NCBI GenBank assembly: GCA_965112155.1
Contig: OZ218103.1
Origin: Podarcis liolepis
Lineage: Eukaryota
Length of the DNA: 64,000 nucleotides
Strand: one strand, 5' to 3'
Position 1 is the first letter of the stretch. The number at the start of each line of letters is the position of its first letter. The notes beneath the pieces were generated by a model, which ran no database searches, was not told the origin of the DNA, and worked only from the letters and a program-made list of their open reading frames with translations. A program made the position numbers and the translations under genes. Below, in pieces: positions 1 through 64,000 of the stretch.

Positions 1-2041
1 CCTAGATATAACTGTCTTGTTTATTCACTATGACCCTTAACATGTCAATGCTTCTGCCCACCCTAGTATGTGAGTAATCAGATAAGCAAATATGCTTTAA
101 TTTGCACACATTTCCACATACATGCACACATGCACAGAAAACAGTGCCCAAATGTGTCCCTTCTCTTCCACCACCTCAGATTCTGCATGCCCAAAATGAT
201 TAAATATATCAGGAACATGTTGTTGTTATTGTTGTTGTTGTTGTCAGTTCATCCACAATCTGGCACTTTCAGCACAGAAACCCCTGTTGACTGAAAATAA
301 GCATCTCTAAATAGTTTTTATAAGCCATTGGCTGAGAAAAAGCTAGAGTGGCAAGATCATGGTTTCAAAAAGAAATGAAGGAAAACTGAGGTTCTGTGCT
401 CTGAAACAAGGATTCCTGTTACATTCTTTAGGTTCTTTGGGGGGGGGGGAAGGTCCATCATTTACACGAAGACATCTGGAAACCCTAATTATTGCCCAGT
501 CAGAGTGATTCTATGTGTAAAGTTTTCCATAGAATACGAAGACTTCAGAGAAAGCTTGACAGGACCCACCAGAGTATTTAAGCATATTTTCTATTCGTTT
601 AAGTTCACAAGCAGCCCCAGAGGAGAGAACAGAACTACTCATGTGCTTAAATGTAAGTGCCTGATTAGCAGACTTACTCAATCACAGCCTAAATACAGTT
701 CCAGTTGATTTTATCACTTTGAAAGGAAGCAGCCTAATTCTTTCCAATCAATGGTTAAAACAAACATTAGTGTCTAGATTTCTAATGAACTCTATGCATT
801 CCCACCTGCAACCCCCCCCCCCCCAATCTTCTGACTTTCTAGCTGATCTGATGATTGAAATATTGTTTAGCATCAAAACAAAAACTTATTGGTAGTGGTA
901 GGAAGAGTGTGTTGTCTTCAGAGAGGATAAAATATTTTTTGCAGATTGTCGTGAGGGGGGAAAAAAGCAGCAGAAAATAATATTTTGCTCATGCCAAAAA
1001 TAGGAACATCCCCACACACCAGAAGCTGACACCTGTTGGAAGCTGAATTCCAATCTGAAGTCTGCTTCTGGGCTGAAAATTATGCATCAAGATAACTATA
1101 AATAGGATTTTTTTTCACAGCTGTCTACAACGGGGGAAAAAATCTGTTAAGAAGAGAAATTACAGATGTCTATTATCCATTATTTAAATGGATTCAAGCT
1201 GGAATTACAAATTTGCTATCTTCAAAAATATCAATTTGCATGTTGGAGCTGATGGACAAATAATATAATAATGAAAGGAAGGAAAGATGTTCTGGCGGCT
1301 TGTGGTCCAGTCATGGGAGCTGATGCATGTACATCACAGCCCAGAGATTGCATTGGTACTATTATCCTGACACTAGTCTAACATTATAACCAGGCCCATG
1401 ATGCTGGTGTAGTAGCAAAACATCATATCAACATCACTTTGGTGTTTGCCTCCCCACTTTGCTCAGAAAGAAAAGTGCCCAAGGGGGGGGGGGCACTTGA
1501 AGAGCAGCAGAGATAGGTTACAAGCACATAGGATATAGATACAGAATACTGCCATTCATATCATTCCCACATCCAACCCCTGCCCTATATGCTTCCTAGA
1601 AGCAACAGAAGACTGGTATCTCACCTTCAAACAGTTCTCCATAGCGTAGCCCTCTAGGTTAGGTGCTGATTTGATGGGAAAGTTCAACATACCATTGATC
1701 CCCTTCACAACACACCCAAACAGCATGGGATTGCACCACAAGGAAGTGACCCCCACGTGTGTGGGGGGGGGGGAGGGAGTTCCCAGAGAATGAATTCCAC
1801 CTTGTAGCCATACCCAAATAATCATTTTTCTTTTGCTAGTTGTACTGTGATAGCTGGTGCAGTACAAAATTGCCTTCATTGCTACAGATACTGTGTATTA
1901 ATGTGATCAGGAAGCCAGCCCATATTCATAATGATCCTTAGTATGAGGCTATAATCTCACAGGGCATTGCTTTGTATCTGTTTGATACGTTTGTTTACAA
2001 TCTGTTCTCAGAAAGCAATGTGAAAGGAGGACGAGGGCGGG

Positions 2042-2215
2042 TGTGTGCTTTAGTGGTTACAGTGGTTTGAGTTTGGAAATGCAGGTTCAAATCCTTACTC
2101 AGTCATGAAGCTCATTGGGTGACCTTAACCTAGGCCACAGGCATACCATGAGAATAAAAGAGATAGCTCTGTGTGTGCCACAATGCACTACCTGGAAGAC
2201 GAGTGGAATACAAAT
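2042..2215 (+). mobile_element. Old CORE/MIR-like SINE
   Basis: TAGTGGTTA...GGTTCAAATCC...CAGTCATGAAGCTCATTGGGTGACCTT. Related eroded copies at about 19420-19545(-), 22990-23150(-), 36075-36170(-), 42500-42610(-) and 59095-59260(+). Confidence 0.62.
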
Positions 2216-3171
2216 ATACAAGATTCACATAAAACTGGATAGGTCCCCTGAATAGGACAAATGGGTGTGCTGATACATTTTTAACTGTAATTCATTATAC
2301 TGTAGTTTATATTGTTGTGACCCACCTTGGATGATGAGAGGAGGGATACCAATCTCATAAACAAACAAGTAAGTAAACTCAGTTGTCTATTAAGACTGCA
2401 AAACTATGCAAACTTATTTGAGAGGAAGGTTCATTGAACTCAGAGGAAAGTACATCCCAGCAAATATGCAGAGGATTGAGATACCTTGTAAAATTGTCTG
2501 TGCTGAGCTTGCTAAATCATAGCATAAAAAAGATCATCTGCTGTGCATACTTTGCTGCTCGTTTGCATACTAATTAAAATAACTGTGCTAATGAGCTGCT
2601 AAATTGCTCAGATAAACAATCTTGCAAGCAGACCCTTCAAGACCTTAAAGCTAAGCTACGTCACTCATCAAGTTTAGCAAAGTTTCTTAATTACTTCTTA
2701 CTTAGCCCATTTGTCATTGGGCTGAGTGGCAGTTGCAGCTAAAATGAATTGCTGATAAACACATTTGAATAGTGTTCCAATCTAACATGCTGGCTTTTAA
2801 GCACAAGTTTAGGAATATGATCTGAACCGATGCCCCTTATTTTCTTGGTTTTATTATAGGGCTGTGCACAGTGCTCACTTGAAAAAAAGAAAGAACCCTT
2901 TGGGGTGAAATGGGGCTTTGGGAACCAAAATCTCATTCACCTTTTTGGTATTCCCAAACTGTCTATTCTGCTGTTTCAGTGTTCCCCACTCTAGCTGCCT
3001 CCCTTTCCCAACTGATCAAAGCCAACCAGCAATCATAGAAATAGAATGGCTTCACAATACAACATAGCCAATAATTGCTGGTAATGTGTCAGATCAAGAA
3101 GACCATACAGAGTGAGGGCAATGTTTCAAGGCTACACTCGGAACAGGTAAATGCTCAGTAAAAAGGGGAAA

Positions 3172-3290
3172 TAAGTTCAGTCAGTAGAGCATGAGCCTCT
3201 TAACCTCAAGCCTCATGTTGGGGAAAAGATTCCTGCATTGCAGGGGTGTGGACTCCAGTTCTACAATTTTATGAGTCCATGTTTCTATGA
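3172..3290 (+). mobile_element. tRNA(Lys)-like-head SINE with CR1-derived tail, internally deleted
   Basis: TCAGTCAGTAGAGCATGAGCCTCTTAACCTCA resembles tRNA-Lys(CTT); followed by ATTCCTGCATTGCAGGGG...TTCTATGA, which matches the CR1 3' end. Confidence 0.7.
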
Positions 3291-6034
3291 AATGCACCAC
3301 TTGCTTCCCCCCACCTCTTATTTTAGATGAAATACTGGGGATTTCCTAGACAAATTTCAACAAGGAAGCTGTCCAGCGTATGTCTATGGCCTTGCACAGT
3401 TTCCATTCATTTCAACAGGAGAATTTGTAGCAGGAGAATTTTCCAGTGAATTGTTCCCTAGATGTGTGGGGTTTTTTTTGGGGGGGGGGATTTTCCAAAT
3501 TGGCAGGAATGCAAATTTGGCCTTGGGTGAACAAACATCACAAAATTAATGCACTAGGGAGAATGATTTCCTTTGAAGAAAGAAAATGAAATCACGGTGA
3601 AAGAAGGCTTCACTCTGTAATAATATTTGCCACTTAGGAAAAGAAGAAAATCTCTCAATTAATAAGATTCAACTCTAGAAGGCATTTTCCCCTGAAAGTG
3701 TTCTCACTGCTAGCAAGACAAATCCCAAAGCTTAACTCAATGAGTCAGTACAAAAGTAGTTTATTTTACTTCAGCTTTGCCTACTGGGTCTGTATCTCAC
3801 ACTACTTAACGTTTGTCCTAAAATTACAGGGGATGACTACATTTGGCAAGCTCTGTCTTTGAATTTATTGTTTCCAATGCTGTTTCTGAGAAGCTGACTA
3901 TCAAAGTATTTCTCAATCAGACCTTCAGAATTACAAGAGCACAGGAGGAGGCATTATGGTGTACAAAAATGTGTATATTAGGAGAACTGTCCACAAATAT
4001 GTGTATTTTTTGGTGGAATTAACACACACACGCACCTCAGTTGTGGTTCATATTACAAATGCAGCAAGCTGGCCATGCTCAGGTGTATTTTGCATTATGT
4101 GTTCTTCTCCAGCTTAAAATGTATCCTGCACAAGCAGAATCAAGCTCTTTATTTTCAGTGAACCACTCATTGATGGCTTTGAACTGCCTGTCCATCCTTT
4201 GGGTCGATTCTATTTATTGTTCTTCACCAGGATTTCATGTGGTAGTTTTTCCTATTTACTCTTGTTCCTGGGCATGTTTCTTTTGGGGGCAGGAGATGCC
4301 TAAATTTCATGAACCCCTCCTTTATAGCTGCTAGTAGGAACAAGCCATTCTTAGGGGGCAGCAGAATAAGGTGTATGCGCAAAAGACCACCAATATAGTA
4401 AGTTAGAAAATAATGAGGCTCTGATTCAGCTTGGGGCACTTAATAAAGCAGTTCAACTGGGTGAGGGATAAAAACCAAAGCAGGTTCTGAACTGAACTGA
4501 GGAGGTCTACTTATCAGTGGAGTACATCAGATGTTTCTACTGCTTCCAGTTTTCCACTCTGCATGCATTTTACTTGCTTTGGTTGTCCCTTTAACATTTT
4601 CTTTGAATTAATTCCCTGGCCTGCTGGCATGCAATCTATGCACTTGCAATGCATATGGTAGGGCAATCATGTGCAGCTAGCTGGGTGCATGTTCAGTGCT
4701 TACTGTACATGTTCAGTGCTCAATAACTCACTGTGAATCATCCTTAACTTTGATAATTGTAGAATATTAACATATTCTTCAGCAGTGAATTTGTAGATGC
4801 AAAATACTATATACAATACTTGTTCAACATCAGTATCCTACTGACTGGATTAACTATGTAGATTAGATATAAAACAACCTAAATCTCTGAATGCTATAAG
4901 GGAAAATGAGAAATTGTGCTGTATTCGGAGTTGATATTTTGATCATGAAACTCTTCTAAATTGCCAGTTTAAGATCCTTAACAAATATTACCTTTTGAGA
5001 GATTACAGAAACATCTGGAGCATCAGGAAGGACTAGCAAATGGATTACCAAATAAACAAAGCTCAAGTAGCAAAACAACAATAACATCTCCTGAGCTTTC
5101 TTCAGCTAAGAAATTTATGCAAACTGAGAAGAATGAAGTCCTTTAAGGAGACAACTTAAATATTCAATGCAAACAGAAACTAGAGTGGAATTCAGTCAGA
5201 GTTGAACGCAAGTCCTAGTGATTTCAGTAATGGAGTTCAGCATGCTGTTTCCCTCTGAAATCAATAGATGCAAAAGTCCAGGAACGATCACTAGCTTATT
5301 TGCTTTCCTCTTTGACTCATTAGAATGAGAACTTCCGAGGCCTCTTTCAATGCTAGCACTTAGTTCTGGAGTAGTAGTAGTAATGGAAGTAGTAATGGAG
5401 GTAGTAAAAAGAAGAGGGGCTGCAACAATTGGCAGACTTCCATGATTTCCAGATTGAGCCTGGACAATTGTGAGAATCCTTCACCAATTACCAATTAATA
5501 TGGTAAACTAAGTTGAGACAGACAATTTGAAGGCAAACCAGTGGTTAACGACAGTTTCACAATTTTTAAGGCTCTGGGCAAAACTTCACAAGCGTGTGTT
5601 AAGTGTGCTTGTGGAAAGAAGATCTTCTTGAAACAGAGGAGCATTGAAATAACTTCTGCCTAATCCCTTCTGGGAGAAAGCATTGTCACACCTTCTTGCT
5701 GGACAGAGGCGAGTGAAACAGCAAAGATCCTTGTTACCTGGATCTCCTGCCATTGCTTTTCTTATTTCTTTCTGTGGAGAGAAATGTGTGAAGTTTTATG
5801 GTCAGGATGTGTATGAATTTGTCAGTATCACTTCCTTTCCCTTCCTAGGACAAGATGCTGTAATAGGGATAACATTTGGTACATTGAGTGAGATACTAAA
5901 GAGGTGGGTGATACTAATGTTTATAATAATTTTTACTCCTATTATTGTTAGAGAATTGAGGAAAATAAGAGGGATTTTATTGCCTGAACTATTAGAAAAT
6001 TGGAAAAAGTGTTTTGTATACCATCTTGTTATGT

Positions 6035-6525
6035 CAGGGGTCGGCAAACTAAGGTCTGCGGGTCGGATCAGGCTCCATAGCCTTCAGGATCCGGCCTGCA
6101 GACTGTCCATGGATCCGCATGTGGATTCTGTTCGTTCGGGCTGTGCCATTTCCGCCCCTGTGCCATTCAATTCCCTTCCTCCCTCCCTCCTCCTGGCTTC
6201 TCCCCACTCTGCCTAGAGGAGGAAGGGGGCAGGGCTGAGCTGGCTGAGCGCCATTTTAAGCAGCCCTTCTCTGGAGCCAGCTTTTTTGCGCTGCTCATCT
6301 TCCCTCTGCCACCGCCGCCCTGGTGCTCCTGTGGGCCAAAGAGTGGAACTGGCAAACTTGCTCTGCCTACCCACGAGAAGCAGCAGCGGTGGTGGCAGAG
6401 GCGGTGGCGGTTGGCAGCGGCAACCCCTGGGAAGGTAAGCGCAGCGGCTGGGGCTGGGGGGTGGGGAGGACTACTTGCCCCCCTCGCCTCGTCTTCCAGC
6501 TCTCCCCCCCCCCCCGGTGCCACTT
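6035..6525 (+). mobile_element. Truncated hAT (Charlie-like) element with GC-rich promoter/exon-like interior
   Basis: Starts with the hAT-type terminus CAGGGGTCGGCAAACT (6035-6050). Interior has YY1-type CGCCATTTT (6249-6257), a decayed (GCG)n run and a donor GAAG|GTAAGC at 6434/6435. No right TIR seen. Confidence 0.7.
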
Positions 6526-7604
6526 CCAAAACAGACTGGGCTACTTACAGATACTACTGATATGTAGCAAATCTTGTGGTGCCCTAAGAAGTACATATGG
6601 CTAAAGAAATAACACATTCAGAGAGAAAGATATGTGGATGAGGCCAAGAGAGAAAATGGGAGGAAATTGTGCTAATGTGAAAAGAGTTATTGACACAATT
6701 CACATGAATGCTACTGAAACAAGAACCAGTTTAAGCCTCAAGTGTGAAAATGGCCTTTTAAAGATTTTTCTCTGCCATTTGATTTTTTTATGCCTGTTGC
6801 CCTTATGAATAATGCCTTATTAATATTGTTTTATTGATTTGCTGTTAGTGTTTGTACATTGTAACATGTTGTTTTGTTTTAATGGAAGCTACTCTTGAGT
6901 GCTTTTGAGGGTAGAAGAAGGGCAGAGTTTAAGGTTTGAAATAAATAAATAATGAGCTTTAGACACTTTTTTATTAAAAAGAATACCACCTGAAAGGTGA
7001 ACTTCAAAGAGTTTAAACTACTTGAATGTCAGATTTAACAGGTTGCCAACAACTGGCTTTCAATATACTAAGGGCTGGTGATGTTTCAATATATTCTGTA
7101 GGATAAAACATCTTGGATATCTATAAAACTCATTCTGAACAAGATGACAGAAGTAAAATCTGATGGGGCAGTGCTGCAATGAGAAGATTATGGTGAATTT
7201 CTAGCCAATGGTGGGGAAGTGGTGTCTTCCTGACAGGCATGGGGAAGGTCGAAGTAGTTTGTGGAAAAGGCCTTGCATGGGCCACAGATTACTCACCACT
7301 GGTCTGCACTTTTGTTCTCACATATCTAGGCTGAATGCCTAAAGAGGGCCAGCATCTCAAGGCCATGATGGAACACAACAGGATGCATTATCAAATTAGT
7401 GATCAGATAGAACATGGGCCAGAGCAGGAGGCAGGGCTGTTCTGTGTATGAAGGAAGCCCTGTTAGGCCAACAAAGAAAGAGGAGAACAGAAAGCACAAG
7501 GAATGGTTCAGGAAGGATGCTGAAAGGTATTGAGGAGGTTCCTGGGAAGGCAGAGCTGCCTCAGCTCAAGAGAGAAGCTGAGGCTCTCAGACAATCCCAT
7601 AGCC

Positions 7605-7735
7605 CAGGGATGGGGTAGCTATGGACCTTCGGACGTTGTTGGACTATATCTTCCATCAGCCCCAGCCAGCATTGTCAATGGCCAGGGATGATGGTAGTTT
7701 GCAACATCTGGACGGCCACAGGTTGCCCAGCCTTG
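7605..7735. mobile_element. Fold-back hAT MITE (older copy)
   Basis: CAGGGATGGGG...GTTGGACTA...CCATCAGCCCCAGCCAGC...GGGATGATGG...GGTTGCCCAGCCTTG. Related copies at about 14630-14762, 21705-21785, 41060-41172 and 44900-45005. Confidence 0.7.
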
Positions 7736-8049
7736 GCACAGCAAGATGGAGAAAAGGAGTGTGTGGTTTTCTTCTGCTCTAACCTCAGCAAATGGTCTTG
7801 GTCCACAGTAAAGGATACCTCAAACCCTACTTGTTAAATAACTGGTTTGTAGAGGTCCAATAGAGTTCATATAGTGATAGGCAGATTGGTTCCTAGACAC
7901 ACAAAATAAGTAGTATAATCCCCAGAGACCTAACAGGGATTCAAGTAATCCTCTCCTATCCCAGATCTACCCTTGTCATTAGAGCCCTAAGTAACCTCTG
8001 TGGCACTACCAATTTTTGTTGGTCTGCCAGCTATGCCAACTCCTGGCCA

Positions 8050-8670
8050 GTGATACCCTATGCACTGGTAACTTTATACTTAGATTGCTGCAATGTGTTC
8101 TATGTGGGACTGCCATTGTGCTTTGCTCAGATGCAGCGACTAATGCAGAATGCTATAGCTAGAGTAGCGAATGATACATCTCATGTGCACATTATACCAA
8201 CAATTAAGGACCTGCACCGGCTGCCTATCTGCTACTGAGCCAAGTTCATATAAACAACTTGGGATTAGAATCCCTAGCAGACTGCTTTCCCTGCTACAAG
8301 TTAAATCAGCTTTTTCAATCTGCAGGGCAAGCCCTACCAACCATACTGAGAGACAGTAAATTGTCATCTGGAAATCTCAAGGAAACAGACCTTCTTAGCT
8401 GTATCACCAGCCCTCTGCAATGCCCTCTCAAATGAGAGTCAGGCAGCCTCATCAATTGGATGTTTTAAATGCTTGTTAAAAGCCCATCTGTTTGTTCAAG
8501 CCTATTCTGATTTTTAGAAGGGTTATCCTGTTCAGTTGTTGATTCTGTTTTTTTAAAAAAACAATTGGGTTTTATAATGTACCGTATTTCTTGTATTTGG
8601 ATTTTTGTACGTATTATTGTGATATGCTGCAAACCACTGAGTGATCCTGGGTTGTATTCAGCGTAACAGT
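8050..8670 (+). mobile_element. L2-clade LINE 3' fragment
   Basis: Peptide LVTLYLDCCNVFYVGLP...MQNAIARV...HIIPTIKDLHRLP resembles the L2 ORF2 C-terminal motif LDYCN...QNAAARL...HITP..LHWLP. Confidence 0.82.
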
Positions 8671-8917
8671 AAGCAAACCATTCCTTCAACACAAGGATTT
8701 CTTCTTGTGCAATGGAATTTTCTCCCTGCTCCTCCTCTAAATGTGTCCCAGGGATTCCCTCAACCTTGCAGAGCTGATTTGAGGGTGGCCTGGGGTGCAT
8801 GCAGGAGGAGGAGTTGCACTAATGCTAATCCTTGGACCAGCACAACTATTTAGCTGAATAACTCCCTTAGTTTTAAAATAATGTTAGGCCATACATAAAT
8901 TCCCTAAGTAATAAATA

Positions 8918-9184
8918 CCGTGCACCTGCAACTTACACGAATTCAACCTTACACAGCCCATTCATAGGTTTTTGTGTTACAGAGTAAGCTTCTTAAGTCC
9001 TCCACCTCACTTACCATGCTCTGGGAAGATCATGGGAGGGCCCTGGGACACTCCCAAAGCCCTCGTGCCTTCTTCCCAGAGACAGGAACGGAAGGTGCCA
9101 CCTCTCCCAGCATCTGGTATGCAGCTCTTCACCTTGCATGTGGACCCCCAGAACCGAACCCTCATGTAAGTGGTGGGCACACTG
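8918..9184. mobile_element. Old Tc1/mariner-superfamily MITE
   Basis: TA-flanked. Left CCGTGCACCTGCAACTTACACG versus right reverse complement CAGTGTGCCCACCACTTACATG; differences are mostly compatible with CpG decay of one ancestral TIR. Confidence 0.6.
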
Positions 9185-9187
9185 TAA

Positions 9188-9564
9188 ATCATAGACTCAT
9201 AGAATTGCAGAGTTGGAAGGGATCCCAAGGCTCATTTAGTCCAACCCCCTGCAATGCAGAAATCTCAACTAAATCAGGCATGGCAGATGGCAGTCTAACC
9301 TCTGTGTAAAAAACCTCCAAGGAAGGAGAGTCCACCACCTCTCAAAGGAGTCCATTCTACTGTCGAAGAGCTCCTATTGTCAGAAAATTCTTCCCAATGT
9401 TTCATCGGAATCTCCTTTCTTGTAACTTGAAGCCATTGGACCAGGACCTAGCCTCTGGAGCAGCAGAAAACAAGCTTGCTTCAGTTTCCATGTGACAGCC
9501 CTTTAGATATTTGAAGATGGCTATTATATCTCCTCTCAGTCTCCTCTTTACCAGGCTAAACATA
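9188..9564 (-). mobile_element. CR1 LINE 3' end
   Basis: Minus-strand peptide MFSLVKRRLRGDIIAIFKYLKGCH...SNGFKLQERRFR is typical of the CR1 ORF2 C-terminus; degenerate ATTCTATG-type tail at about 9188-9206. Confidence 0.9.
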
Positions 9565-9656
9565 AGTAAATCCTGACTCTCCTGAATCATCTGGCAACAG
9601 ATTAATTTCCTTCCCATAGGAGTCTGTTCCAAAGTTCCAAAACAAGCTAACTAACC

Positions 9657-9792
9657 CAGTGATGGCCAAACTTGGCCCTCCAGCTGTTTTGGGACTACAG
9701 TTCTCATCATCCCTGACCACTGGTCCTGTTAGCTAGGGATGATGGGAGTTGTAGTCCCAGAACAGCTGGAGGGCCAAGTTTGGTTATCACTG
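9657..9792. mobile_element. Fold-back hAT MITE
   Basis: Near-perfect long TIRs CAGTGATGGCCAAACTTGGCCCTCCAGCTGTT with a GGACTACA...TGTAGTCC core; ACTAAC on both flanks is a possible eroded TSD. Confidence 0.85.
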
Positions 9793-11087
9793 ATACTAAC
9801 CCATGCTTGGACCAAATATTCTGCAATATCTGACTGCAAGGCTGTGAAACAGTTGTCTGGGGAATTTGAGTGAACAGGGGGGGGGGACAGGAGGAACATA
9901 TCTTTTAAAAGCAGCCAAGTGCCATAAGTAAAGCTCTGCCTCCTGCTTTTCCTTGCCTGTGTTATGATCAGTGGGTACTTGGGTTATTTCTTTGTAAAGT
10001 TATTCACTCAGGAGGGCCCAAGCACTGGCTTCTCACACTGATAACAAACTCTAGCGAAGACCACAGCTGAATGTCGGCCCTTTCATGAAAGGTCATACAG
10101 TATCTATTGAGAGATGCTAACAAGATGTTGCCCAAACAAATCAAAAGCACAGCTTACAGGAGGAAAGGGAGATCACAGAGGAAGGGCATGCATTGTATGC
10201 AATCTCTGTGGCAGCTTTACCCCAGCTCCCAAGGGCCTTTCCAACATACAAATGAGCCCTTCAGAATATTTAAGTACAACTGGATCTTCATGCCTAAGAT
10301 TCACATTTCAAAAAACAGTGCCACGACTGACAGAATTAATGGTCTCCATCCAAAATAACACTTGCATGACTAGCATCCTTGCCTCTAAAGCTTAAGGGAG
10401 GGGCCGTAGGACCTAGGCTGCCAGCATCACCACCACTCTGTATCAATCACAGGTCTTGCAAATGATCCCTGTGCTCCAAGGGAAACACCTAAGTTGTAGT
10501 AACAGCCCCGTCTGACTACTTCATCAGTTGATCTTCAAGACCCAGGCTCTGACCACCAGGTCCCATAAAGTCCTGGATCTTGGTCATCAGAGAGCACTTT
10601 GCCAGCCTAGACTTCTGTATCTTTCTCCTGAACTGCTACTCATTTCACAACTCAACACTATGCCCGGACAGCACAACCTGCCTCAAGGCCCCTGAATCTT
10701 CAGTTGCAACTTGACGCTTCTTGTCTGCCTCTGGGTAAGGGGATTCAATTCATTTCTCATTTAAAAGGGCAGAGCACCAAATGGGAAGAAGAATAAGGTA
10801 GACATAACCTGGATGTGAAGTTCCATATGTTTATTAGCCCCACATAACACCTCAAAAATAAACCAAAGACTTTTGTACAGCAGATATTAATATCTAATAA
10901 TGAAATCAATGAAAGTTAATTGTGTTTGCCCCTGTCATTGTTTATGAGAGTCATAACAATATGTTATGGTTGCCCCACCACTAACAAAATAAGGCTGTTT
11001 TGCAATGCTCAGGGGAATAGGCTACCAACAGAGTGTTGTTATTGGAAGATGTCCAATAACCAGCCTGGACTTAGGCTATTCACCTCA

Positions 11088-11765
11088 TCATCTTCATCAT
11101 CATAATTTTATTCGTATGCTGCCTTTCCATAGTTGAAACTATGCTCAAGGCGGCTTACAACCTGACAAGATTTGCATAATTACAAACATAACAAAAGTCA
11201 TAAACAATAAATTAAACACATCAAAATGTACGCAACCAAATGGAAACCATTTCCACACAAATCGTAAGATCTAAAACTAAAGATACAATAGTAATATCAA
11301 TAACAGCAACAGCTCTCTCAACCCCCCGTAAACAATACTCCAGCCCAAGAATCTGTTCAACAGCTTCAGCTTTTGTAGCTGGAGTCAGTCAGCACTCCAC
11401 TCTCCCAGGCCAGCTGGGAAAGGGCCAGCAAGGCAGGGTGCAGGTCTTCCTGGGCTCACAGCCAATATGCTCTCATTTAAAACAACACAGATAAAAATTA
11501 AAACAATTTAAAAGCAGCTGCAGTCCTTGTAAAGCCTGTCAAGCCCCACCCCAAGCCAGGTGGAAAGAGGCAAGGGGGGGGGTCCATCAGGCCCTCAGCA
11601 GGCAGTCCTCCTGGGCAGCAACAGCAGCAGCAGTCCTTAAGAACTGGTCAGGCCCCTCAAACTGCACTTAGAAACTAACTAGGAGCTGATGAAGTTTCTA
11701 GGGCACAGATGAAGACTGTTCATTGCCTAACTAGTTCCAGTCCAAAACCTGGACTCAGAATTTTG
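11088..11765 (-). mobile_element. Degraded L2-type LINE 3' region
   Basis: (TCA)n/TTTATT tail followed by TATGCTGCCTTTCC...CTCAAGGCGGCTTACA, the reverse of a typical squamate L2 terminus; eroded L2-like sequence at about 11640-11765. Confidence 0.5.
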
Positions 11766-12242
11766 CTCTGCTTGTATGCTGCCTCTGTGCCTACTTCATT
11801 ATTAAGATGATGGAACTTTAATGAATAAATAAATTATACAAATTATTGACTCTTGATCCATCCCTGCCTTGGGCCCATCCTATGTTATTAATATGCAAGA
11901 AAATAGATTTTATAATGAAAGGCTTAAATGAGAACGGGCCCTGTTCTTCATTGTATAGGTGGCCCACTTGAGGTGATGGTTCCCATTAGCCTTAGGAATC
12001 TGGAAGCTATTCCTCAGCTAGGATGTATTGGCTTCTGACAAGGGCAGTTCCACCCAGTAAGCAGTCCACATCAGCTGATTGTGTGACTATGATTGCTGAG
12101 ACACAGTCTTGGACAGTGAGGCCAATGGAGCATTGCCTGGTCCAGAAGAACCGTCATTCTATCCCATTCAGAACCTTGGGGTTATTTCTAAACAATAGTA
12201 TACTGAAAGCCGTATTAGGATGAATGTCTTTGTTCAGTGATC

Positions 12243-12300
<58 letters not shown>
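12243..12300. repeat. (AAT)n microsatellite, the tail of an adjacent minus-strand L2-type terminus (to about 12350)
   Basis: Perfect AAT run followed by TTTATACCCCGCCCTCCCC...CTCAGAGCAGCTAACA. Confidence 0.95.
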
Positions 12301-13057
12301 TTTATACCCCGCCCTCCCCAGCCAAGACCAGGCTCAGAGCAGCTAACATCAATTATATAACACATCAAGATAAAATCAAGCAATCAATTAAAATACATTC
12401 TAGAATCAAATCAGAATCAGAGTACAATATTTAAAGACGAACCATGATTAATCGACTCCTTCAGACTTTCAAGCCTTATTGTGTAAGCAAGGTAGTGCAT
12501 ATCCAACCTCAAGCCTTTAAGGGAAGTGAGCAGCAATGATCCTGATAAATTGTATTCTGTCCACATCACTAGGGTGCCAATAACGTTTCAAAATGCTTGG
12601 AGGATCAAGAGAAGTACTTTCATGACTCTCTATAGAAAAAAACCTCATTGTGATTCTCTGGAGACATTCACTCTCTAATGGAGTGAGCTTGCAGGGAATT
12701 GATTTAATTTATGCATTTAACTCTTGATCTCCTCTACTTCAGACTTTTTCGGTGCTAACTGAAACCCATTGATGCCATTAAGAAATAAGACTAAGAAGCA
12801 GTGAGTCTAAGAACATGTTTGCTGTAATTCTAAAGGCCTTGCTTGGAAGTAAATAAAACTGAAATTAATAGGACCTGATTCAGAGTAAACATGGTTAGGA
12901 TCAGGCTGTTAGCTGGAAAATAATCACCAATGAATTGCAAAAAACCAACATGTTTTTATGTTCTAAACAAGTTTCTAAGAGTGGTCACTTCATCCCCACA
13001 TATGACCCATCTCTTGTGGTTCTGTGTATATATTATCTCAATAGAGAAAGCTACAGA

Positions 13058-13074
13058 ATCATCATCATCATCAC

Positions 13075-13106
<32 letters not shown>

Positions 13107-13188
13107 GAATTTCTATCCCACACCTCAGCTATGTCATTATCCTATGAAGCAAACAAACAAACAAACAAACAAACAAACAAACAAACAA
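13058..13188. repeat. Compound (ATC)n(ATT)n and (AAAC)n microsatellites
   Basis: Directly visible. Confidence 0.95.
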
Positions 13189-15114
13189 ATATGACTTACA
13201 ATGCAAAATACAGCAATAATATACTAAAAAGAAAGCAGCTTCTCACCAACCAGTCTGCAGTTCACAGATCAGTCACAGATCACGACAAAAAAACCTCTCC
13301 ATTTTTTGTCCAGCACTGAGGGGCACCATTAAGAAGGCTCTACCTATTGAGCTTTACCTATTGGCAGGAGTGCAAGAAGAATCTCTCATGCTGATTTAAT
13401 TCATGGGAACATTGGGATGGGTACAGGCCCTCCTTCAAATGAACTCATTTTGGGGAGGGGAAATAGTTTCATTCACTTTAAGGTAGATATAAGCTGGGGG
13501 GGGGCTTGCCCATCTCTACAGATAACATATAGGCTATTTACTCCTTCTATGTTACAAATCATTTATTTTTAAAAGATTCATTTTCTGCCATTCCACTCAT
13601 CGGGGCAATCAGGATTTGTTTTTACGTAAGCCCCACAATCCCAAATGCGCGCCAGAACGGAAATGTTTTAAGTCCTATAACTGTTGAAAGTGTAGGCTTA
13701 GCTGATCCTCCTAGGGAGGAAGGAACAACTAGACCTCAATAGCCAACAGGCTTGCCTTTGAAGGCAAAGGTATCTGGATGACACAAGGCCTCCTTTTAGG
13801 AAGGCAGCACTGCAAAATGGTGGCACTTCATATGTGAGGAGACATTTTCTGTGGTATCAATTTTGGTTTTAAAAGCCATAAACAGCATCTCAGTGGTGTT
13901 CAGAAACTCACGGGCAGCCTGTGACACACACTGAAGAGTGGGATAATGTCCTTTCAGCTACTAAGTCCACTGAATAGCCTGATCACAATATGATGGACCA
14001 GGTGAATTGTCCATAAGTCTTGATACAGTTTTTAAAAATCTGTTTTCCATACACACGCAAACAGCAAATGTGCACACACACACATGCAAGGAAGACACAC
14101 AAAGGAGGGTGGAAGGGTATGACAGGCGCATGCGAGTAAGTTACAGATAGTCTGCTAGCTTAAAACTTTGAAAAATGTCAGTTATCAAGGAGCATATGTT
14201 AGCACTGCCCTTGGGCAGTCACAGAACACTACATTTACAAACAGAGAAAAACCAATTTAAATCACTCAGTACATTTGCATGCATTGTCTGAAAAGAAGGG
14301 TCTTAAAATCAAGATTAATATGCACATTTTTACCTCAGAGCCTCAGTGACAGGCAGAGGGAGGGCAGACTGCACTCAATGAGCTGTGCAGAAGAGACGCA
14401 CAAAACAAGAAGCACTGGAGCTTCATGCCTCATGCAGGAAAGATAAGGATGTAGGATGTATTCTCCATTCTTAAATGGGAAGGAGTAAAGTTCAGTAGCA
14501 AGAAACCTAAGGGGACTAGGATATGTCTCTCCTGAACACACAGAGATCACTTTAGTAACCCACTGTGGGATGTACATACCTATTAAGCTATTCTGCAGTG
14601 TACTCTAAAATTGCCTGCGCCTATATTAGCCTCTCCCAAGCAGATACCTTCCACTTGTTGCTAGACTACAAGTCCTATTATCCCTGACCACAGGCCATTC
14701 TGGCTGGGGCTAATGGGAGCCCTAGTCTAAAGAATCTGGAAGTCATTGGACAGGGGATCAGTGAACTAAATTCTTCCTTACAAAAACATGAATACAACTA
14801 CAGTATTAGGCAAATAAATACATAGGTGGCAATGAGGCCTTGCTCTCAGAGTCTGAGCTGGACTATCCTAACAAAAAAAGAGAAAGTTTAATATAGCTGT
14901 CATTTTCTTCCCCCAAGAAAGTCACTGGAAGATGCTATTTAGCTGCTCTGGTAACCAGGAAAAGCAATACATGAAGAGGTGGTGCCATTCCCATTGCACT
15001 TGGTGAGTTGGAGGTGACTCTCTGATGCAGAGACCTGCTTCTACTCATTTGGGCTCCTCAAGCAATGTTAAACTCAAATTTTCTAGGGGTCTACATTGCG
15101 TGGGAAGCTTCCAT

Positions 15115-15358
15115 GAGCACTGGAAGTTCCCTGATTCAGGCACTCATCCTCTAACTTGGATGGCTTCAAAAAGAGCATCAGTCAAACTGATGGAGGATAA
15201 TGCTATCCATGGCTACTAGTCATGATGAAAACGTTCTACCTCCACTGTCAGAGGCAGCATGCCTCTGAATACCAGTTCCTGAGAATCACAAGTGAGCAGA
15301 TCACTCTTGTGCTCAGGTACTGCTTTTGGGATTCCCAAAGGCATCTGGCTGGCCATGC
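15115..15358 (+). mobile_element. CR1-type 3' region
   Basis: AACTTGGATGGCTTCAAAAAGAG...ATGGAGGATAA...TGCCTCTGAATACCAGTT...CTCTTGTGCTCAGG; shares this block with 42930-43095. Confidence 0.65.
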
Positions 15359-16229
15359 CTTATTCACACAAGGTGTGTTCCAATTCCAAGCTGGCTCTTG
15401 AAAGCTACAAAATGATTCTGATTTCTATGCACTTGTCATTTTTCTAGCAAATGTGCTGACAGCTTTCTCTAGCCTCAGTGCTTTCTCCATCATTCAAATC
15501 GGTTTAAAACACTCACTGCCAAACTAGTAGTGCTTCATAGGGCTGTCCTCAATGTTATTATATAGATAGAGCTATTACAAATAGTCACTTCCAAAATGTC
15601 ACTTTGTAAACACTAAAAGTGTCCTAAAATAATAGAATTGCCATTGATCTTTTGGTGTCCCTAATTCAATAAAACACTCAAGTGGAATAGGCTTTCTGAT
15701 TAAAGAGTAATTTAAATGCAATTAATTTTATAAAGGTCATTCTTATTTTACTACTGTATTTTGATTCTAATATAAGGAACTTTAGGGTCTCATGTCTCTC
15801 TGGTTTTTCATATTCTTGATTTTGCAGCTTAGAGATGACCTTTTGTCAACATATAATCTTGCATGTCATTGCATTATTATGTACCTTAAGCCTGTAGTTT
15901 TGTTGTGACCTCACAGTTGGTTTGTCTGAGAAATATTGAAGTCCTGTGCATATGCTTTAGCACCCTTCTCATTTTTTTCTATCTAGAATGGCTCCCAAAT
16001 TTATCTCCAATCCAAAAACATGAAGAAACCCTAAGTACTGGCTAAGGTGAAGGCCTTTTTGGAATTGGAGGAGGATCCCCCCTCACACCCACAGACAAAG
16101 TCCAAAAATGCTTGCACATATGTAATGTAACAAGTGGGCACTAATTTTAACCACCTTCTGGCTAAAATGAGAAGCAAAATTGCCTTCTAGAGCATCCTCA
16201 GACATTTCTAGGAAACTCTAGCAGACTTT

Positions 16230-16558
16230 GTCAATTTTTGGATTTCCACAGAAGGGAACATGGTGGATTGAACGTCTTTTGTCGGCAGTCTGCCAACAGT
16301 AGATCATTGGTGGAAGGACTCTGAGTGAGAGACAGAGAACTGAATATCTCCCAGGGTGAGAGACTGGGAGAAGAAAAGTAAGTTCCCAGATGAAAGCTGG
16401 GAGGGTCTGTCACTTTTTGTGTGAGACAAGGATTAAGAGCTATCTTTGAGAGAGAGGAGTCTACGTTTTTCTTTTTCTCTTTCTGTTTTTATTTTGATTT
16501 AGATTAGTTTTTTATTGTATTATGAAAAGTCTTTAATAAAATCTTATAAAAAAGAAAG
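16230..16558 (+). mobile_element. Probable L1/Tx1-type LINE 3' end
   Basis: Purine-rich block, then a T-rich 3'UTR, AATAAA near 16535-16540 and an A-rich tail. No diagnostic peptide. Confidence 0.4.
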
Positions 16559-19500
16559 AGACTGTGTCCATTTTTATGAGTTTTGGTCTTTGCAGTGAAA
16601 TCTGTATGTATTTCACCTAAGCACCATTATGGCATAGAAATCAAAATTGTTGGGCTAAGATCTGGAGCTTGTGAGATATCTTAGTGTGCACCAAGATATT
16701 GCCTTACATATCCCAATTGTACCTGGCACAGTCAGGAAAAATGCCACCTGTTCACTATGCCAGAACGTTAGAGCATGCAAGGCACCTTTACTTTGTCTGG
16801 GACTAAACAGGGGATGTGCAAGGAAGCCAGCAGTGCATTTTTGCGCTGCATGTCCGGAGTGAGTTGTGATAGCTATTCTGCCTCCTACACTTCAATCCAT
16901 CATTTCTGTAGAGAAGAACTGATGCATCCCACCAAAACATTACAGAGTGGAAACACCGATTATCCCTAATGTTTTTGGCTTTCAGAAAATGTGTTAATAC
17001 AGCCAGAAGCTGCTGTGACATGTAGACACAGTCATTGTATTTTGTGAACTCAGATGGTGAGTCAGAGGCAGAGTGTGTGAAAGGCAAAGAATATCTTTCA
17101 AATATCTTATATTTGTAAAATGGCGATATGGTCATATCACAGGGCAAAGAAATTGAGATCCCTGCCCTTTTCTACAGAGTGAACTTTCGAACTTCTGAAA
17201 TCTACCCATTAATCCAAAAAAGAAGAAGCAATAATATTTTGGGTAGACATGGCTCTTAAGACACCAAACCTTTGTGGCACAGACTTAGTTCAGACCTTAA
17301 ATGAAAGTACACACTCTGTAGACGTTAAGAAAAATAGGACACTGGGCAAAATATATCCCAGCAGTCCAGGAAAGGCCAAATGTTCCTTTGGAGGTTATAA
17401 CAATTTCAGTGTATTTGTGCTGATAGTAGTCTTGAGTCATCTTGACAAAAGTACAGACTTTGGTTGAAATGTCAGGTCTCCCAGAGCCAAAGGTTAAGCT
17501 TTCAGAATGAGATAATCTTTGCTCTGCAATGTGTACAGAACCATTTGCACTTGGCACTTCGTTTATCATCCTATTCATTTAGTGTTTCTGGCAGGCAGTG
17601 CTCTGCTGGGAAACCTGTGGATTGAACCTCTCCAGTTCCCCCTCCCCTGGTTCACAGCTGGGAACAAATCAACGGATGATGATTACATTGTCAATGTACA
17701 TGGTGTCATGCAGAGTAACATGAACAAAACAGACAGGTCTCTGCCTTCAGGAGCATTCAATTTCAGCTCTTCAGTTGGGAAAATGGCAAAGGAGAAGTGA
17801 GCGAGGAAAGCTATAATAAAGAAGCAGATTTCCAGAATATGAGAATCATCTTAAGCAGGTACTCTTCCCTCTTCCGTGAGAGACTATTGAAATCCTCTGT
17901 TGAATTTCCTCATGATTTTAGGGCTGTGTATCATAATTACTGTAATCCGAGATGAATAATCTTTCTACTTGCCCTCCTTCTCAGACCCACCCATCACCCA
18001 TTTACCTCCTCCTCTACCATGCCTAGATCATGGTTCTGCCAGAAAAAGTGGCAAGGAGATTCCTTCCATTCTTGACACATAGCTCACTGCTATGGAAGCG
18101 ACTCAGGTGCCAAGGACCTTGGAAAGTGTAGGTTTCCTAGGTTACTTGACACTGAATAGGTGTACAATGGAGATTATATCTCACATGGTTGCTGAAAAGT
18201 CCGTTGCTTCTATGGCAGCAAGTGTGGGTAGGAAAAGATGGAGGTCACATTAGATTTGACAAGACCCTGGAGGCACTTGGAGGGTGAAGAGCAGTTCCCA
18301 ACCTACCCTTACTGCAGGCTGAGTTGCAGGGATTTTGAAAGGGAGCTGCCCATGGGTGGACCTACCCCACTGAATGCTAGCCAGTGGCGATGAAGTGGAG
18401 TATGGGGCTCAGTTGGCACTGAATCCAATCATCACCTCAGCTCCAGAACTGAGAAGACCTCTTCACACGTTACACTGAACACAACCTCTGCAATGTGTAC
18501 AAATGTTTGTGTGAAAAAACGTACACTTGTTATCTGGTACAGCTCAACTATTGCATACACAAACTTTACACACATTGAACATTGTATGTGATGAACTGTA
18601 CATGTGTGTACATCAACTGCTTGTGTACATAGGTACACAGACACACACTCATTGCAAACAACATGTGAATACCCCTAGGGTGGTTGTCTATTGAGTGGAT
18701 GCCCGGAAGGATCTGTGAATTGGGGCAGAGTTCTTGTTTCCTATGAATACCAGAAACTCTCTCTAATTGTGTCTGTGCAGCATTTAAGCAGTACACTGTA
18801 CAGTTGAATACTTTGTTTAAATGGTTTGTGTCCCCATTGGATAATCTCTTATGTGAGCTCCTTTATATCAATAACAGTAAGAAATTATTGATTTTTTTCT
18901 AAAGCCATTAAGTTCAATTAGCTTTACAATTCAAATGGAAAAAGATGGCAAATTACCTTCACTGGATGGTTTAAAAAGTACAGAAAATAAAAAACCACCC
19001 TAATTTGTGAAGGATGAGATTAAAGTGGTAAAGGTAAAACAAATAAATGCATATTAACATAATGGTTCTAATCAGCATCATCTGGCATTTAAAACTACCA
19101 TCATTATGCTTACTGGACTGTGGAGCAATAAGGAATTCTGAAGCTGTTTACCCATTTAATGCTAAGAGTATATTAAAGTAGGATAAATAATAAGCAATGG
19201 GAATAAACAGTAGGAAGAGAGAGAAACTATGCTGCCGAGGCATGAAGTACTGCATATTGTAGGTTTAGATAAAATGAAGTATTTGACAGAGAGACCTAGT
19301 GTGGTGGAATTAAATCCCACCACCACCCACACTTAATACATTCTCCCCGCCCCCCTCTCATGTGTCTGTGTGTATCAAATCTTTAACTAAATATAATTTA
19401 TTTATTAGTTGGTAAATCAATACCCCATCTTTCCCCCAAGGGTACTGTACATATTTTCCTCATTGCTTTATTCACAACAATCCTGTGGAAGTAGATCAGA

Positions 19501-22500
19501 CTAAGAGATTGGGGGAGGGGTAGGCTGAGGTCACCCAGCAAGTTTCAGAAATAGTTATAGTTAACATGCAAGGCTGATCCAAGCATTTTTATACAGAGCA
19601 CAGCCTCTCTTCTGAAGTTGTTGGGACTTAACTCAATTGTCAATACAATTGCAGGTCTAGAAAGTTTGGTAAGTATGCAGTCAAGGATAGTTCAACAAGG
19701 GATGTGTGAAAATAGGGCATTTATATAACTGTTCCTCAGGCAGGGGGACCCACAACATGCCTTGTTCCAGGGTCTTTCATTCTATACAAGAAACAGGAAT
19801 TTGATACATATATAGCTCAAAGCATGCTAATTGTTCGGAAAGCCTAGAAGGTTTAGCATTTGTTCATGTTTTGTGAAACATACCCCAGTGTAATTGAGGT
19901 ACATTTCGTGCATAACTTCCCAGGGGTCTTTGATATTTATGTACCAAACTTCAACATATGAGAAAAGGTCAGGAAATGGGACATACCTTTGACTGTCAGA
20001 AAACCCAATGCCTGTAATCTCTATTTCTCCCCTATGTGGTAAGAAGCAATTGTATGGGTTGTCTGCATTGGGGCTGCAATGTGAAGGAGGTGCAAGAGTT
20101 AAACCCCTCCCCTAGTGCTGCAGCTGAACAGAAATGCATTTCATTGTGTCTGTTTCAATGAATGAAAAAGAAGTTTGAAGAACCAGCCATGGATTTCCTG
20201 TATTGTGATGTGTTTGGGCTTGGCTTTCAAAACTAGGCCTTAGATGAAATGTCTTGCAAAGGAGGATTTCCCTTGCCTTTTTATGAAGCAATGTTTTTAG
20301 CTAATGTTCAACACCGTATAAAATCTTAGAGAGAAGAAAAACAGCGTCCTGTAAATAACAGCAAATATGTTGTACAAAACCGCAGTCCCCTTCTCAGTTA
20401 GATTTGTCACTGTGTTCACAAATCTGCATTTTTTAAAGATTACTGGAAATCATGCGGAGTTCTTAACGTTTATTTTCAATTACTATTCCCATGGGAAAAT
20501 AAAGCTACAGCTTTTAATTCATCTTCCAATAACATACAAAAAAAGAGCAAGAGCAAGAGAGCAGAATTTATGCTTTTTTATTTCCCCCCAACAGATTTGG
20601 AAAAACCTCTGCAATGAAATCTCCCTCAAAGTTAAGATTTCATCACAAGCCACTTACCTTCATACAAGTTTCACAGGCAGCACTCATTGCCTGGCTAATT
20701 GGGCTTATCTGTCCTATATTAAGACATTCAAAAAGAAATGGCATATGCCACACCTTGGAAGGTCCTTCACGATGCCCCTAAATGTGATATATATTGCCAT
20801 AAACTGTTCGGTTTTGTGCAGGATTGTGAGAAGTGAATTCCTTGCTTTCAAGAAAGTGCATCTACTCGGAAGGCCTTGCTATCCTGTCATTTCAGTTCCC
20901 AATTGAATTCTTGCTATTGATTTCCTCTGAGGCAGTGATCAGACACAATGAGTGAACAAAGCAACCATCCAGCCAGACCCAAACCTACAATCAAGTAGAA
21001 TTGGAACTCCTGTGTTAATTTAATTTCTAGTGATCCAGCAGCTAGGTTGGTTTCTATTAGAAGTGAATCTATCTTCTCTAATCCATTGTGTACGAATCAC
21101 AGATATGAATGTTTCATGTAAGAGGGAACCCCAGTCACTGAAGCCTTCACCCCAGATGCTTCAGCAATGGGATATCAGCTTTCATCAGGGGTTCCCTGGC
21201 AACACATACATGCCTAAAGGGAGCTGTATCATTTCCCCTATAAAATGGGAGCTCCACCGAATGGGCGGATGTTTTTCTTGGAGAGCCAAACAAGCTACAG
21301 GGCAGGAGAAAAGTTGCACTAGCTTATGGCACAGAAACAAGTCCTTGGTATTTTATTTCATTTTTTAAAAAGCTGTACAAAAACAGCCTTGAAAATTATG
21401 GGTGATATTTGGGAATTCAAAATTTCTAGAAATTGGTTTAACTATGATTTGTGTGACAAAATTGTGCATACCTATGGCAGCCATGGAATGACTGGGGAGT
21501 TGGCCCATTTCTGTACAGATCCATGATCAAATTTGTACCAAGCTTCTGCCAAAATTGTAGTGTCTCCTTCTGAACAAGGTGTAATCCAGAACTTGGGAAG
21601 ACTAAAGTCCTCTTCAGATGTTCCTTTCTCCACCTGCTTAACATAGAATTGATGGGACTTCCCACAATGGAGTGTCTGTTCTACTTGTGCTGCAGTTAGC
21701 CTCCCCCAACCTGATGCTAGCTGGGACTGATGGGAGTTGTAATCCAAAACATCTAGAGGGCACCAGAAATGGAGGGGGGGCTGCTCTAACTCATGGAGGG
21801 TAATGGGGATAGTTATTCCCACTTCCTCATCTATGAGTTAATCACATAGATAAAGGGACAACCAAGGAAGACCTAATAATTCTGAGGCCATAGCAAATAA
21901 GATTCTAATTATATAACACAGAGATGAAAGTACTCTTGCAGACCACTCCTACAGATATTTGTTCAAAGTAAAATGACCCGAGTTTAATGGGACTTACTCC
22001 TAAGTGACAGTACATAGGACTGAGATATATAATTTGGTATTTATATTTGGCATTTTTTATTGTATTGTAATTTGGAATGTTTTGATGTAGTTTTTATTGG
22101 ATTATTAAAATGGAAAACTCAATAAATATATTTTTTTTAAAGAGTACATGGGATTGCAGCCTTTGTCAGGCTCACACATAATGGTTGTCATTTCACACAG
22201 TCCTAGGTATGCTGTTTTGGTGGGGCTGGGAGGAGAAAATAGTGATTACCAGACAGTAAGGCAAAATCAGGACCCTGGTCAGCTCCTATTGGGCCCTTTA
22301 GGCTGATAAAAAGGCTTTGTCTCAGCAGATGGCTAGTTATCTGAAGGCTTCCAGGAGAGTGGAATGAGTTTCCCCTCCAATGGTTCTACCTCCTTAAGAA
22401 AGCTGTATGCAATTTAAAGGGTCTGTAGTGCATACTCCTATGTGCAGTGGATCAGGATTAGCTGCAGGGGAGTCAGACTCTGTGGAAGACAGGAGAGCTA

Positions 22501-24352
22501 CATGCTTAGGCCATTCAGTATAGAAGGGAGTGTTGAGGGTGCCTCCTCAAGTTGGGAAACTGGTGCATCATCATCTCAGTCCAAGTTCTCCTCAAACCTG
22601 CTCTAGGAATCTGATATAGAGGCCACAAAAGTGGCTGTTCTATATGCAATGGCCAGTTAACCATGTGGTTCACTGAATGGCTTACTTCTGCCCCATAATA
22701 TGTGCCATGTGGAGTACTTTCAATTTAGAGTGGCCCTGATGTGGCAGCCATAAATTTGTAGATAGGCATTTTAGCTATGCTGTTTCTTGATGGTTTATTC
22801 TGGTAAGTAAAACAAACCAAAACCTCCCAAGTATGAATTTGATACAAGGCAAATTTCCTCACCACAGTTCCATCGCTCAGTCCAAACCTTTCATTTCAGT
22901 TGCATCTCTATGCAAAATCCATTGCAAAATGCAAAGGAAACTATCTACAGAGTGTGGGGGGGGGGGGGAATTGCCTTTCCTTTACAAATGCTTTTCCAGT
23001 TAGCTGTTCCTCCAAGGAGCTCATTATCACCTCCTTTCCTCCTCACACCAAACGTATGAGGTAGGTTAGGCTATAAAATAGTGACTGGTCCAATATTCCC
23101 CTGTAAGTTTCATGGCTAAGTAGGGATTCAAACCCAGATCTTCCTAGTTTAATTACTGCATTGTGCTGTACATGTTGCACAGTCTCAGAGTGCTGCACAA
23201 GTTAGCATAACTCATTATCTACAGAGGTTTGGTTACGCCCTCTCTTTTATGCTTCAGGTGAGCAGACAGAAGACCTTTTTATTTCACCAAGGTTTTTCTG
23301 CAGGTCAGGGTTCTGTCTACCTATTTTTACACCAAATTGATTTATCCTGCTCTTTGGCTTTAATGTATGAAATTGATTCTAGTAATTCAGACTATTTTTA
23401 TTGCAGCCTGGGCTGTTTTTATTGTGGTTGTTTGGCTTATGCATAGAGAGGGGGAGAGACTTTCATTTTATAAAGAATTGTGGGGTGTACTTTTATATAC
23501 ATAGAAGCACATGCCCCATCCCGTAAATGGGACCCGTCTTTTTAATGTGTATACTATAAATACATGTTAAACTAGGACACTCTTGTATCTGGGCTTTTTG
23601 TCACTGTTGTTTGTTTCATCATTTTATTTCACTTCCCTATGTTGGTCACATTGATTTCCCCCCCTTCCTTTCTTCCTTAGCCGAAATCATTCATAATGGG
23701 TGGGTAACAAGCATCCATCCCAGATTTCAAACCCACAATGAGATATCATCTAGAGGTTCAGTATTGATTTAATTTCCAAGAAACATAGCCAATTTTAATG
23801 GGGTAAACTGTTGCTTCCATAGGTGTCAGAGGAGCACTTCCAATCTAATACTTTGAGAGAAATTGTGTGTAAGAATTGATTTCCAGATGTTAAGTTGCTC
23901 TCAGTGCCAATGCAAAATCTATTTCTGAAGGCAGCAAGTGTGAAATTCAAATGTGCAGTGGAAAATACCTGAGTTAGAGGTTATCCCCCCCCCTTCCAGA
24001 TTCAGCTTCTCTAACTTTTGCACATTTTTTCAAACATTAAATCCATGGATATGATTGATTCATTCCAGTATATATTTATTATACTTTCAGGTATGTGTTT
24101 TGTAGTAGTAGTAGTTTTTTAAAAATAAAAAACCCCATCATTTCATTGCAGACTTTGCCAGCAATGGATGACATTCTTATTAGTACACATCTTAGACACT
24201 AGTCAAAACCAAAGAAGGCTACACACACACTTACACTTTTGCAGGATCATAAATCCCCTGAAAAAGGAAGGTAGTATTCAGCAACTTTCAAGAGAAGGGT
24301 GAATTTAAATAAATATTAGGCATTATGTTTAAATTGCTCATTTGTTCATTTG

Positions 24353-24782
24353 TGTCAGGGAACTGACATCGGAGCCAGAGGCGGAGGGAAGGCTCTCAAG
24401 TGATGCTGGAGAGGGACCCAGCAGGGAGAGAGGCAGCTCAGCTGGGGAAGGAAATCAGCGCAACACCAGGGATAAAGGGGGGTGGATGGGGGAATCGGCG
24501 AGAGGGCTCCAGGACTCTTTGCTGGACACCAGCAGGGAGAGCACGGGTCCTCCGCTACCCACACCCTCCCTGCGCAGAAGACTTCCGCGCAGGGAGAGTA
24601 GGAGGAGACTTGGCGTCAAACAACTTTTATGCTGGAAAAGGTTTAAGAAACACCCACTGACGGATTCTGCTAGCGACTGAGGCAGCCACGAAGTGATGGG
24701 CTGTCCAGACAGGAAAGGTTTAACAAGCCAACTTAGCCAGGAGTGGCGGTAACTTACGCATGAGCAACCCATATTCATTACA
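24353..24782. mobile_element. Solo LTR (Gypsy/Ty3-like), 430 bp
   Basis: TG...CA termini (TGTCAGGG...CATTACA). Exact 5-bp TSD ATTTG at 24348-24352 and 24783-24787. GC-richer than flanks with retained CpGs. Superfamily assignment is inferred from TSD length. Confidence 0.82.
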
Positions 24783-25444
24783 ATTTGTTACAGTTAGATA
24801 CTACTCATCCAACCAGGTTCTCTAGACAGGTCACACAGCCAATGAAATACAAAATGCAATTCACAATAAAATCCCTTCACAATACCCACCCCCCTTGCAA
24901 AGTCACAAAGCAGAAAACAATGTGATTGGGTTTTTCTCTCTCATTATCATTTAACAAAAGGAACAAGAGTAGCCATCTTTACACACACACTCCCCCAACA
25001 TGTTTCTGGGAATGGCACTATATCATGAGGTAGGGCATTCTACTCAGGGAACAAGGTGATGCTGCTGAGAGCTGGCATGCTAACCCTTGAAGTAGCAGCA
25101 AGATTGTTGTAAATGTTTTGTTCAAAGAAAAGGGGAGTGGAACCTTGGCCACCTTGTATTTAAGGCAATACAAAAATTTTGTGACCAACAGAATTGATCC
25201 GAGGAATGGAGAACACCTCCTATCACCAAAAATATTGCCCTAGATCCACCCAATTTGAGTCATCACTGAACACCATTCACAACTGTCTAGCAAGTTCAAG
25301 GACTAGAAACATGGGATTGATAAAATAAATGGAACCTAGAATTTCAATGCCCTGGTCAAACAATTGCATGTGTGGGTCGGTTCAGAAGAACAGGCCAGCT
25401 CACCTCCCATAGGCAATACCCAGGATTCTTAACATTGATTGGGA

Positions 25445-25625
25445 AGGGCTGTAGCTCAGTAGGCCATCTGCTTTGCATGCAGAAGGTTCCCGGTTAAATC
25501 CTTGGCATCTCTAAGTAGGCCTGGGAATGGTCTTCTATCAGAAACCCTAAGGAACAACAGTTAGTCTGAGCAAACAATACAGTATGTAGCTAGATGGACC
25601 AATGGTTTGACTCAGTAAAGGGCAG

Positions 25626-25630
<5 letters not shown>
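25445..25630 (+). mobile_element. tRNA-derived SINE, about 190 bp (Squam2-like)
   Basis: tRNA-like head GGGCTGTAGCTCAGT...CTGCTTTGCATGCAGAAGGTTCCCGGTTAAATCC and CR1-like tail GCTAGATGGACCAATGGTTTGACTCAGTA. An eroded relative lies at about 31685-31805. Confidence 0.75.

Positions 25631-25703
<73 letters not shown>
25629..25703. repeat. (TG)n(AG)n compound microsatellite
   Basis: Directly visible; abuts the SINE tail. Confidence 0.97.
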
Positions 25704-25708
<5 letters not shown>

Positions 25709-27213
25709 CGCACATGGGGCAGAACCACACATAGGAAATCTGGTCAATTGGTAGTCTCTTTCCAAGCAATTCAACTTCCTCTTCATCTTTAAGCCTTTTC
25801 ATGGTAACAAGGGCTACAATTACAGTACAAAATGGTTTAATGGAAATATACCTTCAACCTAGCAGGAAAAAATTATATCCCTATAATACAACACTGCAAA
25901 TAGGACAGTTCTGCAGTGTTCATACAAGCCCTTATACCTACATACTCACTAAGTACACTGATGGCTCCCAGCAGGTATAGATTTACTGCCTAGTGTTCAT
26001 TCCCCCTTAGTAATAATATCAATTTGGCTGTTAGTTTTTGTTTTGACTTGGTCTTTAAGAACCAGCAGGGCAGTAAAGCTATTTAAATGGAAATCCCAGT
26101 CAAATGTATAGTTCTCTGACTGAACAATGAGCAGCTCCTGATCCTTAACGTTTCTTATATAATAGTTGGCTCCTTTGTCCAGATTAAATGTTGAGATGTG
26201 ATTAACATTTAGCACTCATATGCCATACTTGCAACATTTAAGAATAGAAAATAAGAATGAAGTTTTGTTAAATGTGATAGTTTTTTACAGTGAAAAGAAC
26301 AAAGTATTGCTGCAATTTTGAGTTGCAGTCCTTTCTTGCTGCCTTAGTAATATTCTGTCTGCCAAGAGAAAACCATAACCATTAAATAAAATTTATGGGC
26401 ATGAATGTGAAAAGCATAGGATGGGATCTATGCACTAATCACGAAGCAGGGTGGACTTTTTGAAAACAGTTGGGTTAAGGTAATTCATGACTACTTAAAT
26501 CCACTGATTTCCATGCAAGCGTATCATAATTGGGTATCACCAATCACATTTCACTAGCTTCATAAACTGTGGGCAGAGCTATTGGTTTCACAGGGGGCTA
26601 CCACCAAAACGGTATCCAATCTCATGCATAGATTTCATATTGAGTGTGCTCCCCACTCTGTAACATGTCAATGATCACCACACAGCATGATGTTGCAAGA
26701 TAGCCTCTTCCTGTGGTGACACAGCACTCCAAACAAATATGCTGTTTACAGGGGATTCTCAATATCACATGGTTCCATATTGAAAGATTCTATTGGGAAC
26801 AAAATGGTGCGATATTTTGCATTCTTTTTTTTTAAAGAAAAAATGCAAGTACTACAAAATATTTAATATGATATTGGTGCTGTAATAATGAAAATATTAA
26901 TGAAAGCAAGTTGGAATGATGGTAAATGCCCTGTGGACATGGGATGTTGCTGGAGTGGGGTGTTGCTGTACATACAGGGGCTGATAGAAATAAGTCATTG
27001 GGTTGTATTCAACATAGCCCTAATGTAAACATACTGTCAGACAGGAATTTTTCCTTGTGATAAAGAATTTTCTCGTCTCCCCCACCCCCGCTACATGCCC
27101 CCTAAATCTATTCCAGTGGTTCTTTCAACTCTCCATAGCAGTTTTGGGGACAGCTCAGTGTGAACATGGTGGGAAGAGAGGAGGGAAATCCACTTGTGCT
27201 AGTGCCAATCCTT

Positions 27214-27321
27214 GTTGTTGTTGTTGTTTAGTCATTTAGTCGTGTCTGACTTTTCGTGACCCCATGGACCAGAGCACGCCAGGCACTCCTGTCTTCCACT
27301 GCCTCCCGCAGTTTGGTCAAA
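27214..27321 (-). mobile_element. 5'-truncated Bov-B/RTE-type LINE 3' end
   Basis: Minus strand reads GACAGGAGTGCCTGGCGTGCTCTGGTCCATGGGGTCACGAAAAGTCAGACACGACTAA then a (CAA)n tail, the Bov-B 3' terminus. Exact 13-bp TSD AGTGCCAATCCTT at 27201-27213 and 27322-27334. Confidence 0.88.
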
Positions 27322-29644
27322 AGTGCCAATCCTTACCCTAGCACAAAAAAGTTTGTTAATACCACCATGTATGCATCAGATACCTTCGTACTGAAAAGCA
27401 GCCATATTTTTGTCCAAATGTGTTATGTTTATACTTTATCAGCTTATGCTTCTGAGATCTAGAGCAGCTCATCAACCAAAAAAAGTGTCATTTAGCATTA
27501 CATACAAATGAGTGGCTTCAGTTTAATTCTCTCAAAAAGTATGATCACAGTGACTAGGATCTTGAGCTTCTTTCCAACGATGAGAGCATATGGTGAACAG
27601 AATTCTACTGATGGAATGTTCCTACTGTCAGTGTGTGTGTTTAATTACTTTTAACTGCTCCCCTCTCTGTCCTGGCTCCCATTCCAAACCAACAACAGGT
27701 GCACTTACCGGAAGGGAAAGCAGCAAACTTACAGCAGTCTATTGGTACAAACTCAGCAGTTAGGCAAGAGCAAATTCTAGTTTCAGCCATTCTTACAAGG
27801 CAAAGGATTAGCAACAATAAGTCTGGTCTGAGAGCAAGAGCCAATGTTCAGGAGCCGGGATTAGTAGCAAAGGTTCCAAAAGTTCCAAGACTGCATAGAA
27901 GCTGCAACATTGTTCCAATGAGCTTCCCTGCCTACCCACCGAGCTTTTTAAACACAGTTTCCCACCAGGATGTTTCATTGGATTGCAAGCCCTTCCTTTC
28001 ATTGAAGGGTGATCAGGATCCAAGCCAACATATTTTTCATGTTGGAATGCCCCAAGTGTCAAGTCTCCTCAAAGATTGCAATCAGCAGTAGCAGCAGCAG
28101 TTGCAAATGACCACACATTCCCAGCAGTACCAGGACTGGAAGTAGGCAGTCTGGACACTAGTCAAGTTCCCAAGGCACCATTCCTGAGGCACATGAATGT
28201 GCTAAATAAATGTCTAAATAAAACATACAAATGTCATAAGACTACATTGTGATGACTATACAGGATGCCCTTTCTTATAAGAACTACAGTAAAAGGAACA
28301 GATGGTTCTATGTAATACAGTGAGAAAAATTACTGAGTGTTGTGGGACCAATCTGCAAGTGGCCAGTGTGAATCAGGGCCACTGGGTCTGGATCCCTGAC
28401 TGCTTTGTGAATGTTATGTTCAGCCACATTTGTAGTGATCGACATTTTAGCAATAACAGAGATGGATCCATTTTTCAGACTTTGCTTCCCAATTAAGTGG
28501 CACAGCAAAGCAATGCCACCGGGAACTGGTGAGTGATGTAGCTAACAAATTGTCTGAAGCAGGTTCCTCATGAAAATACGGCATCTTAGAGCTAACGCTT
28601 CTGCTCACTTTGTGACTCTAGGTGCGAACTAGTACCCCCAAAGCTAAGGATTTAACTCTCCTTAGCCTCTTTGGATTGGGTCCCACAAAGCAGCACTCAC
28701 ATTAATTGCTGAAGCTGCTTGGAAGTAAGGGTGGCCCCGCAGTCTAATAAGTGGCTTTTGTGAGCCCTTTGAAGAAGCAGCCTCACTAGAAGGCTCTTCA
28801 AAATCAATAGGCTCTCATAGTAATTTTCTGTAGCAATAGGACATCACATGATAAATGATTCCCTTCAGTGGAACAGATGACTCTCTTACAGCTACGTCCA
28901 ATTTATCATTTGATATTTCCTAGAGGACTGATCAGAAAACAACACATCAATGTTGGAGAGCTGCTTGGCTGTACTAACCCTTCTATGCACTTTCCCTCTT
29001 AGGGCGGGCAAAAGTTAAAGGTTTATCTTCATGGGTGTTTTCAGTTTTCTCATTTGGGACCCCTGGCGGCGGCAGCAGCTGGGGAAACTACAACAGCATC
29101 TGGAATTATTACTTCTGGCCACAGGTTTTAGAAATCCCTTTGTGAAACGACTTAGGCAGCCAAATCATATTTCAAGTTGAAGCCCCCATTTAGCTACCAT
29201 TTTAGTTATTCTGAAGTTTTCTTTTAAGGATTTTTCAACACAAATGGCAGCAGCACTAGAGAAGCTCTGTGAACCTGCTTCAAAAGCCCAGGTATTCTCT
29301 CCCATGTATGATGACTTCACATAAGGGAGATAGTGGGGATGAGCCTATTGGCTCCACCCCTCAATTGCAATCCTGCAGCTTGCATCCCCCCCATCTCCCA
29401 TGTGCCAGGAAGGCGAAGCTCTTCTTGTGGAGCCTTGCTGCATGAATTAGAACCCTGTTGCTTTAGCATTACTCAGAGTAGAGCAGGCTCCCTGCTGAAC
29501 CTCAGTTCTCCAGCTTGCAGAGGGCAACAGGGCCAGTCACAGAGGAGTAGAGCTAACATGACTACCTAAGTATTATTCTAGCTGGAAGGAGTGAGGGTGG
29601 CGTAAGTAGTATATGATTTCCCAAACCCTGCACTAACACTATTC

Positions 29645-29777
29645 CAGGGATGGCGAACCTATGTTGTTGTTGGACTTCAACTCCCATCATCTTTGACCAA
29701 TTGCCATGCTGGTTTGGAATGATGGGAGTTGCAGTCTAACATCATCGGGTGGGGGCCTCAAAAGTACCCCATTCCTG
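29645..29777. mobile_element. Fold-back hAT MITE (older copy)
   Basis: CAGGGATGGCGAACCT...GGACTTCAACTCCCATCAT...ATGATGGGAGTTGCAGTC...CCCCATTCCTG. Confidence 0.72.
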
Positions 29778-30338
29778 ATCTATACATATGACTACATCAC
29801 CACGTTCGTTATAAGCAGAATGCAATTCACTTTATGTATCCTAGAATCCAAAATAATTAAACACTGCAATCCTATGCATGCCTACATAGAAGCAGGTTCC
29901 GTTGTATTCAGCGGGTGTTCTCCCCAAGTGAGTGAGTTTAGGGTTGCAGGCACGCCTCTAGAGCCTTCTTGTTTCTTTCTTTATGGGTAGGATACAAGCT
30001 ACTAAAATATTCACAAACAGGGAAAATAGAAATTCCCCACCCTACTTCCGCTCTGAGATGATGATATAAATAAAGAAATTGTTCAGGGTTGTGGGGGTTT
30101 TTTAGACGTACTTCTTGAAAGCTGAAGTCAAGAGACTTGTTTCTGAGCTGTTTTCACACATTACATTTTTAGTGAGTTTTGCAGATACTCCACAACTGCC
30201 AAACTGTGGGAACTGGAGGCTAAATTTACCACTTGCTTTGCTGTTCATGTGACTGAATCCATAGCCAAAGCAAGTCATTTCAAATGCCATTTTCTTTCTG
30301 AGAAATAAATAAGTAGAGAAAATAACAGACTTGCACTA

Positions 30339-30580
30339 CAGTGGTACCTCAGGTTACATACGCTTCAGGTTACATACGCTTCAGGTTACAGACTCCGCTA
30401 ACCCAGAAATAGTGCTTCAGGTTAAGAACTTTGCTTCAGGATGAGAACAGAAATTGTGCTCCGGCGGTGTGGCGGCAGTAGGAGGCCCCATTAGCTAAAG
30501 TGGTGCTTCAGGTTAAGAACAATTTCAGGTTAAGAATGGACCTCCGGAACGAATTAAGTACTTAACCCGAGGTACCACTG
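30339..30580. mobile_element. Tc1/mariner-superfamily (Tigger/pogo-like) MITE
   Basis: TIR CAGTGGTACCTC(A/G)GGTTA at both ends, TA flanking each side (30337-30338, 30581-30582), internal GCTTCAGGTTA repeats. Confidence 0.9.
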
Positions 30581-30624
30581 TATATGTGTACCTTTTCCAG
30601 GAAAGATTCAAGTTCAATTCTTGT

Positions 30625-30992
30625 CTGTTTGTTTTTTTGTTCCATTTCTATCCTACCCATCCTCTCAAAGGAGTCCAGGCAGCCAATATCAAAGTGGAAA
30701 AACAATACAACCACATACTCCCCACCCCACAACTTTTGAGGAATGTGGAACTACCAAGAGGGCCCCCTCTGCTGAGGGTCTGTAGGGAAGGAGGCGGTCT
30801 CCCAGATAGCTAGGACCTAAGACATTTAGAGCTTCAAACAATCACACAAATAACTTGAACTGGGCCCAGAAACAAGCTGGCAGCCAATGTAACTGTTTTA
30901 TAACAAGGGTTATACGTGTTCTAAGGGCAACTCCAGTCAGTAATCTGATAGCTGCAGTTTGGACCAGTTGGAGTTTCTGAGTGATCTTCGTT
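30625..30992 (-). mobile_element. L2-clade LINE 3' fragment
   Basis: Peptide KITQKLQLVQTAAIRLLTG...RITLVIKQLHWLPACFWAQFK in ORF 30842-31075. Confidence 0.82.
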
Positions 30993-33900
30993 CCATACTG
31001 TGGATGAATCATCTCAGTCCGACAGGTACTCCTAGACACTGAGATCAACTGGGCCTCAAGTGTCAGTGTAAGCATCAGTGCAATCCTTACACTAACAAAA
31101 GTGTAAGGATTTTAAAAAAAGATCATTGAAGATTTGATTCTCTTTGTTTTTCTCCAAACTGCCAGTCAGAATCCAAGTAGTAAACTAACTACTGCTAGGA
31201 CTGTACCATATACTTTACCAAAAAACCACACACACACACACATACACATATTAAATCAAGATTTATTACATGAATCTCTTTATTTTAGTTCCCGCTGAGA
31301 CACCTGATCAGGTACATGGAATTTAAAAGGGAAATAAATGTTGCAGAGAAAATCAATTCTCCAGTATCTAAAATTTCTGCATGTCAGATTCTCCTTGGTG
31401 ACAGTCAATCATCCACAAGAAGATATATTACTCTGACTGGGAGAAAGGATAGGGGCCAAGAAATGTTTGAAGGGTTTTAGCCAATTATTCTAAGAAAATG
31501 TAACAATGATCTTTTTCTTCCTACCCCTAGCAAAAACGTAACAGAAAATGTGCAAGCTGAATTTATTAAATGTATAGATCACCTCTCTACCCCAAAGCAC
31601 TCAAGATTGCTATTATATTTTAACCCAAACAACACAATTAAAACAACATTAAAATCCCTTAAAGCAAGATCTTATTGGGGAAACGTTGTAACTCAGACTC
31701 TAGCTCTGGAGCAAAACATATTTTTTGCACATAGAAAGTCCCAAGTCCTGGCAAGATTTCTCTCTGGAAAGCTGCTTCCTGTTAGCAAAGACTACATGGC
31801 CTGACTAGTAGAAGCACAATATGTCCTTACCTTTTTATTAAAATGCCTACACAACATTCTCAAATGAGCCTTTTTAAGCAGAGTTAGGTTGACAGCCCAA
31901 AGAGCTTGTTAAATAATTGAGCAAACTATGCAAGCATTGGTTTATTATTTCTGTATAGGCCTGGCCTTACTTTTAGGCAGAGTGAGGTTGGTGCTCCAGG
32001 CGGCAATTATTTAATTAATTACCTTATTTATTTATTTATTTATTTATTTTACTGCCAGGGACTTTTTACTACCTGTGGGATTTCCCATCTCAGACTTTTT
32101 GCATCTTTACATGGGGGACTGAAACACTATTTGCTGCTTCACCTCGGGCAAAAAAGGAAATGTCTTGCCTTCTGTAACAATTGTGAAAGTTCCATCATAG
32201 GGACAGTTTACTTTGCCTCCTCCCCACGCAGCACAGTCAAGTGTGCGTGGATGATTAGTCAGACCATATTTGAACTAGAAAATATTTCAGATGCCATCTG
32301 GATCTGTCCTGTGGGCTGAAGCAGATGTCAAGCTTACATGGTTACATACTAGATTTACCCATAAAGTTTGATTAAGTGCAGATCAGGTGCTCTCTATGAG
32401 CTGATGCCTTAAGACAACATTTTATAGGATTGGGGACTAGGGCAATACTCTTCAAGTGGCAGGAGGGGCATTCATCATTCATGCCAGAAAAGTGGCCCAA
32501 ACCTTCTCCTTCCTTTATCCATCCCTTGGTTCCCGAATGCCCCACATATGCTGCATTGATCTTTGCCAGGGCTGTGAGGACAACACTACAAAATACAGCT
32601 TGTTCCTCAGCCAGGCAGTCAGAGGCAACCCTGAGGAATCTGATCTGTATGAAATTTGATATAAACTGACCTGATCCACACCATCACAGATTAATGTGCA
32701 AATTGAACCATGGTTTTGGTTTGGATGTCACAGTTCTCTGAAATTTGTGGTGCAGTTTTGAGCACATTTTAAAAAAACACAAAATGCAGTTGAAATTGTG
32801 CACCTTAGGAAAAGTATGTTTGGAAATGTCTGTTTTCAGCATAAAAATACATTTAGAAATGTGCATCAAAGTGAGAATATGCTTTCAAAAAATGTTATTT
32901 AAAAATGAATTTAAATATCAATTTTTATGAAAAAAAATCCAGATTATACAGAAGTGGGACAACACAGATTTATGAATGGACACAACCAAAAGTAATACAG
33001 ACCCCAAATACACCAATGCATCCATCCCTGGCAGAGATACAAACATTTACTGCTGCTCTCTAGCAATAATGGTAAGAAATGGTGTTTGTTTATTATTATT
33101 ATTATGGCAAACAGCCAGCATAGGTAAAAAATGGTAAATAAAGCAAAAGGATGCAGCCAAGCACTAGTATTTCTGCTGCGACAGCTTCTGTGCAATCAAG
33201 TTATATTCACTTAGAAAACAGTCCACAACTAGAAGATCATACAGAGAAACAGTCTGAGGACTGTACCATTTCATACAGATCAAGGCGTTTTTCTATGTAA
33301 AACAAATCCCCCCCCAAAAAAAACCCAACACACAGTTGTCAAGAGAAATGGGGTGTTGCAGTGAGACAGGGAACGCAAGACAATTCACTGGGGCAGTCTT
33401 GCAGAACTGCCTTTCCATTCATGTGAGACCTATCTAGATACAAGCCTGTAACTGTGGTCACCAGTTGCTGTTAGCAACTACTGTGTTATTTTCCTAGTCG
33501 TCTTTTCCCAGAAATCCTTTCTGATGGTAAAAGGTGCTGCCAGCTGTTAAGGAGTGGGATACTACAGCATGCAGCTGTAGTAATACCCTAACAAATAGCA
33601 AGCTTTGCCTTGATGAAAAACTTCGTTTTACAAAGAGCAGGAAGGGCACTCTTGAGATTATTCCTTGCAGATTGTGACAGCATTTATCCCATCATTAAAG
33701 AGATATATTGAATCTTCATTTTCCTTTCAGCTGGATAATCTTTATAACAAATTATACACTTTTTATTACCACTAAACACAAGAAGACTTTTAAAATCTGA
33801 GCTATCCGCTATGACTGCACTAATTCTCTACACCTGGCATTGGAAATTAAAATACTTCATAGGCCTGCAAGTGTATCTGTGGTGTGATGAAGGTGGAATT

Positions 33901-36900
33901 AACTCTAGATTAAATAGGCTTCTTTCCAGAATGCTATATAAATATATTCAAACCCGATTAGTCTTATTAAGACAGGGCAGGGATTAAAGGATCCCCTTTC
34001 TGTGCATAAGTTGATTCAGAAAGTACTATATAGATTCACAGGAAAACTAAGGCTATCAAATATGCAAAACCACTATGTTCACATCCCTCTGTTAAGTGTG
34101 TTAATCTGAAGGTGATCTGCAGGAACCAGTAGTCTATGTGTCCTTCCCTGCCCTAGACTAAACAAACTGATCTATAATTATGTTGAATCATCTATTGGGG
34201 AGGGGGGCAGAGAAGTAGCTTGTAGGCATTGTATCTCATACAGTATTTGTAACATGCTTAACAGTCCTCCGAAATCTGCTCTTATAATAACCCTTTGAGG
34301 TGGCTTGCTAATATTCACATACATGCAGCATTTTCAGATATGTATTTTATTAAGATATGTCCTTTACAAAAATGCCTGGTACTCCATTTTCTGCAGGTAG
34401 CTTTGATGTTAAAACCAAATTATCCACATTGATGAAGGCCTTGCAAAGCTAAATACATTTTTATTTTAAAAAGGAAACAAAGAATTGAACTGTATGACTA
34501 CTAGATTTTACATTTTCAATAATGGGGAAAACATCTATTTTTTATTGTTGTTTTACTATGGAGTAGCTTTAATGCCTTAGGAACAAGCTGACCAGAACAA
34601 CCATGGGTCATCACTGAAAGGGAATAAAGGAGCCATCTTACCACCTACCTTAAGAGTCACTCATTTGCCTGAAACACCACCCACAAAATCAGAACCCCCA
34701 ATTTCAAGATTCCAGCCTAGAATATGACCTGATTAATAAAAGACTCCATTCTTTATCAAGGGAAAAGAGCTTATGGTAGTCACCAGGATCTGTGCCACCA
34801 TATAAAACTCCTATCTACCTCCATCTGTCTTGCCTCACTAGTTGGACATCCATGTCCTCTAGCTCAAACCTTTGGCTGCAAAACACTGAGCTGCCTCTGA
34901 GTACTTCCATCTGAGCAGGTTCCTGAGGGTTCCACCTTGCTCTGCAGGATTTGCCCAAGACAGGACATTTTCTGAAGCTATATAATGATGCCTTCACTGC
35001 CAAGCTGTTAACTCAAATGAGCACAAAGCAGGTGCCATACCTTGTCTTTTCCAACACTATTTGAAGACAGGACCTACTCTAAAATGGGGCAAATTCATTT
35101 TAACAAATGAAACCAGTATGGAGTTCCACAGGGAGGGTGTGCATATTAACAGTGAGAAACTGGCTGCTCTATCTTCACCTCCTCTAATTCTATATTATGA
35201 GAATAATAAAACTGTTTGTATTGCAAATGCAGCTTCCTAGTCTTTTGTGCGAGGCCAGGGTGATTTAGTCTGATTCATATTTGATTCTCATCGCTGTGCA
35301 TTGCATTTAATGGATTGTTTGCTTTAATGTTTTGTTAAAAAATTGTGCTGGGTGAAAGTTCTCATCTACCAGCTACCATCCCCATTAGTCCTTCTCGCTG
35401 TTAGAAGCAGACAATCAGGGAAGCTATTTTCCAAGAACTTTAATTTTTTTCCCCTTTTGTGTCCACGAGCTTATCTTATATTAACATAAATTCTATGGCT
35501 TTCTTATCTGGACTCTGTCGATCCAGTGTATTCATAGGAGTAGTGCATTTCTCATCTGCTCAAACCTATCACAACTCAGTTCTACATCATTAGCTTGCTG
35601 CGTTGAGACACAACACAATTTTTATTCTTTAATATTCATACATAAGGTTGTAAAGCCATTGTTCTCCAATTTCTAAGCATTAATAGTCACAGATCTACAG
35701 TTGTATTTTCTTCAGAAGAAGATTTATTTTTATAAGTAATTAACTTGAATTATAGCTTTCAGCAATACGGTATAGTTTCACATTCATTTACTAGTTTTAC
35801 TTTGATTCTTTATGCCTAACTTTCCTTGATTAGGAAAACTTCAGGGCCCATATTGTGGCTACCTTTAGTCGCAAAAGTCAGTGGTATGTTTCCTCTTGGT
35901 CAAATTCATATACTCACTACTTGAGAAAATTTCAAAATATGCATAGGTACTGGCAGTGCAGGCAGAATGTGTTTGCTACATGCCCAAACAGGGACAGGAA
36001 GGTCCTGCTAAACCTAGAGTCAGGCCTACACCCATGTCTGTTTCACCATCTAGCCTGCTTCCTAGCTCAGCATATCCAAGGCTGACCCAAGGTCGGTCAG
36101 TGAGCTTCATGGCTGACTGGGGATTTCAATCCAGCACCTACTGCAATATTATAATCACCATACCACACTGGTTCTCATACCATTGTACAATATGCCTCCC
36201 CTCCCCTCCTCATGTAGACACTTCAGTTGACTCTATCCAGAGACAATAGTCACCTCATTTGAGTTCAACACTCCATCAGAAGGATGGAAAAGAAGCAGGA
36301 ATGAGAGAAGCTCAAAAGCATGAGAGAAAGAAAAATCAATAAGAGGGGTTGTCAGAAATAAAACGAGAACCACAAAATGCTATTAAGTAGTACTTCTTCA
36401 TTTATTGGGGTGTCTTTCCTATTGTTAAATATCCATATTTGGGGTGCTGTTTCTGGAGGAGCAGGACAGGAAACATTTGGTCCTGAATTCAAAATTAGCA
36501 AGGGAGGGTATGTAGTAGTTTCTAATGAACTGTCATATGTTTTCTGCTCTAATTATCCAGATACTAGTCCATGTCCCATATTATCCTGGTGGTATGGTTA
36601 CATCAAGGAACCCCAACTGTATAGTAATATTCAATTCTCAACAGGTTTATAGGGGGAAGAAAATGAAAATTGCTCACACAAACACACAAAATCATTGTTT
36701 AAATCAGCCGAAAGTGAGCACCACTCAACATAGGCTATTAACTTCACAGAAAGGTGCCCATGCAATTTGGATTGTCAGCTGCAATCACAGCAACAGGATA
36801 ACATGCCAGGCAGTTCTGAGTTCTTAATATGGGGTGCAGTTTATTGCTAGAGAATCAGCAAAAAGCAGAATCTGCACTGGAACCCCAAGGGCTAACACAG

Positions 36901-38663
36901 AAAGCAGATGCTATAAAACTTGTCTCAGCCACAGGGTCAACAATGAAGAATACTAGTTTTTGGCAGAACATAAAAGCAAATTGTATTGCCATCTTCTTTG
37001 TTGATAAAGGAAACCAATGTTATATCTGATGATGAATATTTACCTTTATAATAAGGCTTTCGTATTGCATTGTTATAAGTTCAAAGCCACATTTACTGAC
37101 TTTCTGGATTCACTTTCAAAACTGCCTAAAAGCATTATAGAACTTTATGGGTTTTTTTATTGTGAATATAGTCCCAAATGTCTTTAGGTTACCCGAGGTC
37201 ATGAAAGGCAGGTAAAGATCCCTTTCAGGAAACAAGTTCCATCTTCAGTGCAACTCAGCCTCTTAGAAGGTTACTACCAAAAATAAGGGCTCCCTACCTT
37301 CATGCTCATAGGCATAAATTAAATGGATCACCAGCTAAGGTCAGAAGAAATATTTCTCGCTGGTTTAGTTTTATGCTTCAATCTGAACGATGCATTCTTA
37401 AAGAAGATGTTAGCCCTGATGTTTCTTTTTCTGTTTATAAAGCTTATTAATTTTACAAGTGGATACCTAACAGACACACAATGCAAAACTATTATTGTCC
37501 ATGGTCTGTTTTATGACAATGAGTGGTCCCATGAAAACATTCGGCCATTTTGTTTCAGAAGCCAAGAATGAGTTGCCTTTTGAAACAAACAAAGGAATCC
37601 CTTGGGCTTCCAATGCAGCTCCAGATATTCATGCCATTTCAAATTTTGGCCTCACTCACCCCTGCATGTGATAAAGCTGTGTGCAGCCCACGGATTCTGT
37701 GTTGAAGTACTCTTGCAGCCCACTTGGTATGAAAAGTTGTGCCAGAGCATACTTCAAGTGGGAAAGTGTTCCACAACTAGGGCACAAGTGAGAAGGCAGT
37801 AGACAATTTGAAGGCAACTTGTTATGAACATAAGTCACAATTCCGCATGACAAAGGTCAGCTCACGTGCCAAATAGGGCTGCCCTAGAATATCTGAGCAC
37901 AGAGGGGGTTCATTTATTGCAGGGGGTTGTTCTTGATTACTTTTGAATTCACTTAGTGTTAGCATTTGCCCAGTTTCTATTTTAAATTGCATGATCCATA
38001 AGGTCAACAGTTGATTGTATTTTTGTCCTTCAATACTTCTTAACAAGTTGGAAGAGTTTAATAGAAATTAAATAATTCATATCCCATGTATGCATGGCTC
38101 TTCTGATAATGCTATTTCTAGGGTTATATATAACACAACCTAACCCACAACAGTGGAGGCCCTTTTGTATCCTTTGCACATGAATGTGCTTGCATGTGAG
38201 CAACACTGACCTCACCTGCCTTCCTAATGTAAATTTAGGATTTGTCTTCTATGGAGTGTACATTGGGCACATATATTTTAACTGGCTTGTTGACTGATAG
38301 ACATGTGGACATTTCATGACTCCTGATATTTGCTGACTATATGACAGACAAATGGGACCTGCAACAAAATGTTATAGATTGGAGAGCTTCTGAGTGCCAG
38401 TCAGTCAGCCATGTCCTTTTCTAGGATACTGCAGTTGCATCCTGACTCCACCCCAGTCACCATTCTGTGGCCATCAAGCACTCCCAGTCTTCATTTAGCT
38501 GCTTTTGATTCTGCCTCCCTCCTGATTCTTTTTCTCATGAAGATTTTTTGTACATCTGCAAACTTTTGGGCTTTCAGAACCTGCTAATACTTCCCTCTTG
38601 TGCCCGGAAGGCGTTGTTTTGGCTACATAAGAATCCACACTCGTTAATGGGTTTGCTATTAGG

Positions 38664-38777
38664 CAGGAATAGCCAACATGGTGCCCTCCATCATCCCTGG
38701 CTGTTGGCCATTCTGACTGAAGCTGATGTATGTTATAGTCTAACAACATCTGGAAGGCAACATATTGGCTACCTCCG
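38664..38777. mobile_element. Fold-back hAT MITE (older copy)
   Basis: CAGGAATAGCCAACATGGTGCCCTCCA...TCTGGAAGGCAACATATTGGCTACC inverted termini with the family core. Confidence 0.65.
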
Positions 38778-38849
38778 GTATAGCGTAATCCGTTTCCATT
38801 TCAAATACTGGTATATTACTTTAGGGACAGTTTTGACCATATAAAGGTA

Positions 38850-39200
38850 CTCCTACTCTTTGCTTCCTGATACTTAACTTGTTCCTGATCCACAAGAGGA
38901 ACTCTCCTTTTATTCCATGACTGCTAAGCTTACTCAGGCGCCTATTCAAGGTACCTTGTCAAATGCTCTTTGAAAGTCCAGGCACACTATGTCAACAGGA
39001 TCATTTCTATTTTTATTGCTTGTTGACACTCCCAAAGAACTCTGCATCAGCAAGGCTTGTTCTTCTTAATGCATGGTTATTTTATCCTGAACATTTCCCA
39101 CCAGTTTTCCAGGGACAGATGTTAAGCTAGTCGGCCTGTAGTTTCCAGAATCCTCCCAGATCACTGTTTTAAAAATTGTGTTATAGTGGCTATTTTCCAA
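38850..39200 (-). mobile_element. CR1 LINE ORF2 (reverse transcriptase) fragment
   Basis: Peptide EDSGNYRPTSLTSVPGKL (ORF 39066-39320) matches the CR1 RT motif; the fragment is degraded. Confidence 0.82.
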
Positions 39201-39377
39201 TAATGCATCTCCATAGAGCTTAAATAACACACAAACAGAGCAATCCCCCACACCCTTGGCAGCTTTCCAGCAGTATTGAAGCCCAGAGATTATACACCAC
39301 TCTAGTAAAGGCAGAAACACAAAGCAAATTATAGAAAAAGAAGTTCCCCACCATCACATAATTTATGTAGTCTATAG

Positions 39378-40264
39378 CAGTGTTTCCCAACCGGTGTTCC
39401 GCGGCACACTAGTGTGCCGCCGAACATTGCCTTGTGTTCCGTGGGAGGGAGACGGGCGAGTCGGGCGGCGAGAGGCGGGGCGGCGGCGGCGAGCACACGC
39501 GGGGCGGCGAGCGAGCGAGCTCCCACATCCCATCGCCGCTCGCTTCGGCCGGCCTACTGGAGGAAGGCGCGAAAACCCGGCGGGCTTTTGGGTGGGCGCC
39601 AAGCAAGAAAGGCGGGAAGGCTCTGGTCCCTCCCCTCCCGGCGGGGCTCCCGCACGCACCTTTCTGCGCCGCCGCGTCCCGCCTAAGCAGCAACAGGAGG
39701 AGGAGGAGGGAGGCCAGCGCCGGCCGGGTCCCCCGGGGGAGCGGGCGCTCCGGGCTGCTCACCATACCCCGCGTCTCGGGCGCAGCAGCCAGCAGTCCGA
39801 ATGCATCCCGAGCCGCGCTGCTCTCGCCTTGCCTCCTTCTTCGCGCCTCCTCCCGGCTCGCGCGCCGTCCCTGCGCGGATCCGTCCAGCCTCCGGCCGCC
39901 GCCGCCGCCCCCTCCTCTTCCTCTCCTTCCCCCACCCACCAACCCGCACGGCGCGCTCCCACCGCCCCCGATGGGCGCAACCACTTCCGGGTCCGCTGCA
40001 GCCGCCCCTTCCCCGCCTCCGGCAGCCGAAAGTCCCCCAGCGGAGCCCGTCTGGCCACTCCCCCCGCTCCCTGCCCACCTCCCGGTGTTGAGGCGCCCTC
40101 TTTCGTTGCTTCGCGGGGAGGGAAAAAACTTTGACTTTTGTGCGTCCCTCCCGGCGTGACGCTGCGCGCTGACGTCACGGGGCGGGGCTTTAATGGTGGT
40201 GTGCCGCGAGATTTTTTTCCGGTAAACAGGTGTGCCGTTGCCCAAAAACGTTTGGGAAACACTG
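39378..40264. mobile_element. Non-autonomous hAT (Buster/Charlie-type) DNA transposon carrying a GC-rich cargo (Pack-TIR-like)
   Basis: Left end CAGTGTTTCCCAA (39378-39390) and right end TTGGGAAACACTG (40252-40264) form a perfect 13-bp TIR. Identical 8-bp TSD GTCTATAG at 39370-39377 and 40265-40272, with central TA fitting the NNNTANNN preference of Buster-type hATs. Subterminal GTGT(G/T)CCG(C/T) repeats at both ends. No transposase ORF. Confidence 0.93.
39444..40192 (-). promoter_or_regulatory. CpG island resembling a Pol II promoter, 5'UTR/first exon and start of intron 1, held as cargo inside the hAT
   Basis: Very GC- and CpG-dense by eye. GC box GGGGCGGGGC 40179-40188; CRE TGACGTCA 40170-40177; half-CRE TGACG 40157-40161; ETS-type CCGGAAGTG on the minus strand 39982-39990; (GCC)n run near 39895-39909; minus-strand donor ATG|GTGAGC with exon end at 39763. 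Confidence 0.75.
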
Positions 40265-40339
40265 GTCTATAGAGCCGGTGTCTGTAACCCACACACACAA
40301 AAAGACTCCCAGGCAATTAGAGATGTTTGCATAATTAGA

Positions 40340-40565
40340 TGTCAATGTGTGCAGGCCATTCCTCTTCCGGCCCTTTCTTCATCTTGCCGCTTGGCTGCAG
40401 GGGCCATCCAGCCTGACAGTGCTGCTATTTAATGTCAGGTCAATTCATAATAAGATCCCACTTATCCATGATTTGATCATGGACAAGGTAGCCAACCTGG
40501 TTTGTATTAATTACCAAGACTTAAGTGGGTAAGCTGGGTGGACTGAATTTGACCCAGCTGTGCCT
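40340..40565 (+). mobile_element. L2-clade LINE endonuclease N-terminal fragment
   Basis: Peptide LTVLLFNVRSIHNKIPLIHDLIMDKVANLVCI resembles the APE endonuclease start motif LLNARS..NK...I.DLI....DL.CITETW. Confidence 0.75.
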
Positions 40566-42929
40566 GAGTGGGCCTTATTTATTTAAGGATGGTGCAACAG
40601 TGTGCAATCCTTAATGGTGGAGCTTCAGGGGCTTATGTTGGTTCTTTTTGCCCTCTTTATAACCATGTTTTGCATTTCTTCAAATATGGCAGCACTACTC
40701 CTGCATATTTATATTCTCTGTTAATCATGACATCATGAGTGGAAACAGGGCAAGCCAAACAGTGCTGAAGGGCAACAAAATCAATCCAAGCTTCTCATTA
40801 AAAGGTAAAAGCGTCAATAATCTTTGTCAGGCCTTTTTATCTTGTGGTTTAGCACACTGTGATCCCTTAGGCAACAACTGTTATTGAGATTTTAAAATGA
40901 TCCTTGATTTCACATCTCCACCAGATTAACTCTTTGGCTACCTGATGAACATTAACATTGCCACTTCCAGCACCTAAGGGCAGCCATGCAATAAAGCAGC
41001 AGCTTCCTGAAATCTGAGATCAGAAATGATCTGTGGCAGGTATCTAATACCAGTTGCTGTACAGCGAGAGTCAGCAAACACAAACTATGGCTCCCACCAT
41101 CCCTTGCCATTGCCCATGCTTGTGAGTTTCAGTGCAGCAGCATCTGCAAGGGCCAAAGGTTCTCAACCCCTGCTGTAATGAATGTAATGGAACAATTTAC
41201 ATTTTGGAAAATAATTATTTTAGGTAATCCCTTCATTTTCACTTATTTTTCCTATTAATCACAAAGTTTTAAACTTGTTTCCCAGCTCTTTCCAAGGCTT
41301 ACCCTTTTATGTAAATTTCTATTCTTTCCATCCATTTGTATCCTTAAAGGATGTAGAGCCTGGTTGAACCACACAACCTTTTGCAGACAATTATCATGCT
41401 CAATATCCTCTTTCTAAATTAAAAACAGCAACCCTGTGATTTATTTCCCTGTTCTTTCCAAGTTCTGGGAGTGTGCCAAGCCACTGCAGTGGGTAAAAGA
41501 GGGGGAAAGATACTCAGGTGTACTGCAGGGGAGCCAGATGTCACTATTGAAAACCTTGCTTCTTGCACCTTTCTAAATCCCAATTGATGTTCTGCATGAA
41601 TGGGACCATCCGAACACATTTAGAATTTTGTACTAGGTGAAATTCAGTGGCAACTATTCTATGATTGAGTGGGTTGCAGGACTGCTAGCCAGTGATCTCT
41701 GTCAAGCCCGGGTACTGCACATCTGACCCAAAATATTGCAGAGTAATATTACTGCTAGGTAGCATTTTGCAATTATGGAATAGGTGGCTTAAACTCTACA
41801 GTCTGACTCTCTCATACATAGAAGACAATGAAATGGATGACTGTTTTCCACTGCCATGTCAGATTCTTTATTTCATTCACAGAAGCAAAACTTCAGGAAT
41901 TGCAGTAGTGAAAATGATTCTAAATTGTCACATTTTTCAATACCGCATTACATTGAAACCTGTGTTTTTATCAGCCTTCCACAGACACACTTTATTTTAG
42001 CTGTGATGTGACTCCCTCCTGTATAGGATTAAAAATAAATACAGTTTCCTAAAAGTAGAACCTAGCCTCCTCCTCTAAAAGTGAAGAAATTCTGTTGAGA
42101 AAAAGAGAGAAGAGAACAGCAACAGAATACAGTTTATAGGAAGTCTTCTAAAAACTAGCATTCATTTATTAGACAACTCCCCTCTTGCAGGAAAACAGCA
42201 TCTATCTACCAATGCACAGGCACTTAACTTAATCAACAGCCTTCTTCTAGCAGTAGAGTATGAATGCAGAATTGCAGAATAAACATTCTGATTTATTACA
42301 CTTGCTACAACTGGATAGCATTTTATGATAATTATATACACTGTGCTTATATCATTGAAAGGGTTTTTGAAAATTCCCCCTCCCCCTTAAATGTTGATTT
42401 TGGGTCACAAAAGCCTATATGTAGAAAATAATTTGTATTTGAAAACATTTAATTTGAAAAATTAATTATACAACACTTCCTATATTTGTGCTTTTCATTC
42501 ATCCTTACCAGGACCTTGTGAGGTCACTGTAGTTTATTTATAGAAGAAAAACTGAGACAGATGATTAGATCAGCCAGTGAAGTTATGGCTGAGATGCATT
42601 TGGAACTAAAGTTTGCACAAAAGCCGTGTATTTTGCATACTCCAGTCAGGTGTTCATTGAACAACCAAAAAAGTAGGCTGTGCTCCAGGGAAATGGAATA
42701 TGTTTTCTAGGGTAGGATGGGGGATGCTAGCTTATTCAATTAGGAAACCAAGCCATTTGAATTGCGTAGTCAAGACTTGTCCCTGTCCGCCACATAGCCG
42801 GCAGTAGAGATTATTGTAGGTTGAAGGCTCCTGCAGTTCTAGACCATGAGGAACGGTGCCTCCAAACCCCAGAGTGGGAGCTAAATTTGGTGCCAACAAA
42901 GATGGTGGTAGCAAAATATTCCATGGGAA

Positions 42930-43095
42930 ATGCTTCTGAATACCAATTGCTGGAAACCACAGGAGAGGAGAGTGCTCTTGTGCTCAGGTCTTGTTTATGG
43001 GGTTCCAACAGGCGTCTCACTGACCACCACGAGAAGAGAACACTGGACAAGATGGGCCATTGGTCTGATCCAGCAAGCTCTTCTTCTGTTCTTAT
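42930..43095 (+). mobile_element. CR1-type 3'UTR fragment
   Basis: TGCTTCTGAATACCAATTGCTGG...CTCTTGTGCTCAGG...GATGGGCCATTGGTCTGATCCAGCAAG...TTCTTA; homologous to 15260-15358. Confidence 0.65.
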
Positions 43096-45663
43096 ATTTC
43101 AAAAGCCCCTGTCATTGGACTGTGCCACCACTATTGATATATATTTGGAGGAAGTATCTGGTTCTACAGAACCTCTATAGACACTTCTGACTTTTGTGCA
43201 GCTGGGATTTAGCCTGCTAAACAGCACTTCACCCACTTTGCCTCTGGTCCAGTACTACCATGTGGCCTCCAGACAGTTATCTGGGAGGTAATGTGGCTCT
43301 AGGGCTGAAAAGAGTTTCCCCACCCCTTTTCTACCTATTCTACCACATTCCACATTGATGGGACTCACTGGGAGTTCCTTGCCCTCCAAAGCCTAGAGGT
43401 GGCATTGCAGCCCATACCAGCTCCAAAACAAAGTCAGTCTGCAAATACTGCAGCTAATGCCTGCATAAAAGGGCATGGCAATAAGATCTAAGATTTTCCT
43501 AATAGCAGGTATTGCATTCAAGATAATACAGAAAAAGGGCAAAACATATATATATGAAGAATTATAGCCTATGCAAATGAACAAAAGAGGCTTCCAGTCT
43601 TGTTTCAGCCACCCCAATGCTGCCTATTTTGCCAGCACTATGCAACCCTCTTATGGAAAGGGTCACACTGCTTTTCTTGATGTGGTCGGCTGGTGCATTA
43701 CAAACAGTCATTTCAGGACTAAAAGGCTAATGAAAGCATATAAATTTGTATCTATTAGTCTTTAGTCAGCATTCTGTCTCTGTCGAGGCTAAGCAAATGA
43801 ATATTTTAACTGTGGCATTTAGATTAATTTTATGCTGTAAATTGCCTATATTCACATATGAGATTTCTGGAGCTGATCTTTAACAAAAATTAACTCAAAT
43901 AGAAGGCCACAGATATCTAGCAGACTTCGCTGAGATTTATTTAAAAAATTTTTTTGCCATTGAGCCTACTTATGTAAATAAAACAGAACAGCTGAGCGAC
44001 CAAATGCACAGCAGCATTAGTCTTCAAATGTGGCATTTGAATAGACAACTGGGGGGGGGGGGAATCTATGGATGCACCTGACTGAGGGACTTGCATCAAA
44101 ACTGTATCCAGAAAGCAGGTAATGAGAGGTTTTTGGAAATATTTTATTATGGGCATGATAAATAGTTCAGGACTAGATTCATATTACTGATTTGTCTCAC
44201 GTCAAAATGCATGACCCTGTATTCACTCCTACACACTCATGTGCACACCTACAAATGCACACAATAATTTGCATCACTTTATCTCTCCATGTACATCTGG
44301 TTTGTTTCTGATACATAAACAGATGCACCCTTTCCTTCTGGTACACAGGAGCAATTTCCCATCAAGTGGTAACAGTGGAATAGTGCAAAGAGAGAACCCT
44401 CTGCTATTTTTCCATATTCAATAAAAAATAAAGATGTGGAGAAAGAAGTCTGCTTCCTACCCCATCTCTTCTCCTGCTTTCCGCAATCATGGCTTCCAGC
44501 ATGGAACAAGATCCTCAGAAAAGAGCTCAGCATCTATTGAAACTGTTTTGGTGGGCAGGACCAGTTCAGGACATTTTTCTGCCCAAGGCAAAGCCCACAT
44601 CCAGGTCATACAGGAGTGGACCTGACCGGCAGCTGACTCTAGTTTCAACACTCATGATGCTACAATGTCCTCCAGAGGACCTGAGCATAGGTGACTGGCT
44701 TTGGAGGTGCATGGCATGACAAGTGGCATCAACAGCTCTGTCCCCCAAACCTCTTTGCTGCTTCCAAGCATCAGTCACCTGGGACCGCCACTTCATCCTG
44801 CCTAATGATAGTGTTGGCCTTGCTGATAGGATTGCTTTCAATATCTGGACCAATCTGTGCTAATTAAAGGACATTTCTCTCTTTGAGATAGGCTTTCCTG
44901 ACCCAATGCCCGCAATGGTCAGTCATCACTGATCATTGTCCATGGTGGCTGGGATAATTGAAGTTGCAGTTCTGGAACAGCTGGAAGCACTTGATATACC
45001 TTTATCTTCAGCCAAGCCTTTGGCCTGATCTCCTGTTTCCCTAGCCTCCTACAGCCTGATTTCCTATCATTCCTGACTGTCCCTATCCCTCTATCTAAGA
45101 GTGACTATAAATGCCCTGTGCAAAATGCAGACTGTGCCACTTCTACATTCTGCAGAAGGCAGATATTAAACAGAAGAAGCAATGGCATATATTTTTCTGT
45201 TTTTTAAAAAAGCTAGCCTACCATAAATAATCTTTGTAATACCTTCTGAAATGCTGATGTTGATAAAAGTGTGAAGAGCTTACATCCTCTTTTTCACTGA
45301 TAACCATAAACAGTTACATTTTCCTAGCCTGTGTGTTTCAGTTGTATACCAAACAATATTTACTTGGGTGACTTGTGTGCAATGTAGAAACTAGTCAGAA
45401 GGCTTGAGAATGATGCTCATTTGCTTCCTTGCCTTTGGCAAGCAGGGAGAAGTCAAGACTAACTGGAGAGATACCGTTCTACTATTACAAATTTATTTTC
45501 CATAACAAGAAGCTGTCATTGTCCTGAGGATCCTGTATTTCTAAGATAAAGATGAAAAGATGTTCTTATCATCATGACAACCATATTTACTTCCAGCTTC
45601 CACAGCCATGTACAATATGTAGAACCATGTATTGTCACCGTACATTGAAAAACAGAGTAATGA

Positions 45664-45666
<3 letters not shown>

Positions 45667-45696
<30 letters not shown>
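45667..45696. repeat. (GA)n microsatellite
   Basis: Directly visible. Confidence 0.95.
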
Positions 45697-45699
<3 letters not shown>

Positions 45700-47359
45700 T
45701 GAAAATAAAAGGCACCACTGGGAAAATAACGTAGCATAATCATTTTGAGTACCCCTAGGAAAGTATTTGACCCATATAGGCTGACTCCAATATCGGATGG
45801 ATGCATTTGCAATACTACTGCTTTTGAGGACCCATCTTTGACTGACTAGACATTTGGTGTGAAAAAGAGATCATTTGCGATTCATCGTATGTCAGGCTTC
45901 AACTTTGCTTCATGTGTTAAGTGCAACGAATGTCTAATGCCCTATGAAAAGGCAGGCAACTCTGTTCAAACTTGTGTGCTTGAGTATTCTATATGGGTGA
46001 CGACTTGCATAAAAAGCATTTGCATTGATCAGGACTGGGTCTATCATGTACAGCAAGTGAACGTTGCTCGGAAAAAAACTTGAATGTTCAGATCCTAGCA
46101 GCTAATCTGGAGTTTTGTCAGAACAGGCAAATAATTCAGGATAACCTCCTCTAGTAAACAGCTTAATCACATTTGTTATAAAACACAGAAAAGCTGGGTT
46201 GGAGGCAATTTCTTTCACTTTTATATCATTATATATATGTCACATAACATTATGTTTAATGGCTTAACTTCCCCTTGTTTGAAGCTTCACTGGGGTGCTC
46301 TCCGTACCTTATTTTTAAAAATAAATTTCAAAGTGTCGGTGTCACTGCTTCAAACTATGGAGTAACAGCATCAGCCAAAAGGATAGCTGACATTTTTGTT
46401 GCCATAGAAACTACTCATGATGTTCCTTGGGCTTGCCTGGCTCCCTGTTTACCATACATCTTAGCCAGCTATTGAGCACACTCCCCTTTTGTTTTGCGAG
46501 GAATTACATTAAAATATAATTCCATCTTAGTGTAGTCCCCTTTTTGTTGCAAAGAGGATTACAGAATGTTAAGATACATACCAAGGAAAGTGCAAAGTGT
46601 TGATAATATTGCTGTATGGTTTTTGTGCATTGTTTTTGGATTTTTTTGAAAAAGGAGAGGAAGAAACAGATAACGTTACTTATATTTTCTCTAAAAGATT
46701 TCAAGTTATTTGTCAATAAAGCACTCCTCAACTTCAACAGAGCAGTCAAAGAAGAGGCACTTGTGTGAATAACTAAAACCAAAAAGGGAAAAAAGAAAGG
46801 GCTCCATAGTTTTGTAATGCGTTATCAGGATTTTACAACGTGATATAGAAACTCCTTAGCGCTCCTATCAAGTATCTTCATACAGAGAGGTCCCACTGAC
46901 CGCAGAGAAATTTTCTCAGAGTTAAGATGAGAAGTCTCACAAGACAGATGTGTATTGTAACACAAGTTGTCTTATATTCCAATCCAAAGAGCTGACACAT
47001 TGACATAGACTCTTGCAATAGATCCCAAGCACTGACACAATGGAATACTTCATCCCCTTGCACCGTTATGGATGCCTTCTGTTAGCGCAGCAGCCAACTA
47101 CTGTGCCACCACTTTCCTGAGACTGCTGCATGTTACTGCTACTGACCAGTAGGCCACAGACAGGCTACATGTTACTTACAGTAGAGCAGCCATGTTGATA
47201 TCTTTAAGCAAGTGCCAGCCAACAGGAATGTGTGATACTTGTGTGGAGAGATACAGGAACTCTGTGTGGTGAACTTCTCTATGTTTCATCCCCTCTTTTG
47301 TAGTGGCTGCTATTTGGAAACATTTCCTGGTGACTTCTTTACAGTAGAGGTAATGTTAG

Positions 47360-47426
47360 TTGAGATACTTTCATTGCAGGGGGTTGAACTAGATGATCCT
47401 CAGGTTCCTTCCACCTCTATGATTCA
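47360..47426 (+). mobile_element. CR1 extreme 3' end fragment
   Basis: CATTGCAGGGGGTTGAACTAGATGATCCTCAGGTTCCTTCCACCTCTATGATTC; homologous to the reverse complement of 9195-9258. Confidence 0.7.
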
Positions 47427-47504
47427 AAGACTTGGGAGAATAGAAAGAATCCCCTGCTGCCAGCTCTGAGAATCCTGAGGCGAGCCTCCCCTGGGCTGCC
47501 TCTT

Positions 47505-47758
47505 GAAGAAAGAAGAAGAAGAAGAGTTTGGATTTGATATCCCACCTTTCACTCCCTTTAAGGAGTCTCAAAGCGGCTAACATTCTCCTTTCCCTTCCTC
47601 CCCCACAACAAACACTCTGTGAGGTGAGTGAGGCTGAGAGACTTCAAAGAAGTATGACTGGCCCAAGGTCACCCAGCAGCTGCATGTGGAGGAGCAGAGA
47701 CTCAAACCCGGTTCCCCAGATTACGAGACTACCGCTCTTAACCACTACACCACACTGG
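47505..47758 (-). mobile_element. tRNA-derived CORE-type SINE (Squam3-like), near full length
   Basis: On the minus strand: A box TGGTGTAGTGG (47742-47752), B-box-like GGTTTGAGTC (47699-47708), CORE-like GGGTGACCTTGGGCCAGTCA, L2-like 3' end and a (TTC)n tail. Family name is from recall. Confidence 0.85.
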
Positions 47759-47784
47759 TGAGCCCTCTTAACCACTACAGCACT

Positions 47785-48420
47785 CTTATGAGCCCTCAGG
47801 CTGAGCTCCAGGCAGCAGATTGGTCAGGGATAGGTCAAGTCACCTTACAGTCCTCAAGTGTGCAGGCATCTAAAGATTCAAATCTTGGCCGCAGGCCTAC
47901 AACAAGGTGCATGCCTGAAGAACTCAAAGTCATTGTTATGGAGGTATAAAGAGCTGCTTGAGAGAATGGGTACATTTCAAGAGGAAGGGCTATCAGAACA
48001 TATCAGTGGCAGATGGGATTAGGGATCCTCCCTGGGAGGCCTTTGAGCAGGCATATGCAAACTCAGCCCTCCAGATGTTTTGGTCCTGTTACCTAGGGAT
48101 GATGGGAGTTGTAGTCCCAAAATATCTGGAAGGCCGAGTTTGCCTATGTCTGCCTTTGAGCTTCTGAGTTGCTGGAACAGCACATGTACTCTGTACAACT
48201 TAGCTGCTTGTTCTGGCTTCCTAGCCTTCCTGATCTTGTGCTATTGGCCCTTGGATCCCTGATGATGGAATACTGCCTACTTTTGGACTGTCTGTGTTAT
48301 CTTTGTTGTATGACTCTGCTATTGGACCATGCCTGCTCTTGGACTGCCTCACTGTACTTAATATCGGCTTTGCAAGACAATGCATTTCTCAGTTGCCCTG
48401 ATATCTGACTGCTACCAGAA
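47785..48420 (+). mobile_element. Possible old LTR-like sequence interrupted by a MITE
   Basis: TATAAA near 47945 followed by recurrent TTGGAC/GACT motifs as in squamate Gypsy-type LTRs; termini not identified. Confidence 0.35.
48048..48152. mobile_element. Fold-back hAT MITE (same family), internally deleted
   Basis: TIR CAGGCATATGCAAACTC / GAGTTTGCCTATGTCTG; perfect 8-bp TSD CCTTTGAG at 48040-48047 and 48153-48160. Confidence 0.88.
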
Positions 48421-51400
48421 CAAGGCAGGGCATTCACATACCAGCCAAATCGTGGGGGTGTGGCTGTGAGGCACACTGTGCTAGCCCATGTGGTGATCAT
48501 CTGAACCACTCGTGTAATGAGACCATACATATGACAGTATATTGATATAGAGCATTCATGAGCTATGTTGATTCATACAAAAATTGTGTGTGTGTGTTAT
48601 ATTCATAAGAATATTATACAATACTACTTTTTAAGAAACACACCATTTAAAATAAATAAAATAATGAATATATATTGAAATGTTCTGCAAAACGCTCAGT
48701 GTGAATGGCCTCCCTGCTCCTCTGGGCTGGACGACGCTCTGCCTGGGCTGGACGAAAATGGAACTGAGTTTCTCAAAGCAGTTACTTGCTACCACAGCTA
48801 GTGGAACCAGAGAAATTTGAAAGCCACACCATGCAGAGAGCGTAGTAAATTGTTTTCCAAACAAAACCAGGCGATACAAAGAGGCACGTTTTCAAACAAT
48901 GCAAGTTTCAGCAAAAGCTGCATGTTGGTCTGAATTTCCTGGGTTTGACTAGCAGGTTAATTTAGCATGCTCTGTTGCATCAGTTTGTTGAGTTATGCTA
49001 TGTAGCAAGCTGTCACACTGTAGAAAGCATGACGTATCATCCCAGTGAGGCATGAAATTAGAAAGATGTGCCTTGCTGGGTGAACCCTGGATCAACCAAA
49101 CTTGATTTTCACTCAAACCACGGTTTTTGTTTTCTTCAAGTTTTGCGAAGCAAAAACAAATACTGTAGAGAAACGCCCCTAGCTCAGCAGTGCCAAGACC
49201 CTGGCTCCACACTGGCATGTTCCCCATCAAGTATATACATCTATTTGGATATCAGGAACTACAGAGGAAGCAGTAGGGAAAAGAAGGGCCTGAGTTGTTG
49301 CATAAGCTCTACCAAATAACCCTCATCTGCCTCAGAAACTGACAATTCCTATTGTTTGCTTTGGCTATTAATCAGATTTCAATACAGTGCAGGTTATTAT
49401 TTTTATCATGTGGACTATTTATTATATGAAATTTTATATAGACCAGTCCCCAATCAACCCACTTAATGGAGGGGGGGGGATACAAATGAAGTAAACAATC
49501 ACAATATTAGTTTGGATCCAAAGATGCCCTTCTATGACTAGAAGAGCTGCTTCTATATGCAGGAGGATGGGCAATCCATTGGAGGCAGCCATAGACCAAA
49601 AGCTGGAGTAGAAATTTCCCCCAGTAGTTTTATGTGCTATTTCCAGTGCTGTTTCAGAGGTCCTCCAATGTGTTCAGGGGGCTCAGGAGAAAGGGACAAA
49701 AGGCAAAAATCTCAGACAAGCATCCATCTGTGAATGGAATGCTTGATCATGGGATCTCTGGCTCCAACCGTGTGCAGAGACATGCCTCAGGTTTATATGC
49801 AACTCTGGCTTGCTTAGTTTTGTATTGCTATGTCACCCCATGCTTCTTATAATTTGAACTGAGTATATAATTGCTGGCACAGTATTTTAAAGGCAGGGGA
49901 CAAATTTCCCTTTCAGCCTATTTGACTACTAATTAAAGCAAGATATATATATAGGCTGCAGGTGAGAACTGCAAATGTTTTTTCTAAAAAAAAATGACAC
50001 AGGTCTCCAAATGTGAGAAATTCCCAACACAGATAATTGGGGGGGGGGGCTTTGAATCACTGTATTTGACAAGTACAGGGGGAAATTGGTTTAGTATGTC
50101 TGACATGTGAACTCAGAAGGCAGACCTGCTGAGTTCAATGGTGCCAGGTCCATGGGCCTAGGCCTGCAACCTAATTGTAGAAATGTAACAAAGAAAAAGA
50201 TATTTTGCTTTATCCATGTCTGACAATTGAGAGAAATGGATGAATGTATCCAAGAATAATCCAAATCAATAAAACATGTGGGAACTCATTAATATCTATT
50301 ATTCAAATATTACGAACCAGAAACATATGCATTTTTAAAAAATGTTTTAAAGTGTTTAAATTTCAATAAAACACCTAAGCACCATTTGATAAAATGCACT
50401 TTCTGCACTATTATTACGTTAATCTTTGTTTTCCACAAAATTCCTTCATAATATAGCATTTCTCATTTCAATAATTTTTTTAAGATAAAAAATAAACCAT
50501 CATACTGAATATGTGCTTTAAGCAAACCTAATAAAACTGTACTTCAAACAACCTTTGCTGAGCCTGTCACTGATAGAAATGTTGTCCTTCAGTTGGTATT
50601 GCATCCCTCATTTCCTTTCATTTATAAAGTTGAGCTGACATTAAGTTTGGTTAATTTCATATATGTGCCTCTAGTTTCTTCAGTCTGGCTTTACAGTTCC
50701 CATGTACATTTGAGGATTTAGAGTGAATTACTGGGCAGAGCTTGACTTCTGACTAGGAATCTTATTAAAGCATTGCCTCAGGGAAGGGTTTTTAATGCAG
50801 CATAAATTATCGTGTCAGTTTTCAGCGACAGCATGGTATTTGCCTTCTTTTTTTGTCTTCTTTCCTCTGTTAACTTTTGAATAACACAGTGTGCAAGCTG
50901 TCAGATGAGTAGGGGAGAGATTGGGGGAGGGGATCTGTAAAGCAAAGAGGTTGATATGTGCAAATGCACACACGAACACACATAGCTGAATGAAGAATGC
51001 ATTGCCAATTTACTTAGAATGGGCCTGCCAAAAATGGGCATTATACTTACCTTCCTGCTCTTTAAAATTATTTGGCTGAGGTACATAAGAAGAACTCTCT
51101 ACAGATTATAAACCTTTTTTCCCCCAAGGCCTATGCATGTGCATTTAGGATACAAATTTATAGCTCAAATACAAACTGGTGTGTTTTTTTTTTGGGGGGG
51201 GGGATCAAAATCTAGAATTAGGCATGACCTGTATGAGGTCCAATTAAAATACCACACAGTACTAAGCAAGCTTTTCAGTTGTCTAGAACTTTTAATCAGA
51301 CTGGATTCAACTAAAATAAATTAGGGCAATAGAGAAAGCTGGCTGAATGTTGAAGCCAGAAAGTCCATGGAACTTTGTGGGACTTACTCCAGCTAAAATC

Positions 51401-53295
51401 AGGCTGCATTAGGAGGAACATACTCTGGATATAAAGGTGTCAAGACATTTCCACAGTGCAGTAACTGAACTATCTCTTATTGGGAGGATTCTCACATAAT
51501 GCTAAAGTACGATCTAGCATTAAGAGTTCTTCAGTGAACCTAAGAGTCTAATGATCTCCTCCTCCCATCTTCTCCTCCAAGATGGTCAAAAGCAGGGCTT
51601 TTTTTTCAGCCGAAGTTACCAGCACCTCTCAGGTTAGTGCCATTGCCATTATAAGAAAACAAGGGAGGTGTTCATTTTCAAATCTTCACGGATTGAAGTC
51701 CCCACTTCTTAATATTGTAGAAGACCCTTAGGTGTGTTCTAAGTTGAATGGTCAGTTTACATGGCTGGCTGGCTAGGCCTACTGGGCTTTTTCATTACCT
51801 TGCATGAACACTGCTGCAGCTGTATATTGCAGAGGAAGATTAGGAGCAAGTCATATTTCAGAAAAACTTGACTGCCATTTTTGATCCTTCTATTGAGGAA
51901 CCCCTAGTGAACTTCCAAAGAAGCCCAGGGTTCATTCCTGGAAGAAGAATATTTGAAAAATTTGTATGTATTGAGTTGACATGGATACTGTTTTGAATAA
52001 CAATTAAGGCACTGACAGAGCACTTTGAGGTTTAGGATAACCATTAGTCCCCAGCATAGTGTGTAGGAGGAGGGGTAATGCACAAGGGCTGTAAACCCAA
52101 ACACAAAACCCATGGGGTCTTCAAAAGGCCCCCATGCTATTATTCATAATGGAGTGCTAATTAGAACTGAGTGACTAATTCACAGAGAAAATAATGTATT
52201 AAATGTGTTCTCAGCCCGTTTTGCCATTTGTAAATTGTCTGCCAGTAGCTTGTGGGTATTATTCTTTATTACCTACTGACTTAACTTTGTGAGTAAATCA
52301 TGGCCTGTTGAATCAACTGAAGTAGTTAATCATGAATCCCAAGTAGTCAAGCTGTGTCAGCTAAATAGATCATATATTTTATTTTTGTTCACTGATTATA
52401 AAAGCATAACTCAATGAATCAAGTTCTCATTGCTCTCACTACATAATTCACTTTGTGCAAACATTTTCTCTTGTTTGCATAACCTTTCCCTTTATGATGC
52501 ATGTGCCACATATAAAATATAAATAAAGAAAAAAATAGGGTTTCCCGGATTTGAAGAATATTTTGCTTTTGGTTTATCTGAGAAGTGGCATAGCCAAATT
52601 CTTAGAGTAGTGGCCTCCAATATCACTGGGAATTGAGGCCTTCCATTCTTAACATTATTGTTAGTGGTGGTGGTAGTACAGTAATAACAATCATAACAAT
52701 AATTTGTACAGGGCTGTTTGCATATGTGGTGCTTTATAAAGAACAATTTCACAGGTTCATTTCCCAAGGGGGCTTGCCATTTAATATAGACACAGGAGAA
52801 CAAGAGTGGAGGTAATCAAAGCAGGGCTAAGCATGAGAAAGAACAGAGTATTATTTTAAACTACACAATTTTGGCTGTGATACACTTGGATCTTGGAGTA
52901 AGTGGGGTTATTCATGTTACATAATCACAACTTATAGAACTACCACCAGGATACAATTTTCATGACAGACATTTGGTGTAGAACAGGAGTGGGGAACTTC
53001 AGGGCCAGGGGCCGAATGTGGCCCCCCAAGCCTCTCAATCTGATCCTTGGGACTCTCTCCAAACCACACCCCTTCTCCAGACACACTCACTCACTATAGA
53101 CCAAACCTGTCACCAGCCCTACTTATCCCCTTCTTTAATGCATTTGCCTGGCTGGAATGTACTCCTGAGCTCTGATAACGCCTCTTGCTTGCCTGGACAG
53201 AGGACAGAGAGGGGTATGCATAGAAACTAGCCCATTGTACAGAAGTACTATTTGTATTCATTGCCCCACCACCCATTTCTGCCTATGCCCCTGCC

Positions 53296-53904
53296 CAGTG
53301 GTGGAGAAACCCCCTCCGGCACCCGGGGCGGGATGCCGAGGGGTGTGGAGAACCGCCCAGTGACGCACGTGTGGCAGTCTGTACAATTGCCGTGCGAGAG
53401 GCAGCCTGAATGGACACCCATACAGCCTTGTTCCAGTATACCTGAAGGAGTGTCTCCACCTCCACCGCTCTGCCCAGACACTGAGGTCCAGCACCGAGGG
53501 CCTTCTGGCAGTTCCCTCACTGTGAGAAGCCAAGTTACAGGGAACCAGGCAGAGGGCCTTCTCGGTAGTGGCAGCTGCCCTGTGGAACGCCCTCCCACCA
53601 GATGTCAAAGAGAAGAACAATTACCAGACTTTTAGCAGACATTTGAAGGCAGCCCTCTTTAGTGAAGCTTTTAATGTTTTACAGACCACTGTATTTTAAT
53701 ACTCTGCTGGAAGCCGCCCAGGGTGGCTGGGGAAATTCTATTCTATTCTATGGACAGCGCATGAGAGTGGCATCCCATATGGACTGCGTGCGCCCTCGGC
53801 TGCTCTACAGCAGGGGGGAGGCAGGGACCATCTTGTCACACCCCCCCCCCCGAGTGGCACCCGGGTCATGGCACCCCCTCCGCCCCCCACTTCGTACGCC
53901 CCTG
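53296..53904. mobile_element. hAT (Tip100-like termini) non-autonomous element, middle layer
   Basis: Termini CAGTGGTGGAG and TACGCCCCTG; 8-bp TSD CCCCTGCC (53288-53295) versus CCCCTGTC (53905-53912), 7/8 identical. Confidence 0.7.
53432..53735 (+). mobile_element. L2 LINE 3' end, inner layer
   Basis: TACCTGAAGGAGTGTCTC...AGGGCCTTCTCGGTAGTGGCAGCTGCCCTGTGGAACGCCCTCCC...AAGCCGCCCAG encodes the YLKE.L...RAFSVVAAALWNALP L2 C-terminal motif. Confidence 0.82.
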
Positions 53905-56636
53905 CCCCTGTCTACTACCAACATGTGTCCCTCAGAAGGGTGCCCAGAAGAAACTGCGACCCTTGGGCTGAGAAAGGTTCCCTAGCCCTGCAGCAGAAAT
54001 AAAAAAGAGTACTATTTTCATAGAGGATGCAGAATATGCAAGTTATAAGAATTTTAGCAAGCAAAGGAAGTGGTGTTTAAAAACATTCCAAAAGAAAGTA
54101 ATAGAAAATTACAATCTAAATGCAGGCTTCAAGAATGGGCCTTTTCTCAGTTTCCTTATTTTGTCATCAGACCAATTAGGATCATTTAAACGTATCAGAT
54201 ATAGAATCAATTATAACCCAGCCCGCCACCGTGGAAAGTTTTCAGAAGGGCAGCTTCACCCTGCTCCCATATGATGATAATCATGGCCACAAACACTATA
54301 CAATAATAGCAATTTTTGAGGCTATTTGTTTCTTCTTGGATATTTGCATCAAATGTAAGAAGATGCTACAGTGTTTTTTGTACCACATGAAGCTGCTTGC
54401 AATACCAAAATAGCACAAATCCAAATTATGATCTTATGTGTTATAATGTATTTCATTGAAGCTCAACACAAAGCAGTAAAGAAATCTATTCAGCACAGTA
54501 ATAAACCAAAATTGAAAGAGATTCCCATTCTGTATAATTGTTGTCTTTAAAACAAAACCTCTGCTCATTAGTTTGTCTCATTTTTAACTCTTTTCAATAA
54601 AGTGTGCTGCATTTATGGCTGGTAGTGTTACAGCCTGCAATTATCCACATACAATGTATAATATGATGTTCTTTACCCAAAGCAGCTTTCAATGAGTTGC
54701 AACCCTGACTATACAGAACTGGTTTAAATAAACAATGTGGTAAATGTTGACTACAAGGTCTTGTTTGTCCAGCATTTCCTGGGAGACTTAGATTCGCTAC
54801 TTCAATACACACAGTCCTGGAAAAGCTCAAAGTCTGTGGCACACACAGACCATTGTGTTCGCTTGGCAATCTTTTTGGCAGTCTGGGACACCCTTTGTTA
54901 GTGTAGATGGTACCATCCACATAGAGAAAAGCAACACAACCCCGTGTGCAGGATGGTGCATGCACCACATTTGCATTTTTATGGTAACATGTCAAACCAA
55001 GAAAAAAGAAAGCTCCCTTGCAGGTAGTTAAGAAGACATGGCTTGGTAAGTTGGTATAGAATGTGGCAGTAAAGGCAGCTATATTATGGTGGGCTGCAAT
55101 GATGCATGTAATACAGAAGAAATGGCCTGCCAGGCAGCCAATGGTGGCTGGTGCCCCTTTAGATTGGTGAAGGCAGAGGGAACTTCGTAGGTTTCATAGG
55201 AAACCACAGTGGTAACAGAAAAGAACTTATCACCCTAGTGTGCTGAGCATCCACAGGGCTGTATCTGATATAAAGGACCAGATGTCTGGATTAATAAGAT
55301 GCTAGTACTGCATCAGCAAATAAACATAAGAAGCACTTCAGAGGAAGACATTTTTAGCATGCTTTGGAAAAACTGAATACTTTTCTCAATTTGTACTCTA
55401 CTTGCTCAGAATGTATTCCCTAAGCAATGCACAATTACACGTAAAACGTGACTTTGGCATTGTAATAACTGAAAGTGGCAGGGTGTTGGGGCAGAAAACC
55501 AGGGCCCCACTCAGTAGCATGAACAAGAAGGCCCTGAAAGACACCAGGGCAGTGACATTTGGAAGAAATACACATTGCCATCTAACAATGGGGGGTGGGG
55601 ATCAGCCCATTAAATCCAGAATCTAAAATTAAGTAACTGGGTCTATACAACATAGAATGTGTGTGCAACCAAATTGCTCAGTCCCCTGAGTGCTTCAGAT
55701 TCTGAAGGATGACTTCCCAATGAGAGTCAGACAGGAAGTATAATAATAAAAGCTGCAGCGTGCACTGATATGCACCTGGGGCGCACGGAAAGAGTGTGCC
55801 ATGTGGTCATCAGGTCCTCACATGGCTATATGCTTAGATGCCAGGTTTTTAATTAGCAGGTTTGTCATCTGATGTTCACTAGCCTTGTAGTTAATTATTT
55901 GATAAAAGCAGTTTATTATTCACAATATATTATAAATTTATTATGGCTCATTGCTTTAAAATATTTAATCCTTTGCAGGTCCTTAAACACAAATATGGCA
56001 GCTATTAGCAACCTCTTCAGTGAGGCGTAAAATTGTACCCAAAGGCCTCATAAACAAGGAATGCTTGGGAAAGATTAAATCAGTGTATACAGCTGCAGAG
56101 GAGACCATTAGGAAATGCATTATCATTATGCTCTAGTGTTGTTTTGTTTGCCACTCCACTCCTGTCAGATCTGTCAGCTACCTATATTCTCTCTCTCCCC
56201 CCGCCAATAAATAAGAGATGTTACACCACCTGATTAGGTGGAAATCATTTATCAGGACATACTTCAACTAAGGCAGGATTATCTCCATCAATCTCCTGGG
56301 CCATCCCTATCTCCAGCCATCTAAACCCTAAAGATGATGTCACCCAAAGGATATGCAAACAAAGGGACCACAAGCAAGTGAGGCTCCTTCTGCAATGTTC
56401 ATCACAGGGGTCATCAGAGCCCAAGAGACAAGCCACACCATTCCTTTAGATTACAATGAAAAATTTGCTTAGCTACAAGATGCATGTTCTACCCAAGCAA
56501 GTCTTTCATAACTTCCAGAAGATTTTCCAGCTTTGATTGGACATAATAAACATTTAATTCTAGATGTAAAGAGACTTTTCACAACAAAAGTTTCATATAT
56601 TAAAGGAAAAATAAAAATCTAGTATTGGTTTTCCAG

Positions 56637-56913
56637 NNNNNNNNNNNNNNNNNNNNNNNNNNNNNNNNNNNNNNNNNNNNNNNNNNNNNNNNNNNNNNNN
56701 NNNNNNNNNNNNNNNNNNNNNNNNNNNNNNNNNNNNNNNNNNNNNNNNNNNNNNNNNNNNNNNNNNNNNNNNNNNNNNNNNNNNNNNNNNNNNNNNNNNN
56801 NNNNNNNNNNNNNNNNNNNNNNNNNNNNNNNNNNNNNNNNNNNNNNNNNNNNNNNNNNNNNNNNNNNNNNNNNNNNNNNNNNNNNNNNNNNNNNNNNNNN
56901 NNNNNNNNNNNNN
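56637..56913. other. Assembly gap (277 N)
   Basis: Run of N. Confidence 1.
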
Positions 56914-59003
56914 ACTTAAATTTTTTAATGTTGTGTGCAATTCACCTCTACTCCCCCCCCCCTTCCCCAGCAAACTTTAGAAAATAATTCTAGCCTCAGC
57001 AGTTTGGAGGAACAATAAACACCAACTTCAGTATTTGTTATGCTCCAGTGAATTTCTATGGATTTTCCTTAGCAATCCGATCTACCAGATTATTCCTACA
57101 TAAAACTATAATCCCTCAGAAAATCATCAGGTAAGCCACTTTTCCATTTTATTCCTTATTCAAAACTACAGCAAACTCCCTACAGAGTTAAAGCTGACTG
57201 ACAGAAACATCCACTGTGGTGCCTGGCAAATAAAGAAATTAGCTTGCATTAGAAGAAGGCAGTACAAGATATTATACAGAGTGAACATGTGCCCTTTTTG
57301 TGATAATCTCCTAAAAGGACTCAGTAAATTGTACAACTGTTACTAGAAAGTTGTTCACTTTTGCTTAGCTGACATAGCACGGGTGGGCATCCCAAAATAC
57401 ACCTCTTTGCCTCCCTTGGCATCACTCCCCAACAAACTTTCTCGACCCTCTCCCACCCCAACCAGAGAATGCAACTGCTGACAGGGAGAAGATGGCCTCC
57501 AGGCAAGGATTACTGGGCATGAGTGGGACAGGTACAGAATACGAGAGATTAGTAGCCCACTCTTCCATCTCTTGCCAACAATCCCATCAAACCAGTCTAG
57601 TTGATAAGAATGCTGGTTTTGACAACAAAGTGAAAAACTTGTAACTACGCCATTCAATACAATTTCCTTAAAAGCATGTCTGTAACTTTTGGGGCATTTG
57701 CAAGAACCCCGACTTCTACAAATTCTGAAAATGTCAACATTTTTATTTTTAGCAACTGACTGTATTAATCACTAGAAAAACACATAATTATAATTATTCT
57801 GCATTTCATGGGAACATTGTGCTGGTTGGGGGCGTGTTGGTCAAGACAAATAACTTGGATTTCATACTTTTTTTAAAAAAAGATTTTTTTAAAAAGTCTA
57901 TAATTGGATGACTAATATATGAAAATCAAGTACCTAAAACCAACTGCAGATAATTTCTAGTAGGTTTTACCAGGTAAATTACACCTAAGAGCAAATTAAA
58001 CTTCAATTAGCCAGTATTTGAGACAGACTTTCAAAGACAGACAATGGTATTTCCGTTTGTTTGAAGGTGAAAACCATGGAGAAGCTTCTCTGAGAACAAA
58101 AGACAGACACAAATGGAACAACACACCTCAGCACTTAAGGACACATGATAACAATCATTGTGAACAGGTACATAATTGCAATAGCATAGCAGAAGAAAGG
58201 CAAGGGGTGAATCATCAAATCCTATCCCAACTAGTGCTCCAACAAACAATTAAGTGAAGGGAAAAGAATGATCTACTAACAGATGGAAGGAGAATTACAG
58301 CTGCAGAGTTGGGATGGATAAATTACCTTTTTTTCAAGGCAAGAAGCAGTATCATTTCTTTCTGGCCAGACCAAGATAAGTTGAGAGCCACATTATTTGC
58401 TACTGTAGATGGCCTGCTTGGAAAGATAACAGCTACAGCTATTACTGGGTTTGTCTGGGAGTGGCAGTAGATGTGGGTATGTAGTATTGCAATATGCAGT
58501 ATTGCGCAGTGCCAGTCTGGATACTGGATACTGCAGTAAGTTTGATGCTTTCAGCGTCTATGTCCTGGCTTCACCCCTTGGACACAGTACTCAGACTCTC
58601 AGCTCAAGGAAACCTAGCAGCTTTGTTTACGAAACCAGTACAATCTCAGCATTTGCTTGAAATACAGGATATACTTGACATACCCCTCCTGCTCTGCTTT
58701 TAAGGAGCAGGATGGAACCAGGCAGTTGTACAGTTCTCATTACAAGCAGGACGACTGAGCATGGGGTGGCCTTGGTCTCTTCACTTGTGCAGATGGTGTT
58801 ACATCCTTGGCAACAGGACCTAAGTCAGTCCTTTCTGCTTCTGGTTCACCTGGCCCTGCTAACTGGCCACCTACCTCTTCTACTAACATGGACACCTGAC
58901 TCTGAAGAAAGGGTGGACCCCAGCCCACAAGGTTCTCCATTCCCTTCTGTGACATCCTGAAATATTGGGGCAGAGACCTCTCACAACTTGCTACATAGGC
59001 TCC

Positions 59004-59082
59004 TGGAAGACAGGAGTGCTTGGCGTGCTCTGGTCCATGGGGTCATGAAGAGTCGGAGATGGTTAAACAACTAAACAACAAC
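59004..59082 (+). mobile_element. Bov-B/RTE-type LINE 3' end fragment
   Basis: GGAAGACAGGAGTGCTTGGCGTGCTCTGGTCCATGGGGTCATGAAGAGTCGG...CTAAACAACAAC, nearly identical to the reverse complement of 27214-27300. Confidence 0.82.
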
Positions 59083-61568
59083 GTGTAATAGATGGCCTTA
59101 GATTGGGGAGGTCCAAGTTCAAACTGACTTATAAAGCTCATATGGTAAACCTGGCTAAAATACTATCTCTCAGATAAGCCTATCTGAGAGAGTTGTTGTA
59201 GGTATTAAGTAAGATAACTCAGTATATTGCACAAACTTTCATTGAAGGAGAGGTGATATCCAAACACAAGTGGTTTGTTAGTGCACTGCACTATTAAATA
59301 CTTCCTCTATCAAGAACTCATAGAACAGACCTAATAAAACAGCATCTAAAACTTCAGCAGCAAAAGTATATATAATCAATAAGCAGCAAAGCCATCATAC
59401 TCCATCAAATTTTTGGAAAGAGAGATACGGTTTTACCTGGCACCAAAACCATGTTAACAATGCTGCCAGGCAGACCTCACTGAGGAGAACACAAAGAGGA
59501 AGCTACAATTAAAAACCATTGTGGTCAATCTCTGAAACTCCCTCAGTGGATGAAGCCCAGAGAAGTGTCTCAGATCAAAACTTAAAGGTCCAGAAGAGAC
59601 TATAACTATAGTATGTGAATGGACTCCACAAGTAGAACCTTAAGGAAGTCTCACCTCTTGGTGCTTTGCTCACTGGACCCCCCCCCCCCAAGCCTTGATG
59701 TCCACACTCAATGAGTGCATGTTGAGAGGTCAGCCTAGTGCTTCACATCAGGGAGGAGGCCAGAAATCACAGGAGTCATGATCTCACTTCCTTTTGACCA
59801 TGTGAAGCGTCTTCATGCAATACAGAAAACTATTCTTTCATAATTAATATTAATGCATTTTCATGATCAATATTAATGCATGAAGAAGGCTTATGTCAAC
59901 TCTATTGCCATCTTTTTAAAATTTCTGTAATATTAAGGGCTTACTCTCCTTTGGGGAGGAGGGCAGTGTTTTCAAGCAGTTGTCTGCCAAGACTGATGTT
60001 CACAACTTTAAATACCAGGAGACAACAACAACAGCGTCAGTTTGGAAACTCCTGGAATCTCTGATGTTTTAGAAATAAATCTTTAAAGAGAAAGCTCATA
60101 ATTACGCAAATAATTCTGAATCAAAAGGAGATTCATCATCATTGCATTAACTTGATATTTTTCTTTCAAAGCCTGCGCATCAAATGCTATAATTCCCATA
60201 AGACTGTATTTTGATACTATGAGCCATAAAATCTGAACTATATAAAAAGCAATGGAAAACTGCTAAGCTCTTTTAATTAGTTTGGTTGGATGCACCCATG
60301 ATTTAGAGTTGGATTAATATTACTGAAAAGTAAGTGCACAACTATTCAAGAGCTTCTCAAAAAGTCCATGGCAAACAGGAATACTGAATTGTAAATGCAA
60401 TCTCTGACATCCAGTGTGCTGGCAACTATAAACCTGTCATTCTTCTGGACTTCCAAAACAAACAGTCTGTATGCCAAGAGAAAAAGGACACATTCCATCT
60501 GGTAGCTCAATCTATCACTGCTTTCATCAAACAGAAGGAATAGCAGCTCTTGAAAAGGCTGTTACACTCCACTTCACTGACAGGGTGGGCTTTGTTCTTT
60601 GACTCTGTTAAGCTGTGTCCAGAATGCAGCTTTTCCCCATGTCAGATTTAGCACTGCAACAGAAATGGGGAGAAGAGCAACCTAAAGAAGAGGCAAGCTG
60701 TATAGGGATTTGGTGCCACAGTTGTTATTTTGGGCTGTGCCACCCATGATGCTCCTGTGTGTACACACACACACAGCCCACTGTTCTGATCTAGCTCAGG
60801 TTTTCCTACATCAATCAGGTGTAGGCTAAATGGCAAGACTCTAACCCTATGATTCAAAGGATCTCAAGGTCTGGTGCTTGATCAAGCTTCTTGTTTTTGT
60901 GCACACAAAAGTAAGAGGTGTAATACCCCTCTAGTTTGCTGTAGCCCTCCATAAACTATAAATCCTAAATTTAGGAGCTAAAAGCCTGTAAACCATTTAT
61001 AAATTCTTCAGGATCTTCTGCAAAGCACATCACTCTTGCCAGAATCTCAACAGTAGACCTGTCTTTGCTTTTATTGTCCCCACAAAGAAAAACTGCCCTA
61101 AAATAGATTTTGACTTGTATTCTATCTTGGAAGTTCTTATTTCTGGAAAGAAGTTCACCACTGCCAATCCTCTGTAATTTTTTTTTTCTCCCTGGTCTCA
61201 TCTTCTCTGCTTCCATTTTCCAAGCCTTTTCTCCTCCTTTCGGTTAATGTGTGTGTTGATAAGGTGATAGGAAGCGCCTCAGTAGGGTTTGACTTTTCTT
61301 TCTGCTAGTGAGGGCTGGGCTGGCACTTTCTTATATACAAGGAGAAATTTCTCTAGCTTTTAGGAAAGTATTTGAAATAACTATCCTGGTATGGGTCTAA
61401 TCCTGAGACTGACCAACTTGAAGGGGTTGAAGATGCATTTATGTGGAGAGGTAGCAGGAAGATGCTAAGTGGGGTTTTTGCTGCTGATCTGTACAGAGGA
61501 CCAGAGGTAGACTTTGGTAATCTATTGTAACATGGACCCTATGTGAGGCCAAAAGGTGGTGCCCCCAA

Positions 61569-61600
61569 ATGGATCTTCTCAATTATGGATCTTCTCAATT
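61569..61600. repeat. Perfect 16-bp tandem duplication
   Basis: ATGGATCTTCTCAATT twice, inside an eroded hAT-like remnant (about 61500-61660). Confidence 0.9.
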
Positions 61601-61686
61601 TTGCACCCCCTCAGCTCAGCACCCTGTGCAGGGAAACCACTCACTTCCCTAAATCCGGTACTCCACAAGGCATTGGTTCACAGAAC

Positions 61687-61723
61687 GTGTGTGTGTGTGT
61701 GTGTGTGTGTGTTTGTGTGTGTG
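61687..61723. repeat. (GT)n microsatellite
   Basis: Directly visible, with one interruption. Confidence 0.95.
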
Positions 61724-62075
61724 TAGAAGTGATATATGAAATGTCAGTCAAATATATGCAGAACTAGACTTGTATTACTGCAATGCTATAAATAAATGCC
61801 ACAGTGGAGGTATAATACTACAGATTTGACCTTCCGTATCCCAGATGTTTTGTTTAAAGCAGCTATAAATCAAATCAGAACTGATTAGATAAAGCACATT
61901 TGTTCCACCCATGCCTCTGACCCCAGAACTAACAACTGACTTTGCATTATATGTATTTGGAAAATTAAACCATACATAGCTGGAAACCAGGAGATATATA
62001 GGAGTCAGTTTAAAATGTTAAGAAAACAAGAGAGGAAAGAGGGCCACTGCATAATCTTACCAGCATTAGACTCAC

Positions 62076-62144
62076 CTTAACTCTCCCCACCCTTTTCCTT
62101 TGTGCAATTGGGCTGAGCTTTTCTTGTTCAGATTTTTTTACCAT
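62076..62144 (-). other. Candidate 69-nt exon
   Basis: Strong acceptor CTTTGTTCGTTTTCTTCTGCAG and strong donor AAG|GTGAGT. Only frame 0 is open (MVKKSEQEKLSPIAQRKRVGRVK). No homolog recognised. Confidence 0.35.
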
Positions 62145-63598
62145 CTGCAGAAGAAAACGAACAAAGTTCTTATTTCCTCGCCTGCAGAGTAAAGCCACTT
62201 ACTTGAGAGAAATCAAATTGAAGCGCTTTATTTCCCAGAGCACACAGCTGGGGCCATTTCACAACTCAGTTCTAAAGAGAAGGCTAATGAAAGAATTACC
62301 ACTTATGTTCTGAAAGACAGAATTTACCTACTGTAATTGCCAGAGACCATATCCTTGCTGAGGACAATGCAGCATACGTAGTGCTCCCATGAAGTGAGAT
62401 GAATTGAACTCTCTGTTGGTAACAGACCCATAAGGAGAGTCATTAATCACCTGAACAGTCTCAAGCGCATCCACTGCCAGTAATGGACTTCATACTGGAA
62501 AAAAACTGACTTGTAGTGCCACAAGGCTAAAGGAGGGGATATTCTTTATGAATATGTTATCTGCCCCTCAGGAATTACCTGCTACCTCAGAAACACACTT
62601 CTTAACTGGAAGGTTTTTTTAAAAAAAACAAAAACAAAACACTTCCCTCTTCCTTTTCTTTTCTTTTCTTTACCTAGACACTAAAGGAAGACCACACAAA
62701 ACTGCTATAAACTAATGAAAGCTGTTTGTGTTTCATACCACTTAGTTAGACCTTATATACAATGGTAATATCAGTACTGTATAACTTCTCATTTTCAAAA
62801 CCTACTGTGAAGACTTAAGTGCCACAAAATCACACAGTTATGCTTCATTTGAGCATGGAAACCTGATAGTTGGTATTAGGATTTTAATGACCTACTTACT
62901 GAAAATAATCTTGAAGGGTGGGGGTGGGGAGGAGTTGCTTTTGAAGTAAAATAGGTTAGTTGTTAATCAGAGTGTTTAAACTCTTGGCAATGCCTCGTTA
63001 AGCCGCTTTGCTCACTTTATCATATTTTAATATAGCAAGAGTTTGGATTCTCCTTCTTATGCTGAAATCTACAATTAGCTAGGTCCACTTCGTCTTGCTC
63101 ACTCATCCTGTGCTCCGAAACACAGTGACTTGTAATAAATTGCCAACGTGGTTTTCTTCAGAAGTGAAAAATTGTTTACTTAATTCAATATAAAAAATGT
63201 CACTCTTGTGGAATGTATAACCATAGAGAACACAGATGGGAGCAAGTGTTATGTATAAAGGGAACAAGATGCGAAGCAAAATAACTGTGTTCCATCAGAT
63301 GACTTTACTTTTGTGTATTAGGTTTTCTCATCTTCGCTCATGTCCATGTGAGAACTACTCACATTCTGTGTTCTAGACTTAAGTGCAAAGCAGGAAGTGT
63401 AGGAAACACTGCTGGGGGGGGGGACCATGTACAATCTGACATAGAAGCTATACGTTCTGTCCTATGTGTTGACTGTGTCATTTGTGTGTGGCCTGAACTT
63501 CTCATTGTCTACCTTTAGGGCAAACTAGGCTATGCACGAGTGTTCTGTGGCTTCTCCCAAATAAGCACATTCAAGAAATGTAAAAGCCCCCATGCGGG

Positions 63599-63976
63599 CA
63601 GCGGCAGAGCATATGCTCATGCTGCCCAGGACGGCGTACTCCCGAGGGGTGTGTGGCATGGAGGGTGCATTCCCAGGCACGGAATAGCTGTTTGGGCGCC
63701 TGGAGCAACGCATGTGCCCTGCATCCAGGGGCAGAGAAAGCCACTCATGGCAGACATTCAGTGCACTGCCCACCCGTGATTCCCAAGCCTCCGCCAAGCT
63801 GTCAAAACAAAGGGGGAAGGGGGGAATGTCGCCGGCAAAGTGGCGCAGCTACCCGCTTACCCCAACAGCTCGGGGTAGGCTTGGGAGTCGTGGGTGGGCA
63901 GCACACTGAATGTCACCGCCCTCAGTGAGGGCACCTGGGGCAGTTCGCCCCTCCTGCCCCCCTTCCTACGCCCCTG
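63599..63976. mobile_element. hAT (Tip100-like termini) non-autonomous element with long internal inverted repeat
   Basis: Termini CAGCGGCAGAGC and CTACGCCCCTG, the same type as 53296-53904. TSD CATGCGGG (63591-63598) versus AATGTGGG (63977-63984), 6/8 identical. Confidence 0.65.
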
Positions 63977-64000
63977 AATGTGGGTGCATCTTTTAGGATA

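Follow-up and report, generated by a model that had tools for sequence, protein, structure and literature searches.

A mobile, multicopy hAT element in the lizard Podarcis liolepis that probably carries the core promoter and first exon of a host gene

Much work has been done in plants on cut-and-paste transposons that capture gene fragments, and the animal examples are mostly single, old and immobile copies. Plant Pack-MULEs are said to acquire their fragments with a bias towards GC-rich 5' ends. For animals, 370 Pack-TIRs have been described in 100 genomes, 208 of them hAT elements and four of them multicopy, the latter from frog and alligator with few copies each (Tan et al., 2021; PMC8277862). 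Pack-hAT-N8_XT from Xenopus tropicalis, which carries a 5'UTR fragment, is present in three copies with distinct TSDs, and the text of the same study as searched makes no mention of lizard or Anolis (PMC8277862). Non-autonomous hAT families of the anole often incorporate extraneous DNA (Novick et al., 2010; PMC3014272), and the hAT2_NA MITEs of insects produce 8-bp TSDs in which TA is preferred at positions 4-5 (Zhang et al., 2013; PMC3845634). Here we describe an element from Podarcis liolepis, located in a window of 64,000 nucleotides (contig OZ218103.1, assembly GCA_965112155.1; all positions refer to this whole stretch), that appears to be a vertebrate case with multiple near-identical copies, a polymorphic insertion site and a cargo of CpG-island core promoter, first exon and splice donor.

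Direct reading of 39200-40450 placed the element at 39378-40264 (887 bp), between two perfect copies of the 8-bp TSD GTCTATAG at 39370-39377 and 40265-40272. It begins with the 13-bp TIR CAGTGTTTCCCAA (39378-39390, plus strand) and ends with a perfect reverse complement of it (40252-40264, minus strand); both perfect matches to this 13-mer in the 64 kb are the element ends. This TIR is of the CAG type and within the ~10-25 bp usual for hATs, and it closely resembles published hAT TIRs (PMC3014272, PMC3845634). A scan of the whole window for inverted repeats (10 nt or longer, spaced by 60-5000 bp) with the same 8-mer immediately outside both arms gave this element as the one result, and 30 composition-preserving block-wise shuffles gave none. 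The TSD has TA at positions 4-5 and fits nnnTAnnn as well as nTnnnnAn, this being a single TSD and a consensus requiring many copies. Within the element the GC content is 0.71 and the CpG o/e 0.99, compared with CpG o/e values of 0.14 and 0.09 in the 1.3 kb on each side and 0.20 over the whole window. The edges of this CpG island are sharp and coincide with the TIRs, and no other 200-bp window with GC 0.55 and o/e 0.6 was found in the 64 kb. The CpG richness may reflect mere youth of the insertion rather than an unmethylated state. A Pfam scan of all long ORFs of the element gave no significant match to any domain, so that it has no transposase, and no further family members were found in the window by blastn with the element as query. 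Thus, the perfect 13-bp TIR and 8-bp TSD, the only CpG island of the window enclosed by them and the lack of a transposase, all pointed out in a preliminary description of this DNA, were confirmed.

The window holds other sequences of transposon character. At 6035-6525 the left end of another hAT type, CAGGGGTCGGCAAAC, which is like the TIR of anole hAT-HT2, is followed by GC-rich sequence. No right TIR partner for CAGGGGTCGGCAAAC was detected in the whole window at up to three mismatches, and this element is therefore truncated or one-ended. A GC-rich (0.56) and CpG-poor kilobase at 52984-53990 has the imperfect inverted ends CAGGAGTGGGGAAC (left) and GTTCCCTAGCCCTG (right), which are complementary at ~11 of 14 positions and flanked by 8-mers matching at five of eight; probably this is a DNA transposon of greater age into which other sequence is nested. 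A relaxed scan also returned a 1.9-kb stretch (49014-50893) with the 8-nt TIR CACACTGT and the 8-bp TSD CAAGCTGT, which at that stringency may be due to chance, and a run of 277 N at 56637-56913 is an assembly gap or masked. Nothing significant, and thus no transposase, was obtained in a Pfam scan of ten long ORFs elsewhere in the window; one weak match, Pet127 with 15.9 bits (cut-off 25), was seen among all window and element ORFs scanned.

To delimit the parts of the element, region 36400-41900 was compared with two DNA runs, X1 (organism A) and X9 (organism F), with X15, a probable RNA run of organism F, and with the raw RNA reads X23, also from F. Single-copy flanks had a depth of ~30 in X1 and of 12-16 in X9, and in the bins at the element ends the summed depth, which is not a true copy number, amounted to ~290,000 and ~200,000, respectively (~294,000 in X1 for bin 39344-39527 against ~30 for single-copy DNA). 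At the right end, X1 showed a depth of 375,118 at 40178 and 217,836 at 40223 with a bin mean of 285,410, which requires a high copy number from about 40115 onwards. From the comparison with the flanks, the ends belong to a family of the order of 10^4 copies. Read matches end exactly at 39378 and at ~40264-40269 and then continue into many different flanks (agreement 0.5-0.64), the pattern expected of many insertion sites, and among the RNA reads the loose ends of many flanks start exactly at 39378. Additional loose ends inside the element (left part: 39419, 39493 and 39560; right part: 40115, 40145, 40166 and 40191) indicate that abundant forms of the family share the ends and carry a variety of other, GC-rich cores. 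The core of the present element is unrelated to the family's own interior, since the abundant forms leave it at one of the three left positions and rejoin it at 40115-40191, and cargo depth is 100-300 times below the depth of the ends. The backbone, present in roughly 10^4 copies, therefore comprises 39378-39560 and 40115-40264. Family-shared ends of ~116-183 bp (left) and ~150 bp (right) replace the 65-70 bp per side that had been proposed at first, and the cargo shrinks from an assumed ~750 bp to ~540 bp (about 39576-40114) on the basis of depth and loose ends.

Behind the left TIR, the backbone at 39391-39560 includes four GTGTKCCG motifs and a 16-nt palindrome (39395-39426), and its right counterpart at 40115-40251, assigned from depth and loose ends, has two GTGTGCCG motifs. 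All six GTGTKCCG motifs of the 64-kb window are found within 65 bp of the element ends, compared with 0.46 expected by chance in the whole window, and judged by its position this clustering is the subterminal repeat pattern of hAT elements. In the hATs studied, repeated subterminal motifs are transposase-binding sites. A motif scan located a half-CRE at 40157-40161, a full palindromic CRE at 40170-40177 and a GC box at 40180-40185, all three being part of the high-copy backbone itself, so that thousands of MITE copies may each bear promoter-type motifs. The ETS site at 39982-39990 (minus strand) is the sole promoter motif of this set within the cargo. The CRE, half-CRE, GC box, ETS site and ATG were all found where the preliminary description had placed them; its assignment of the first three to the cargo was not correct. 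Two further observations concern the family as such. The loose-end consensus of its short form contains, after 39560, the sequence GCGCATGCG, which is like an NRF1 site. In addition, an X1 contig with half the single-copy depth joins 40266 to 39376, with the right family end followed by GT+TTAG+AG and then by the left end; this would be two head-to-tail family copies at another locus that share one target-site-like octamer, the spacer being 8 bp with a central TA.

Evidence for mobility came from organism A. An X1 contig of 3,092 nt matches 38966-39377 and 40278-41900, these two parts being separated by the single base A, and contains GTCTATAG once. Its depth of 28.6 equals the full local single-copy depth, and such an empty site, which had been suggested as a test for transposition, identifies the insertion as recent and polymorphic. 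The left flank in X1 is otherwise as in the window (0-1 differences per contig) and the right flank is ~1% different, from which it follows that X1 and the window represent different haplotypes. The occupied allele has the tetranucleotide GCCG one base past its right TSD (40274-40277), and the empty-site contig lacks it. We considered whether the X1 allele is an excision footprint and rejected this, as a single clean copy of the TSD speaks for a site without any earlier insertion; the GCCG difference was likewise dismissed as a footprint sign, because the right flank differs by ~1% overall anyway. In organism F, X9 contigs stop at 39371 and restart at 40315. Contigs running across the joint between cargo and backbone at 40115 had a depth of 1,230 in X1 and 109 in X9, corresponding to ~41 and ~8 times single copy, and differed from the window only at 39685 and 40057, two sites at which all other copies have G. 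It follows that the chimera as such is very young and multicopy (roughly 40 copies in one organism against roughly 8 in a close relative). Both the existence of several copies of the chimera and the idea of a mobile hAT without transposase, now based on the empty site in another individual and on the subterminal motifs at its ends, are thereby strengthened.

The captured part would read on the minus strand. Its upstream portion at 39766-40114, with a depth of ~1,230 in X1 and 109 in X9, is GC-rich with (GGC)n, includes the ETS site and is assigned as putative core promoter and 5'UTR. From the ATG at 39765, 35 codons and one further base form the predicted coding part of exon 1 (39660-39765), an assignment made from the translation, the homologues and the end of an X15 contig. 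The deduced peptide starts with MVSSP, contains a run of eight Leu, ends with AAAQK and is signal-peptide-like. After the last codon the sequence reads G/GTGCGT, and the resulting donor AAG/GTGCGT after 39660 fits the consensus at eight of nine positions. The GT of this donor (39659-39658) starts a predicted intron-1 fragment of 84 nt at 39576-39659. The preliminary description had instead taken ATG/GTGAGC at 39763 as the donor, which fits only seven of nine positions and is not where the X15 contig ends. Between intron fragment and left backbone, 39561-39575 is of uncertain origin, either filler or diverged backbone, as contigs of backbone type leave at 39560 and those of cargo type start at 39576. 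GC-rich DNA of this kind gives long ORFs in all six frames. Overall, the core does not belong to the family backbone and resembles the 5' end of a gene, with an ETS-containing CpG island, an ATG, an exon and a donor, and it was likely copied from such an end in a host gene. The captured promoter and exon 1 suggested earlier thus receive partial support from the foreign core with its ETS site, ATG, signal-peptide-like exon and donor, and had to be revised for CRE, half-CRE and GC box, for the donor and for the length of the exon.

Homologues of the exon region were sought among 5.8 billion proteins by a word-indexed search that covers lengths of about 127-486 residues. In this search a 278-aa ORF through the exon region matched Logan ORF P0001 alone, the exon region by itself matched P0001 and P0002 alone, and the exon region of P0002 retrieved only itself. 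An exhaustive phmmer search with the 35-residue exon peptide gave no hits, and neither the word-indexed search (about 127-486 residues) nor this exhaustive HMMER search with the exon peptide led to an annotated protein. P0001 is an ORF on a Logan contig of 1,239 nt and P0002 one on a contig of 946 nt, both being singletons on one contig each. Both retain the ATG, the Leu or hydrophobic run and the end at the donor, with variable sequence in between and divergence past the donor; in P0001 the ETS block and the bases directly upstream of the ATG are conserved as well. P0002 continues for 195 residues past the donor, in intron-like sequence with no Pfam match. Since the in-frame similarity to P0001 and P0002 extends into UTR and intron, frame conservation was not counted as proof of coding.

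Two long contigs that match the window from 39576 rightwards were found in the DNA runs. The X1 contig (1,477 nt) lies on the window for 238 nt and then extends leftwards for ~1.2 kb of sequence unlike the window, with a mean depth of 212; the X9 contig (2,361 nt) does so for 463 nt and then ~1.9 kb, with a mean depth of 30.4. Under the assumption of a single-copy extension and a shared part at cargo depth, mean depths of 223 for X1 [(1239 x 30 + 238 x 1230) / 1477] and of 31.8 for X9 [(1898 x 13 + 463 x 109) / 2361] are expected, close to the observed values. The extensions past 39576 are thus apparently single-copy DNA in both organisms, and the two contigs may represent a parental locus, in which intron 1 would run beyond the captured 84 nt.

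X15, a run of 110 Mb whose RNA label is a guess, had a depth of zero on all single-copy flanks. It yielded a contig of 504 nt and depth 52 that lies exactly on 39660-40163, and its lower end is the last base of the exon as predicted independently from the donor. DNA copies diverge at 39576 and not at 39660, so a break at 39660 is as expected of spliced RNA with several continuations, and the X15 bin sums leave little room for coverage of 39576-39659. The upper end of the contig lies inside the backbone, which points to a transposon-borne copy as its source and not to a clean parental promoter, unless the parental locus has a member of the family at this very place. In the raw RNA reads X23 the cargo had a depth of 0.7-1.7. 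All six reads at 39685 carry the base of the other copies and share one orientation, with the first mate on the plus strand, from which we infer minus-strand RNA under usual stranded libraries. Indirectly, these data suggest that at least one copy of the chimera, other than the one at this locus, is transcribed and that its captured donor is used in splicing.

Three other explanations were weighed against these data. CpG islands usually mark native promoters, and nothing else favours the view that the region is the native promoter of a local gene and that TIR and TSD are a coincidence or stem from two separate MITE insertions. This view is hardly credible, being already contradicted by the X1 empty site with its single TSD at full depth, by the 30 shuffles that never gave such a structure, by an island that stops exactly at the TIRs and by the multicopy cargo. 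An unlikely reading, although one with more in its favour, accepts a true Pack-type hAT and takes the cargo as non-genic GC-rich DNA or a dead fragment, with silent copies and with ATG, peptide and donor arising by chance. Long ORFs in all six frames, frame conservation that covers non-coding parts too, the very low depth of X23 RNA on the cargo and the missing annotated protein in both searches (word-indexed at about 127-486 residues and exhaustive HMMER with the exon peptide) would all fit this. It does not account for an X15 contig that ends on the exact last base of an exon predicted from its eight-of-nine donor, nor for the conserved ETS block and for two diverged homologues that keep ATG, hydrophobic run and donor and diverge past the latter.

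Internal-deletion derivatives have their model in Ds, which is derived from Ac. If the element were such a derivative of a longer and possibly autonomous hAT, the core would be the transposon's own promoter, leader and first exon. The promoter motifs just inside one end, reading inward like a transposase promoter, agree with this, and so do the longer form that continues past 39576 and the nested boundaries (39419, 39493 and 39560; 40115, 40160 and 40191), which resemble a deletion series; moreover, most anole non-autonomous hATs are deletion derivatives (PMC3014272). On the other hand, in both organisms the extension past 39576 looks single-copy, the most abundant forms of the family switch to different cores at these same boundaries, and the exon peptide resembles a signal peptide and not the start of a transposase. 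P0002 shows no hAT domain in its 195 residues past the donor, and both homologues are single-contig singletons and not repeats. Taken together, we regard a deletion derivative as quite improbable.

We consider it probable that the element is a non-autonomous hAT of the Buster/Charlie type with a MITE-like backbone, whose middle of ~540 bp comes from the 5' end of a host gene and which is still mobile and multicopy. Its backbone would derive from the very abundant MITE-like family, and the middle would have been replaced by an ETS-type CpG-island core promoter, a 5'UTR, a signal-peptide exon 1 of 35 codons, the donor and 84 nt of intron 1. The likeliest route of capture would be either template switching during repair of an excision gap or the joint use of the outer ends from two family copies between which an open promoter lay. 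The 15 bases at 39561-39575 faintly resemble the sequence of the short family form after 39560, a resemblance that would suit a microhomology switch, which we offer as a suggestion. With both TIRs and the subterminal GTGTKCCG motifs retained, the chimera could have been moved by transposase supplied in trans and amplified, to roughly 40 copies in one organism against roughly 8 in the close relative; the copy in the window would be a recent insertion, still polymorphic, and copies might serve as ready-made first exons. A more far-reaching idea, which we put forward tentatively as a possibility, is that one abundant hAT family with CRE/Sp1 ends repeatedly captures CpG-island promoters together with first exon and donor in this lizard lineage and spreads working spliced starts, the present cargo having gone from ~8 to ~40 copies between close relatives and still inserting.

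The apparent vertebrate case would open exon shuffling by DNA transposons, and their dispersal of promoters, to direct tests in a living population. For annotation it matters as well, since dozens of copies per genome could be miscalled as gene starts, given their likeness to native CpG-island promoters and to first exons that encode a signal peptide. If the family does capture promoters repeatedly, it would be a vertebrate counterpart of the 5'-end capture by Pack-MULEs that scatters ready-made first exons.

With plant Pack-MULEs and other Pack-TYPE elements the present element shares the capture and amplification of gene fragments between TIRs (PMC8903248). Pack-MULEs, however, are Mutator elements of plants with 9-bp TSDs and long TIRs, whereas we find a hAT with 8-bp TSD and short TIRs. 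Similar, too, are maize Ds elements that enclose foreign DNA, which retain hAT ends and subterminal motifs around a replaced interior and are moved in trans (PMC3260210); they belong to a plant system, and their cargo is not characteristically a promoter with first exon. The families hAT-HT3_AC and hAT-N3_AC from Anolis carolinensis likewise have 8-bp TSDs with a central TA (PMC3014272). When TIRs alone were compared with the table of that study, those of hAT-HT3_AC and hAT-N3_AC (CAGTGRTTCCCAAA and CAGTGGTTCCCAACCT) were near-identical to CAGTGTTTCCCAACC here (PMC3014272), although gene 5' ends as cargo are not described for the anole hATs there. The TIR CAGTGTTTCCCAAC of Manduca sexta hAT2_NA equals 39378-39391 at 14 of 14 bases, again with the TIR alone compared, and the TIRs from Bombyx, Rhodnius and Heliconius are one base off the same stretch (PMC3845634). 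As Buster/Charlie TIRs are alike across many families, homology or horizontal transfer with insect hAT2_NA is a lead and not a result. The animal Pack-TIRs (PMC8277862) are the nearest match, as they are non-autonomous TIR elements, mostly hAT, that have TSDs and enclose part of a host gene. What sets the present element apart from them is its ~40 copies by depth, its insertion polymorphism and a cargo that would comprise core promoter, exon 1 and donor instead of a UTR piece. The element is therefore probably an animal Pack-TIR, a kind already described, and is notable for being multicopy and active.
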